This document shows, in pieces, positions 1 to 50,833 of a stretch of DNA of 50,833 nt. A model generated the notes under the pieces. The model searched no databases. It was not told the DNA's origin and saw only the letters and a list, made by a program, of their open reading frames with translations. The stretch comes from a virus (taxonomy: Duplodnaviria > Caudoviricetes). The translations under genes and the position numbers were made by a program. Each line of letters starts with the position of its first letter. Within the stretch, counting starts at the first letter, position 1. The stretch is from the IMG/VR virus record IMGVR_UViG_3300024264_000051, positions 1 through 50,833 of that record; one strand, 5' to 3'.

Positions 1-155
1 AAGGTATTCTGATCGCACCATAAAAGTAGGCAATACGTTGTAAAGTTGTTTCGATAGTGCAAGACACACCTCGCCCAGTAACCGAAATAGCGAAATCGGA
101 TATTTTATCATTTTCTATTCGTATTGCGCTATCTTCGTATTATCGTATTTGAATC

Positions 156-713
156 ATGGCTCTCATTAGCAGATCCGAAGCGGCACGCGCCCTGGGCGTG
201 TCACCTGAAGCTGTCTACGCAGCAGTGAAAAGCGGAAGATTATCGGTCAAGAAAGACGCATATGGCAAGCCTGTTGTGGATAGCGAAACAATGCGAGAGG
301 AATGGGCTAGAAACACGCAAACAAGAATTGGCATTGGCCCTAAGGCTGCTGGGCCGGGTAAAGAAAAGAAGCCTTTACGCAGCCGTGAGGAGAGAATGGC
401 CTCTGGAGCAGAGCGGCCAAGGATCAGTAAGACCGAAGAGTCGATCCCTGACTATGACGAATCTCGCGCCCGAACTGAGCACTTAAAAGCAGAACTACTT
501 GAACTTGAGCGACAGCAAAAAGAAGGGCTCCTAGTCAAAGCAGAAGACATTGCGCTTGAATGGTCAGAAATTATCACTCGCGCAAGAACAAAGCTATTAG
601 GGATACCAACCAAGGCAAAACAGCGAATACCAGACTTAGATACAGACGCTATTGGTGTTTTAGATGATATTGTGCGCGAGGCACTAGAAGATTTGGCTGT
701 TGACAGCGAATAA
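156..713 (+). CDS. terS: Terminase small subunit (Nu1-like)
   Basis: N-terminal HTH (ISRSEAARALGVSPEAV), then ARTEHLKAELLELE...EGLLV coiled coil typical of Nu1. Overlaps terL. Confidence 0.88.
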   Translation: MALISRSEAARALGVSPEAVYAAVKSGRLSVKKDAYGKPVVDSETMREEWARNTQTRIGIGPKAAGPGKEKKPLRSREERMASGAERPRISKTEESIPDYDESRARTEHLKAELLELERQQKEGLLVKAEDIALEWSEIITRARTKLLGIPTKAKQRIPDLDTDAIGVLDDIVREALEDLAVDSE

Positions 714-2559
714 CGTAGAAAAACTAAGAAAGTCAGCCGCTTTAGCGTTCAAACCGCCAAAGAAGATGACTTTAAGCGAGTGGGCGGACTCTTATGCGTA
801 TTTAAGCGCAGAATCAAGCGCAGAAGGGGGTAGATGGCACACGCTGCCTTATCAGAAAGGAATAATGGATGCGATTACGAATCCGAAGATCGAGCAGATC
901 AGTGTGATGAAAAGTGCCCGTGTCGGGTACAGCAAAATCCTTAATCACGTCGCGGCCTTCCATATTCACCAAGATCCGTGTCCGATCATGATCGTGCAGC
1001 CCACGATTGAGGATGCTCAGGGCTATTCCAAGGAAGAAATTGCGCCGATGTTGCGTGATACACCTTGTCTCAAGGGTGTAGTGAGCGAGGCCAAGTCAAA
1101 GGACGGAGCCAACACGATCCTACAGAAGCAATTCCCTGGCGGGAGCCTGAGCCTGGTAGGTGCCAACAGTCCGCGTGGGTTTAGGCGTGTGAGTAGGCGA
1201 GTGGTGCTATTTGATGAGGTTGACGGCTACCCACCCTCGGCTGGCACTGAAGGCGACCAGATCAAGCTTGGCATTAGGCGTACTGAGTATTACTGGAACA
1301 GGAAGATCGTGGCGGGGTCAACGCCAACCGTCAAAGACTTCAGCCGTGTAGAGCGAATGTTTCTGCAGGGTGATCAGAGGCGCTATTTCGTGCCATGCCC
1401 CGACTGCGGCCACATGCAGTACTTGAAATGGGCAAACATGAAGTGGCACGACAACGACCCCGATACAGCTAGTTACTGCTGCGAAAGCTGTGGCGTATGG
1501 ATCCCAGCAGCGAAGAAGCGTTGGATGGTTGAACGCGGTGAGTGGCGGCCCACCGCGCCTGGTAATGGTAAGCATGTTTCGTTTCATATTTGGGCGGCGT
1601 ATAGCTATAGCCCTAATGCGAGCTGGTCAACGCTTGTCGAGGAGTTTCTTGATGCGAAAAACGACGCAGAGCAGCTAAAGACATTCGTGAACACTGTTCT
1701 GGGCGAGACGTGGGAAGACGAATATGCGTCCAAGGTGGGCGCAGATGCTCTCAGCGAACGCTCAGCTGAGGAGAAGTACAAGCAGGGTGTAGTGCCCACG
1801 GAGACTTTGCTGTTGACTGTCGGTTGCGACACGCAGGATGATCGACTGTCGCTCAGTATTTGGGGATGGGGCCGCGAAGAGCAGGGGTGGTTGATCGACA
1901 GGGTGAAAATTTACGGCGATCCATCACGCAAGGAAGTGTGGAAGCAGTTGGATGAGATAGTGCAGACCCCTTACAAGTCGGAAGATGGTCGCGAGTTAAA
2001 GCCAATGGTGGTGGCGATTGACTCTGGTGGCCACCACACCAGCGAGGTTTACCAGTACGCGAGAGAGCGGCAGAGCTTGGGGGTGATTGCGATCAAGGGC
2101 ATGTCAACCAAAAACAAGCCGCCAATTGGCAAGGCAAGCAAGGTTGACCTGAATGCGCAGGGCAAGACCCTTAAGAAAGGCGCTCAGGTGTTCCCGGTGG
2201 GATCGGACACGATTAAGTCATTATTGTTCGGCAGGCTAAAGCACAACGATGTCGGGCCAGGGTATTTGCATTTTTATCCAACAGTCGATAAAGATTATTT
2301 CGAGGAATTGACCGCAGAAAAGCAGGTGCTCAGATTCAGGAATGGATTCCCTGAGCGATTTTGGGTCAAGAAGAGCAGTGCAAGAAACGAAGCGTTGGAC
2401 GAGCTTGTTTACGCTTACGCAGCATTAAATCGCGTGTATCAGATTAAAGATCGAAGGACGCTATGGGATCAGATGGAAAGATCACCTGAAGAACGAAAAG
2501 AGTCAAAACGTACAGCCTCGGCAGCGCGGACCCAGAAAAGTTTCGTTAATCAGTGGTAA
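700..2559 (+). CDS. terL: Terminase large subunit, lambda GpA family
   Basis: MKSARVGYS Walker A-like, VLFDEVD Walker B, GSTPT, CPDCG zinc motif, IDSGG, and C-terminal RNEALD. Confidence 0.96.
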   Translation: MTANNVEKLRKSAALAFKPPKKMTLSEWADSYAYLSAESSAEGGRWHTLPYQKGIMDAITNPKIEQISVMKSARVGYSKILNHVAAFHIHQDPCPIMIVQPTIEDAQGYSKEEIAPMLRDTPCLKGVVSEAKSKDGANTILQKQFPGGSLSLVGANSPRGFRRVSRRVVLFDEVDGYPPSAGTEGDQIKLGIRRTEYYWNRKIVAGSTPTVKDFSRVERMFLQGDQRRYFVPCPDCGHMQYLKWANMKWHDNDPDTASYCCESCGVWIPAAKKRWMVERGEWRPTAPGNGKHVSFHIWAAYSYSPNASWSTLVEEFLDAKNDAEQLKTFVNTVLGETWEDEYASKVGADALSERSAEEKYKQGVVPTETLLLTVGCDTQDDRLSLSIWGWGREEQGWLIDRVKIYGDPSRKEVWKQLDEIVQTPYKSEDGRELKPMVVAIDSGGHHTSEVYQYARERQSLGVIAIKGMSTKNKPPIGKASKVDLNAQGKTLKKGAQVFPVGSDTIKSLLFGRLKHNDVGPGYLHFYPTVDKDYFEELTAEKQVLRFRNGFPERFWVKKSSARNEALDELVYAYAALNRVYQIKDRRTLWDQMERSPEERKESKRTASAARTQKSFVNQW

Positions 2560-2594
2560 GAGTTAGACTGCTGAATATCAAGTGACTTTTATCG

Positions 2595-3182
2595 ATGGCG
2601 ATCCCTCCATCCATAACAAGCGGCGTGGATGCGGTATGGGTTGATGCCGAGACTGTTGACGTGTTTGGCGATGCTGTAACCAGCTCCACTCACTCTCTGG
2701 TCTATTACTTTCGCCTTAACACCAATGCGCAAGGTCTAACGGCTACAGCAGTTGCGTACAACAGCGGATGGAAGACCACATTGACGGCTGCTGCGACTGG
2801 TTCGGCAGATCCGAGCCCTAACTGGTTTTTTCAAGCTGTTCTCACGAAGATCGGTGATAGCACTGTTCAGGAATACAGCCGAGGGCAGATTGAAATTAAG
2901 CCATCGTTGGCTTATGCGGGTACACCTGGAGCTTTTGATGGCAGGACACAGGCCCAGCAGGACTTGGATGCAGTAAAAGCAGCTATCAGATCGATCGTCT
3001 CTGGCGGCGCTGTTTCTGAGTACAAGATCGGGAGTCGCAACCTAAAACGATATGATCTTTCAGAATTAATTGAACTTGAGTCAAGATTGAAGTCTATTGT
3101 GGCAAAGGAGAATAAAGCCAAATTAGTCGCTTCTGGCCTTGGCGATCCGCATAATCTCTACGTTCGATTTAACGGAAGCTGA
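2595..3182 (+). CDS. Head-tail joining protein (gpW-like C-terminus with N-terminal extension)
   Basis: Lies between terL and portal. C-terminus 'LDAVKAAIRSIVSGGAVSEYKIGSRNLKRYDLSEL' resembles gpW-type proteins. Confidence 0.7.
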   Translation: MAIPPSITSGVDAVWVDAETVDVFGDAVTSSTHSLVYYFRLNTNAQGLTATAVAYNSGWKTTLTAAATGSADPSPNWFFQAVLTKIGDSTVQEYSRGQIEIKPSLAYAGTPGAFDGRTQAQQDLDAVKAAIRSIVSGGAVSEYKIGSRNLKRYDLSELIELESRLKSIVAKENKAKLVASGLGDPHNLYVRFNGS

Positions 3183-4666
3183 TGGGACTTCGTACACGAT
3201 TTTTAAGAACTCTGGGTCTGCAGCGCGTACCACGCGAGCAGCCTCGCCGTCGTCGTCGTAGTTATGCGGGTGCAATTGTCTCTCGCCTAACTAGCGACTG
3301 GATGAGCACTCGCGCTAGTGCTGACGCCGAAATTCGCAACAGCTTGAGCAAGCTGCGCGACCGTTCACGCGAGATGGTGCGGAACAATCCGTATGCAAAG
3401 CAGGCAAAGCGCACCACTCAGGTCAACGTCGTTGGCAGCGGGATCAAGCTTCAGTCTCAAGTGCAGCAGGTTCGAGGCCGGAAGCCTAGTGAAGCGATTA
3501 ATCGCCTCATTGAAGAGAAATGGCATTTATGGACCCGTGCCCAGTATTGCGATGTCGCTGGTCGGCATAGCTTCCACATGATGGAATGGCTGGCCACAGG
3601 AGCTTTGCCTGAATCAGGCGAAGCGTTATTCCGCATTATCCGTCGCCCGTTTGGTGGTAGCCGCGTCCCATTGGCGCTTGAGATGATCGAGTCTGATGTG
3701 CTCGACGAGGAATATCAAGGTCCAACACTCGCGAAGCTCAATGAGTGGAGGATGGGTGTTGAGATTAACGAGTGGGGTCGTCCTGTTCGTTATGCGTTTT
3801 TAACTCGTCATCCTGGTGACTACTGGTTTCAAAATGCACCGCAAAAAGGAGACAAGCACGTCTTTCTGCCTGCTGAAGACGTAATTCATCTGTTTATTCC
3901 AGAGCGTCCGCAACAACATCGCGGAGTGCCTTGGTTCCATTCAGTGATGGCTGATGCGCATCAGTTGCAAGGCTATGAAGAGGCCGCTGTGATCCGTGCT
4001 CGCGCTGGTGCTTCTGTGATGGGTTTTGTCACAAGCCCGGAGGGTGAGCTTGAAGGTGATGACGTTGAGACTGATCGCAGGATCAGCGAGTTCGAGCCTG
4101 GGATGTGGAAGTATCTGGAGCCTGGTCAGAACGTAAGCGTGCCAAACATCAGCTCGCCTGATCAACAGTACGAGATGTTCGTAAAGAATAAGGTCAGGCG
4201 TTTTGCGTCAGGTTTTGGCTGTTCTTACGAGACGCTGAGTCGGGATTTTAGTGAAACCAATTACAGCAGCAGCCGGTTGAGCTTGCTGGAAGATCGCGAG
4301 CATTGGAAGGTTATTCAGTCTTATTTGATTGAAAACTTCCATAATCGTGTGTTTCGTGAATGGCTTGACTTAGCTGTATTGGCTGGTGAGCTTCCGTTCG
4401 ATGATTACGATTCACGTCCCGAGCGTTATGACACTCCGCGATGGATGGCTCGCGGCTGGGATTGGGTTGATCCATTGAAGGAAGCAAAAGCTTATCGCCA
4501 GATGGAGCAGGCCGGTTACATGACCAAGGCACAGATCGTCGCGAAGCTTGGCGGAGACTTCTTCGACAACCTCACTGAGTTCTCTAGGGAACAGCAAGCA
4601 GCCGAAGAGCTTAATGTTGAACTTGATCGTGACATTATTGATGAGCTACCAGAGGAGGTTGAGTGA
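3182..4666 (+). CDS. Portal protein, lambda family
   Basis: LRDRSREMVRNNPYA, GVEINEWGRPVRY, RPQQHRGVPW, DFSETNYSSSR and WVDPLKE motifs. Confidence 0.95.
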   Translation: MGLRTRFLRTLGLQRVPREQPRRRRRSYAGAIVSRLTSDWMSTRASADAEIRNSLSKLRDRSREMVRNNPYAKQAKRTTQVNVVGSGIKLQSQVQQVRGRKPSEAINRLIEEKWHLWTRAQYCDVAGRHSFHMMEWLATGALPESGEALFRIIRRPFGGSRVPLALEMIESDVLDEEYQGPTLAKLNEWRMGVEINEWGRPVRYAFLTRHPGDYWFQNAPQKGDKHVFLPAEDVIHLFIPERPQQHRGVPWFHSVMADAHQLQGYEEAAVIRARAGASVMGFVTSPEGELEGDDVETDRRISEFEPGMWKYLEPGQNVSVPNISSPDQQYEMFVKNKVRRFASGFGCSYETLSRDFSETNYSSSRLSLLEDREHWKVIQSYLIENFHNRVFREWLDLAVLAGELPFDDYDSRPERYDTPRWMARGWDWVDPLKEAKAYRQMEQAGYMTKAQIVAKLGGDFFDNLTEFSREQQAAEELNVELDRDIIDELPEEVE

Positions 4667-7122
4667 TGCCTGCTATGCCAACTGAAGGTATGCGCGAAGA
4701 AGCGCAGCGTTATAGAGATTGGAAAGAGGATGGCCGCGATGGTGGTACTGAAGTTGCTGCTCGTCGTGCGAGTCAGATTCTTAGCGGCAACGAACTCAGC
4801 GACGACACGATTGTCGAGATGAGTGCATGGTTCGCTCGCCACGAAGTAGATAAAAAGGCTGAGGGGTTTAGTCCTGGTGAGGAGGGTTATCCTTCTCCAG
4901 GCCGTGTTGCCTGGGCTGCCTGGGGCGGTGACGCTGGCAAGGCTTTTTCTGATCGCACTGTTAAATCCATGGATCGCTCAATTGACGAAGAAACCAGAGC
5001 CGAACCTGACGGCTTGAAAGTTGGTGATTTCGTGCGCTGGGGATCGTCTGGTGGCAATGCTCAAGGCAAGATCACAAGAATTGTTCGCGACGGTCAGATT
5101 GACGTGCCCGACAGTGAGGTCGTCATCAATGGCGAAGAAGACAGTCCTGCAGCGTTAATTCAAATTTATCGCGAAGGTGGTGATGGCTGGGAACAAACTG
5201 ATGTTTATGTAGGGCATAGATTCAGTACACTGACAAAGATCGAAGCCTTACGCGCAATGGAACTTACGACGGAGGTGCCTGATGTTGTCGCAGAAGAGAG
5301 TTCTAAAAAAGAATTGTCTCGCGATCTTGAAGGTACAAAGTTCAAGCGTGTTGAAGCAACAAGTTTCAACATGGTTGACGAACGGAGCATGGAATTTCCA
5401 TTCAGCTCTGAATATCCCGTGGCTCGTTACTTTGGAAACGAAATCCTGAGCCACGGCATGGAGTCTGCGAATCTTTCGCGGCTCAACGATGGCGCACCGT
5501 TTCTTTATAACCATGACCCAGATCGCATGATCGGCGTTGTCGAACGTGCCTGGGTTGATAGTGAAAAGAAACGCGGTTACGCCAAGGTGCGCTTTTCGCG
5601 TAATAAATTCGCGCAAGAAGTGCTCCAAGACGTTCGCGATGGAATCCTTCGCGGCGTTTCCTTTGGCTACTCCATTGATAAAATGGAGGAGCGTGAAGAT
5701 GGCCTTGTAGCTACCAATTGGTCGCCTTACGAGGTCTCGTTAGCTGTTATCCCAGCTGACCCGACTGTTGGAGTTGGACGTTCTCTTGAGATCGACGATT
5801 CTGACGTAAATGTTGAGGTTGAGCGTTCTTTACAGGACGCCGACCCTGACACTGCGGCTTCGACCGCATCTCCCGTAAACACAGTGACTGAAGTCATGGA
5901 AAGCACCACTACTGATGTGGAGGTGATCCGGTCCGAGGCCGTAGAGGCCGAGCGTAACCGGATTGCATCCATCAACAAACTCGGCGAGCGTCACAACCTC
6001 TCCGATCTTGCACGCGAATTGATCTCTGGCGGCCAGTCCGTTGACGAGGCTCGCGCTGCTGTCCTCGAAAAAATCGGAACTCAACCAGTGGAACACAGCA
6101 TCACCGCCAACGACATCGGCCTCTCCGATAAGGAGACCCGTAGCTTCAGCTTCGTCAAAGCTCTGAACTATCTCTCTAACCAGGGTGATGCTCAGGCTCG
6201 TCGCGATGCAGCATTTGAAATTGAAGTTGGCGAGGCTGCTGCTAAGCAGTACGAGCGTTCTTCAAACGGCATCGTTATTCCTAACGAAGTCCTTCGTCGC
6301 GATTTGGTTGTAGGCACACCTACAGCTGGTGGTGACTTGGTTGACGACGTGCTTCTGGCTGGAAGCTTCATCGATCTGCTTCGTAACCGCTTGGCAATCG
6401 CTCAGGCTGGCGCAACGATGTTGACCGGCCTTCAGGGCAATGTGTCAATCCCTCGTCAGACCTCTGCTGCTACTGCTTACTGGGTTGGCGAGAACGCTTC
6501 CCCCACCGAATCTCAGCAGAGCATTGATCAGGTGAATATGACACCCAAAACCGTGGGTGCATTTGTTGATTACTCAAGGCGTCTTCTGCTTCAAAGCAGC
6601 ATCGACGTTGAAGGCATGGTTCGTAACGACCTTGCCCGCGTGATCGCACTGGAAATTGACCGCGCTGCTATCTACGGCACCGGCTCTTCCAACCAGCCTC
6701 AAGGCTTGACTAATGTGAGCGGTATTGGCTCCGAGACCCTTACGGGCACCGGCACCTTTACCGAGTACATCGCGATGGAGACCGACGTTGCTGCAGCTAA
6801 CGCTGATGCTGGCGCTCTTCGTTATATCGTCAACGCCACCACTCGCGGCGGCCTGAAGGGAACCAAGAAGGACGCTGGAAGCGGCGAGTTCGTCTTCGCT
6901 GACAACGAGATCAACGGTTATCCCGTGATCGTCTCCAACCAACTTGCTTCTAACGATGCACTGTTCGGCGACTTCTCCATGTTCATCATGGGCATGTGGT
7001 CTGGCTTGGATCTGACTGTTGATCCTTATGCTGGCGCTACTGCTGGCACCGTCCGCGTGATCGCTCTCCAGGATGTTGACTTTGCTGTTAAGCAGCCTGG
7101 TGCATTCTGCTTCGCTACCTGA
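4663..7122 (+). CDS. Prohead protease-major capsid protein fusion (HK97 fold) with extra N-terminal domains
   Basis: Protease motifs (LYNHD, GVSFGY, YEVSLAVIPAD), a helical scaffold-like region, then a capsid domain (AYWVGE, KTVGAFVDYSRRLL, FGDFS). Confidence 0.93.
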   Translation: MMPAMPTEGMREEAQRYRDWKEDGRDGGTEVAARRASQILSGNELSDDTIVEMSAWFARHEVDKKAEGFSPGEEGYPSPGRVAWAAWGGDAGKAFSDRTVKSMDRSIDEETRAEPDGLKVGDFVRWGSSGGNAQGKITRIVRDGQIDVPDSEVVINGEEDSPAALIQIYREGGDGWEQTDVYVGHRFSTLTKIEALRAMELTTEVPDVVAEESSKKELSRDLEGTKFKRVEATSFNMVDERSMEFPFSSEYPVARYFGNEILSHGMESANLSRLNDGAPFLYNHDPDRMIGVVERAWVDSEKKRGYAKVRFSRNKFAQEVLQDVRDGILRGVSFGYSIDKMEEREDGLVATNWSPYEVSLAVIPADPTVGVGRSLEIDDSDVNVEVERSLQDADPDTAASTASPVNTVTEVMESTTTDVEVIRSEAVEAERNRIASINKLGERHNLSDLARELISGGQSVDEARAAVLEKIGTQPVEHSITANDIGLSDKETRSFSFVKALNYLSNQGDAQARRDAAFEIEVGEAAAKQYERSSNGIVIPNEVLRRDLVVGTPTAGGDLVDDVLLAGSFIDLLRNRLAIAQAGATMLTGLQGNVSIPRQTSAATAYWVGENASPTESQQSIDQVNMTPKTVGAFVDYSRRLLLQSSIDVEGMVRNDLARVIALEIDRAAIYGTGSSNQPQGLTNVSGIGSETLTGTGTFTEYIAMETDVAAANADAGALRYIVNATTRGGLKGTKKDAGSGEFVFADNEINGYPVIVSNQLASNDALFGDFSMFIMGMWSGLDLTVDPYAGATAGTVRVIALQDVDFAVKQPGAFCFAT

Positions 7123-7127
7123 TACTC

Positions 7128-7361
7128 ATGAGAGTTGAGATCATCCGCAATGTGATGATCAACGGGGAGTCTGTGAAAGCAGGCTCCTTTGTTGAAGTCG
7201 AGCAAGGCATTGCCACACTGCTGATTAACAGTGATAAGGCCAAGGTGGCTTCAGACCCTGAGCCTGCACCAGCTTGTCCTCCTAAACCTGCCACTACGAC
7301 CGCGCCGAAAGTAGTATCTACACGACGCGGACGTGTAAAACCTTCTTCTGGAGAGGACTAA
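7128..7361 (+). CDS. Small head-associated hypothetical protein
   Basis: Directly after the capsid gene. Pro/Lys-rich tail. Stop overlaps the next start. Confidence 0.7.
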   Translation: MRVEIIRNVMINGESVKAGSFVEVEQGIATLLINSDKAKVASDPEPAPACPPKPATTTAPKVVSTRRGRVKPSSGED

Positions 7362-7732
7362 TGACCATTTTATCTGTCGGACTTGAAAAGCTCTCACATT
7401 TTGCGTTAGCTCCCACAGCTTCACGCACTTCTGCTCTTGACGGCACTGCTGTTGACTTGAATGACTATGAAGGTGACATTTGCGTAATTCTCGATGTAGA
7501 GAATGGCGGAACTTCAACTTTGGATGTCAAAATTCAGTCAGCTGACACCTCTGGTGGAACCTATTCTGACGTGACTAACGCTGCGTTTACGCAAGTAAGC
7601 ACAAGCGCAAGCAAGCAGACGTTGGTTTTTGATAAAGGAAGCGCCAAGCGTTACATCAAAGCTGTTTCAACAGTATCTACTTCAACTCACACCTATAGCG
7701 TCAATGCTTTTGGTGCTCTGAAGTACGCCTGA
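7361..7732 (+). CDS. Putative capsid decoration/cement protein
   Basis: Beta-rich 123 aa after the capsid gene and before a terminator. GGAG-type RBS upstream. Confidence 0.6.
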   Translation: MTILSVGLEKLSHFALAPTASRTSALDGTAVDLNDYEGDICVILDVENGGTSTLDVKIQSADTSGGTYSDVTNAAFTQVSTSASKQTLVFDKGSAKRYIKAVSTVSTSTHTYSVNAFGALKYA

Positions 7733-7743
7733 TAGCTGTACGT

Positions 7744-7766
7744 GCCCGGTTCGTCCGGGCTTTTCT
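7744..7766 (+). terminator. Rho-independent terminator after head genes
   Basis: GCCCGG-TTCGT-CCGGGC followed by TTTT. Confidence 0.75.
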
Positions 7767-7767
7767 C

Positions 7768-8052
7768 ATGGCATTTACAGAAGACTTAAGCGTTTTTTTG
7801 AGCAGTGCTGATTTTGCTGTTCCTGTTACGGCTGGCTCCACTACTGGGCTGGGGATCTTGGACATGCCAAGCGAAATCATTGCTGACGGAGTGGTGCTGA
7901 CGACTGACTATAAGTTGACGTGTGAGTCATCAAAGTTTGGGAGTTTGCTGCATAGCGATGCAGTGTCGGTTGATGGAGTCAACTACACTGTTAGAAGCGC
8001 GAACCTCATCGACGATGGGAAATTCGTCGAGTTAATGCTGATGAAGAATTGA
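7768..8052 (+). CDS. Head-tail joining/closure protein (gpFII-like)
   Basis: Size, position and 'GILDMP...VDGVNYTVR...DDG' pattern. Confidence 0.7.
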   Translation: MAFTEDLSVFLSSADFAVPVTAGSTTGLGILDMPSEIIADGVVLTTDYKLTCESSKFGSLLHSDAVSVDGVNYTVRSANLIDDGKFVELMLMKN

Positions 8053-8375
8053 TGACTGCTGAAATCGGCTACTTCGCAGACAATTCCAAGAACATTTATT
8101 CTTGGGATCCTCTCACTGCTGATGGCTCAACGCCTGCGGTAAAGCTTGCGGGTGTGAACTATGTTTTTGTTCATAAGATTGTTGGTGCAAATGTAACTGT
8201 CATTGACGAGGCGTCTTTAAATGGGACTGATTGGTTCGAGCTTGAGTCTCATTCTCACTCTGGTAGCGGTATTGATGCCCACTTTTATTCCAACAGTCCC
8301 GTCCTTTATGTCCGGTGTACTGCGAGCAATATAGGTAATGGCGAAGAGTTCCACGGTTCTGTGATGTGTGATTAA
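8049..8375 (+). CDS. Hypothetical virion protein
   Basis: ORF in the head-tail cluster ('EASLNGTDWF'), coupled to neighbours. Start may be ATG 8052. Confidence 0.6.
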   Translation: MMTAEIGYFADNSKNIYSWDPLTADGSTPAVKLAGVNYVFVHKIVGANVTVIDEASLNGTDWFELESHSHSGSGIDAHFYSNSPVLYVRCTASNIGNGEEFHGSVMCD

Positions 8376-8803
8376 TGACTACTAGACGCGAGCAAATCTT
8401 GGCTCAAATTGCCACAACACTGGCCAGCACTGCTGGCGTTAGCGGGAGGGTGTATCGGTCGAGGGTTACAGCGGCTGCAAGGGCTGAGACTCCGATGATC
8501 GTGATTGAGCCAGTGAATGATGTTGCGCAGCAGCAGACTTCTTTGCCAAAGCTTGACTGGACAATGCGGGTGAGAGTCGTTGTGATTACTAGGTCAACAA
8601 CTCCCTATACAGATGCAGATTCGGTAATCGAATCGATGCACTCCAAACTTATGGCTGATTTAACTATTGGAGGTTATGCGATTGATGTGCAGCCCGTGCT
8701 AACAAGCTTTGAGTTTCTTGATGCAGACCAACCTGCTGGCGTGTTTTCTAATGAGTACGACGTTAAATACAGAACATCAGTAGCAGACCTTACCGTCTAC
8801 TAA
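8375..8803 (+). CDS. Tail terminator (gpU-like)
   Basis: 'RREQILAQI...GRVYRSR...P.IVIEP...D..IE..HSKLMAD.T.GG' pattern, upstream of the tail tube. Confidence 0.75.
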   Translation: MTTRREQILAQIATTLASTAGVSGRVYRSRVTAAARAETPMIVIEPVNDVAQQQTSLPKLDWTMRVRVVVITRSTTPYTDADSVIESMHSKLMADLTIGGYAIDVQPVLTSFEFLDADQPAGVFSNEYDVKYRTSVADLTVY

Positions 8804-8828
8804 GGTTTAAGCAGTTGCAAGGATTACG

Positions 8829-9065
8829 ATGAAAGACGAGTACAGCGGTCAAGGTGGGTCGTATCTTCTCGATCCAGAAACCGGAAAACGCACTCTGATC
8901 AAGCGAACACTTCCCGCCGACCCCCAACAAGAAAATGGCACCACTTCTTCTACGGAAACGACTGATTCTGATCGAAACAGAATCGAGTTACGGAGTAGAT
9001 CCAACTCCAACCGGAACCGACGCGGTTTTGGTGAGGGATCTGAACATCACCCCACAGCAGAGTGA
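8829..9065 (+). CDS. Small hypothetical protein overlapping tail tube start
   Basis: N-terminal MKDEYSGQGGSYLLDPETGKRTLIKRT looks protein-like. The last 131 nt overlap the tail tube gene. Confidence 0.5.
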   Translation: MKDEYSGQGGSYLLDPETGKRTLIKRTLPADPQQENGTTSSTETTDSDRNRIELRSRSNSNRNRRGFGEGSEHHPTAE

Positions 9066-9873
9066 TGTTGTTAGTCGCGATCTGATTCGTCCCTACTTGG
9101 GAGCTTCTGAGCAGCTGTTGGCTAACACTCGCGTTGAATGTACGTTCAGTGTTGAGCTAGCAGGATCTGGTACTGCTGGCACCGCACCTCAGTACGGTAA
9201 AGCTCTGCAGGCTTGTGGCCTTTCTGAGACTGTTGCTGCTGGAGTTAGTGTCACTTACGCCCCGGTGAGTGCGGCTTTTAGTTCAGTCACCATTCACTAC
9301 AACGTCAATAATGTCCGCCATAAGGTGACTGGTGCTAGAGGGACTTTCACCCTGAACGGCTCGGTGGGCGAAATCCCTACGATTGACTTCACCTTCACTG
9401 GTATCTATAACGCTCCTGATGATTCAGCAGCGCCTAGCGTTACTTACGCGAATCAGGCGACACCGCTGATCTTCAAGAACGGCAACACAGACACCTTCTC
9501 CTTGCTTTCTTACTCTGGCTGTTTGCAGTCAGTGAGCATGGACATCGGGAACACAGTCGTGTATCGCGAGCTGATTGGTTGCACGAAGGAAGTGCTAATC
9601 ACTGATCGCAGCGCAAGCGGCAGCGTGAGTATCGAGATGGTTTCGATTGGCACGAAGGATTACTTCACTGCTGCATTGACTGATGACACGCTGGGTAACT
9701 TGACGTTCCAGCACGGCACCACGGCTGGGAACATCGTTGATTTTGCTAGCACCCGGATCGACATCGGGGACGTGAGTTATGGCGATCAAGACGGCATTGC
9801 GATGCTAAACATCCCATACACCGCGATTCCATCAACGGCAGGGAATGATGAGTTCAGCTTGGTGTACACTTGA
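8935..9873 (+). CDS. Major tail tube protein
   Basis: 312 aa, Ser/Thr/Gly rich, 'ESSYGVDPTP', 'GEIPTIDFTFTG'. Followed by a terminator and chaperones. Confidence 0.85.
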   Translation: MAPLLLRKRLILIETESSYGVDPTPTGTDAVLVRDLNITPQQSDVVSRDLIRPYLGASEQLLANTRVECTFSVELAGSGTAGTAPQYGKALQACGLSETVAAGVSVTYAPVSAAFSSVTIHYNVNNVRHKVTGARGTFTLNGSVGEIPTIDFTFTGIYNAPDDSAAPSVTYANQATPLIFKNGNTDTFSLLSYSGCLQSVSMDIGNTVVYRELIGCTKEVLITDRSASGSVSIEMVSIGTKDYFTAALTDDTLGNLTFQHGTTAGNIVDFASTRIDIGDVSYGDQDGIAMLNIPYTAIPSTAGNDEFSLVYT

Positions 9874-9893
9874 TCTGACGAGATGGGCTCCTG

Positions 9894-9922
9894 AGGCCGT
9901 GTTGGAGAGCACGGCCTTTTTT
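9894..9922 (+). terminator. Rho-independent terminator after tail tube
   Basis: AGGCCGTG-TTGGAGAG-CACGGCCT followed by a T-run. Confidence 0.85.
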
Positions 9923-9956
9923 ATTGCTGTAAGCTAATTGCAGTTAAATCTGCTCA

Positions 9957-10283
9957 ATGGCATTCGTTCGCAAAAAGGTCAAGACTTTTAAGTGGCCCGT
10001 GGAGGTTGAGGAGCCCGCTGATGGAGGCGTGTTTGACACCTCGACTTTTGATGCGGTGTTTAAGCGAGTGCCAAGGTCTGAGTTCCAAAAGCTTGCAGAC
10101 AAGGGCGACCTCGATTTGCTTAAAGCAGTGATGACTGGATGGGAAGGAATCGAGGACGAAGACGGAAAACCGTTGCCGTTTTCCCAGGCAGCAATGAAAG
10201 AATTTGCTGATGATCCTTATTGGATTCGCGGTGTCCTGAAGGCATATACGGAAACGTTTGAAGGCGCAAAACTGGGAAACTAA
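9957..10283 (+). CDS. Tail assembly chaperone (gpG analogue)
   Basis: Between tail tube and tape measure, ending in ...KLGN* at a slippery site. Confidence 0.85.
   Translation: MAFVRKKVKTFKWPVEVEEPADGGVFDTSTFDAVFKRVPRSEFQKLADKGDLDLLKAVMTGWEGIEDEDGKPLPFSQAAMKEFADDPYWIRGVLKAYTETFEGAKLGN
10274..10280 (+). other. -1 programmed frameshift site G_GGA_AAC (G/GT)
   Basis: X_XXY_YYZ heptamer immediately before TAA. The -1 frame is open (KLKDAVKYWANGGK...) into ORF 10361-10627. Confidence 0.85.
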
Positions 10284-10627
10284 AAGATGCCGTCAAGTAT
10301 TGGGCAAATGGCGGCAAAAGAGTAGAGGACAAGAGTGCAGATGACGCTGCGGCATTTGGTTTGAAGCCGTTGCGTCAGACGGCTCCTAAAGAGGAGCATT
10401 TTGAGGTGTGGGAAGAAAACTGGGAAGCGTTGATGATGTTCCTGCGAATGCAAACGCAATGGACCGTCACGATGGGAGGCTACGTTGGATTGAAATATGA
10501 GGTTTTGCTAGGTGCGTCAGGACTGATGTCCCTTTATGATGTAGAGAATCCCCGTGAGATGCTGGAGAGCCTTCAAGTAATGGAAGCTGCTGCACTCTCT
10601 GAGCTGAACAAGAAAGATGCCAAGTAA
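10274..10627 (+). CDS. gpT-like C-terminal part of frameshifted chaperone (DUF1799-like)
   Basis: 'FEVWEENWEAL..FLRMQTQW....GYVGLKYE...LQVMEAAAL' pattern. No ATG at its 5' end, so probably reached by frameshift. Confidence 0.8.
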   Translation, partial: GKLKDAVKYWANGGKRVEDKSADDAAAFGLKPLRQTAPKEEHFEVWEENWEALMMFLRMQTQWTVTMGGYVGLKYEVLLGASGLMSLYDVENPREMLESLQVMEAAALSELNKKDAK

Positions 10628-13600
10628 GACTGTTCAACCAATAGCCATTGAGCTTAAAATTAAAGGTGGCGAAAAACTTGCGGCATTAAATAGATCATTC
10701 CGAGATTTATCGAAGCAGACAAAATTGTCTGATCGAGATATTACTCAGGCAACTCAAGATATTATTAAGTTTGCCCAAGAGGTCGGGAATAGCGAAGCGA
10801 CAATAAAAGGCCAGATCAAGGCGTTTGAAGGCTTGCGCGAACAGGCCGCTATGGGCGGCAAGGTTTATCGAGAGCTTGGTGTAAGCATCGGCAATCTTAA
10901 GTCAACCCTTAGAGGCTCTACTGATGAGCTAGAGCAGCAAAGGGCTGGATTTGTCAAAACAGGTAATGCTGCCAAGTCTTCTGCCGCTGATATTAAAGCC
11001 GTAATTTCGCAACTTGAAGTTTTAAAAGGGCAGGCCAGACCAGGGTCTTCAGCCTTTGCTCAAATTGCAAAAGATATTGATGCTTTGCAGGGTCGGTTAA
11101 AGGAAGTCAACATAGAAGTTAAAAAATTTAACGCTGGCTTTGAGACCGCTCAGCGCCCTGCGATGAATCTTGAAAAGATTCAGCGACAGATTGGTCGATT
11201 ATCTGAGGGAATGAAAACCCTTAATTTTACGAGCAATGAATACCTTCAAACCCAGACCAGAATTGCCTTGCTTGGTCAAGTCCAGAGTCGTTCGGTAGGG
11301 AGACAGCAGGTAAGGGCAAACGCCGAAATGTTCAGCAGTGCTGCCTTTCAAATTTTCGCGCAGGGACCAGCTGGAAAGCTTGGCCTGCCAAATACAGCAG
11401 CAGCTTTAAATCTTGAGATTTCTGAGCTTCAGACTCAATTAGCCAATACGACTCCAGGAGAGTCTTATAAAAGAATTACCCAAGAAATAGCTTCAAAGCA
11501 GGCAGACCTGAACAAAATACTTAACAGTACGGCTGACGCTTACGACAGGGTTGCGGCTGCTCAGTCTGCGTCAGCACGTAGAGCGCAGAAGATTGCAGAC
11601 TTACAAGAGTATGCGCGTGGTTCAGGTCTTGCCCCTGGCGCTGGAGGCTATCGGGATCCAGAAACTGGCGCAATAATTGCAAGAGGAAGAGGCAATATTG
11701 CAAGCAGAAGAGCTTATAGGCAAAGAGGGCAAGCATTCTTGGATTCGATAAACCAAGAAGCTCAAGGATTGCGGCAAACTTTAGCGTTGCCTGCTGCAGG
11801 TCAGACCACAGCTCCGGGTACTGGGCTAGAGAGAAGTGGCGGGGCGAGGTCTTATATCCCCGAATCCAGCAGAGGGTTCGCGCAAGAGTCATTCGCGCAG
11901 CTGCAGGGTCCGAGGCAGTATCTGCCTGTGCCTGCTTTACCCCCAGGATTTGCAGAGAAACTTAGACGGCGCAATATATCAGAAGCTGAATCGCTCAGGA
12001 AACTTAATGAAGAAAAGAGAGTTGCAAGGAGACTGGACCGAGAGTTGCGTGCAGGCGTTTCAAAAGCAAAAGCGGCGAACAATGGAAGCATCTCTGGCAT
12101 AAACAATCTCAGAGCGGCTTTAGAGAAACAACGAAACGAACTGCCTATCAATACAAAAAGATTCAAAGCTTTGACTCGACAGATTGAAATACTTGACAGG
12201 CAGTCGGAGAAAGCCAGCCGAAGGATGAGCCGCCGCAAGTTCTCCCCCGGCAAGGCCGCCCAGGTTGCTGGTGCAACAATCTCAGGCGGTATCTTTGGTG
12301 GCCCTGAAGGATTTCTCGGTGGCGCAATTGGTGGTGCGCTTGGTGGTGTTGGCGGGTCTTTTGCTGGTGCTGCACTTGGCGCTCAGGTTGGAGGCATTAG
12401 GCAAGAGATTGGTCGATATTCAGAAATGTCAGCTGAAATCGATAGGTTGCGGCTGGGGCTTGCTGGTGCAAGCAATGACTTTGGTGATTTTGTAAAAGCG
12501 AACATAGCCACCGAAAAGGCTTCTGAGCGACTTCTGATCCCGCTGAGGACCAGTTTCAAGATCATGACGCAGCTACGCGCTAACACGGTGGAGCTTGGCA
12601 TTTCTGTTGAGGATACAACAAAGATTTTCGAGGGCATTACCGCTTCTGTTTTCAAGACTGGAGGATCTTTGGCCGAGGTTGAAGGCGCGATGAGAGCGGT
12701 TATTCAAATCCTCTCGAAAGGCACGCCTCAAGCTGAAGAGTTGAGAGGTCAGCTAGGCGAAAGGCTTCCTGCTGCGATTCTTGATTTTGCAAAATTTACA
12801 AAAAGGACTCCTGACGAACTAGCAGACGCGCTCAAGAAAAGCCGAGTTACACTTGGTGAGTTTGTTGATTTTGCTAAAAATAAATTCGATGAAAATGGAC
12901 AATACCTTGACGGCATGGCCGATAATGCAGCGTATGCCGGATTACGCTACGAGAAGGCTCTTGAGCGAGTTCAGCTAACAACAGGACGAGCATTCCAGGC
13001 TGCTGGGTCAAACCTGCAAGACTTTGCTTCAAGATTTTTGAACGGCGTTGACAAGATAATAAATAAGGCATTGGAGCTTGGTCTGTTAGATAAGGGGCCA
13101 GCTTTTTTCGTTGAACAAGTTCTTAGCGAAGAGGTAACCAAAGCGGACCTAGAAACAGAGCTGCTACAAAAAGCGGCAAAACTGTCAGACTTAAGATCCA
13201 AGTTTCCGTTAGATGCAGCCTTTAAGATGGTTGGCGGATCCAAGCTAAAAGAAGAAGTTGACGCGATAGAGCAAGCCTTAAAAAACTTGGCACTTTTTGA
13301 CAAGCAAACAAAAGAACGAGCGGATCAGCTAGCAAAAGACGAAAAAGATGCTTTGGATAAGTCTCGCGGCCAATCGTTCCTAGATGCAATTGATCAAAAA
13401 GAATCTGCAATTGCCCAAGCTCGCATTCAGCTTGAAGAGCAGGCCGCGAACATAAGAAAACAAGCAATTGAGCAAGCAGGTCAAATTGAACAAGATTTTG
13501 CAAAGCAACGGCTTGACAGCGAAAGAGATATTCAGGACTTGAGGCGTCAGCTTTCTTACGCGGAAGAGGACATTGCCTTTGGCGCTGAAGAAGCTAGAGC

Positions 13601-15272
13601 GGTTGCGGGAGGGGCAGATCCTGAAGCTTTCCGTGTTCGCAAAGAAATTATCGAACTTGCTAGACAGCAGAAAGAGGACGAAATCTCGCTCGACCGTGAG
13701 ATTCTAGACGAAGAAACTGAAAGGGCGAAGGCTATTGAAACCTTCAAAGTAAACAACGCAAAAGCAATAAACAACGCTAATGAAAAATACGCAAAGCAAA
13801 TTGGCAAGATTCAACAAGATTACGCAAGAAATGTCGCAAAGATTGTAGAGGAAGGGACTGGCAGGGCAGGCAAGAGGCTGGAACTTTCGGCCAAGATTGC
13901 CGCTGAATTTATCAAGAGGGGCAAAGCCGAAGCTGCGCTTGGCGAGCTTGGTGTTTTCATTGACGAATTAGGAACTCCAAGAATGCTGCCGGGTGTTGAG
14001 CTTGACACTACCCAGTACAACGCAGTCATGGGTCAAAACCAGCTTTTCATAGAGGCTAACGATAAAATAAAAGAATTTAGCGAACAGCTTTCTGCTATAC
14101 CATCAGCGACTACTGTGGCGGCCCCCGCTATCAGCTCTATCGGAGTGAATATAGGCGACTTGACCGGAAGCCTGAACAGTAGTAAGGCCGCACTTGAGGC
14201 AACAAGGAGGCAAGTCCGAGGCTTAAGCAAAGACCTTTCCCAGGCAGAGCTGAATAAGAAAATCGGTGAAATATTTGCAGCGAAAGGGGAGCCAGTGTTT
14301 GCTCGGTTGAGACAAGCAAAAGACAATGCCGCATTGCAGAAACAAATCTTGCGCCTTAGAGAAGAGGGGTACTCTCAGGGCACTGCCACGGAACTGATCT
14401 CACAAGAAAACACTGCGGCAGATGCACTCCGCAACTTAGACGCTGCTCGCGATCAGGCTGCCAAGGAGGGGCTAGACGTGGCTCCATACAACAGCATTGC
14501 TGAAAGCATTAGAAATGCGGCTGAAGAGTCAAGAGCACTTACTCTTGCTTTTGAGAATATTTCAGTAGGAGACAAATTGCGTAATGAAGTCGTTGACTTG
14601 CGGGATGAGTTGAGAGATCTTGCCGATCCCGCCAACCAAATCACTGGCGCAGCAAACGCTATTGGCAGTGCTTTCTCGAAATCATTCACAGACGCAATTA
14701 CTGGTGCTACAAGTGCAAAAGAGGCATTAGCTGATTTCTTCAAGAGCGTCGGCAGCTATTTCTTGGATATGGCGGGGCAGATCATTGCAAAGATGGTGAC
14801 AATTGCAATTTTAAATTCTGTTGCTAAGTTGCTGCCAGGTCTTGGCGGATTCAATCTTGGGAGCACACCGTCAGGCGCGGGTGGTGGCGATATTTTTGCA
14901 GATATAGCTTCAAGAGGCGGTCTTCGGGCCAACGGCGGCCCAGTCAGCGCAAACACGCCCTACATCGTGGGCGAACGTGGGCCGGAGTTGATGGTTCCAT
15001 CCACCAGCGGCATGGTGTTATCTAACCGCAAGACCCGCGAACAGCTGGAAAGGCCGCAAGCTTTTGCTAGCACCCGCGAACAGCTAAACAAAATGACGAC
15101 ACAATCCCAACCGCTGGATATTCGCTATGAATCAACGGTCATAAATAACGTTGAGTACGTCACGGCGGAACAGCACCGTAAGGGGATGACGCAAGCAGCC
15201 GAACGTGGCCGAGCGATGACGCTGACGACGCTCCAGAATAGCCCTAGAACTCGCAGTAAGGTTGGCATCTGA
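10617..15272 (+). CDS. Tape measure protein
   Basis: 1551 aa helical protein with 'QILSKG..QAEELRGQLGERLP' tape-measure domain, Gly-rich hydrophobic stretch and C-terminal 'ANGGPV...YIVGERGPEL'. Confidence 0.95.
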   Translation: MPSKTVQPIAIELKIKGGEKLAALNRSFRDLSKQTKLSDRDITQATQDIIKFAQEVGNSEATIKGQIKAFEGLREQAAMGGKVYRELGVSIGNLKSTLRGSTDELEQQRAGFVKTGNAAKSSAADIKAVISQLEVLKGQARPGSSAFAQIAKDIDALQGRLKEVNIEVKKFNAGFETAQRPAMNLEKIQRQIGRLSEGMKTLNFTSNEYLQTQTRIALLGQVQSRSVGRQQVRANAEMFSSAAFQIFAQGPAGKLGLPNTAAALNLEISELQTQLANTTPGESYKRITQEIASKQADLNKILNSTADAYDRVAAAQSASARRAQKIADLQEYARGSGLAPGAGGYRDPETGAIIARGRGNIASRRAYRQRGQAFLDSINQEAQGLRQTLALPAAGQTTAPGTGLERSGGARSYIPESSRGFAQESFAQLQGPRQYLPVPALPPGFAEKLRRRNISEAESLRKLNEEKRVARRLDRELRAGVSKAKAANNGSISGINNLRAALEKQRNELPINTKRFKALTRQIEILDRQSEKASRRMSRRKFSPGKAAQVAGATISGGIFGGPEGFLGGAIGGALGGVGGSFAGAALGAQVGGIRQEIGRYSEMSAEIDRLRLGLAGASNDFGDFVKANIATEKASERLLIPLRTSFKIMTQLRANTVELGISVEDTTKIFEGITASVFKTGGSLAEVEGAMRAVIQILSKGTPQAEELRGQLGERLPAAILDFAKFTKRTPDELADALKKSRVTLGEFVDFAKNKFDENGQYLDGMADNAAYAGLRYEKALERVQLTTGRAFQAAGSNLQDFASRFLNGVDKIINKALELGLLDKGPAFFVEQVLSEEVTKADLETELLQKAAKLSDLRSKFPLDAAFKMVGGSKLKEEVDAIEQALKNLALFDKQTKERADQLAKDEKDALDKSRGQSFLDAIDQKESAIAQARIQLEEQAANIRKQAIEQAGQIEQDFAKQRLDSERDIQDLRRQLSYAEEDIAFGAEEARAVAGGADPEAFRVRKEIIELARQQKEDEISLDREILDEETERAKAIETFKVNNAKAINNANEKYAKQIGKIQQDYARNVAKIVEEGTGRAGKRLELSAKIAAEFIKRGKAEAALGELGVFIDELGTPRMLPGVELDTTQYNAVMGQNQLFIEANDKIKEFSEQLSAIPSATTVAAPAISSIGVNIGDLTGSLNSSKAALEATRRQVRGLSKDLSQAELNKKIGEIFAAKGEPVFARLRQAKDNAALQKQILRLREEGYSQGTATELISQENTAADALRNLDAARDQAAKEGLDVAPYNSIAESIRNAAEESRALTLAFENISVGDKLRNEVVDLRDELRDLADPANQITGAANAIGSAFSKSFTDAITGATSAKEALADFFKSVGSYFLDMAGQIIAKMVTIAILNSVAKLLPGLGGFNLGSTPSGAGGGDIFADIASRGGLRANGGPVSANTPYIVGERGPELMVPSTSGMVLSNRKTREQLERPQAFASTREQLNKMTTQSQPLDIRYESTVINNVEYVTAEQHRKGMTQAAERGRAMTLTTLQNSPRTRSKVGI

Positions 15273-15745
15273 TGAGCGCATACGCCTTTGTCAATTACGT
15301 CCGCTTCAAAACTCAGGATGATGAGTACACCGGCACGCCATACCAAAATTTCAGCGTCAACCAAACACGTACCTATAGCGGCGTGACTTATAATTTCGCG
15401 CCGTTTGCCGTTTCGTCTGGCGGCGGGGCTCGCGGCGGAGAACGCTCCAACGCGGCCCTAGTCGCTGGCACTGATGCGATCTCTGTGAATTTGTTCGCAG
15501 AGGCGGTGCAAAATCGTTACATCCTGGAAATCAAGACAGTCAGCCTCGACCCACTGACATTCGCAGACGAGGCGTTAATTTCAACCGAAATATGGCGCAT
15601 CGCGTCTTACGAAATGGACACAACAACGATAACAATGCGCCTGACATCGCCTCTTGATGCAGTAAAGGCTCAAATACCTCGACGAACTCTGAGCACAGAA
15701 TTGGTTGGAGCGTTACCAACCAGCGGCGCACTGGTTGTGGGCTGA
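15272..15745 (+). CDS. Minor tail protein (gpL-like hub component)
   Basis: Directly after the TMP, with 'LTSPLDAV...PRR' C-terminus. Confidence 0.65.
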   Translation: MSAYAFVNYVRFKTQDDEYTGTPYQNFSVNQTRTYSGVTYNFAPFAVSSGGGARGGERSNAALVAGTDAISVNLFAEAVQNRYILEIKTVSLDPLTFADEALISTEIWRIASYEMDTTTITMRLTSPLDAVKAQIPRRTLSTELVGALPTSGALVVG

Positions 15746-16113
15746 TGTGGCATCGTTGGATTGGGCTTCCCCATAAGTTTCGAGCGGATCCTAATGACGG
15801 TCAAGGGGCTGACTGCCTGATCATGACCTGGCACGTTTTAGACGCTGCAGGTGTTCCACACCCTACGTTGAGTGCGAGGTGGCTAGACATGGCAGAACGC
15901 GGTGATTACGAAACGCTGGCTACGCTGTATCAAGAAAGTACAATAGGCTTAGGCACGCCGGAAGAGTACGCAGTGACAATGTTTCGAGCGGCAGATCATA
16001 TCGGTATTGGCGTTGTTGCAGATGGGGGGCTTTTGCATGTGAACCGGCGAAAAGGCGTGCGCTGGATTCCGGTGGAGCGGTGTAGAAAAATGGAATACAG
16101 GAGGTTTAAATAA
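15745..16113 (+). CDS. NlpC/P60-like tail assembly protein (gpK-like)
   Basis: 'IGLPH...GADCL' catalytic Cys and 'HIGI...LLH'. Confidence 0.75.
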   Translation: MWHRWIGLPHKFRADPNDGQGADCLIMTWHVLDAAGVPHPTLSARWLDMAERGDYETLATLYQESTIGLGTPEEYAVTMFRAADHIGIGVVADGGLLHVNRRKGVRWIPVERCRKMEYRRFK

Positions 16114-19100
16114 TGCTGCCATCTGATCGTTACATAGCTGAAATCCTTGGCCTTACAGAGGCGCAGTATCGGCACTTCCATATCGAGGCAAGGAAACGCG
16201 CAGCGGAGGGACCACAGCCAGCTGTAACTGCAGAAGTCGCAACAGTTCTTGCAATCGTCAACCTTGTAATTGGACTAGGTTCGCTTGCGGTTTCGTTACT
16301 GTTAAAACCTTCTGCACCAAAAGCGCCAGGAGAGCAAGGCCAACCAACTCAACGCCAAGAGGAAGGCAGCACAGTTTTACAAAACAGTCGGTTTGCACCA
16401 AGATATGGCTTCGATTCACAGCAAGACATTGCAGCGTTAGGCAGCATTATCCCGATTATTTATGCACGCAAAGAAACCATATCTGGCACAGCTTACGGCG
16501 GCCTTAGGATCAACACGCCAATGGTTTGGAATCAAATTCTGAGCTTAGGCGGCGGCCAGATGATACGCGGAGTATTTTTACTCGGTGAAGGCCCTATTAG
16601 CAGCGTTGACCCAAACAACTTTGCAATCGGTAGCAGTACGTTGCAGGGCTATATTTTTGACAGCAACGCTGCCACTGAAGCGGCATCACGGGTAACGCTT
16701 TATCTCAGCAAAGATGGAGGCCGAATTGCTGGAACTGACAGAATAGCGGGCCGGTCAAATGTTAAAGATGAGGGGAGTTCTGGCTACGACGGCATCTCTA
16801 TCAGCCCAGATGTATTTCGGGTGTACTGGAACGGAGCAGAAGAAACAGATTTTTGTTCGTCTAACCGGCCAAGTACACAGACTACTTTTGGTGTTTATGC
16901 ACCGATTGGTAACGACCTGATGTATAAGGTCAATCCTGTAATAAGTCCAGGCGTTCGCAGCCAAACAGGTCCAGGTGGCGGGGATGAAGTTACTGTTAAT
17001 TGCCCTGTAGACGCGCCAAAAATGAACAAACGGGACAAATATCGAGCCAATTTTTCAACATTTAGTGGCGTCAATCAAATAAATTCCACCACAGTGACAG
17101 GCTCTGGAACCCCGACTCCAGTTAGCGTTGGTGATACCGTCAGTTACAGGCTCCACAGCGGAAGTGACTGGGGAACGCTTTTCAACACCTACGGGGAATC
17201 TGATGATGACGCAGAGGCAAAAGACGTAGCATCTGCCGTCGCTTCGTTACAGAAGACTTGGGATGACCGCTTGGTAGTAGGCGAGCTATACAAGATTGGA
17301 ACGGCTTTATGTGTTTGCACGGGCCGCACTTCAGCGGAGTTCGTTTCACAAGCTGAGCTAGGCGGTAGTGGGGGGCAGTCTATTGTTGCTAGCTTCACTG
17401 TTGTCGAGCCTGGTTCTATTAAAAACTTCTCTGCATCATGGCTCGAAGATGCAGGCGGCGACTCAGGCGTGCGGGAAAAAGGCACGACAGGAGGACACTT
17501 GTTGCGCTACGCACGGGGGTCGGTGTCAACGTCCAGAGCATGTCAAGCCGTGGAAGTTGGCCTGAAGTCTACTCTTGGAATCAGAATAAATAATCTATGC
17601 AATTTTAGAGACACAAAAACCTATCAATACGCAGATACTCAATGGTGCCAAACTTATGAAAACAACCCCCCAGAAGATATTGTCAACAACTTTTACCAAA
17701 GTGGTGTCATTACAGCACCAGTGCAGCGATACTCGTTTTTCAAAATTAAGTATAGAGCGATTGGGGGCAGTAATTGGACGACGTTGGACAACGCCTACGG
17801 GGTCAGAAGTGAAACGCAGCAATCTGTTTTTAATTACATCCGCTTTGAGTTCAGCTCTGCCGAAGTACGCGAATTTATGTTTGAACCTCTTTCAGGGTTT
17901 GAGGTGCGGCAAGGCTACTACGGACCACCCGACAGCGTGTTATATGTACTTGATCCTAAAAAGGGTCGAGCTACCATCTCCGATGGCGGGATAAATGTTG
18001 TTTTTAATGGTGAAAGCGTTGCACGTAATACAAGCAACTTTGGCATTACTTTTGGCAACGCTAATCCCGCCTTAATTTCTAACTATGACTACGAAGAAGA
18101 CACGAACGGGGACGACCCTACTGTTATCCGAAATTACAACGGCTTGCCTCTCGTAGACGCCACTACTTACATCGACGATTATGGAAAATTAGCCGAAGCT
18201 TTCGTTTACTCAGAGATCAGCAGCAGTGCAGATTCTGGGCCTGAACATAGCATCGTTTATGTCAATGAAATCGTGCCGAATAGTACAGTTCTACTATCCG
18301 CACCGGCAACCCTGACGGCTGGCAGCACTGGTCCGATCACCGTCAGCGTCGCTGACGCTGCCTATTTGGCAGACGGCACCAGCATTGCGGGCGTACTGGG
18401 TACGGTTTATGGGACGTTAAGCCGTAGCGGCACTACCTATTCATTTGTGTCGAATCAAAGTTATGCAAGTGATGTTACTTTTGCGAATGGGACACGATTC
18501 ACAGCTGCGCCTTTGTATGACAATCTTGCGTTGGTCGGCATCAACATCCGTTCATCAGCTGAGTTTCAGCAATTCAGCCAGTTTTCTGCTTATGTCACCG
18601 GAGGCCGTGAATGCACCAGGCTTTTGGGTGGATCGGGTGCCACGCATCTTTTCCCAGACATTTTGTATGACTTGATGACGAACGAACGCTTTGGGGCGGG
18701 ATCATTGGTCAAAAGCTACATGATTGACACCACCGAGTTCGAGACTGCAGCTCAATGGTGCCAAGATCGCAAATACTTTTACGACGGCGCGGTTTCTGAG
18801 CCTGTCAACCTCAGGCAATGGGCAGCGGATTTAGCCGCCACGCATCTGCTGCAATTTGGCGAATCAAACAGTAAGTATTTCCTTCGCCCTGCGATTTCCT
18901 TTGCTCCTGTTCCAATTGCTGCGCTATTCACAGCAGGTAACATTGCCGCAGATTCATTCAAGCTTCAATATTTTGACCCAGAAGACCGCGATCCCATTCA
19001 GGTGAGCGCTCGCTACCGCGAAGAGCGCACCACTACAGACCCAACCAGCCCCGGACTATTTCCCGTGGTGCGTGAAGTTCTGGTGCGGGAAGTAAGCGCA

Positions 19101-19646
19101 TCAGCTACAGATCCAATCGAGCAGATTGACATGAGTTCTTACTGCACAAGCAGGGAACACGCAATCGATGCAGCAAAGTTTATTATCCGTATGCGTCGCA
19201 TACCTCAACATGTCATAAACTTCTCGACGACACACGAAGGAGTGATGTCTAACATTGCGCCCGGTGATTACATCAAGGTCGCAATAGACGAAACAGAATA
19301 TGACCAGTTTAATAATGGCGCAGTAACACCAGAAGGCGCGTTAGTAAGCACGAAAGCATTGGCGGATGGAACACACAACGTGGTCGCATGGGATGGAACG
19401 GAAGGAACGCCACCGGCTGACGCGACGTTGACGGTCAGCAATAGCGGAACGACTGCAACGCCAACAGGCGTGGTATTTACCGTGAAAATTGCAAGCACGC
19501 AAATGCGCGTTTATCAAATTGAACGAATTACGTCAGGAGACGATGGATTATTTACAATTGAAGCAATGCACATGCCTGTCAATAGCAGCGGTGTTTTAAA
19601 AGTCGCTGATGGCTTCGATACCGCTAGTAATTGGAGCATCACCTAG
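16113..19646 (+). CDS. Tail tip/host specificity protein (gpJ-like central fibre/hub)
   Basis: 1177 aa with 'LGSIIPIIY', 'FLLGEGPI', 'LYDLMTNERFGAG' and 'PGDYIKV' tip-protein motifs. Confidence 0.85.
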   Translation: MLPSDRYIAEILGLTEAQYRHFHIEARKRAAEGPQPAVTAEVATVLAIVNLVIGLGSLAVSLLLKPSAPKAPGEQGQPTQRQEEGSTVLQNSRFAPRYGFDSQQDIAALGSIIPIIYARKETISGTAYGGLRINTPMVWNQILSLGGGQMIRGVFLLGEGPISSVDPNNFAIGSSTLQGYIFDSNAATEAASRVTLYLSKDGGRIAGTDRIAGRSNVKDEGSSGYDGISISPDVFRVYWNGAEETDFCSSNRPSTQTTFGVYAPIGNDLMYKVNPVISPGVRSQTGPGGGDEVTVNCPVDAPKMNKRDKYRANFSTFSGVNQINSTTVTGSGTPTPVSVGDTVSYRLHSGSDWGTLFNTYGESDDDAEAKDVASAVASLQKTWDDRLVVGELYKIGTALCVCTGRTSAEFVSQAELGGSGGQSIVASFTVVEPGSIKNFSASWLEDAGGDSGVREKGTTGGHLLRYARGSVSTSRACQAVEVGLKSTLGIRINNLCNFRDTKTYQYADTQWCQTYENNPPEDIVNNFYQSGVITAPVQRYSFFKIKYRAIGGSNWTTLDNAYGVRSETQQSVFNYIRFEFSSAEVREFMFEPLSGFEVRQGYYGPPDSVLYVLDPKKGRATISDGGINVVFNGESVARNTSNFGITFGNANPALISNYDYEEDTNGDDPTVIRNYNGLPLVDATTYIDDYGKLAEAFVYSEISSSADSGPEHSIVYVNEIVPNSTVLLSAPATLTAGSTGPITVSVADAAYLADGTSIAGVLGTVYGTLSRSGTTYSFVSNQSYASDVTFANGTRFTAAPLYDNLALVGINIRSSAEFQQFSQFSAYVTGGRECTRLLGGSGATHLFPDILYDLMTNERFGAGSLVKSYMIDTTEFETAAQWCQDRKYFYDGAVSEPVNLRQWAADLAATHLLQFGESNSKYFLRPAISFAPVPIAALFTAGNIAADSFKLQYFDPEDRDPIQVSARYREERTTTDPTSPGLFPVVREVLVREVSASATDPIEQIDMSSYCTSREHAIDAAKFIIRMRRIPQHVINFSTTHEGVMSNIAPGDYIKVAIDETEYDQFNNGAVTPEGALVSTKALADGTHNVVAWDGTEGTPPADATLTVSNSGTTATPTGVVFTVKIASTQMRVYQIERITSGDDGLFTIEAMHMPVNSSGVLKVADGFDTASNWSIT

Positions 19647-19648
19647 TC

Positions 19649-20056
19649 ATGGCAACGACATTTCCCAGCATCACACCGACGAGACGTAGCTTTGTTGCGC
19701 CAACATGGCCGACCAGGACACAGGCATCACAGTCTGGTGTTATCACTCGCAGGTTGTGGGGCAGCAGACCCAGCCAAGCAAAACTCAGCCTGACGTTTGG
19801 AAATATCAATGACACCAACACAGCGGCAATCCTCAGCGCATACAACAGCGCAAGAGGTTCAGTCGATAGCCTGACGTTGCCGACGCCGATATTTGCTGGA
19901 GCAGATGCAACATTGCAAAGCTGGCTGAATGCCTCGGCTACAGGGGCCGGTTTGCTGTGGTCTTTTAGCGAAGGCACTTCGCCACAAGTTGAAAGCGTTG
20001 CTCCTGGTCGTTCCAATGTGACTGTTGAACTGACAGCAGAACTTAGAATGAGCTAA
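19649..20056 (+). CDS. Distal-tail/gpM-like minor tail protein
   Basis: ATG 2 nt after the J-like stop, 'FPSITP...LSLTFGNI...YNSARGS' pattern. Confidence 0.6.
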   Translation: MATTFPSITPTRRSFVAPTWPTRTQASQSGVITRRLWGSRPSQAKLSLTFGNINDTNTAAILSAYNSARGSVDSLTLPTPIFAGADATLQSWLNASATGAGLLWSFSEGTSPQVESVAPGRSNVTVELTAELRMS

Positions 20057-20068
20057 CAGGAGTACAAA

Positions 20069-21112
20069 ATGGCAGTTCTCGGTACGTTTGGCCGCATTGT
20101 AATTAAGCGTTCTGCCCCTCAACCTGAGGTAATGGACTTTAGCGCAATAAATAAAGCGCAAAGAATGTACACATTGACTCAAGCAGGGTATAGAAACGGC
20201 GATCTTGTAGAGATTGCATCAACAACTAACTGGCCAAACGCATCACCATCAGATGTTGGGTTGGTTCCTGCTTATGTTGCGGACATCCCTTATGAATGGC
20301 GCAACAACTTGGAAATGGTTGATTACACCGAGCCATACCCAGCGGCGCTGGGGAGCACTCCATATAAAAATCAACTTTATATTAGCGTTGATCAACTTAA
20401 CAACGTTGCATTTTATCGCAACCGAAATTCAGCGTTGCGAAATATAAAGACAGACCGCGAAAGTCTCGACGCAATTCAGCCCAGCGACACGCTTGAATTT
20501 CGCCTTGTGAATGATTGGCGGGTTGAATGTGGCCTTGAAAGTTGGAACCTAAGCTTTGACGCGCAAGTGCTGGATACCACTGGTCTCGGAGATAAATTCT
20601 TTGATGGCGTCAAGTCAACCATTAAGGGCGGCGGAACATTTGATTTCATAGTTGAACGTGAAACAATCGACCCGGAAAACAGCACTATTATCAGTCTTCC
20701 TAATTATCAGAATGCCGTTCTTTGGACAGGTTCAACCGATGTAACGACGCTGGTTGACGCAAGCATCACAGACAACCCTAGTTCTACCGGCAATTACAGC
20801 AACGCAAGTGTTACAGGAGTGGAGCCAGCGCCTAGGCAATATGCGTTGATGGCACGATCAGGCACAAGCAACTTGATGAGGCTTTTGCTTGCAACTCAAG
20901 ATCAGGCAGAGGCGGATGCAGAGTTTTGGATGATCTCTGAGGAAGCAACGCGATTAAGCGGGGCAAGTGGTGTGAAAGAGCCTGGTGATTTGTTTTACCG
21001 AGCAAAAATCATCATCACATCAAATGTGATTAGTACGGCTGTCGCTGACATTATCACGGGATCGGCTGCATTCGTGACCGTGCGTGAGATTGAGTTACTC
21101 GAAGGACTGTGA
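20069..21112 (+). CDS. Tail structural protein (tube-like fold suspected)
   Basis: AGGAG RBS. 'SWNLSFD...LDTTGLGD.F...KS.I.GGGTFDF' resembles tail-tube-like domains. Confidence 0.55.
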   Translation: MAVLGTFGRIVIKRSAPQPEVMDFSAINKAQRMYTLTQAGYRNGDLVEIASTTNWPNASPSDVGLVPAYVADIPYEWRNNLEMVDYTEPYPAALGSTPYKNQLYISVDQLNNVAFYRNRNSALRNIKTDRESLDAIQPSDTLEFRLVNDWRVECGLESWNLSFDAQVLDTTGLGDKFFDGVKSTIKGGGTFDFIVERETIDPENSTIISLPNYQNAVLWTGSTDVTTLVDASITDNPSSTGNYSNASVTGVEPAPRQYALMARSGTSNLMRLLLATQDQAEADAEFWMISEEATRLSGASGVKEPGDLFYRAKIIITSNVISTAVADIITGSAAFVTVREIELLEGL

Positions 21113-21158
21113 CGCTTATGATAAAGGCATTAAACGGCAGCGACTGGAGTAAAGACCG

Positions 21159-23561
21159 ATGACCGACATTATTATCCATAAGCACTCGATCACCGCGAAC
21201 GACGTACCAACGGCCTCTGAGGTTGGCCTCGGTGAGCTGGCGATTCAAGCGGCTGACGGCCACATCTATCTAAAGAGGACTGATGGTGCTGTCATCCGTG
21301 TGACGATGCTCCCTGGTGGTGGAGATCAGCAGGTTCTGTATAAGACAGGTTCCGGCGACTACGCGCTTGGCTGGGGCACGATTAGCAGCACGCTGATGGG
21401 CGGAACCTTGTGGAACGAGGTGGTCGCGGAGGTGCAACGTGTGTTTGAGCTGGTTGAAGGCACTGCATCAGTGCTGCTGTCTGCACCGGCAACTCTTACT
21501 GCTGGTAGCACCGGCCCGATCACCGTCAGCGTCGCTGACGCCAACTACCTGGCAGACGGCACCAGTATTACTGGCGTACTTGGTACCGTTTATGGGACGT
21601 TAAGCCGTAGCGGCACCACATATTCATTTGTATCGAATCAAAGTTATACAAGTAATGTTACTTTTGCGACTGGAACACGATTTGCAGCTGCATTCCTGAA
21701 TGATACTTTCAATCCGCTTCGGATCGGAAGTGCTCAGGTTGAAGACGATAACAGCTACGCGGAAAGCGGCTACGTCTATGCGATGCTCGACGCTGCAGGC
21801 CGCTTGGCCTGGGGCGTGAAGGCGGATGGCTCGCTTGAGATCAACAGGGTTGGCCTGGACAGCGCGGACACGAAGCTGCTCAACATTCTGCAGGGCGGGG
21901 CAAACAGCGGAGAACCCGTTTACGCGGATCGCTATGCCCATGTCGTAGTAGACGAGAACGACCGACTGGCTTATGGCGTGCGCAAAGATGGGAGCGTTGA
22001 GTTTGGTAAAACGATTAAAGGCAGCGTTGCATTTACTGAAGCGATTGAAACTGTCACCGAAGAACATATTTCCGGCGGCGACTTTGGTTATCTCTCTGTC
22101 CAACTCGATACTCAAGACAGGATCAGCGAAGCCACGTTGCCAAGCGGCAGCAAGTTCTTTCCAAAGTGCGAAATTGACCAAGCAACAATTAAGACGCTCA
22201 ACGTTGAAACCATCAACAATCAGCAGCAAATCGAACCCCTGACTGTTGATGACGCCGCGTCGGTCATCGTTGAGTGGGGCGACTCGATGACCGAAGACAT
22301 GCCTGCTGACATCTTGCAGGCCAAGCTAGAGGCACTGTCTGGGCGGCCCAGAATTGTGCTAAATAGAGGAGCCGGTGGGCAAAAACGTGACCAGGTAATG
22401 GGGCGGCAAGGCACCAAAGACGTTGCGGTAGCTATTTTTGGAGGCACAATTCCGGCATCGACCTCGATCGATGCCTCTGTTTCGGTGAGTCAAGGCTCTA
22501 CAGGGCCGATTTCTTTAACTCTTGCCGATGCTAACTATTTGGCATTAGGCACAAGTCAGTATGCTGCACTCGCTGACTACAGAGGAGAACTGAGTAGAAG
22601 CGCACAAGGAAGCTATTCGTTTATTTTCAAGAATCCAGCCAGCCAAACGACATTGTTTCAAGCTGGTACCGGCCTTGCGCTTGCTGTAGAAGCGACAGCT
22701 TCGCCTGATGTTATTTCTCACATCAATTATGACATCTTTTGTCACCTTGCGGGAGTGGAAGGTGTTCTAGATCAAACAGTTTCGGCTAACAAAATTTTTC
22801 TGCGGCTTGAGCATGGTCCGGCTGTTGCTGTTGCAAATGGAACTATTGCCGTTGTTAATCCGTCTAAAACAGTTAAAGGTTCAAAAATGTTTTTGAACAA
22901 CGGCACTACCATCATCCTTCCCAGTATTAACTCCAGCTACGCAGAAAGTGTTACAGAAGATAGCGCTGGCAACATTGTTGGGACGCCGGAGCTTGACGAC
23001 ACCTTGAAAATGATTGCAAAGGTTCGCAATCCTTTTGACAGATGCTTGATTCTTTCAATCAGGAACGGGCGTCAAGCGGCTAAGCCTAGCTCTTTGTATG
23101 ATCAAGACCAAACAAGGATTCGCATTCTAAGGGAAGCGTTTGGAAATCGTTTTTATGATTTGCGCTTCGAAGTAATCAAAGAAGCAAAGCAGTGGTTCCA
23201 GACTAACTACCCCACTCAATACGCGCAAACATGGTTTAAGACCTACATCGACATCGGTTCCGGTACGTCATTCCCGGCTTCACCGCGTGATGGCGACATT
23301 TTCACTCGCACCGACGAAGGGCAGCGGTACATCTACGACGCAACCGCTATTTCACCAGAATGGCTTCCCACAACGGAGAACGCAAAAGCTAGCGTGAACC
23401 AGACTGACTTCACAGGAGGAATCAACGGATCAGATTGGGACGTTCAAACAGGTGACACAGTGCCCAGGGCTTTGCGGCGTGACGACATTCACGCCAACAG
23501 CTACGGCAAGGAGCTGATCTGCGAGCTGCTCGCCGCTAAACTTCATTCATTGGGTTGGTAA
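21159..23561 (+). CDS. Tail fibre/spike with SGNH (GDSL) hydrolase-like domain
   Basis: N-terminal 'VPTASEVGLGELAIQAADG' fibre-anchor motif. SGNH blocks WGDSMT, NRGAGGQ and DDIHAN. Confidence 0.7.
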   Translation: MTDIIIHKHSITANDVPTASEVGLGELAIQAADGHIYLKRTDGAVIRVTMLPGGGDQQVLYKTGSGDYALGWGTISSTLMGGTLWNEVVAEVQRVFELVEGTASVLLSAPATLTAGSTGPITVSVADANYLADGTSITGVLGTVYGTLSRSGTTYSFVSNQSYTSNVTFATGTRFAAAFLNDTFNPLRIGSAQVEDDNSYAESGYVYAMLDAAGRLAWGVKADGSLEINRVGLDSADTKLLNILQGGANSGEPVYADRYAHVVVDENDRLAYGVRKDGSVEFGKTIKGSVAFTEAIETVTEEHISGGDFGYLSVQLDTQDRISEATLPSGSKFFPKCEIDQATIKTLNVETINNQQQIEPLTVDDAASVIVEWGDSMTEDMPADILQAKLEALSGRPRIVLNRGAGGQKRDQVMGRQGTKDVAVAIFGGTIPASTSIDASVSVSQGSTGPISLTLADANYLALGTSQYAALADYRGELSRSAQGSYSFIFKNPASQTTLFQAGTGLALAVEATASPDVISHINYDIFCHLAGVEGVLDQTVSANKIFLRLEHGPAVAVANGTIAVVNPSKTVKGSKMFLNNGTTIILPSINSSYAESVTEDSAGNIVGTPELDDTLKMIAKVRNPFDRCLILSIRNGRQAAKPSSLYDQDQTRIRILREAFGNRFYDLRFEVIKEAKQWFQTNYPTQYAQTWFKTYIDIGSGTSFPASPRDGDIFTRTDEGQRYIYDATAISPEWLPTTENAKASVNQTDFTGGINGSDWDVQTGDTVPRALRRDDIHANSYGKELICELLAAKLHSLGW

Positions 23562-23563
23562 CC

Positions 23564-24370
23564 ATGACACTCGTCACTCGGCTGGCTTCAGCCTTCACGG
23601 ATATAACGCTTCCCGCGCTGCGCAAAGATATTGTGCTGCCTACGACGGCAACTACAGGTGCCGGTGACCGCATACTTTATGATTTTAAGAATGTCGGAAC
23701 ATGGCCATCACAAGTAGCGGCAATTAACGTAGGTGATGAGCTATTCAACCTAGGCGACACTGCAGTCGTTGATAAAGTTTCAGCAACTTTTGCCGCATCG
23801 TACGATCCTGCAGCTGGTGCTGTAACAACAGCAAGCTTTCCTTTAGCCAACACTGGAATTGAGCTAGAAAATGCTCACGATGATATATTTAACGATACCA
23901 CGCATAATTTCTTGTTCATTGCTTGGATTAAGCCAAATAACAGCGCGTACCGCAAGCACACACAAAAAGGCTCAGGAGATTCTACCTCTACCACCAAAAC
24001 CATAGATCTCTGGACATTTAATGGTTTTCCTCGAATTCAGTTGGCAGGATCTGACAACAGATTTTCAACTGGTAACGATTTCTTTTTCGCTAGCCGTACC
24101 GACACTATTACCCAAGTTGCGGCTGCAATCGTGAAAGAATCTGGATCGTGGGTCGGCTATCGCTATCAAGACGGCAGCCCCTACGGCTCCTCTCTTGCCT
24201 TGAGCGCCGGAACTAGCGCTAGCGCAATTTTCCCGCTCGCTAATCACAATATGGAAATTGTCAATGGCCCGACTTATAGAGTTTATGTGGAAGACTTGAC
24301 TGTCTCAAATCGCTCTCACTCTGCTGTAGTCGCCACCGACTACGCACGAGGCAACGGTCGATTTAGCTGA
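23564..24370 (+). CDS. Putative receptor-binding/lectin (LamG/ConA-like) protein
   Basis: Beta-rich, 'FLFIAWIK', 'YQDGS', directly after the fibre gene. Confidence 0.55.
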   Translation: MTLVTRLASAFTDITLPALRKDIVLPTTATTGAGDRILYDFKNVGTWPSQVAAINVGDELFNLGDTAVVDKVSATFAASYDPAAGAVTTASFPLANTGIELENAHDDIFNDTTHNFLFIAWIKPNNSAYRKHTQKGSGDSTSTTKTIDLWTFNGFPRIQLAGSDNRFSTGNDFFFASRTDTITQVAAAIVKESGSWVGYRYQDGSPYGSSLALSAGTSASAIFPLANHNMEIVNGPTYRVYVEDLTVSNRSHSAVVATDYARGNGRFS

Positions 24371-24738
24371 TGCACCCACGCCAGCAGCTACGCCACGCGA
24401 TCCGTGACCATCTGGCGGCGACGCTGCCTGATGGTGGTCACTGGACGCCAGCGGAGGATCGTGTTTATACCCAGCGCACAATCGATCTGGAGCCCGACGA
24501 GCTGCCGCTGATCCTGGTCACCGCCCGCGAGGAGGATGTGGAGCCGGTCAACACCAGTGATTGGGATGGCGGCGACCGTCGCACGTTGCCGATTCAAATC
24601 GAGTGCCTGGCTGTGGCCTTGGACGATGTAGACGACCGCCTTGACGCGCTGTGCATGGGCGTAGAGCAGGCGATGGGCGGGATCAAACAGGAGCCTTTGC
24701 AAATTTCCGCACAAGCGGTTCGAGCAACAACTATGTAA
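24370..24738 (+). pseudogene. Truncated second tail-terminator-like (gpU-like) gene of foreign origin
   Basis: 'MHPRQQLRHAI...RVY..R...ELPLILV...LDALCMGVEQAM' terminator-like pattern. Visibly GC-richer DNA, and the similarity breaks off near 24690. Confidence 0.6.
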
Positions 24739-25133
24739 CAAACGCACAAACAGTCCTCGCCAGCCCGTCAACCGCAACAATTTATCGTATTGGCTACAGC
24801 TGGTATTGGGATGCTTCAGCGTCCTTGTGGCGGGAAAAATGGTTGATTGATGATGGAACAGTCGGTACAAAAACCATTGCAGAATGGAGTCAGCAGGACC
24901 ACGGCATTGACCTTGGCCAAGGTGCAGCCACCAACGGCTCAGCCTTGGGTCTGCGCACACCGTGGGCAGTGATGGGTTTCGGCGGCGATCCATTTAGCTC
25001 ATCTGAAATTGGATGGTGGGGCAGCGATCATAAGCTTTATCGCATCTATATCGAAGACAACACTCGTTCTGGTCGCACTCCTGAGCAAGTGTGGGCCGCC
25101 GATTGGGCACGCGGCAACGGTCGATTCAGCTGA
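24680..25133 (+). pseudogene. C-terminal remnant of a paralogue of 23564-24370
   Basis: Ends LYRIYIEDNTRSGRTPEQVWAADWARGNGRFS versus TYRVYVEDLTVSNRSHSAVVATDYARGNGRFS. Lacks a matching N-terminus. Confidence 0.6.
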
Positions 25134-25137
25134 CGGA

Positions 25138-25266
25138 ATGGATAGTCGCACGCTTAAAAGCTGGGAGGCCATCAAAAAGGCCCTTGAGGAGGCTGGCAAG
25201 ACCGACTGCATGTTTTATCGCCGTGCAGTCACGATTTTGTCTGGCAGGCCGGATCCGCTAAAGTAA
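25138..25266 (+). CDS. Small conserved cyanophage-type hypothetical protein
   Basis: MDSRTLKSWEAIKKALEEAGKTDCMFYRRAV...PDPL, a pattern recalled from cyanophage hypotheticals. Confidence 0.65.
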   Translation: MDSRTLKSWEAIKKALEEAGKTDCMFYRRAVTILSGRPDPLK

Positions 25267-25288
25267 CGAAGAAGGAAGCGCGTCAGCC

Positions 25289-25567
25289 GTGGTTGAGATC
25301 TTTGCCCCGCTGGCGGCAGCGTTTTTAGCGATTTTTGGGGATCGGGCTCTAAGCCGCCAAAACCGGAGGCAAGACAGCGCTCAACGGTCTCGTGATGAGT
25401 TACGCGAAACGATGATCGCGCTTGCCAAACTCACTGGGGCGGTGGAGCAAATTGGCAGCGCGTTGCAAGAGCTTCATTTAGACATGAAAGCCGATCGATC
25501 TGCTATCTACAAACTGCTGAATGAACAAGGCAACCGCATTACAGCCCTAGAAGCCAAAGAGGGTTAA
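25289..25567 (+). CDS. Membrane-anchored coiled-coil protein (lysis-cassette accessory)
   Basis: N-terminal hydrophobic helix plus coiled coil ending 'RITALE'. Confidence 0.6.
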   Translation: MVEIFAPLAAAFLAIFGDRALSRQNRRQDSAQRSRDELRETMIALAKLTGAVEQIGSALQELHLDMKADRSAIYKLLNEQGNRITALEAKEG

Positions 25568-25594
25568 ACTAAGACCAGAATAGAACTTGGTTTA

Positions 25595-25744
25595 ATGAAC
25601 GTTGAAGAGATCTTGTCGCATCCTGCTTTCTGGATCGTAGTCGCAGCAGCTTCTGAGCTGATCGGCATGAGTAAGCTCAAGGATAACTCAGTGGTGCAAC
25701 TTCTGTTCAGCGTTCTGCGTTCTTTGAAAGCAAAAAAGGACTGA
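25595..25744 (+). CDS. Small holin-like membrane protein (49 aa, not in ORF track)
   Basis: Hand translation: MNVEEILSHPAFWIVVAAASELIGMSKLKDNSVVQLLFSVLRSLKAKKD*. Two hydrophobic stretches, upstream of the endolysin. Confidence 0.7.
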   Translation: MNVEEILSHPAFWIVVAAASELIGMSKLKDNSVVQLLFSVLRSLKAKKD

Positions 25745-25959
25745 TCCCCGCAGATGGGAGGTGGTTGTTTGGATTCTCAACGCGATCACCTCTTGAAGGG
25801 TTAAAGCGCGAAACTCAACGTCGCAAGTTCGAGGTGACGCTTAAACCTCGGATCGATGCTGAAGTCGAACGCTGGCATGAATCACAGCCGCCAGTGATGC
25901 CACCACACAAGGTCGACGACCTACACATAGAATCACCTTGGAGCAATGACCAACAGTAA
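25732..25959 (+). CDS. -1-frame extension of the holin-like protein (or separate small ORF)
   Basis: A_AAA_AAG at 25732-25738. The -1 frame reads GLIPADGRWLFGFSTRSP...NDQQ* and includes track ORF 25765-25959. Confidence 0.6.
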   Translation, partial: KKGLIPADGRWLFGFSTRSPLEGLKRETQRRKFEVTLKPRIDAEVERWHESQPPVMPPHKVDDLHIESPWSNDQQ

Positions 25960-27016
25960 GGCAATCTCACTCGAACAGCTTTTCAGGTATTACAAAGGGC
26001 TACCGCATCAGGCTGCAGCAATTCAAGAGCTAGAGGCGGATCTAAGCAAAAATGGCTATGAAATCGCGATGCGTCGTAATCGGGGATGGTTTGCGACATG
26101 GAGCCAATCAGGCAAACAGCGCAACTATCAGGCCGCGATTGCGCTGGTGAAGTCTTTTGAAGGCTTCCATCACGATGCGTACTTATGCCCCGCTGAGGTG
26201 TGGTCAATTGGGTGGGGGAATACGACAAAGGCTGATGGCTCACCTGTCGTTCCTGGTGATCGGATCAGCCAGGAGGATGGGGATGTGCTTTTGCAAAAAA
26301 CGATCAATGATATTGCCGTGAAGTTGGCCGGATCTATTCCCTACTGGTCAGCAATGAAGGAGCATCAGCAATCGGCGCTGATCTCGTTTGGATACAACCT
26401 GGGGAGCTATTTCTACGGGCAACCAGGATTTGAAACGATCAGCCGTTGCTTGCGCGAGCGGACTTATAAAAGCGTCCCTGGCGCGCTGCTGCTCTACTGC
26501 AATCCGGGCACTACGTTTGAAGCTGGCCTTAGGCGTCGAAGGCAAGCCGAGGGCCAGTTATGGGCTGGTGAACAAGCTGCAGCGCCAGAACCTGCAATGA
26601 TCCGGCCTGAGTCACCGTTCAGCACCCGTCTAACGCCACATATCACGCTCGGTGAATTTGCGCTTGGTCAAGAGGCGAGACGCTTTCAGCATCAGTATCA
26701 AGTAGACATGGCAGCCGAGCTGGCGGCGTTTTTGGAGCGTGTCCGCGTCAAGTTTGGCGGCTGGCCGATCATGATCACGTCTGGCTACAGGCCACCAGCC
26801 ATAAACAGATCGGTTGGCGGTGCTAGCGGGTCAGAGCACCTGTACTCGGCACCGGGAGTGGGTGCTGTGGATTTTTGTGTGCAAGGCGCTGATATTTATG
26901 CGGTACAAGAATGGTGTGACCAAAACTGGCCGCATAGTTTAGGATATGGGGCCAATAAAGGATTCGTGCATCTCGGTATGCGAGAAGGCGGTCCAAGAAT
27001 ACGCTGGGACTACTAG
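25946..27016 (+). CDS. Endolysin: GH24 lysozyme plus peptidase M15A domain
   Basis: 'VKSFEG...AYLCPAEVWSIGWGNT', 'ALISFGYNLG' and 'GLRRRRQAE' (GH24). 'ITSGYRP..N..VGGA..SEH...AVDF...FVHLG' (M15A). Confidence 0.9.
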   Translation: MTNSKAISLEQLFRYYKGLPHQAAAIQELEADLSKNGYEIAMRRNRGWFATWSQSGKQRNYQAAIALVKSFEGFHHDAYLCPAEVWSIGWGNTTKADGSPVVPGDRISQEDGDVLLQKTINDIAVKLAGSIPYWSAMKEHQQSALISFGYNLGSYFYGQPGFETISRCLRERTYKSVPGALLLYCNPGTTFEAGLRRRRQAEGQLWAGEQAAAPEPAMIRPESPFSTRLTPHITLGEFALGQEARRFQHQYQVDMAAELAAFLERVRVKFGGWPIMITSGYRPPAINRSVGGASGSEHLYSAPGVGAVDFCVQGADIYAVQEWCDQNWPHSLGYGANKGFVHLGMREGGPRIRWDY

Positions 27017-27018
27017 AA

Positions 27019-27537
27019 ATGACTGTGCTTTGCGACTGGGAAATAAAAAGCCTCTGCTCCGGCGGAGCAATGGAAGACTGGTCTGAAGATCTAATCAACC
27101 CGGCCTCGCTTGACGTAAGACTGGGCAGTGGGCTGATGATTGAAGTCGCTGGGCAAAAAGACCTGCTCCATGTTGACATCTCGAACAGAACTGAAAAAAA
27201 CCCTTATCGATTAACCCCCGGAGAGTTCTGTCTTGCTGAGACGCATGAAACGTTTAAAAAAATACCTGATCACATTTGTGCTCAGTTTGCATTGAAGTCA
27301 AGTAGGGCTAGGGAGGGATATACCCACGCGCTGAGCGGGTGGATCGATCCAGGGTACTGCAACAGCAAACTAACTCTTGAGCTTACAAACGTAAGGCGTC
27401 ATTGCGACCTTCCGCTATACCCTGGCCTAAAAATAGGGCAGATAATCTTTATGAGGATGAGCGAAGTCCCTATGAACAGTTACTCGAAGACGGGTCGCTA
27501 TAACGGCGATTCGACGGTTCAAGGCAGCAAAGGTTAA
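27019..27537 (+). CDS. dcd: dCTP deaminase
   Basis: 'NPASLDVRLG', 'KSSRAREG', 'IDPG', 'TLEL' and 'KIGQIIF' motifs. Confidence 0.92.
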   Translation: MTVLCDWEIKSLCSGGAMEDWSEDLINPASLDVRLGSGLMIEVAGQKDLLHVDISNRTEKNPYRLTPGEFCLAETHETFKKIPDHICAQFALKSSRAREGYTHALSGWIDPGYCNSKLTLELTNVRRHCDLPLYPGLKIGQIIFMRMSEVPMNSYSKTGRYNGDSTVQGSKG

Positions 27538-27647
27538 AGCAGCCCCCTTGGCTAGCATTAGCAAGCCTGATAACGGCATGAGTGACGGCTGATTTCAGGC
27601 AATGCAGGAGGAGCAGTCTGTGCCGAGAGTATTTGCCTACCTTGGAG

Positions 27648-28214
27648 ATGACGCATGGCAAAAGCGGCTGGGTCTGCGATCCGCAGAAATGCCCAAAGCG
27701 AGTGCCGGAAAATAGCACTTCTTATCAAGTCGAAAAACGCTACCTAACAACTGCGACAATTATGTTTCTGACCTCAGCAAAGGAAGATCAGGAACCTGAA
27801 GAGTTTAGTGAGATATTTGCATCACGATTAGAGGAGCTAACAGAGGAAATAGTAAGTTTTGAAATGGAAGTAGTGCCTTTAAGCGGCGGATTTATTGGCC
27901 ATGAAATAATAGGATCAGAGCTTGTACCAAAGAAAACAAGCAAGCACAGGTTCAGGCGTCAAATACTTGATGAATGGGACAATAGATGTGCTTACTGCGG
28001 CCAACCCGGAGACACCTTGGATCACATCCTTGCTAGATCGAAAGGTGGCAGTATGAGCGTTGTAAACAATCTTTTGTGTTGCTGTAGGTTTTGCAACGGA
28101 TCAAAAAGTGACAAGGCAGTATGGGAGTGGTTTAGGGCACAGCCTTTCTGGAGCCAAGAGCGTGAAGATCTCATCAATTATTGGATGGAGCATGGAACTT
28201 TGGATCAGCCATAG
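27648..28214 (+). CDS. HNH endonuclease with N-terminal extension
   Basis: CAYCG...TLDHI..SKGG....NL..CC..CN..K. Start uncertain (27582 or 27648). Confidence 0.85.
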   Translation: MTHGKSGWVCDPQKCPKRVPENSTSYQVEKRYLTTATIMFLTSAKEDQEPEEFSEIFASRLEELTEEIVSFEMEVVPLSGGFIGHEIIGSELVPKKTSKHRFRRQILDEWDNRCAYCGQPGDTLDHILARSKGGSMSVVNNLLCCCRFCNGSKSDKAVWEWFRAQPFWSQEREDLINYWMEHGTLDQP

Positions 28215-28452
28215 GAAGTATCATGTGATACAAATAAGTCTTTGCACGCCAAAAATCATCTGAATATCTGCAAATAGCTCCACCAGGACTGCAAGCCCTG
28301 TAGTAAACGCCTTGGGTGTCGTCATTCAATATTTCAATGTAAAAACCATTGCCGAAATCTATCGCCCAGCTAGGGATATCAGTCGTTGATCCAAAAGGCC
28401 GAGCATTGGCTGGCAAACCTTCCGCCACTTGATTTCCCCTCGGCAAAACCAA
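28174..28452 (-). CDS. Hypothetical protein
   Basis: Last gene of the leftward block, start uncertain. Confidence 0.5.
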   Translation of the reverse strand: MVLPRGNQVAEGLPANARPFGSTTDIPSWAIDFGNGFYIEILNDDTQGVYYRACSPGGAICRYSDDFWRAKTYLYHMILPMADPKFHAPSNN

Positions 28453-28687
28453 GACTGCATTCTGATTGTACTAACTTCCAATGCAGGCACTGCCAGCAAT
28501 ACGGCTTCGGACTAGCAACTGCACGCAAATCAGCATAAAGTTGTTCGCCCTGCAATATTGCGCTTTCGATATTAGTTGCGTTTAAAGCTATCTCAAAAGT
28601 GTCGGATTTAGTGGTAATGGTTGCAGTCCATTCTCCGCTTTTGTCGGAAATGTTTAATTTCCCAGAATGAGAGCGATGACTTGTCAT
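28379..28687 (-). CDS. Hypothetical protein with Cys-rich C-terminus
   Basis: CWQCLHW...C....C motif, coupled to the upstream ORF. Confidence 0.65.
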   Translation of the reverse strand: MTSHRSHSGKLNISDKSGEWTATITTKSDTFEIALNATNIESAILQGEQLYADLRAVASPKPYCWQCLHWKLVQSECSLGFAEGKSSGGRFASQCSAFWIND

Positions 28688-28857
28688 TTAAAACGATCAA
28701 GGGAAAAATCTTTAAGCTCTTGCGCTGACGCCCGTGCGTCTGACTCAGTTTGCTCTGGATTGCCCCAATAGACAACCTTCCCATCAAAATACCAAGGCTT
28801 GAAGTATGAATCCACCCCGTGTGCAGTTAGTTTTATGCCTGTTTCGTGAATGTTCAT
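28684..28857 (-). CDS. Hypothetical 57-aa protein (not in track)
   Basis: MNIHETGIKLTAHGVDSYFKPWYFDGKVVYWG..., with ATGA overlap to the next gene. Confidence 0.6.
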   Translation of the reverse strand: MNIHETGIKLTAHGVDSYFKPWYFDGKVVYWGNPEQTESDARASAQELKDFSLDRFK

Positions 28858-28976
28858 GTGTTGTGGTAGAATTTCGTTTCAAGCAAATTCGTAGGAATCA
28901 GCTTGTCCTGAGGTGTAGGGGGATCACCTGAACCAAGCCATGCAGGCGCGAGAGCCGGTGGCATCCCCCCCCTAAT

Positions 28977-29273
28977 TCAGTCGTGATTCAAAATCAGGTC
29001 TTCCTCCAAAGACTTCAGTTCCATGGCGGCGCATACTCTCATTTGGTCGTGCTCGGATGATGAGTTGAAGCCATCCCAGCGCACAGCAAGATATTTGCGC
29101 TGATGGCCGTCTTTTCTGGTCTTGGTCCTAAGCTCTGTTACCGTACCAACCCGCGACGAATAGCGGCGCTGATTCTCTGGCTTAACAGCAATACCAAGGT
29201 GAATGCGAGGCTTTTCAGCAACTCGATCACCAACGGCGAACTTGAATGGTGTGCGGCGTGATTCTTTTGTCAT
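28977..29273 (-). CDS. Hypothetical protein (SH3/Tudor-like beta barrel)
   Basis: 'FKFAVGDRV...GTV...YLAVRWD' pattern. Confidence 0.65.
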   Translation of the reverse strand: MTKESRRTPFKFAVGDRVAEKPRIHLGIAVKPENQRRYSSRVGTVTELRTKTRKDGHQRKYLAVRWDGFNSSSEHDQMRVCAAMELKSLEEDLILNHD

Positions 29274-29995
29274 GGTGCCAAACGGGCCTTGCCCCAGCGA
29301 TTTTTTGTGTACCAGTTATGGACTGAGGGAATCCACTGCTCAAAGTGAGGCATCATCATCTGACACATCTGATGAATTTCTATCTGTGCATCGGCCTTGC
29401 CCCGCAGGTCAAGGAAGTGCATGAGAGAGCGCAGATTGAACGTAACGACAAAATGCTGGCGGTAGTCAAACGGCAATACTCCCCTTGCGTGTTCTTCTGA
29501 TATACCAGCATCAAGAGCCTCTTTGTAGCGTCGAGCCGAGTCCTCGCAATGCTGAAGATCCTTTGCCCTTAAACGCTCGTCGTATGTGTACTTCTTGCCT
29601 TGGCGGTTGGTGTAATCACCAATAGGCCGCAGATAAAAAGCTTCCTCTACATCAACAACTCCTTCAGCTACAGCAGCAATTCGCTTGCCGGTATAGCGCA
29701 TTGACTGGACATCCCAGCTAGTGCCAACCCTATGCGTCCGAGCTTGTTGAATCACCGAGTGAGGGAAATAACCCACGGCAAATGTAATACTGGCGTGCTC
29801 CAAGGGGCCATAATGGCCGCGACCTCCCAGAAGCAAGTGCTTTACTATTCGATCTTCTGCGTTTGGTTCGCTAAGTGGTTCATCATGAAAAACCCAGCCC
29901 TCTGAATAATCCTGGTGCATTGCCTGCCAGCAAAGAGTAGCTGGATCCATGGTCTGGCTTAAAACGCCAACCTGGAAACGAGGATCAATTTGCAT
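29270..29995 (-). CDS. thyX: FAD-dependent thymidylate synthase
   Basis: GHYGPLEH, 'RTHRVGTSWDVQSMRY' ThyX motif, 'EHARG', 'NLRSLMHFLDLR...AQ.EI'. Confidence 0.95.
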   Translation of the reverse strand: MQIDPRFQVGVLSQTMDPATLCWQAMHQDYSEGWVFHDEPLSEPNAEDRIVKHLLLGGRGHYGPLEHASITFAVGYFPHSVIQQARTHRVGTSWDVQSMRYTGKRIAAVAEGVVDVEEAFYLRPIGDYTNRQGKKYTYDERLRAKDLQHCEDSARRYKEALDAGISEEHARGVLPFDYRQHFVVTFNLRSLMHFLDLRGKADAQIEIHQMCQMMMPHFEQWIPSVHNWYTKNRWGKARLAP

Positions 29996-30152
29996 CTTCA
30001 AGCTCCATTACTAATTCTTTCAGTTCTTCGTCGTCCATTGAATCTACAGCCGACAAGAAGCCAGCTATTACGGATCGCACAAGACGTTTGGGGCTGAACA
30101 ACCCAAGCAAAACCATTTGGAAGCGAGTGTAAATGCCAAATTTAATTTTCAT
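29985..30152 (-). CDS. Hypothetical 55-aa protein (not in track)
   Basis: MKIKFGIYTRFQMVLLGLFSPKRLVRS...EDAN*, filling the gap with overlaps at both ends. Confidence 0.55.
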   Translation of the reverse strand: MKIKFGIYTRFQMVLLGLFSPKRLVRSVIAGFLSAVDSMDDEELKELVMELEDAN

Positions 30153-30313
30153 TGGTCATGCATCTCCAGTACATGTTGAATGCCGCGAATGTAGCCATCC
30201 CAGTAACGGGAATCGCCTTGACGGCATTGAAGGCTTTTTTCGTAATTGTTATAGCCGTCAATCAAAAGACCTTTGACTGACTCAATACTGACTTCGAGTG
30301 GCTTTTCATTCAT
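30149..30313 (-). CDS. Hypothetical protein
   Basis: 'YWDGYIRGIQHVLEM' C-terminus, coupled start. Confidence 0.6.
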   Translation of the reverse strand: MNEKPLEVSIESVKGLLIDGYNNYEKSLQCRQGDSRYWDGYIRGIQHVLEMHDQ

Positions 30314-30695
30314 TGGATTCTGATCGCGCAATTGCCGAGGCTTCAGCTTGGATTTTTTTGAGTGCAGCAGGCCCAAGTTCTTCTAAAAGAATGCGAAGGA
30401 AATGATCTTGGTACAGTTTGTCATAACTTTTCGGAAGCGGTTTGTTCATCGCTTCAATCTTGGCTGCAAATTGCGTCGAGATCCTTAGCTTTTTTTTGGC
30501 CCGATAGTACCATTCAGTGTCGGGCTCATAGCCATGCTTCTCTTCAAAGCTTGAAACCTCCGCCAAAGAGGCCGTGATCTCATTAATACAGTCAATAAGC
30601 TCATGGTAAAGCTTGCGAAGCTCATTCGTTCCGAGATGTGGAAGCTCGGTAGAGAGAATCGATCTGTCTAGCGAAATGCTGTTGTAAATTGCCAT
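30306..30695 (-). CDS. Hypothetical helical protein
   Basis: 129-aa ORF in operon context. Confidence 0.65.
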   Translation of the reverse strand: MAIYNSISLDRSILSTELPHLGTNELRKLYHELIDCINEITASLAEVSSFEEKHGYEPDTEWYYRAKKKLRISTQFAAKIEAMNKPLPKSYDKLYQDHFLRILLEELGPAALKKIQAEASAIARSESNE

Positions 30696-30697
30696 TT

Positions 30698-30726
30698 TAA
30701 AATAAGGGGCAGAGTGACTCTGCCCC
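30698..30726 (-). terminator. Terminator-like hairpin after SSB-like gene
   Basis: GGGGCAGAG-3 nt-CTCTGCCCC (30706-30726), followed by TTATTTT on the - strand. Confidence 0.7.
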
Positions 30727-30735
30727 GATAAGGGT

Positions 30736-31104
30736 TTAGAAGAAGTCGTCTAAAACGTTGCCGTCAGTGGCCTTAGCCACAGACTGGGCAGCGTCATTGA
30801 CAGCGCCTTCGGCGTTTTTCTCATACTTGTAATGAGGCTTAAAGCTCAGACTGATGTAAGTCTTGCCGCTCGATGATTGCTTCTTCCAGCCGCTAATAGC
30901 AAGAGGAATTTCATTGCGTTCACCAATAGGCTTGCCTTGCATGATGTACTCCGCCAAAGCGTAAGCTTGATCAGCAGGAATATTAACTACCCCATCAACG
31001 GTAGGGTAGTTTTTAGAGGGATCGTACTTGTCCTTCATTCGAGCTTTCAAGTCCTCAGCGGTCTGAGGGAACAAAGCCCCGTTTACTGAAAATGAATCGG
31101 TCAT
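30736..31104 (-). CDS. Putative single-stranded DNA-binding protein
   Basis: 'GALF', 'ISGWKK.S.SGK.YISL' and acidic/aromatic tail DDFF, in the recombination module. Confidence 0.65.
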   Translation of the reverse strand: MTDSFSVNGALFPQTAEDLKARMKDKYDPSKNYPTVDGVVNIPADQAYALAEYIMQGKPIGERNEIPLAISGWKKQSSSGKTYISLSFKPHYKYEKNAEGAVNDAAQSVAKATDGNVLDDFF

Positions 31105-31376
31105 GATTTTGTTTTGCAGATGATGTAGCAGCCGTTTTTGGCTGGCTCGGACTGAACTGAATACTTGTACTGATCAGATTCCTTGGTCATGCGACCGGCA
31201 ATCTGAGCGATGGTGCCTGCTTTGTAGCCTTCGTTAAGCTCTTCGCAGTAATAAAGAACGAAGAGACTTGTTTCGGGCGTTAATGCAGCAATTTTTTCTC
31301 GCAATGGGCTTGTTTTACTGGGTCGGCTTGTGCGTGCTGGAATGTCAGCAGCATTGACAACCTTAATGGAAGACAT
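31101..31376 (-). CDS. Hypothetical protein
   Basis: ORF coupled to the SSB-like gene. Confidence 0.6.
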   Translation of the reverse strand: MSSIKVVNAADIPARTSRPSKTSPLREKIAALTPETSLFVLYYCEELNEGYKAGTIAQIAGRMTKESDQYKYSVQSEPAKNGCYIICKTKS

Positions 31377-31403
31377 AAAAGGTCTGGGCTTGCAAGAAAT
31401 ACT

Positions 31404-31964
31404 TTAACTCATGGTTTGGATTTTAGCAATAAGCTGATTGTACTCCTCCTCCGAAAGATCATTCGACGCCCTGAGTTCAAGAATGCGCTGACGAATCGAA
31501 TCAAGCTGTGACGAGTCGGCCTCATCAATTTTTTTTATTGCAGGCTTGAATACACCTGTAGGGTGCAGCTTCTGCACGATTTTACGTCGCTTTGGTGGCG
31601 TCCACTCACAGCTGATCTCTTCGTCAATCTCAGGACTGCCATAAACGCGGATGCAAGGTTCGTCCTTGCGGAGCGGGTAGGGCATGACCTGATTGGTCGC
31701 ATAGAAAGTTACGCGCCGTCCAGGCCACAACGCCACATCGTTACCCAAAAGCTTGATCAATGGAATGGCATTGATTTTGGCCAAGGTCAGTTCAGGGTTA
31801 ATTTCCTGAAACGACATGATCGTTTGAAGCTTGGGCTCCTGATCATCAAAGGCCACCTCAGCTGTACGAACGCCTTTGACTGTCAGAGTCATGCGCCCGG
31901 AAGCCGGGAACATGAAAGCTTTTAGCCAAGGCTCATTCATTAGATCACCTACAAATTCCATCAA
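31404..31964 (-). CDS. Putative ssDNA annealing/recombination protein
   Basis: Between RecE-like exonuclease and SSB. Function inferred from synteny only. Confidence 0.45.
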   Translation of the reverse strand: MMEFVGDLMNEPWLKAFMFPASGRMTLTVKGVRTAEVAFDDQEPKLQTIMSFQEINPELTLAKINAIPLIKLLGNDVALWPGRRVTFYATNQVMPYPLRKDEPCIRVYGSPEIDEEISCEWTPPKRRKIVQKLHPTGVFKPAIKKIDEADSSQLDSIRQRILELRASNDLSEEEYNQLIAKIQTMS

Positions 31965-32791
31965 ACTCCCTCCAATAAATCAGCAACATCTGTGTCATTG
32001 GCTGGATCGTCAACTTGGAACCAGCGTGGAGCTTCCATCGTATTAATGCCCCACGATGGCCACTCGTTAGTTCCGCGACAAGCCTTGATGCCTTCAATCG
32101 CATCGTCACGACGCTGACGGCCAACCTCCAGCAGCTCATCGCTGATGATATTCACCGAGTAGTTGAACGGATACACCCACTCGTAAGCCAGCAACACGAT
32201 CTGCTTTGGATAAGCGCCGTGACGGTCGAGGAACCCCTCAGCATAGTGTGCGCATTGAATGTCATAGGCCAACGCAAATGACTGCCTTGCGAAATCGCGT
32301 GGGTTCGCACTGCGAGCTTTCTTCAGATCCACAAGCAAGCCGTCTTCTGGTTGCTCTAAATCCGGCAGGTAACGGCACTCAACATCGTTATCAGCGTCAT
32401 GCCAGAAATGAGGCACCTGACCCGAACCCTGCAAAAACTCAGAGGCAATTGGATCGTTTTTGAGCTTGAACACAATCGACAGGGCAGTGTGGTGCCACTC
32501 CTCAGTGATCAGATCTGCGCACTTGGAGCGGGCAAGTTCTTGAGCCTCGGCCCAGATTTCTTTGCCTGCTTTTGTGCGACGGTCAGCTCTTGGGGCAACG
32601 ACATATTTACGGCTGAATTTTTCGGGCTCTGTGATCAAACAGTCAACCAATGAGCCCTGGCGCATTGCGTCAGATGGCACCATCGGCATACGGTCTGGAT
32701 CTTCATAAGCAGCCCAATAGTCAACTGCTGTGCCGCAAGCGTATTTCTTAAGCTTGCTAGCTGATAATGCGGGATGATCGTGATAATTCAT
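31961..32791 (-). CDS. RecE/exonuclease VIII-like PD-(D/E)XK nuclease
   Basis: 'LSASKLK', 'DRRTKAGK', 'PD...LVDLK' and 'YDIQCAHY'. Confidence 0.88.
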   Translation of the reverse strand: MNYHDHPALSASKLKKYACGTAVDYWAAYEDPDRMPMVPSDAMRQGSLVDCLITEPEKFSRKYVVAPRADRRTKAGKEIWAEAQELARSKCADLITEEWHHTALSIVFKLKNDPIASEFLQGSGQVPHFWHDADNDVECRYLPDLEQPEDGLLVDLKKARSANPRDFARQSFALAYDIQCAHYAEGFLDRHGAYPKQIVLLAYEWVYPFNYSVNIISDELLEVGRQRRDDAIEGIKACRGTNEWPSWGINTMEAPRWFQVDDPANDTDVADLLEGV

Positions 32792-33003
32792 TGGTTTGGT
32801 AATTCAAGTTCCATTTCAATCCAGTAATGGCGCATTTCGCCATCACCAACCAGTAGCCGTGCATCTTCAATCAGATCTTCATCAGTGCCGCCGGGATAGC
32901 CGATCACGCACCAGCTACCGTCTCCGGCGGATGCGGCTAAGGCTCGTGCCTTGACCGGTCCGAACCGCTTGGGCTCCCATACAGGCACAGCTTTGCTTGT
33001 CAT
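32788..33003 (-). CDS. Hypothetical protein
   Basis: Coupled to the RecE-like gene. Confidence 0.55.
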   Translation of the reverse strand: MTSKAVPVWEPKRFGPVKARALAASAGDGSWCVIGYPGGTDEDLIEDARLLVGDGEMRHYWIEMELELPNQ

Positions 33004-33050
33004 TCAAAAACGCAACGATGTTTGCAAGGCAAATAGTACCACTGTTTCGA

Positions 33051-33734
33051 CTACTCCGCAATGGAAACGGAGAAGCCCAGTGCCGCAGCTTCATGTTCTG
33101 TCATCTTCTTCGCCCACATCTTCGGAACCAGATCATTCCAAGTAAAACCAGCGTCTTTGCAGTGCTGACGCTGTTCGTACCCCAAATTACTGACGTAGAC
33201 ATGCCTTGGCAGCAAGGCATTCTCAATCAGCTGCTCTAGCTGGGGCTCACGCTTCATGACCTCTGCCAAATAGATGCAATCTGTGAGAGCACGGTGAGCG
33301 TTCCAAACCGGCACCCCGTAGTCGACGCACAGCGAGATTACGGACGGGCGGCTGCGCTTGCTGCTCAGTGGCCACTGAATATCGTCCATCGTGCAGATCC
33401 ACCGTAGAGGCATCGACGGGAGTGAGCCTTTCCCTCCAAACCATTGCTGGTCAAAGGCCGCATTGTGAGCCACTGCGTAATCTGCTTCCGCGACCATCGC
33501 CCAGAATGATGCCGCCATTGGAGACGTGAGATCCGGCGCTCTCATGGTCAGTGACGGTTGGATGCGATTTACAAACTCAGCTTCGTTTGTCAATGTCGGC
33601 AGCAAGAACGACACCTGGCAGATAACAGATCGCAACTCAACATCAAACAGCACAGCCCCCAGTTCAATCACCGTGCTGTCGGCTGGAGTCAATCCAGTCG
33701 TTTCCGTATCGATGATCAATAGTTTCATGCTCAT
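33051..33734 (-). CDS. DEDDh 3'-5' exonuclease (DnaQ-like)
   Basis: IIDTETTG, VAHNAAFD and AHRALTD motifs. Confidence 0.92.
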   Translation of the reverse strand: MSMKLLIIDTETTGLTPADSTVIELGAVLFDVELRSVICQVSFLLPTLTNEAEFVNRIQPSLTMRAPDLTSPMAASFWAMVAEADYAVAHNAAFDQQWFGGKGSLPSMPLRWICTMDDIQWPLSSKRSRPSVISLCVDYGVPVWNAHRALTDCIYLAEVMKREPQLEQLIENALLPRHVYVSNLGYEQRQHCKDAGFTWNDLVPKMWAKKMTEHEAAALGFSVSIAE

Positions 33735-33815
33735 GAGGATTCAATCTCCAGTGATAAATTTCAAGTAATCGTTTGTCTGATTCTGCAATCAGACGCTTAG
33801 CCTCAGCATTAGTCA

Positions 33816-34016
33816 TCAACAATGCACAGAGAAGGCAAAGCCTTCCTGAAATTTGACAACTGATTCAGGAACCAAGATCCGATAGCTATCGCGATTGCGA
33901 TGGATCTTGGATGCCTTGTGTATTGCCTGCTCCTCAGATCGAGCCAATACCTCGACATACTGTCGATCCTGGCCCGGAGATTCACAGGCCACGCAAAAAT
34001 AAAGACTGTTCATCAA
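33816..34016 (-). CDS. Hypothetical protein
   Basis: Small ORF in the accessory array. Confidence 0.55.
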   Translation of the reverse strand: MMNSLYFCVACESPGQDRQYVEVLARSEEQAIHKASKIHRNRDSYRILVPESVVKFQEGFAFSVHC

Positions 34017-34114
34017 TCCTCTGATTTTGATTCTTTTGCCTTGGCTTTTTGTTTCGCAATTCGCATCGCTTTGGCGTACTGCTCTTTCAGGTATCGAATG
34101 AATGCTGGTGTCAC
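34013..34114 (-). CDS. 33-aa basic hypothetical peptide
   Basis: GTG start after AGGAGG: MTPAFIRYLKEQYAKAMRIAKQKAKAKESKSED*. Confidence 0.45.
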   Translation of the reverse strand: MTPAFIRYLKEQYAKAMRIAKQKAKAKESKSED

Positions 34115-34174
34115 GAAAAGTTGTCCTCCTGTGGGCGCATTGCTTTTTTTAAGTCTTCAAAAAGATTGTCATAA

Positions 34175-34315
34175 TCAATCATCATCTTCATCCTTCAGTT
34201 CCATAATGTATTCTACAAGTGTGCGGATGCTCACGTCTTTGCTATCTCCTGATGTGAAAACTTGATCCCACCATTCAGATATAACAAAGTAAAGTTGTCC
34301 TTCTTTTTCAGTCAT
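34175..34315 (-). CDS. 46-aa hypothetical protein
   Basis: MTEKEGQLYFVISEWWDQVF...DEDDD*, preceded by AAGGACAACA. Confidence 0.55.
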   Translation of the reverse strand: MTEKEGQLYFVISEWWDQVFTSGDSKDVSIRTLVEYIMELKDEDDD

Positions 34316-34703
34316 TGTTGTCCTTCTCTATTTGCGAATTGCGAATGGACTCAATCTCTTCATCACGTTCCTTCCATTCCTTAAACTTTTCATGAAGGTC
34401 TTCATCCATAGTCAGTTCATACTCTTTACAGACCTTACGTTGCTCTTCTTCACGGACAAACTCATTAAACACCAGTGACATAGCACCAGAGCGAATAGCT
34501 GCGGGGGTTATACCTACACACAGCATGAACTTCTCAAAGAGTTTGAAATACTGTTTGGCATTAAGATCTTGTGCAGGTGCTGTGATCAGGAAATGCTCTT
34601 CAGGGAGAATGTCATCAGCACCAAGGTGAGATGCAAACCCACGAGTATAATCATGAGTGTAGGTAGCATCAAATTTGAATGTCAGTTCAGCGTTGTAAGT
34701 CAT
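34308..34703 (-). CDS. Hypothetical protein (cyanophage-type)
   Basis: 131 aa, with AGGAG RBS inside the boundary repeat. Confidence 0.7.
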   Translation of the reverse strand: MTYNAELTFKFDATYTHDYTRGFASHLGADDILPEEHFLITAPAQDLNAKQYFKLFEKFMLCVGITPAAIRSGAMSLVFNEFVREEEQRKVCKEYELTMDEDLHEKFKEWKERDEEIESIRNSQIEKDNND

Positions 34704-34867
34704 GAGTTGTTCTCCTGTGGGCGCATTGCTTGATTGAAATCAGCAGCACACCCAACTGGGAAGGGGCCTGGATCACCTGCTCGCCCACATGAGCTTGCGC
34801 GGATTCTCGATAAACGCATGTTATCAGGATTCTCGATGATCTCGTCAGTCAGTGGGTGTTCAGTCAT
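34700..34867 (-). CDS. 55-aa hypothetical/degenerate gene (MTEHPLTDE...AMRPQENNS)
   Basis: Hand translation, overlapping both neighbours. Confidence 0.5.
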   Translation of the reverse strand: MTEHPLTDEIIENPDNMRLSRIRASSCGRAGDPGPFPVGCAADFNQAMRPQENNS

Positions 34868-35142
34868 CAGTTGTCCTGATGTAGTTGATTAAATACTTCA
34901 ATTAGTTCCTGATCTCCAGACTCCTGGATTAAACGCTCAAGTTTTTCTTGGGGAGTTTCAACGGACTCCCAACTTCTGCCATTGATTTTGCCAAGGACTT
35001 TTCCGTTGACATTGCCACGGACATGACCATAGACATCACCAGAGACATCACCCCAAACAGTCAGCACCTTCCAGTAACCGTCGGGTGCTTTCATGAAGCT
35101 GACAAGTTCAAGCGCTTGCTCAAGTGTGATTTGTTCAGCCAT
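34867..35142 (-). CDS. Hypothetical protein with GDV/GNV repeats
   Basis: 'VWGDVSGDVYGHVRGNVNGKVLG' short beta-helix-like repeats. Confidence 0.7.
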   Translation of the reverse strand: MAEQITLEQALELVSFMKAPDGYWKVLTVWGDVSGDVYGHVRGNVNGKVLGKINGRSWESVETPQEKLERLIQESGDQELIEVFNQLHQDN

Positions 35143-35857
35143 TGGTCTCCTGTTGTTGTTGTTGTTGGGTGATTGGCGCTTCCTTGATTAGCTTTAAAAG
35201 CAGGTCGCGCTGACGACGGCGAACGGCAAACTTGACCGCAACCCAGTCAGCAGGATTGGCAGCAGCACTGTTAGCGCTGGAGGCCCATTCAGCAGCCATG
35301 GCGGCCTCGGCTGCAGCCCAGTCAGCGGCACTGGCAGCAGCAGCCCTGGCTGCCCATTCAGCAGCCCTGGCAGCAGCCCTGGCAGCAGCCCAGTCGGCAG
35401 TCAATTCAGCAGCCCTGGCAGCAGCCCTGGCAGCAGCTTCAGCAGCCCTGGCGTCTTCTTCGGACCACTTTTTACCGTCCGCCAGTAGGCCCATCCCGTC
35501 GATGACACGGTTGATGACTGCTTGAAGATCTGGCGTTACTGGTGGCAGCGAACGCAGCTCCGCAGCAAGGAATTGCCACACGACGCGGCTGAGATCTTTG
35601 CCATCAGACTCAACAGCACGAGGGAATGCTGCAAAAAACAGAGGGGCCTCGTCTGGAGTTAGCCCTTCAAAGATTGATTCCGCGATGCGAGACACCGCTA
35701 AAGGGATGCCGTACTCCCTTTCAAGGAACTCAGGTGCATTCAGTCCTCTAGCTAAACAGCCAATGAAGCAGGTAGCGTAGCTTCCCTGCACAACCCGATC
35801 GGCTTCAACGTGACGCTGAACCTCGGTCTGTAACTTATGGAAATTCTTGGTGAGCAT
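35135..35857 (-). CDS. Hypothetical protein with Ala-rich repeats
   Basis: Likely start 35857 after AGGAGG. 'CFIGC', AARAAA/AADWAA repeats and a poly-Q end. Confidence 0.75.
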   Translation of the reverse strand: MLTKNFHKLQTEVQRHVEADRVVQGSYATCFIGCLARGLNAPEFLEREYGIPLAVSRIAESIFEGLTPDEAPLFFAAFPRAVESDGKDLSRVVWQFLAAELRSLPPVTPDLQAVINRVIDGMGLLADGKKWSEEDARAAEAAARAAARAAELTADWAAARAAARAAEWAARAAAASAADWAAAEAAMAAEWASSANSAAANPADWVAVKFAVRRRQRDLLLKLIKEAPITQQQQQQETNG

Positions 35858-35982
35858 CAGATGTCCTCCTGTTGTTCTTGTTGATAGATGTGCAAATCTC
35901 CAATCAACGTGTGTATTTCTAAAAGCCAAGCTGTTTTTACTGCGGATTTTCCTGAGCCGCCGAGGTGGATGAGTGCAAACAT
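35857..35982 (-). CDS. 41-aa hypothetical peptide
   Basis: MFALIHLGG...QQEQQEDI*, with TGATG overlap to the next gene. Confidence 0.4.
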   Translation of the reverse strand: MFALIHLGGSGKSAVKTAWLLEIHTLIGDLHIYQQEQQEDI

Positions 35983-36022
35983 TTGGTTGATTAGTTAGGT
36001 GAACAGTAATGCGGGACTAAGG

Positions 36023-36292
36023 TCAACGAGTCTCCATTTTTTTGTAGGCAATGGCTAATAATTCGTTTACAGAGTAAGATTCGATATTACGAAAAAGTTC
36101 TAAGCCTTCATTGAACGAGATAGCTTTAGCTGACTCTGCCTCTATGCAGAGCGTGACACGCTCTTGGACGGGATCTAGCTGTACCTCTAGTTGACTTAAA
36201 TAGTAATTCTCTACAAGGTAAAAGCTATCATTGAAGCGAACAGCCATTCGCTCGCCGTCCGCGAAAACTGTAGGACTATTACCTAGAGACAT
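36023..36292 (-). CDS. Hypothetical protein
   Basis: ORF coupled to the upstream gene. Confidence 0.55.
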   Translation of the reverse strand: MSLGNSPTVFADGERMAVRFNDSFYLVENYYLSQLEVQLDPVQERVTLCIEAESAKAISFNEGLELFRNIESYSVNELLAIAYKKMETR

Positions 36293-36527
36293 GACCTTCG
36301 CTCAACATAAGGATTTCTGACTGGTCATGCGTAAGCAAATCCGCTAATTCTGTTTTGGCTCTTTCTAGCATAATTTCAAGCCGTTTGATTTCAAGCAATC
36401 TATCTTTGATGACGCTCTTTGCTTTGTCGTATTCGTCAACTTCAAGCTCTGCCATTGCCTTGTTAAGCAATGCGGTGCTTTCATTGGACAACTGCAGATT
36501 AGAAAAAGTGGTTTTAAGTGTGCTCAT
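36279..36527 (-). CDS. Hypothetical coiled-coil protein
   Basis: 82-aa helical ORF. Confidence 0.55.
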   Translation of the reverse strand: MSTLKTTFSNLQLSNESTALLNKAMAELEVDEYDKAKSVIKDRLLEIKRLEIMLERAKTELADLLTHDQSEILMLSEGHVSR

Positions 36528-36655
36528 GAAGATTCAGGGTTAGTTGGTAACTGTAAGATTGGGTGCGGCTCTTATGGGCCGCTGGATAAAGTTGAATAGT
36601 GGCAACGAGGTCGAACGCAAATCCAAAGGGAAGTCAAAAGCGATTGCGTTGTCCA

Positions 36656-37009
36656 TTAGCTTAGCAGTATAAACCTCGCTTCGTCAACCGATCTAGCAAC
36701 TCCTGCTATTCCGCCTGCGTTTCGGATGTGCTCAATAAATGCCTTCTGCTGTTCAGTGGCCCTGCCTTTGGCGGTCTTGACTTCCACGGCTGCAAAGACC
36801 GGCACCTCCGTCCCCACCATCTCGGGTGTGATCGTGACCTTCCGGTAGCCAATTAAGTCCGACCCGCCAGGGCTGCCAACACCAAACTGGACATATCTGC
36901 CAGTCCTTGGATCCGGTAAACTCCCACTGTTATTTCTCCACAGCCTTACCGGGCCGCGACTGCACGCCAGTCGTATTTGCTGCTGAATCTCGGTTTCATT
37001 TACTGCCAC
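36656..37009 (-). CDS. VRR-NUC domain nuclease
   Basis: 'NETEIQ', 'LWRNNSG', 'GGSDLIG', 'EVKTAKGR...Q..F'. Confidence 0.88.
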   Translation of the reverse strand: MAVNETEIQQQIRLACSRGPVRLWRNNSGSLPDPRTGRYVQFGVGSPGGSDLIGYRKVTITPEMVGTEVPVFAAVEVKTAKGRATEQQKAFIEHIRNAGGIAGVARSVDEARFILLS

Positions 37010-38357
37010 GAGATGAATAAATCTTACGAGCCCAAGCTACAGGGTACTTGTAGCCTCGACTTTTACCAAGCGCAGTCAGCTCATCAAGCGTTCTTGCCTT
37101 ACCTTGATCGATTCTTTTCTGCTTCTTCTGCGTCTTTTCAACTTCTAACTCTTGCAATGTGCCAGCAACTGTCTTCAGCTCTCTTCGCTCGACAACAAAC
37201 CTATGTCCACATTCTTCGCACTCGCTTGCCTGTGAGCTCATTGCAGCAAAGCACTTAGGGCAAACCTTTACAGAGGTACATTTCTCCCGCTTGGCTTTCT
37301 GCTCGCCGTCAAGTGTCCATTCTCGATGCTCAAGATGGTGGCCAAGCCTAAGAGTGTTGCCTACATGATCCAAAATCACAGCACGATCTTTCCCTGGGGA
37401 AACTCGCAAACATCTGCCGATCATTTGAAGGTGAAGCCCGACACTGGACGTAGGTCTGAGCAGTATGCAGCCTCCGACGCTGGGAACGTCAACGCCTTCG
37501 CCAATCAATGCACAGCTAGTTAGAACCTTGATCTCGCCGCGCCCCAAGGATGCAAGAAGGCTCCGGCGACGATTCACATCCATCTTCCCGTCAATGCTTG
37601 CAGCAGTAACTCCATTGGCTTGGAACAATCCAGCGACAGCCTGAGAGTGAGCAACACTACAGCAAAACGCAATAGCTGTCTGGCCATTTAGATGCTGGCG
37701 GTAATGCGTCAGGCAGTCACCCATGGCCTGCCCCTCCTGCAGCAATCCCTCGGCTTGCTTCATATCGAAATCACCCATTCTTTTCTTTAGCCCACTTGTC
37801 TGGATACCGGGAGGGGCGAGCACCTTGGCTTGAGACAGGAAGCCATTTTTAGTAAGCCACTGAGCACTCGGGCCAACGACCATTGATTCGTAGTGTTCAC
37901 CTAGTCCGCGACCGTCAAGCCTGATTGGAGTCGCGGTAACGCCGATAAGCCTTGCGCTGTCAAAATGCTCGACGACTTTTGCCCAAGTCCCAGCAGTGGT
38001 GTGATGAGCTTCGTCTACGATCAAAAGCTGGAAAAAATCCTTGGGTAACTGGTGCAATCTGCGAGCCAGCGTTTGAACGCTCGCAATCTGCACTGAATGA
38101 CTAAGGTCCATACTTCGACCGGCGGCGATTAGCCCATGACGGACTGGCATTGAACGGCTGGCCTGATCAAGCAACTCTGCGCGGTGTACAAGAACGCAAA
38201 CTCGATTCCCTTTCTTAGAAGCAGATTCGGCTATATGGCTAAAGCAAACTGTCTTCCCTCCGCCAGTAGGTAAGACAATTAAAACTTTTTTCCGCCCAAG
38301 CTGAAGCTGAAATCTAGTGTCATCGATAAGTTGCTGCTGATAAGGTCGTAATTTCAT
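36996..38357 (-). CDS. SF2 DEAH helicase with C-terminal Zn finger
   Basis: LRPYQ, LPTGGGKT, DEAH, TATP, EGVDVP, QMIGR, CPKC/CEECG. Confidence 0.95.
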   Translation of the reverse strand: MKLRPYQQQLIDDTRFQLQLGRKKVLIVLPTGGGKTVCFSHIAESASKKGNRVCVLVHRAELLDQASRSMPVRHGLIAAGRSMDLSHSVQIASVQTLARRLHQLPKDFFQLLIVDEAHHTTAGTWAKVVEHFDSARLIGVTATPIRLDGRGLGEHYESMVVGPSAQWLTKNGFLSQAKVLAPPGIQTSGLKKRMGDFDMKQAEGLLQEGQAMGDCLTHYRQHLNGQTAIAFCCSVAHSQAVAGLFQANGVTAASIDGKMDVNRRRSLLASLGRGEIKVLTSCALIGEGVDVPSVGGCILLRPTSSVGLHLQMIGRCLRVSPGKDRAVILDHVGNTLRLGHHLEHREWTLDGEQKAKREKCTSVKVCPKCFAAMSSQASECEECGHRFVVERRELKTVAGTLQELEVEKTQKKQKRIDQGKARTLDELTALGKSRGYKYPVAWARKIYSSRGSK

Positions 38358-38360
38358 AGA

Positions 38361-39845
38361 TCAAACAAGAGCGTAAACAGCATTGCTAGCTCTAGTCAGA
38401 GCTACATAAAGAAGAGAGTTTCTAAAATCAGACCTGCAATGCTCAATGTCACGATGCAAGAAAACCTTCTCAAACGTACTGCCTTGAGAGTTGTGAACTG
38501 TCATCACGGAGTCAGAGTAAATGGCAGGCAGGCATTCTTTCATCTGCTGAATTTGAGTCCAAAGTTCGTGATCTTTGTCGATATGACCGTCTTTTTCTAA
38601 TCTACTTATCTTGCCTCTGAGGCTACTGACTTGCTCCCTGAACTTGGGCTCTGCAGCAAAGGTTGGACAAACTAAATGATGACGATAGCCTTGATCAGTC
38701 ATAACAACAAGACGCTGAACATCGCAATAAATGTGCTCTTCAAAAGTCCTTTCTATCTTTAGTTTTGGAGTCACATAATCAAAAGGTCCAAGCACAAACA
38801 AAAGATCTGTTTCTATCTCGCAGCTCTCAACAGTGGCAGAAGTGCAAGAGTGAATCACACTGTTTGAATTAGATATATGGCTAGGCCCAGGGTTTATCGT
38901 CCTTGTGTACTTTGGGAATATAATTCTTTCGCCTTGAATCCAGCTAAAGGCCGCTTCTTTACCGTAAATCTTACGTCTTACAAACTTAGTCAAGTCTTTA
39001 CAGCTGCTATTCATAAAACACAAAACTTTCGCGTTGGCTGGATTCTTGCGTATCGCCTCAAGTAAGTTCTTTTTCCATTCAAGTTCATCTTGGCAAGTTT
39101 TGATACTAGATCCGCCGCTAATGCCATCCGATCCCGCTAAAGTGTTGTCGCCTTTAAAGTTGTTTCTTATACTTGTAGCAATTTCAAATATCTTGCCGTC
39201 ATGCCTTAGAACCTCTGTAAGACGCAAATTGAACTCATTGTTTGTAAACTGATCGCACATATGCGGGGAATATTCCAATTCTCCTAAATAAGTCTCTCCG
39301 TCATCTGCTTTCTTCTTTTTACTAATCGGCGGCAGCTGATAAGGGTCGCCTGTATAGATAACAATAATTTCTTGACCTCGAATTTCGCTGGCGTGTTGGC
39401 AAACTTGGTCAATAAAGTCAGCGTACTTTGGGCTAACCATAGAAGACTCATCAACAACTACAACCTTTAACGATGGATTCAATTTCCCGGCTTTTCTTTG
39501 AATATCATCAACATCAGGATCGCTGAACTTCTCCTCATCTCTGACTCTTTTGCTCGACGAGCCTACAAAGCTATGAATAGTGGTCACTCCGCCAGGACGC
39601 TGCATCCGCCTGGAAAGCTTCACTCTAATTTCTCTTGCTGCCTTATGGGTTGGAGCGATAAAAACTACAGCTTCTTCCCCCCACAAGTTCATGATTTCCT
39701 CTGACAGGAACGACAGAGTAAACGTCTTTCCAGAGCCCGCTGGCCCCATTAGAGACATCGATTTGGCGGAGCCGTCAGCAATTACTGAGATAATTTCCTG
39801 AACGATACGGTACTGGTCCGGGGTGGGTTTTAGCTTTTTTGTCAT
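38361..39845 (-). CDS. SF1B helicase (Dda/RecD-like)
   Basis: GPAGSGKT, APTHKAA, VDESSM, GDPYQLPP, TVHNSQGSTF, YVALTRA. Confidence 0.92.
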   Translation of the reverse strand: MTKKLKPTPDQYRIVQEIISVIADGSAKSMSLMGPAGSGKTFTLSFLSEEIMNLWGEEAVVFIAPTHKAAREIRVKLSRRMQRPGGVTTIHSFVGSSSKRVRDEEKFSDPDVDDIQRKAGKLNPSLKVVVVDESSMVSPKYADFIDQVCQHASEIRGQEIIVIYTGDPYQLPPISKKKKADDGETYLGELEYSPHMCDQFTNNEFNLRLTEVLRHDGKIFEIATSIRNNFKGDNTLAGSDGISGGSSIKTCQDELEWKKNLLEAIRKNPANAKVLCFMNSSCKDLTKFVRRKIYGKEAAFSWIQGERIIFPKYTRTINPGPSHISNSNSVIHSCTSATVESCEIETDLLFVLGPFDYVTPKLKIERTFEEHIYCDVQRLVVMTDQGYRHHLVCPTFAAEPKFREQVSSLRGKISRLEKDGHIDKDHELWTQIQQMKECLPAIYSDSVMTVHNSQGSTFEKVFLHRDIEHCRSDFRNSLLYVALTRASNAVYALV

Positions 39846-39875
39846 CGCTGGACATTCATGCCAGCACAGACTACC

Positions 39876-40046
39876 ATGCAAAAGCCATGCGTCAACCTAG
39901 TGAAACCCAAGCGCAGGACTATAACCGTTGACATGCCTCAATGGATGATCGAGCAGCTTGACGAGTCAGCTCTTGCAAAAACAATGTCAAGATCTGCATT
40001 CCTTAGGCAGCTCATCATCGAAAATACAAAAACTCAAAAGCCCTGA
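39876..40046 (+). CDS. Ribbon-helix-helix (CopG-like) regulator
   Basis: 'RTITVDMP...LD......MSRSAFLRQLI'. Confidence 0.75.
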   Translation: MQKPCVNLVKPKRRTITVDMPQWMIEQLDESALAKTMSRSAFLRQLIIENTKTQKP

Positions 40047-40047
40047 A

Positions 40048-42555
40048 ATGCAAAAAATCAACGACATCGCCCGTGGTCATTGGCCATTCATCTTGTCTCG
40101 TCTTGCTGGACTCTCGAAATCCGAGCTTTCTGACAAGCATGGTCCCTGTCCGCTTTGCGGTGGAAAGGACCGTTATCGATTCGACGACGAGGACGAACGA
40201 GGCACATGGTTCTGCAATCAATGTGGAGGCAAGGAGCAGCAAGGCGGAGGAGGAACCGGGATGGACCTTCTACTTAGGAAGAACAACTGGACGTTCAAGT
40301 ACGCAGTCACTCAGATCAAGTCCGTTCTTGGCGTCGCAGAATCCAGCGGCATCCCAGCCCCTCCGACCAGAGGCGCGGAGTCTGTCTACAAGTACAGCGA
40401 AAATTTTTATGTATGCCGCTTCCCTGGCAAAAAAATTCGACCTCTTTATTTCGACGGATCCTCCTGGAAAAACAACTCTCATCCAGTTCCAAGGCCAATA
40501 TTTAATCGCAGGCAACTTGAACTGCTCCCGTCCAACCCCGTTTTGATAACTGAAGGAGAGAAAACAGCTGTAGCTGCTGAAAGGCTACTGCCCTCGTATG
40601 TCTCAATAACTTGGTCTTCAGGTTGCAACTCAATAAACAAGAACGATTGGTCGCCAATAAAAGGCAAATCAATCACTTTATGGCCTGATGCAGACGATGC
40701 CGGTCGTCAAGCAATGGCAAAACTTGCTCCAATTCTTTTGAAGAATGGAGCTAAGGAAGTTTTTATTGTAACGCCACCCCAAAACGCACCCAAGGGCTGG
40801 GATTTAGCTGATGCACTTTGGTCGTCAGAGGAGGCGCTTGACTATCTTCAGAAGAATTTAAGCGATCCGATAACCGCCCCAGAAAAACCAGAGCCCCAGT
40901 TGCTGGATGAAATTTCGTCTCCAGAATCGCTGCCTGATGTTGATGAATATTTTGCCTGTTTAGGATTTAAAGAAGGAAGCTACTTTTATCAGCCATTTGC
41001 CACTGGTGAAGTTATGGCATTAACTAGAAGCCAACATACCGGGACTCATCTTTGCGCAATAGCACCGCTTGCTTATTGGGAAAATCTTTATCCAAGCAGG
41101 GCTGGAGTCAATTGGGTTTCGGCTGCTTCGTCTTTATACAGGCGTCATGAAAAGAAGGGTGATTTTAATCCCTCAAAACTAAGAGGCAGAGGCGCATGGT
41201 GGGACAACAATCGTTCAGTTCTTCATCTTGGCAATCGCATAGTTGTTAATGGAGAAACAAGATCCAGCAATAGACAGATCGAAGATTCTAGTTTTTATTA
41301 TCAACGCTTAGCACCCAAGAAAGGGCCGAACTTAAATAATCCATTGTCGAAGGAAGAATGCGCACTGATTCTTGAAATCGCGAACTCTTTCCTGTGGGAT
41401 AAAAAGGGATCAGGCACGATCTTGGCCGGGTGGATAGCTCTAGCTCCTTTTTGCGGAATCCTTAATTGGCGTCCACATATCTGGCTCACAGCAGGCTCAG
41501 GCTCGGGGAAAAGCACAGTTTTGGAGGAATTCGTAAACCCTTTACTTGCTGACATGAGAGAGTTTGTTCAGGGCAACACCTCTGAAGCAGGAATCCGCCA
41601 GCGGCTGAAATGTGACGCCTTCCCGGTGCTATTTGACGAATCGGAGGCTAACGAAAAGTCTGATCAGATTCGCATTCAGCAAATACTAAGCCTTGCCCGT
41701 GTTTCTTCATTTGAAACTGACGCAACCATCGTAAAAGGCTCCGCAGATGGATCAATGCAAGATTTCAAGATCAGATCCATGTTTTTCTTTTGCTCCATAT
41801 CTCCGTCTCTTAAGCAAAACGCAGACAGGTCAAGATTTGCACTGTTGACTTTGAAAAAGAAAGAAGATGTTCTATTTAGCAAGGAAGAACGAGATAAGCA
41901 CTGGGTTCGCTTGAAATCAAAGTTGCAAGCAATCTCCCCTGAGCTAGGCATGAGACTTCAAGGCAGAGTCTTTAGTCTCATCCCGGTATTAAAGGAATCC
42001 ATAAGTGTGTTTTGCCAAGTCACTTCAAAATATTTAGATGGCAATAGACGTAGCGGTGATCAATACGGCACACTCCTTGCTGGTGCTTGGATTCTTGGCA
42101 ATGACCGCCCTCCAACGCCTGACGAGGCGTTGACGATTGTCAAGCAAGCACAAGTGGAGAAATTCTGCACTGAAAGCGAAAGAACTGATGAGCGTGGATG
42201 TCTGGATCGAATCATGCAGTATCAAATTCGGGTCGAAGGAGAAGGAACAGTTCTTACTAGGACCATCGGGGAACTCACTCAGCTTGCTGCAGGTAGGGCT
42301 ATTGAGCGACTTGTTCTCCAGTCCACAGCGGAGAACACTCTTGGTCGTAACGGGATCAAGGTCAAGGGCGACCTTGTGCTCTTTGCTAATTCCTCAAACT
42401 CGATCTCCTCGATTCTTAGGGATACGCCTTGGGCCAATTGCTGGTCGAGCCAGCTGTCGAGACTTCCTGGAGCATCCAAGACATCGAACTCTGAAAGTTT
42501 CAAGGGTTTTGCGTCAAATTCCAGGGCTGTTTGCGTTCCACTTCACTCGTTTTGA
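40048..42555 (+). CDS. Primase-helicase (Zn ribbon + Toprim + P-loop helicase; P4 alpha-like architecture)
   Basis: HGPCPLCGGKDRYRF...WFCNQC, 'ITEGEK', 'WPDADDAG', 'GWDLAD', 'AGSGSGKS', 'LFDESE'. Confidence 0.9.
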   Translation: MQKINDIARGHWPFILSRLAGLSKSELSDKHGPCPLCGGKDRYRFDDEDERGTWFCNQCGGKEQQGGGGTGMDLLLRKNNWTFKYAVTQIKSVLGVAESSGIPAPPTRGAESVYKYSENFYVCRFPGKKIRPLYFDGSSWKNNSHPVPRPIFNRRQLELLPSNPVLITEGEKTAVAAERLLPSYVSITWSSGCNSINKNDWSPIKGKSITLWPDADDAGRQAMAKLAPILLKNGAKEVFIVTPPQNAPKGWDLADALWSSEEALDYLQKNLSDPITAPEKPEPQLLDEISSPESLPDVDEYFACLGFKEGSYFYQPFATGEVMALTRSQHTGTHLCAIAPLAYWENLYPSRAGVNWVSAASSLYRRHEKKGDFNPSKLRGRGAWWDNNRSVLHLGNRIVVNGETRSSNRQIEDSSFYYQRLAPKKGPNLNNPLSKEECALILEIANSFLWDKKGSGTILAGWIALAPFCGILNWRPHIWLTAGSGSGKSTVLEEFVNPLLADMREFVQGNTSEAGIRQRLKCDAFPVLFDESEANEKSDQIRIQQILSLARVSSFETDATIVKGSADGSMQDFKIRSMFFFCSISPSLKQNADRSRFALLTLKKKEDVLFSKEERDKHWVRLKSKLQAISPELGMRLQGRVFSLIPVLKESISVFCQVTSKYLDGNRRSGDQYGTLLAGAWILGNDRPPTPDEALTIVKQAQVEKFCTESERTDERGCLDRIMQYQIRVEGEGTVLTRTIGELTQLAAGRAIERLVLQSTAENTLGRNGIKVKGDLVLFANSSNSISSILRDTPWANCWSSQLSRLPGASKTSNSESFKGFASNSRAVCVPLHSF

Positions 42556-42558
42556 TAA

Positions 42559-42858
42559 AACCGTGAGAAATCGCGAGAAATCGTGACCCGTCAAAACCCA
42601 GTGATAGCAGCAGGTTTGGGCGATTTCTCACGGAATCACGGAATCACGGTGAAAAAGGACACCCCCCTATAGACAACATGAATAGAAAAGTCAAAGCCCC
42701 CTATATATATATATCTATATTTATATATATAGTGAGTAAGGGGTGAGAAACACTGCGCCGCAAGGGTTTTGGTCCTCACGGTTGACCGTGAGAAACCGTG
42801 AGAAACGTGAGAAAGTGAGCAGATCCATTGCGCTGGAGCGGTTTTGGGCGTGAGAAGT
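42559..42858. other. Putative replication origin (iterons flanking an AT-rich core)
   Basis: Many (C)GTGAGAAA / TCACGG repeats in both orientations around a TATATA core (about 42702-42732), directly after the primase-helicase. Confidence 0.75.
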
Positions 42859-42891
42859 GTCCTCTTGCGGCCTTTTAGCTACCCTTATCCC

Positions 42892-43650
42892 ATGCCAATT
42901 ACCTTCGACGCTGAGGAGATAACCGGCAAGCTGGATGCCATCAGGCTCACCCAGCTTCCATTTGCTGCCTCAAGAGCAGCTAACCAGCTCGGCTGGGAGC
43001 TGAAGAACAACGCTTGGCCTGCTTTTGCTAGGAGAGCTTTCAATCTGCGCGAAGGTACCCCTGTGCCGTTTACGACTGGCGGGGGAGGCGTTGTTGGTGG
43101 ACTTCTTTACAAGCACAACACTGGCGAGGCTGCAGTCAAGATCAGCCTTGACCGCCCTGCGCCGAAGGGCCAGGATCCTGCTCGCTATTTGTCCCCTGGC
43201 GAGACTGGCGGACAGATTTATAAAACTCGCTTTTCACGAGCATTGAGCTTCAAGGGGATAATGCCATCACAGTTCCAATACGCAGCGCCCCTGGTACTTA
43301 GCAGTGGTTTTGAAGGACAGGTAAATAACAAGCGAATCAATGCTGGCTATTACAAAACTGTTTTGACAAGACTCGAAGGAGATTCAGCGAAAGGCAGCAA
43401 AGGAAGCAAGTTCGCTGGCTACAGGTTTTTCTCCGTACCTGATGCGCGTAAGCCGAGCAGGGCTGGTCAACACCTAAAACCAGGCATTTACAGAGCAAAA
43501 GGCCGTGGCGAGCTGCAGCAGTTATTCAGCTACCTCGATCAGATGCCTTCGGTTCCCTCGTTATGGAGCTTTGAGGAGTTTGCAGAACGTGAATCACTGC
43601 CCATACTGGAGCGCATACTTCCGCAGTTCATCGAGGAGGCTTTGAAGTGA
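42892..43650 (+). CDS. Putative neck/tail-completion (gpZ-like) protein, displaced
   Basis: 'QLPFAASRAANQ...P.PFT' N-terminus and 'PGIY' resemble neck proteins. Confidence 0.5.
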   Translation: MPITFDAEEITGKLDAIRLTQLPFAASRAANQLGWELKNNAWPAFARRAFNLREGTPVPFTTGGGGVVGGLLYKHNTGEAAVKISLDRPAPKGQDPARYLSPGETGGQIYKTRFSRALSFKGIMPSQFQYAAPLVLSSGFEGQVNNKRINAGYYKTVLTRLEGDSAKGSKGSKFAGYRFFSVPDARKPSRAGQHLKPGIYRAKGRGELQQLFSYLDQMPSVPSLWSFEEFAERESLPILERILPQFIEEALK

Positions 43651-43829
43651 TTGATCCGTGCCAGCAGAGCGAGTTTTTTATGGAGCGGCTCAGGAGGCAG
43701 TCACAGGGGATGAGCCGGGAAGAATTGCTGGTCGTGGTCGATACGTTGAGCCGTTTGTATTGCACCACAAAGGCTGGAGCCAACTGGCTGGCGAAGGAAG
43801 CTGCGAGGAATTTGTCGTCAGGTTGTTGA
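43647..43829 (+). CDS. Small helical protein, possible NblA-like
   Basis: 'QQSEFFMERLRRQSQGMSREEL...L.RL' resembles the NblA 'F....QV..MSREQ' helix-turn-helix. Confidence 0.45.
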   Translation: MIDPCQQSEFFMERLRRQSQGMSREELLVVVDTLSRLYCTTKAGANWLAKEAARNLSSGC

Positions 43830-43853
43830 CACAGTGCGTTTTAGGGTTATATT
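43826..43853 (+). promoter_or_regulatory. Sigma70-like promoter
   Basis: TTGACA-16 bp-TATATT upstream of the ligase-like gene. Confidence 0.6.
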
Positions 43854-43880
43854 GCCGTTGCAAACAAAAATGCGTTTACC

Positions 43881-44630
43881 ATGCCATCCATTGCTTCGCT
43901 AAGAAAACAGTTCAAACAAGCCGATGACGCTTACAGGTCCGGTAACGCACTCATGAGTGACCAAGACTTTGACCAACTTGCCGCTGATCTCAGAGCGGTT
44001 GCGCCATTTGCTCCTGAGCTGATGCTGCCCGGAGGCGGATCGGCACTTTTGAGCTTAAATAATGGCGATAGGGAGGAGCTAGGCCACTGGATCTCCATGA
44101 GCGGCGCTCACGAGCCTCTGTGCGTGTCGGAAAAGGTTGATGGGTGTGCAATTGCCATCCGCTACGTTTTAGGCCGCTTAGAAGCTGCCTGGACGCGATC
44201 TGGTGCTGACGCCACTGCTTTAGTTGCTCGTGTTGCTCCAAAAAAACTCTCGCAGCCTCTTTCTGTTGAAGTTCGCGGCGAGTTGTACGACTCGGTGACT
44301 GGCAAGCAAAGCGTTCCTGCTCAAGCTCTTCGCAAGCCAAATCACACTGGCGACGGACTGGGTTTTATCGCCTATACGCTTGTGGATGCTGATGGAGATG
44401 AGTTCTTGACGCTTGAGCGTTTAGCTGCTCTTGGACTCGACACTGTGTCAGCCGTTTGTTGCACTACCGTCGCTGACGTGATCGTTTGTCATCGCCAGTG
44501 GAAAGCTGGTTGTTTCGGTCGGTCGGAGCTGCCCACCGATGGCATCGTTATCAGGATTGCGGACCACGCCGTACAGCAAGCGTTGGGCTGTAACAGCAAG
44601 GCTCCCAACTATGCTTTCGCTATGAAGTGA
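43881..44630 (+). CDS. Stand-alone NAD+-dependent DNA ligase adenylation domain
   Basis: Subdomain Ia 'AY......MSDQDFD', KxDG (EKVDG), 'EVRGE', 'TDGIV', and ends at motif V 'AFAMK'. Confidence 0.85.
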   Translation: MPSIASLRKQFKQADDAYRSGNALMSDQDFDQLAADLRAVAPFAPELMLPGGGSALLSLNNGDREELGHWISMSGAHEPLCVSEKVDGCAIAIRYVLGRLEAAWTRSGADATALVARVAPKKLSQPLSVEVRGELYDSVTGKQSVPAQALRKPNHTGDGLGFIAYTLVDADGDEFLTLERLAALGLDTVSAVCCTTVADVIVCHRQWKAGCFGRSELPTDGIVIRIADHAVQQALGCNSKAPNYAFAMK

Positions 44631-44887
44631 TGGGTTCAGTTATGCACTGGTACACCAGATTCTGGGAGCGATTTGCAATCGGTATCCTCGTTAGATCCAG
44701 CAACATCTCGATGCTTGCGTTCAAGGACCGAGGGCTTGATAAGGTGATCATGGCTGGCTCAATTGACGATCCAGTCGCAATGGCTTTCATCGATGCCAAC
44801 ACCCCGGACGATGAGAACTACACAGATCCCGACTCATTGATGTTGGAACGCTTATTTCATGCTCCAGATGGGAGGAAACCAAACTAA
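44627..44887 (+). CDS. Hypothetical protein
   Basis: Coupled to the ligase-like gene. Confidence 0.6.
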   Translation: MMGSVMHWYTRFWERFAIGILVRSSNISMLAFKDRGLDKVIMAGSIDDPVAMAFIDANTPDDENYTDPDSLMLERLFHAPDGRKPN

Positions 44888-44892
44888 AAAAC

Positions 44893-45093
44893 ATGCAAAC
44901 AGTTCACCTCAAAAAATCCAATGACTTCGCAATCTTTATCGAAAACCCCGGAGGAAGCTGGTTTGAAATCTCAGGACAAGGGCGAGTTGCACTCACCCCA
45001 GGCCGATATGTCGAGCGGCTTGAGGCTGAAAAAAAGATTGAAAGACTTCGGTCAATGGGTTACAAGCGACAGCGACTGGCCTGTGATTCGTGA
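44893..45093 (+). CDS. Hypothetical protein
   Basis: 66-aa ORF. Confidence 0.55.
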   Translation: MQTVHLKKSNDFAIFIENPGGSWFEISGQGRVALTPGRYVERLEAEKKIERLRSMGYKRQRLACDS

Positions 45094-45223
45094 GATTGCT
45101 GGCACCATCAGTTGCATGGCTGTAATCTCTTACGTCTCTGGCTACACGGTCGGGACTTGGTTTCACAAAGCTAAAAATGAACTAATCAACAAAGTCAATG
45201 ACACGATTAATTGGACTGTATAG
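45083..45223 (+). CDS. Small membrane protein
   Basis: GTG start, hydrophobic 'IAGTISCMAVISYVSGYTVG'. Confidence 0.45.
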   Translation: MIREIAGTISCMAVISYVSGYTVGTWFHKAKNELINKVNDTINWTV

Positions 45224-45728
45224 CCATGCTCCCGGCTCAGGGAAGAGCACTGTTGCAAACATGCTCTGGAACTACAAAAAATTGTCTTTTGCTGATCCAT
45301 TGCGGAAGTTCTCTGCACAGATCCTTTCGTCTCTCGGGTACAACGGTCTTGCCTGCTTAAGGGACAAGAAGGAAGAAAAGATCGCTGAGCTTGGCGTTTC
45401 GCCTCGCCAGATGATGCAAACGCTTGGGACTGAGTGGGGCCGGTCTTGCATCCATCCTGATCTTTGGATCATGGTTGCCGCAGGGACCGTGGAGGAGCAG
45501 CTAAAGCGTGGGCGGAATGTTGTGATCGACGACGTGCGGTTCCCAAATGAGGCGAAGATGATCCGCAAGTTTGGGGGTGAGCTTTGGTTAATAGACCGGC
45601 CCCGTGTCGTTTACGAGGGAGGTCATTCAAGCGAAGGCGCTTTAATAGATGTTTTGCCTGATGAGGTGGTTCATAACAGCGGAAGCCTGGGGCACCTCCG
45701 GGAAGTAGTTACTGGCCTTCTCGAATGA
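45198..45728 (+). CDS. Deoxynucleoside monophosphate kinase
   Basis: 'IGLY..APGSGKST', 'SFADPL', 'PRQMMQTLGTEWGR', 'DDVRFPNE', 'HSSE'. Confidence 0.9.
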   Translation: MTRLIGLYSHAPGSGKSTVANMLWNYKKLSFADPLRKFSAQILSSLGYNGLACLRDKKEEKIAELGVSPRQMMQTLGTEWGRSCIHPDLWIMVAAGTVEEQLKRGRNVVIDDVRFPNEAKMIRKFGGELWLIDRPRVVYEGGHSSEGALIDVLPDEVVHNSGSLGHLREVVTGLLE

Positions 45729-45829
45729 CACTCACTATTAATTTCCTCGTATCTGGTTTTTGCTTATGGCTCGCCTTGGTCGCATTATTCCTTTTCTAAT
45801 TGTCACTCTTTTTGTTTCTATTGCTTTAC

Positions 45830-46045
45830 ATGAACATGCCCTTATTTTTCCTGCTGGCACTGGTGACGGTGCCGCCTATCCAGCGAGTCGGTGAGACTTG
45901 CCCGCTGGGGTACTACCCAAGCGGTGGTTATTGCGTTGTTTCTCCTGGAGCTGTTGAGGTTCGGGATACGCTGCCAAACCCGGCTCTTGATGCCTGCCCT
46001 GTTGGCTGGTATCGGGCCAAGGGATATTGCCTGAGGACTCGCTAG
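45830..46045 (+). CDS. Small Cys-rich exported/membrane protein
   Basis: Signal-like N-terminus and two CP.G[YW]Y...GYC repeats. Confidence 0.6.
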   Translation: MNMPLFFLLALVTVPPIQRVGETCPLGYYPSGGYCVVSPGAVEVRDTLPNPALDACPVGWYRAKGYCLRTR

Positions 46046-46054
46046 ATTCAAGCC

Positions 46055-46222
46055 ATGACAGGATTCAAATCAAAAGTTGCTGCAGCAGCGCATGAGCAGT
46101 ACATGCGGAGTGTTTACCTCGATGTTTTGTATGAGCTAGACAAGCGCGACGACCCTGACCATGAGTTCAGGGGTTGCTACACGGGTTTATGGGAAATGTA
46201 CGGAGAGAAGCATGAGCGTTGA
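46055..46222 (+). CDS. 55-aa hypothetical protein (not in track)
   Basis: MTGFKSK...LYELDKRDDPDHEFRGCYTGLW... Confidence 0.55.
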   Translation: MTGFKSKVAAAAHEQYMRSVYLDVLYELDKRDDPDHEFRGCYTGLWEMYGEKHER

Positions 46223-46430
46223 GATCGCCAACACCTCTGATGGTCTCGGCTTGAACGTTCGTGTTTGTGAGGATGGAATTTGCAAAACCGGGTTCACGTC
46301 ATCGATCCACCTCGTCGAAAAGAAAGCCAACGAACTTAGGGCTGCTATCCGAAAGCAAGCGGCTGAGGCATTCAAAGAGATCAGCCAACTCGAAGCTGAT
46401 GTGATGACCCACGACGATCTGCTCACATGA
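46212..46430 (+). CDS. Hypothetical protein
   Basis: Coupled to the MTase (ATGA overlap). Confidence 0.55.
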   Translation: MSVEIANTSDGLGLNVRVCEDGICKTGFTSSIHLVEKKANELRAAIRKQAAEAFKEISQLEADVMTHDDLLT

Positions 46431-47947
46431 TCGATCTAAAGCTTGGCGATTGCCTAGAGGTTCTCGCCACGATGGAAGATAACAGTGTTGACAGCATCGT
46501 TACTGATCCGCCTTACGGAATTGCCTTCATGCAATCCAAGTGGGACTACGGCGTGCCGAGCGTTGACATCTGGAAGCAATGCCTACGGGTGTTGAAGCCT
46601 GGTGGTCACCTGCTTGCCTTTGCTGGCACTCGCACGCAACACCGCATGGCAGTGAACATCGAAGACGCAGGCTTCGAGATCAGGGACATGATCGCTTGGC
46701 TATATGGAAGCGGATTTCCGAAATCTCACAACATCAACAAGGCGCTCGGCGATTCCGTATGCCTATGTAGGGGTAGTGCGCTACCATACACCCATGAAAA
46801 AGAAGTATCCCGAGAACCGCAGACCGAACGTGCAGTGTGTGCTGTGCGAAACGCCGATGTATCGCAAGCCATGGATTCTGGCGAAAGGCGAGGGCAAATA
46901 CTGCAGCAGAGCTTGCAGGAACAAAGCTCATCCGCCTTCAACAAAGCCGCCAGTGATGAAGGGCTCAGCCAATCCAGCTTGGAAAGGCGGAGTGACTCAG
47001 TTCAAGAAAAAGGGCAACTACACGGGCGTGATTTACGTCAGGGCACCCGAGTGGGCGAAGCCGATGGCGCGAAAGGACGGCTATGTGATGCAACACCGTC
47101 TAGTGATGGCGGAGATGTGCGGCTACCTGTTGACCAGAACGGAAGTGGTCAATCACAAGGACCACAATCCCAGCAACAACGATCCATCGAACTTGGAGCT
47201 TTACCCAACGAACGGGGATCACAAGCGGGGAGAGGTCGGCAGATTTGTGGAAAGTGTGGCAAACCGATGGTGCCCGAAGGTTTAGGCACTGCGCTCAAGC
47301 CTGCCCTAGAGCCGATTACCGTTGCTCGTAAGCCATTCAAGGGCACCGTTGCCAATAACGTGCTAGAGCACGGCACAGGCGCCATCAATATCGACGGTTG
47401 CAGGGTGGGGACAGATGAAAGCCTTGGCAGACCGTATGGAGGTGGAAATGCTATTTACGGCAAATACAACATGGAAAAAGGCACGAGAACTGGCGACGGA
47501 CTGACTGGTCGATGGCCGGCTAATTTGATCCACGACGGCAGCGATGAAGTCACTGAGCTGTTTCCGCAAGCAGTTAGCGGAGGTGCAATTACCGGCGAAG
47601 AACCAAGCAGTAAAACAAAAGGAATATTGGGTGAATTTTCAGGTCGAGCACCTTTCGTTACTTACAACGACTCTGGCAGCGCTGCTCGCTTTTTCTATTG
47701 CCCGAAATGCTCCAAGAAAGATCGAGACGATGGCAACACCCATCCCACTGTCAAACCCACTGACCTGATGGCTTATCTCTGCCGCTTGGTCACACCACCA
47801 GAAGGCGTTGTGCTTGATCCGTTTATGGGTTCAGGCAGCACAGGCAAAGCCGCCGCCCGTGAGGGGTTTAGCTTTATCGGTATTGAGCGTGAGGATGAGT
47901 ATCACGCAATCGCAATGGATCGCATTATGAAGGAGATGACAGCATGA
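46427..47947 (+). CDS. DNA N6-A/N4-C methyltransferase (beta class) with large in-frame insertion
   Basis: 'GDCLE', catalytic DPPY, 'GFPKS', 'GTALKPA', 'GRWPAN', 'HPTVKP', 'LDPFMGSGSTG'. Confidence 0.93.
   Translation: MIDLKLGDCLEVLATMEDNSVDSIVTDPPYGIAFMQSKWDYGVPSVDIWKQCLRVLKPGGHLLAFAGTRTQHRMAVNIEDAGFEIRDMIAWLYGSGFPKSHNINKALGDSVCLCRGSALPYTHEKEVSREPQTERAVCAVRNADVSQAMDSGERRGQILQQSLQEQSSSAFNKAASDEGLSQSSLERRSDSVQEKGQLHGRDLRQGTRVGEADGAKGRLCDATPSSDGGDVRLPVDQNGSGQSQGPQSQQQRSIELGALPNERGSQAGRGRQICGKCGKPMVPEGLGTALKPALEPITVARKPFKGTVANNVLEHGTGAINIDGCRVGTDESLGRPYGGGNAIYGKYNMEKGTRTGDGLTGRWPANLIHDGSDEVTELFPQAVSGGAITGEEPSSKTKGILGEFSGRAPFVTYNDSGSAARFFYCPKCSKKDRDDGNTHPTVKPTDLMAYLCRLVTPPEGVVLDPFMGSGSTGKAAAREGFSFIGIEREDEYHAIAMDRIMKEMTA
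46794..47285 (+). CDS. HNH endonuclease nested in the +1 frame of the methyltransferase
   Basis: CxxC...YCSRAC zinc motif, 'G..NPAWKGG', 'GYV.QHRLVM', 'EVVNHKDHNPSNNDPSNLEL'. Frame is open from 46704. Confidence 0.85.
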   Translation: MKKKYPENRRPNVQCVLCETPMYRKPWILAKGEGKYCSRACRNKAHPPSTKPPVMKGSANPAWKGGVTQFKKKGNYTGVIYVRAPEWAKPMARKDGYVMQHRLVMAEMCGYLLTRTEVVNHKDHNPSNNDPSNLELYPTNGDHKRGEVGRFVESVANRWCPKV

Positions 47948-48036
47948 CAGCTGATCATTACAAGCAGGCGGCTGACACATTTGCCGAGATACAACAGCTG
48001 GAGGCTGATGCGATGGGCGTGCCCAGACCGCGATGA
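47944..48036 (+). CDS. 30-aa hypothetical peptide
   Basis: AAGGAG RBS, with ATGA overlaps at both ends. Confidence 0.45.
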   Translation: MTADHYKQAADTFAEIQQLEADAMGVPRPR

Positions 48037-48260
48037 GCGTACAGACCGAGCAGCAGCGTCTCGAAATGCCTGCTCATCCTCTGCCTGCCTTAGAGCGCAA
48101 CCAAGACGTGAAGATTTACATGAGCGCAGGCTGGGCTAAAGGCAAGGTCATTCGTTCGGATTTGGACAGCTGCACCGTTTGGCTGCCTCAACTCCAAAAA
48201 ACCGTCCGTGTCAGCGATGCTCGCAACATCCTCCTTCTTTCGTCGATGCAGGATTGCTAG
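48033..48260 (+). CDS. Hypothetical SH3-like protein
   Basis: 'V.IY...GW.KG.V......CTV.L......V.DARN'. Confidence 0.6.
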   Translation: MSVQTEQQRLEMPAHPLPALERNQDVKIYMSAGWAKGKVIRSDLDSCTVWLPQLQKTVRVSDARNILLLSSMQDC

Positions 48261-48333
48261 CCAAAATGCGTTTAAGGGTGTATGATCAATTCGTCGGCGG
48301 GTTTCGTCGGCGTTTCTTTTTCTCTATCTAACC

Positions 48334-48612
48334 GTGAATTACTGGCACCCTTACAAGCTAAGACGCCCTATGCGCGAAATAGCTGCTTCCTACCCCAAGA
48401 CCTACCAGAAGGTAGGCGCTGCTATCGCGGATCTAGGCTACGACATTTCAAATACAAGCAATTACAGCTTTAGCTCTGATGAGTTGCAAAACATGTTTCT
48501 TGCAATGCTTGCTGCAATGCCACCACACGTTAAGCCTTACCGCTCTATGGGAGACGAGACTACTTGGGGCAACTGCGATTGGACCTGCCTCTTCCAAGAT
48601 CTTTTTAAATGA
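48334..48612 (+). CDS. Hypothetical protein
   Basis: GTG start after a putative promoter and leader motif. Confidence 0.6.
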   Translation: MNYWHPYKLRRPMREIAASYPKTYQKVGAAIADLGYDISNTSNYSFSSDELQNMFLAMLAAMPPHVKPYRSMGDETTWGNCDWTCLFQDLFK

Positions 48613-48812
48613 ATTATTCAAACCCCGAATTTGTAGCAGCATGTACCTCGTTGAGAAAAGGGTTTGTGAGGAAAGCGAATTTGGCGAGGGAAGTCTTTGC
48701 CTCGTTGGTTGATGACTACCCCTTTTTTCTCGACGATGAAATAGATGAGGATGAGCTAGAGCGACTGGACGTTGAAGCTTCTATTCCATCAGCAGCAGAA
48801 CGCAACTCTTAG
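48609..48812 (+). CDS. Hypothetical acidic protein
   Basis: Ends 'SIPSAAERNS', coupled. Confidence 0.6.
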   Translation: MNYSNPEFVAACTSLRKGFVRKANLAREVFASLVDDYPFFLDDEIDEDELERLDVEASIPSAAERNS

Positions 48813-49346
48813 GTGACTTGCAAGCATCCGGTTTTTTAGGGGGCATGGGACTTGCAAGGGGCCGGTTTTCTTTATGTTTTCACACACACAAAAATACACA
48901 CGGTTATAGGCAGGTCTATGGCGTTGCAGGTAGTATAAAAAATATTTCCTGAGCTATTCGCACAAGTTCAAGAAAAAAACGCTCTTGCGAGCACTTCTCA
49001 ATAAGCAAATAAAGTCACTAAATATCATAATCCTAACTCGATGCGAGTTAGCATCAGATAACGATTACTAAATCGCATTTAATGTTTTGCTATTAACAAA
49101 ACTGTTGAAAACTATCTATAGGCGACTCTGCGAGTTTTCTATAGATAGGATTGTTTGAGTCAATAGCGCCTACGGTTTAGGGCAGGAAGCGCTATTGCCT
49201 CTCATTCTCATCAAGCGTACAGCTGGATTCTCAACTGCGCAACTTATTGCGAATGTTTAGTTTTGCTAACAGTACGTTGCATTGCGCTGAAAACTGTTAT
49301 TGTTCTTGTGTCGGCAAATTCGTCGGCGTTTATTTTTCTATCTATT

Positions 49347-49502
49347 ATGAAAACCACTAGGCAGTTCATCGCTTTGATGCCCGATAGGCGTTATGAATGG
49401 TATTGCACTGCTGACTCTTTAGTCGATGCTTACGATCAACTTAAGCGCAATGCAGTTAAATCAACTGGCGTCCCCTCCTATTGTTGGCATCTTTCAAGAT
49501 GA
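49347..49502 (+). CDS. Hypothetical protein
   Basis: MKTTRQFIALMPDRRYEW..., after a repeated leader motif. Confidence 0.55.
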   Translation: MKTTRQFIALMPDRRYEWYCTADSLVDAYDQLKRNAVKSTGVPSYCWHLSR

Positions 49503-49672
49503 CGCTAATCATCTGCACGCAATCTGGCATAGTATTGGAGTCTCAAAACTGTAAACTTGTCGATGATTGTTCGCTTTCGGAAAAGCAACTAGAACCATTA
49601 TGGTTTGGATCCGATTCTGAAATTATTCAACTTGCTTCATTCCACGGTAAACCTATCAATTCAATCAAATGA
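49499..49672 (+). CDS. Hypothetical protein
   Basis: ATGA-coupled at both ends. Confidence 0.55.
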   Translation: MTLIICTQSGIVLESQNCKLVDDCSLSEKQLEPLWFGSDSEIIQLASFHGKPINSIK

Positions 49673-50370
49673 CTTTTTCTCCTGCTACTGAAATGCCTAA
49701 AATCTTAGAAGAACTTGACCGCTCAATTTTCACGAAAGACCCAGTGATTGCATTAGTTCCAGCTCAAATTTTGTGGGCGGCAGCACAATTTGCAAGCACT
49801 GATGAATGCAAAGAATTGCTTACAACAATTTGCATTAATGCTAAAGTTCTTGATTCTGGTTCTTATTTAGAAATTGCAAGCACTGATGGCCACAGACTAT
49901 TCAGAGCAGTCATTCCGTATTCAGAACATTTTTTCGCTTATTCTGACTTGATAGATAAAGAAAAAGGGTTTAAGGTTTTCGCAAAACCGCTAAAAAAAGC
50001 TGTGAGTTATGCTCGGTATGCAATAATTAGAAAATCGGGACAAGTCGAATTTATGGGCGGGAGAAAATCAACTACTGATTTACTTTGTTCTATTAATGCT
50101 AGCGCGAGAGAATGGCAGGATGGGACTTATCCAAACTATAATCAATTAATGCCAGAAAGGTTTGGCATTAACACTGAAAAACCAATAGCTTTTAACGCTG
50201 GCTACTTGTCAGATTTCTGTAAGGTGGTTAGCAAATTGTCACCTAACGGCACTGTAAAAATGCAGCGTAACTCGGACAATACTCCAGCTGTTTTTGATTG
50301 CGATTATTGTTTGATTGATGAAACTAGCATCAAACTTGAATGCTTGATCATGCCGGTATTGATAAGGTAA
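49669..50370 (+). CDS. DNA polymerase III beta-clamp-like protein (two-domain size)
   Basis: 'FAS.D', 'ASTDGHRL', 'GTYPNY..L.P', 'FNAGYL.D' and 'LIMPV' match DnaN middle and C-terminal motifs. Confidence 0.75.
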   Translation: MTFSPATEMPKILEELDRSIFTKDPVIALVPAQILWAAAQFASTDECKELLTTICINAKVLDSGSYLEIASTDGHRLFRAVIPYSEHFFAYSDLIDKEKGFKVFAKPLKKAVSYARYAIIRKSGQVEFMGGRKSTTDLLCSINASAREWQDGTYPNYNQLMPERFGINTEKPIAFNAGYLSDFCKVVSKLSPNGTVKMQRNSDNTPAVFDCDYCLIDETSIKLECLIMPVLIR

Positions 50371-50530
50371 GGACTTGCAAGGGGCCGGTTTTTTATAGGA
50401 CTTGCAAGGGGTCGGTTTTCTTTATGTATTCTCACACCGTCTAACACAAATGTGTCAGGCGGTTTTTAAGCGCTAAAAAAAAAATAAAAAAAATAAATTA
50501 AGCCGGTGATTTTTGGGGGGTGTATTTTTC

Positions 50531-50706
50531 CTATAGTACTAATGAACTATAGTACTAATGAACTATAGTACTAATGAACTATAGTACTAATGAACTATAG
50601 TACTAATGAACTATAGTGCTAATGAACTATAGTACTAGTGAACTATAGTACTAGTGAACCCTAGTACTAATGAACCCTAGTACTAATGAACCCTAGTACT
50701 AATGAA
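50531..50706. repeat. 16-bp tandem repeat x11 (CTATAGTACTAATGAA)
   Basis: Counted directly. Variants are gTGc, ctaGtg and cCCtag. Confidence 0.95.
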
Positions 50707-50833
50707 TCACCGCCCCGGTGGGTTAGTGATGTTCACCGCCCCGGTGGGTTAGTGATGTTCACCGCCCCGGTGGGTTAGTGATGTTCACCGCCCCGGTGGG
50801 TTAGTGATGTTCACCGCCCCGGTGGGTTAGTGA
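50707..50833. repeat. 26-bp tandem repeat x~4.9 (TCACCGCCCCGGTGGGTTAGTGATGT), runs off the window end
   Basis: Identical copies start at 50707, 50733, 50759, 50785 and 50811 (partial). Confidence 0.95.

Follow-up and report, generated by a model that had tools for sequence, protein, structure and literature searches.

In tailed phages, programmed −1 ribosomal frameshifts are known best from tail assembly chaperones and from some capsid genes, and the chaperone heptamer of phage lambda is G_GGA_AAG. In Escherichia coli dnaX, the slippery site has an SD-like element on its 5′ side and a stem-loop on its 3′ side, and the shift yields the shorter product. Small membrane proteins of phage lysis cassettes also occur as isoform pairs: lambda S105/S107 and phage 21 S68/S71 are holin-antiholin pairs whose N-termini differ through dual start codons, and a charged cytoplasmic C-terminus is a known regulatory part of holins. 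The G/GT-type −1 frameshift of the tail assembly chaperones of tailed phages is credited to Xu, Hendrix and Duda 2004 (cited in PMC10885494), and the expression of the MS2 lysis gene through frameshifting in the coat gene to Kastelein et al. 1982 (via PMC10885494). For the dnaX site alone, a preprint gives 14–16% shifting in cell-free assays (bioRxiv 10.1101/2025.10.02.679949).

Here we describe a locus in the genome of a marine cyanophage (IMG/VR record IMGVR_UViG_3300024264_000051; the whole 50,833-nt stretch analysed is referred to as the window). A programmed −1 ribosomal frameshift very likely operates at the end of a gene of 49 codons that encodes a membrane protein and belongs to the lysis cassette of this phage; the features involved are collected in Table 1. 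The 49-aa ORF ends in GCA AAA AAG GAC TGA, and the heptamer stands in the correct X_XXY_YYZ phase because AAAAAAG begins at the last base of the GCA codon. The −1 frame entered at G25738 has 73 sense codons (25738–25956), reads GLIPADGRWLFGFSTRSP... and terminates at TAA (25957–25959), its 3′ end overlapping the endolysin ATG (25946) by 14 nt. These coordinates confirm what a preliminary description of the site had reported about the end of the ORF, the phase of the heptamer and a 73-codon −1 frame running into the endolysin start. That description was equally right that the −1 ORF has no ATG near its 5′ end: the first ATG is codon 54 and the first TTG is codon 10 (25765), and no ATG, GTG or TTG was seen by eye in the 17 open −1-frame codons 5′ of the heptamer.

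Most ribosomes would read GCA AAA AAG GAC and stop at the TGA (25742–25744), releasing the 49-aa protein. A fraction of them may slip back by one base on A_AAA_AAG while AAA occupies the P site and AAG the A site; these would read GGA CTG ATC and onward to the TAA at 25957–25959, producing a protein of 121 aa that consists of residues 1–48 of the short form and the 73-residue extension.

Table 1 Features of the proposed frameshift site and its neighbourhood
Feature	Coordinates	Strand	Basis
Upstream partner gene, 92 aa	25289..25567	+	phrog_26178 (function unknown), E 1.8e-16
Short-isoform ORF, 49 aa	25595..25744	+	Zero frame; PHROGs match and 56-sequence alignment
Slippery heptamer A_AAA_AAG	25732..25738	+	X_XXY_YYZ phase; proposed tandem −1 tRNA slippage
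Zero-frame stop TGA	25742..25744	+	3 nt past heptamer
−1 extension, 73 codons + TAA	25738..25959	+	Open frame; dN/dS; AF2 model
Predicted long isoform, 121 aa	25595..25959	+	Zero-frame codons 1–48 (25595–25738) plus −1 frame from 25738; predicted from the anatomy
Endolysin, 356 aa	25946..27016	+	PF00959 (Phage_lysozyme) 1.3e-20; PF08291 (Peptidase_M15_3) 3.4e-19; phrog_28234

The sequence AAAAAAG alone does not occur above chance, with 12 occurrences in the window against 16 expected. Mechanical calling gave 305 ORFs of 45 aa or more across the window; nine of them carry an in-phase heptamer within their last five codons, and in four of these nine the −1 frame runs on for 50 codons or longer. 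Larger genes read in another frame contain two of these four; the remaining two are the site at 25732 and that of the tail-chaperone gene of the same phage, where G_GGA_AAC TGA (10274–10283) is followed by a 115-codon −1 ORF extending up to the tape-measure gene. At the 25732 site, phase, open −1 frame and conservation jointly exceed chance.

Conservation was assessed in 162 homologous loci, of which 136 distinct loci were retained after 24 nucleotide duplicates, one run-off and one disrupted locus had been dropped; the loci are metagenomic and phylogenetically related, so that independent events are fewer than the counts suggest. Of the 136 distinct loci, 126 have an in-phase heptamer and 124 combine it with a −1 ORF of at least 35 codons; two distinct loci (L126 and L128) keep the heptamer with a −1 ORF of only 13 codons. 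The heptamer is A_AAA_AAG in 110 of the 126, with G_GGA_AAG (8), C_CCA_AAG (3), A_AAA_AAC (4) or A_AAA_AAA (1) found at the same codons elsewhere, again together with a homologous extension. The extension is likewise missing from every one of the 10 heptamer-less loci, an association that reaches 1.6e-13 in Fisher's exact test, calculated on loci that are not independent; a panel of 12 extension proteins found no extension in nine of the 10, the tenth, P60, having been left out. Two of these loci serve as natural controls, both without heptamer and extension: in L073 the gene ends in AAG AAA TGA, its stop overlapped by the endolysin ATG, and in MedDCM-S37-C6 it ends in AAG AAA CAG GCC TAG. The site is conserved in the cultured Synechococcus siphoviruses S-CBS1, S-CBS3 and KBS-S-2A, and it is also found in the T7-like podoviruses S-B28, WH11-B and 7B11-B, in S-EIVl, a phage with G_GGA_AAG, and in more than 100 metagenomic phage contigs. 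The preliminary description had proposed a check of homologues for the heptamer and the −1 register, and both proved conserved (124 of 136 loci); its core inference, that a −1 frameshift gives a short and a C-terminally extended isoform, is strongly supported by the 136 loci.

A first set of 84 sequences (the window, three cultured phages and 80 IMG/VR loci; 66 distinct) resolves the constraint on individual codons. A_AAA_AAG is in phase in 83 of the 84. The codon before AAA AAG is GCA, GGA, CCA, ACA, TCA, GTA or CAA, encoding seven amino acids and always ending in A. In all 65 of 65 distinct sequences, the last three codons end in A, A and G, and all other third positions vary. The penultimate Lys is likewise encoded by AAA in 65 of 65, compared with 129 AAG and 44 AAA among Lys codons elsewhere in the gene. 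The distance from heptamer to stop is 3 nt in 82 of 83 loci of this set and 0 nt in one; across the 126 heptamer-bearing loci, measured from the 5′-most in-phase heptamer, it is 3 nt in 104 and 0 nt in 13. The zero-frame stop itself varies among TGA, TAG and TAA, alternating with the overlapping −1-frame Leu codon CTG, CTA, TTA or TTG.

Beyond the heptamer and the nearby zero-frame stop, no conserved signal is apparent, and these two elements appear to make up the whole conserved signal. Only 3 of the 126 loci with a heptamer have an SD-like 4-mer upstream. Folding of the 72 nt downstream is no more stable than that of shuffled sequences (z = −1.46; 15 of 200 shuffles as stable), RNAalifold returned 0 conserved pairs in 38 sequences, and the site has no Rfam match. 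The short stem that had been proposed downstream did not withstand this comparison: TCCC (25745–48) and GGGA (25756–59) are present, but the minimum free energy fold uses neither, their pairing is not conserved, and on inspection their complementarity derives from Pro and Gly codons. The earlier label 'dnaX-type' accordingly stands for the heptamer, which is identical to that of E. coli dnaX tau/gamma, but not for its stimulators, neither of which is conserved at the cyanophage site; moreover, unlike in dnaX, the shift yields the longer product. Because neither stem nor SD-like element is conserved, the architecture is closer to the tail-chaperone frameshifts of phages. As in the G/GT system, a short ORF carries a canonical heptamer, in phase, within its final codons and a zero-frame stop 0–3 nt away, the long product comprises the short one plus a C-terminal extension without its own start, and the site is positionally conserved across very diverged phages with interchangeable heptamers. 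Unlike the chaperone, the cyanophage gene encodes a 49-aa membrane protein of the lysis cassette and belongs to another family and module. Dependence on tRNA-Lys(UUU), as in dnaX, is plausible. A picocyanobacterial MAG with a related locus gave 34 tRNA hits in all, of which one is tRNA-Lys (UUU) and none is CUU; as one MAG of unknown completeness, it is suggestive of the absence of tRNA-Lys(CUU) from the related host.

The extension is under purifying selection beginning with its first codon. Over extension codons 1–17, the −1 frame has a dN/dS of 0.149 and no stop in any of 62 sequences, compared with dN/dS values of 1.58 and 2.59 and stops in 6 and 50 of the 62 sequences in the other two frames; the zero-frame gene itself has a dN/dS of 0.24. 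The median dS over these 17 codons is 1.29, and the synonymous sites are therefore saturated. Alignment columns 2–9 of the extension read L-I-P-x-D-G-R-W. No start codon is conserved in the extension, the first ATG, GTG or TTG falling anywhere from codon 2 to codon 54 across the loci. Structurally, the extension is predicted to contain a long helix (residues 18–48), followed by a tail rich in Pro and, at the C-terminus, a conserved h-x-h-x-(A/S)-P-W motif; an AF2 model (pLDDT 73.6) gives a single helix, residues 18–48, and disorder. The extension has no Cys and no homologue in Pfam, PHROGs, NCBIfam or the ESM Atlas, and PDB profiles returned only a chance-level match to troponin T.

The same long protein would arise if RNA polymerase added one A within the A-run, so that the two ORFs were fused in a minority of mRNAs. 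Six or more consecutive A are indeed present in 110 of the 126 heptamer-bearing loci, with seven to eight in some (CC AAA AAA AAG in L148/L150; also L137/L149), and the protein product would be identical. Six A, however, is short for efficient transcriptional slippage, and 12 distinct loci with G_GGA_AAG, C_CCA_AAG or GGA AAA AAC contain no homopolymer longer than five and nevertheless keep an in-phase X_XXY_YYZ site and a homologous extension; two of the four A_AAA_AAC loci have only five A. Conservation also extends to the final G or C and to the codon phase, neither of which polymerase slippage needs. Logan contigs from three RNA libraries span the site without an indel (X17, identical over 25601–25861; X20 and X21, from a relative, over 25725–26017), although contigs hide rare RNA variants and weigh little here. 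Transcriptional slippage as the source of the long protein is thus improbable, although it may contribute at the 110 loci with the longer A-run, and we infer that the shift is translational. Genome-encoded fusions of the two frames were also considered. Two candidates for natural in-frame fusions (P0001 and P0002) were rejected, as both continue in the wrong frame. A 148-aa protein (P0032; junction ...AKKKGLSVV...) was read as a homopolymer or indel error; it departs again near its end, and its close DNA relatives L148 and L150 carry the frameshift. A 101-aa protein (P0034) may be a real in-frame deletion-fusion. Read-through variants with KKDWATY also occur.

Independent expression of the downstream ORF, from TTG 25765 or by termination-reinitiation at the TGA and without any transframe fusion, is very improbable. 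GGGAGG (25756–25761) precedes this TTG, and GenBank lists S-CBS3 gp22 and S-CBS1 gp23 from internal starts. However, GGGAGG lies 3 nt from the TTG and is built of variable Gly and Arg codons, the TTG itself is found at this codon in a minority of loci only (CTT in KBS-S-2A), and the nine codons before it are under the same purifying selection as the rest of codons 1–17. Initiation at TTG 25765, which the preliminary description had named as the alternative, is disfavoured by this lack of conservation. At the zero-frame stop, the overlapping codon is CTG, CTA, TTA or TTG, which reflects a constraint for Leu and not for a start. Where a downstream gene does have its own start, with an ATGA overlap (L073, L138, L140, L144 and L146), there is no heptamer and the protein is unrelated. 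The −1 ribosomal frameshift remains the reading that we adopt below.

The 49-aa protein matches phrog_22542 over its full length (1–49/49, E 5.5e-29), and its family comprises 140 clusters at 50% identity among 1.84 billion proteins. In a 56-sequence alignment, a hydrophobic segment (residues 11–25) with a conserved Ser-Glu is followed by an amphipathic helix and a Lys-rich C-terminus, which ends in KAKKD in this phage; the N-terminus is acidic. Its earlier description as a hydrophobic ORF holds in that there is one hydrophobic segment, but this segment is short and only moderately hydrophobic (Kyte-Doolittle 1.83). Searches of Pfam, NCBIfam and PDB profiles gave 0 hits each, PHROGs returned function-unknown families only, and hhalign against T7 gp17.5 gave a probability of 0.8% over 7 aligned columns.

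Directly 5′ of this gene, a homologue of the 92-aa protein is found in 85 of 92 loci (91 with room for it). The 92-aa protein has an N-terminal Gly/Ala-rich hydrophobic segment (Kyte-Doolittle 2.30 at residues 1–15) and then a predicted coiled coil. On the 3′ side, an endolysin homologue is present in 76 of 92 loci (83 with room). The endolysin begins with a conserved N-terminal domain of about 55 aa that matches no family, followed by the lysozyme and M15 peptidase domains; the downstream homologues often have the N-terminal domain alone in common, their catalytic domains being swapped. In the T7-like cyanophages S-B28, WH11-B, 7B11-B and P60, the homologue of the 49-aa gene is flanked by the genes for the tail fibre and the small terminase, the position of the T7 holin 17.5. 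The two proteins share small size, a genomic slot and, probably, a membrane location, but no homology is detectable, T7 17.5 has 67 aa, and no frameshift is annotated in the T7 record.

The holin/antiholin or spanin identity suggested earlier for the isoforms is plausible from position and architecture, but there is no match to any holin, antiholin or spanin family. For a holin, the position fits, with the endolysin following in most loci and the T7 17.5 slot occupied in T7-like cyanophages; the searches of Pfam, PHROGs, NCBIfam and PDB profiles and the hhalign comparison revealed no membership of a described holin family. For a spanin, the extension lacks Cys, no lipobox ORF was found in the window, and the distribution of charges speaks for a C-terminus in the cytoplasm. 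The cyanophage GenBank records inspected list neither a holin nor a spanin. By the positive-inside rule, and on charge distribution alone, the Lys-rich C-terminus would be cytoplasmic, and hence so would the extension. The isoform pair probably acts in lysis, and tuning of lysis by the short and long forms is plausible. Tentatively, the short form may be a holin-like hole former acting with the upstream membrane/coiled-coil protein, with the minor long form modulating timing or assembly through its cytoplasmic tail. Such a pair would resemble those of lambda S and phage 21 in that one small membrane-protein gene of the lysis cassette gives two isoforms in a ratio set by translation, but the predicted cyanophage isoforms differ at the C-terminus, by 73 residues and through frameshifting, and share no sequence similarity with those proteins. 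The putative coupling of lysis output to a low-frequency ribosomal frameshift also recalls MS2 as summarized in the source cited above; there, however, a ribosome that has shifted terminates and then starts anew at the lysis gene without a transframe fusion, in an RNA phage with different genes.

The frameshift may also be real while the long isoform is not of the antiholin type, serving instead a spanin-like or outer-membrane-directed step or tethering the endolysin, with the upstream 92-aa protein as the actual holin; we consider this rather unlikely. A simple scan found no lipobox ORF in the 50.8-kb genome, which therefore has no recognisable spanin, and the long helix, Pro-rich tail and conserved C-terminal motif of the extension form a linker-and-docking architecture. 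A spanin-like role is opposed by the charge distribution, which places the extension in the cytoplasm and not in the periplasm, and by the lack of both Cys and lipobox in the extension. Tethering would agree with an endolysin N-terminal domain that stays conserved while catalytic domains are swapped, but L073 keeps this domain without the extension, and T7-like phages keep the extension without an adjacent endolysin. Retention of the 92-aa protein even in loci without the extension is consistent with its being the holin. Complex predictions of the extension with the upstream protein, the endolysin N-terminal domain and the 49-aa protein scored 0.00 in both runs and are uninformative either way.

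Searches of open-access full text turned up no frameshift described for a membrane protein of a lysis cassette, and a joined CDS or a frameshift at this gene is absent from the annotation of all 11 distinct GenBank phage records inspected. Since the site is conserved across cultured phages and more than 100 contigs, the annotation of a whole gene family is corrected, an unannotated or mis-started ORF becoming the predicted C-terminal part of a second isoform. Marine cyanophage lysis genes are poorly understood, and these phages are ecologically important; a recoded two-isoform membrane protein would offer a genetically tractable entry to lysis timing, through synonymous heptamer-silencing and in-frame-locked mutants. 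Conceivably, though doubtfully, cyanophages of several morphotypes use a fixed, sequence-encoded −1 rate to set the ratio of a 49-aa hole former to a 121-aa isoform, whose cytoplasmic tail would either restrain the holin, as a frameshift-made antiholin, or supply an envelope-disruption or endolysin-docking function missing from these phages, which seem to be without spanins. If so, frameshift efficiency, and with it lysis timing, could respond to the translational state of the host, such as tRNA-Lys modification or nutrient limitation.

The window, a single contig equal to the entire virus record (50,833 bases), carries siphovirus-like structural genes on its + strand. Among public sequencing runs, the one that covers it best is a seawater metagenome, flagged as its possible source. 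The 49-aa ORF, the phase of its heptamer and the open −1 frame reported in the preliminary description match the sequence base for base. The −1 frame extension overlaps the endolysin ATG by 14 nt. Its earliest canonical start codon is TTG 25765 (codon 10), and inspection of the window revealed no start among the 17 open −1 frame codons 5' of the heptamer. A_AAA_AAG by itself is unremarkable here, AAAAAAG occurring 12 times vs 16 expected. Of 305 mechanical ORFs, 4 combine an in-phase heptamer within their five final codons with a −1 frame that stays open for at least 50 codons beyond it; two of these, by coordinates, sit within larger genes in another frame. The remaining two are the 49-aa gene and a classic tail-assembly-chaperone frameshift (9957-10627), whose −1 frame is open for 115 codons and overlaps the start (10617) of a 1551-aa tape-measure-sized ORF. 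The heptamer-beside-stop layout is common to both sites.

Features of the two frameshift sites and the lysis module in the window
Feature	Position	Strand	Details
Tail-chaperone ORF, 108 aa	9957-10283	+	ends CTG GGA AAC TGA
Tail-chaperone heptamer G_GGA_AAC	10274-10280	+	in phase; TGA directly after, to 10283
Upstream gene, 92 aa	25289-25567	+	Gly/Ala/Ser-rich hydrophobic start, Arg-Arg, coiled coil; phrog_26178
49-aa ORF	25595-25744	+	ends GCA AAA AAG GAC TGA
Slippery heptamer A_AAA_AAG	25732-25738	+	X_XXY_YYZ phase
−1 frame extension	from G25738; TAA 25957-25959	+	73 sense codons
Endolysin, 356 aa	ATG 25946	+	lysozyme and M15 peptidase domains
Endolysin N-terminal domain, ~55 aa	25946-26110	+	consensus ..LFRYYxxLPHQxAA..ELE....R...W..TW

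The 49-aa protein matches PHROG 22542, a family of unknown function, from end to end (1-49 of 49; E 5.5e-29). When 1.84 billion representative proteins were searched with a profile, 140 clusters matched (E up to 0.001); most are 45-75 aa long, and the domain occupies their C-terminal end. Three kinds of cultured Synechococcus phage carry relatives, namely siphoviruses (KBS-S-2A, S-CBS1 and S-CBS3), T7-like podoviruses (7B11-B, WH11-B and S-B28, with P60 more distant) and S-EIVl. Judged by these sequence matches, the gene is a real and widespread family. In four database sequences known as proteins alone (P0001, P0021, P0026 and P0028), the zero frame runs past KK(D/G) as W/C-A-T-Y..., as if TGA were TGG/TGC; these could be read-through variants, the arrangement of another lineage or sequencing errors.

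A first set of 84 sequences, 66 of them distinct, comprised the window, three cultured phages and 80 IMG/VR loci (the best 80 of 264 relatives). A_AAA_AAG was in phase in 83 of the 84, with the zero-frame stop 3 nt past it in 82 and 0 nt in one. The codon supplying the first A (GCA 32, GGA 23, CCA 11, ACA 7, TCA 4, GTA 4, CAA 2) encodes seven amino acids, its third base being A every time. In a heptamer-anchored alignment, the last three codons ended in A, A and G in 65/65 distinct sequences, and all remaining third positions of the gene varied; Lys codons outside the site numbered 129 AAG and 44 AAA. The stop was TGA in 74 loci, TAG in 5 and TAA in 4, and the −1 codon overlapping it shifted accordingly among CTG, CTA, TTA and TTG, always specifying Leu. 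In L005, L006, L009 and relatives, another heptamer in phase, T_TTA_AAA or T_TTA_AAG, lies 6 nt before the main one (TCT TTA AAA GCA AAA AAG), and the −1 frame is open from that point as well.

The extension begins with the consensus (G/E)-L-I-P-x-D-G-R-W-..-F-S-T-R-S, and third-position entropy far exceeds that of positions 1 and 2. Over its codons 1-17, dN/dS was 0.149 (median dS 1.29) with stops in 0/62 sequences; the two other frames of the region gave 1.58 and 2.59 with stops in 6/62 and 50/62, and the 49-aa gene gave 0.24. These substitution patterns indicate coding throughout the extension, first codon included. It has no conserved start codon, the first ATG/GTG/TTG ranging from codon 2 to codon 54 in the first set. 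Initiation at TTG 25765, named in the preliminary description as the refuting alternative, is not borne out: the codon is unconserved and is CTT in KBS-S-2A.

With 70 further loci from two divergent queries and 3 more from MAGs, 162 loci contained the domain; removal of 24 nucleotide duplicates, 1 contig run-off and 1 disrupted domain (L111) left 136. A heptamer was scored as an in-phase X_XXY_YYZ in the last five codons, and an extension as a −1 ORF that either reached 35 codons or left the locus while still open. Both were present at 124/136 distinct loci, so the proposed conservation of heptamer and −1 register among homologues held; two loci (L126, L128) had the heptamer with a 13-codon −1 ORF only, and ten had no heptamer. 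A_AAA_AAG accounted for 110 of the 126 heptamer-bearing loci. At the other 16, the same codons formed another canonical heptamer (G_GGA_AAG 8, S-EIVl among them; A_AAA_AAC 4; C_CCA_AAG 3; A_AAA_AAA 1), all with a homologous extension.

The extension was absent from all ten heptamer-less loci. L073, which ends AAG AAA TGA, a stop that overlaps the endolysin ATG, and the MedDCM fosmid, which ends AAG AAA CAG GCC TAG before a convergent gene, lack both elements; L106, L113 and L121 have no −1 ORF. At L138, L140, L144 and L146 the −1 ORF is the next gene, which is unrelated and starts at an ATG of its own within an ATGA overlap; in P60 gp39, a different extension continues in frame. When 12 extension types were run as a tblastn panel, 9 of the 10 loci showed none, P60 lying outside this test. 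Zero of 136 loci had the extension without a slippery heptamer (Fisher 1.6e-13, an upper bound on significance because the loci are related); the several heptamer types and several losses nevertheless point to repeated events. L126, L127 and L128 keep an in-phase A_AAA_AAG, with the −1 frame closing after 13 codons and no extension homologue beyond, which may reflect recent extension loss or a short functional tail.

Ribosomal −1 frameshifting yielding 49-aa and 121-aa products is probable on strong comparative support, and comparison of homologous loci strongly backs the frameshift reading originally proposed for the heptamer. Transcriptional slippage as the source of the shift is very improbable. 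G_GGA_AAG, C_CCA_AAG and GGA AAA AAC (2 of the 4 A_AAA_AAC loci) have homopolymers of at most 5 and retain the tandem-slippage pattern and phase, which fits tRNA re-pairing, not polymerase stuttering; contigs from three RNA libraries also span the site without an indel, although rare variants are invisible in contigs.

The site has no conserved stimulator. The suggested TCCC/GGGA stem is made of Pro and Gly codons with freely varying wobble bases, and RNAalifold returned zero conserved pairs for 38 sequences from the heptamer to +82; the window fold downstream of the heptamer has z = -1.46. Stimulators of the 'dnaX-type' were likewise unsupported, with an upstream SD-like 4-mer in 3/126 heptamer-bearing loci, no conserved structure and zero Rfam matches for the site. 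The conserved element is the zero-frame stop, located 3 nt from the 5'-most in-phase heptamer in 104 of 126 loci and 0 nt in 13. The available text of a preprint (bioRxiv 10.1101/2025.10.02.679949) gives 14-16% shifting in cell-free systems for the dnaX slippery site stripped of its stimulators, so a heptamer can be enough by itself. A picocyanobacterial MAG with a related locus, possibly incomplete, has one tRNA-Lys(UUU) and no CUU among all 34 tRNA hits, and ARAGORN found zero tRNA genes in the whole window. A tRNA-Lys UUU without a CUU isoacceptor is said, after Tsuchihashi and Brown, to be a condition favouring A_AAA_AAG in E. coli.

The short form starts acidic; a single segment of moderate hydrophobicity (residues 11-25, KD 1.83), with an invariant Ser-Glu inside it, is followed by a short basic loop and an amphipathic helix, and the C-terminus is rich in Lys. 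The positive-inside rule would place this C-terminus, and with it the extension, in the cytoplasm. The AF2 model of the extension (59 sequences; mean pLDDT 73.6) comprises one long helix (residues 18-48, pLDDT 85-92) and a Pro-rich, low-confidence tail. The N-terminal half of the extension family is variable; a core, (K/R)-L-D-x-A-x-x-x-W-H-x-x-Q-P, and a C-terminal h-x-h-x-(A/S)-P-W motif are common to sipho-, podo- and S-EIVl-type extensions, that of L130 being reduced to these two elements. Pfam, NCBIfam, PDB and ESM Atlas gave no matches for the 49-aa protein or the extension.

In GenBank, the 49-aa gene is a 'hypothetical protein' or absent from the annotation, as in S-B28, S-EIVl and MedDCM-OCT-S37-C6, and the extension is either unannotated or given an internal start codon; the phage records inspected contained no joined CDS. 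Open-access full text yielded no description of a frameshift in a lysis-cassette membrane protein. The available text of the PRFect paper (PMC10885494) treats tail chaperones and, with reference to Shearman et al. 1994, counts lysins among the genes where frameshifts have been reported; that of the S-LBS1 paper has no mention of a holin or a frameshift. Within the open-access literature and inspected GenBank records, this is a known kind of recoding in a gene class without an earlier description of it.

The 49-aa gene is the central member of a conserved three-gene module. The upstream product (phrog_26178, ~80-92 aa; 85/92 loci) begins with a hydrophobic segment rich in Gly and Ala, contains a coiled-coil region, and may itself be the holin or else a partner; its family accompanies the 49-aa gene in sipho- and podovirus settings, even without the extension. 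The endolysin follows in 76/92 loci. Its N-terminal domain, without a Pfam match, is retained where the catalytic domain differs (loci L005-L091), and at many loci the match to the window endolysin is limited to it. In T7-like cyanophages, the upstream gene and 49-aa gene pair lies between tail fibre and small terminase, the genome position of T7 holin 17.5, which has no sequence similarity to the 49-aa protein (hhalign probability 0.8%). From module context and this position, we read the product as a membrane protein of the lysis cassette that is probably holin-like. A simple lipobox scan of the whole 50.8-kb genome found no lipobox-bearing ORF, and hence no recognisable spanin (o-spanin or u-spanin). 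Tentatively, the long isoform would be made in minor amounts and tune timing or assembly through its cytoplasmic tail; somewhat less probably, it would act elsewhere in lysis, for instance by docking the endolysin or in an envelope step. A lysis function of the isoform pair is plausible.
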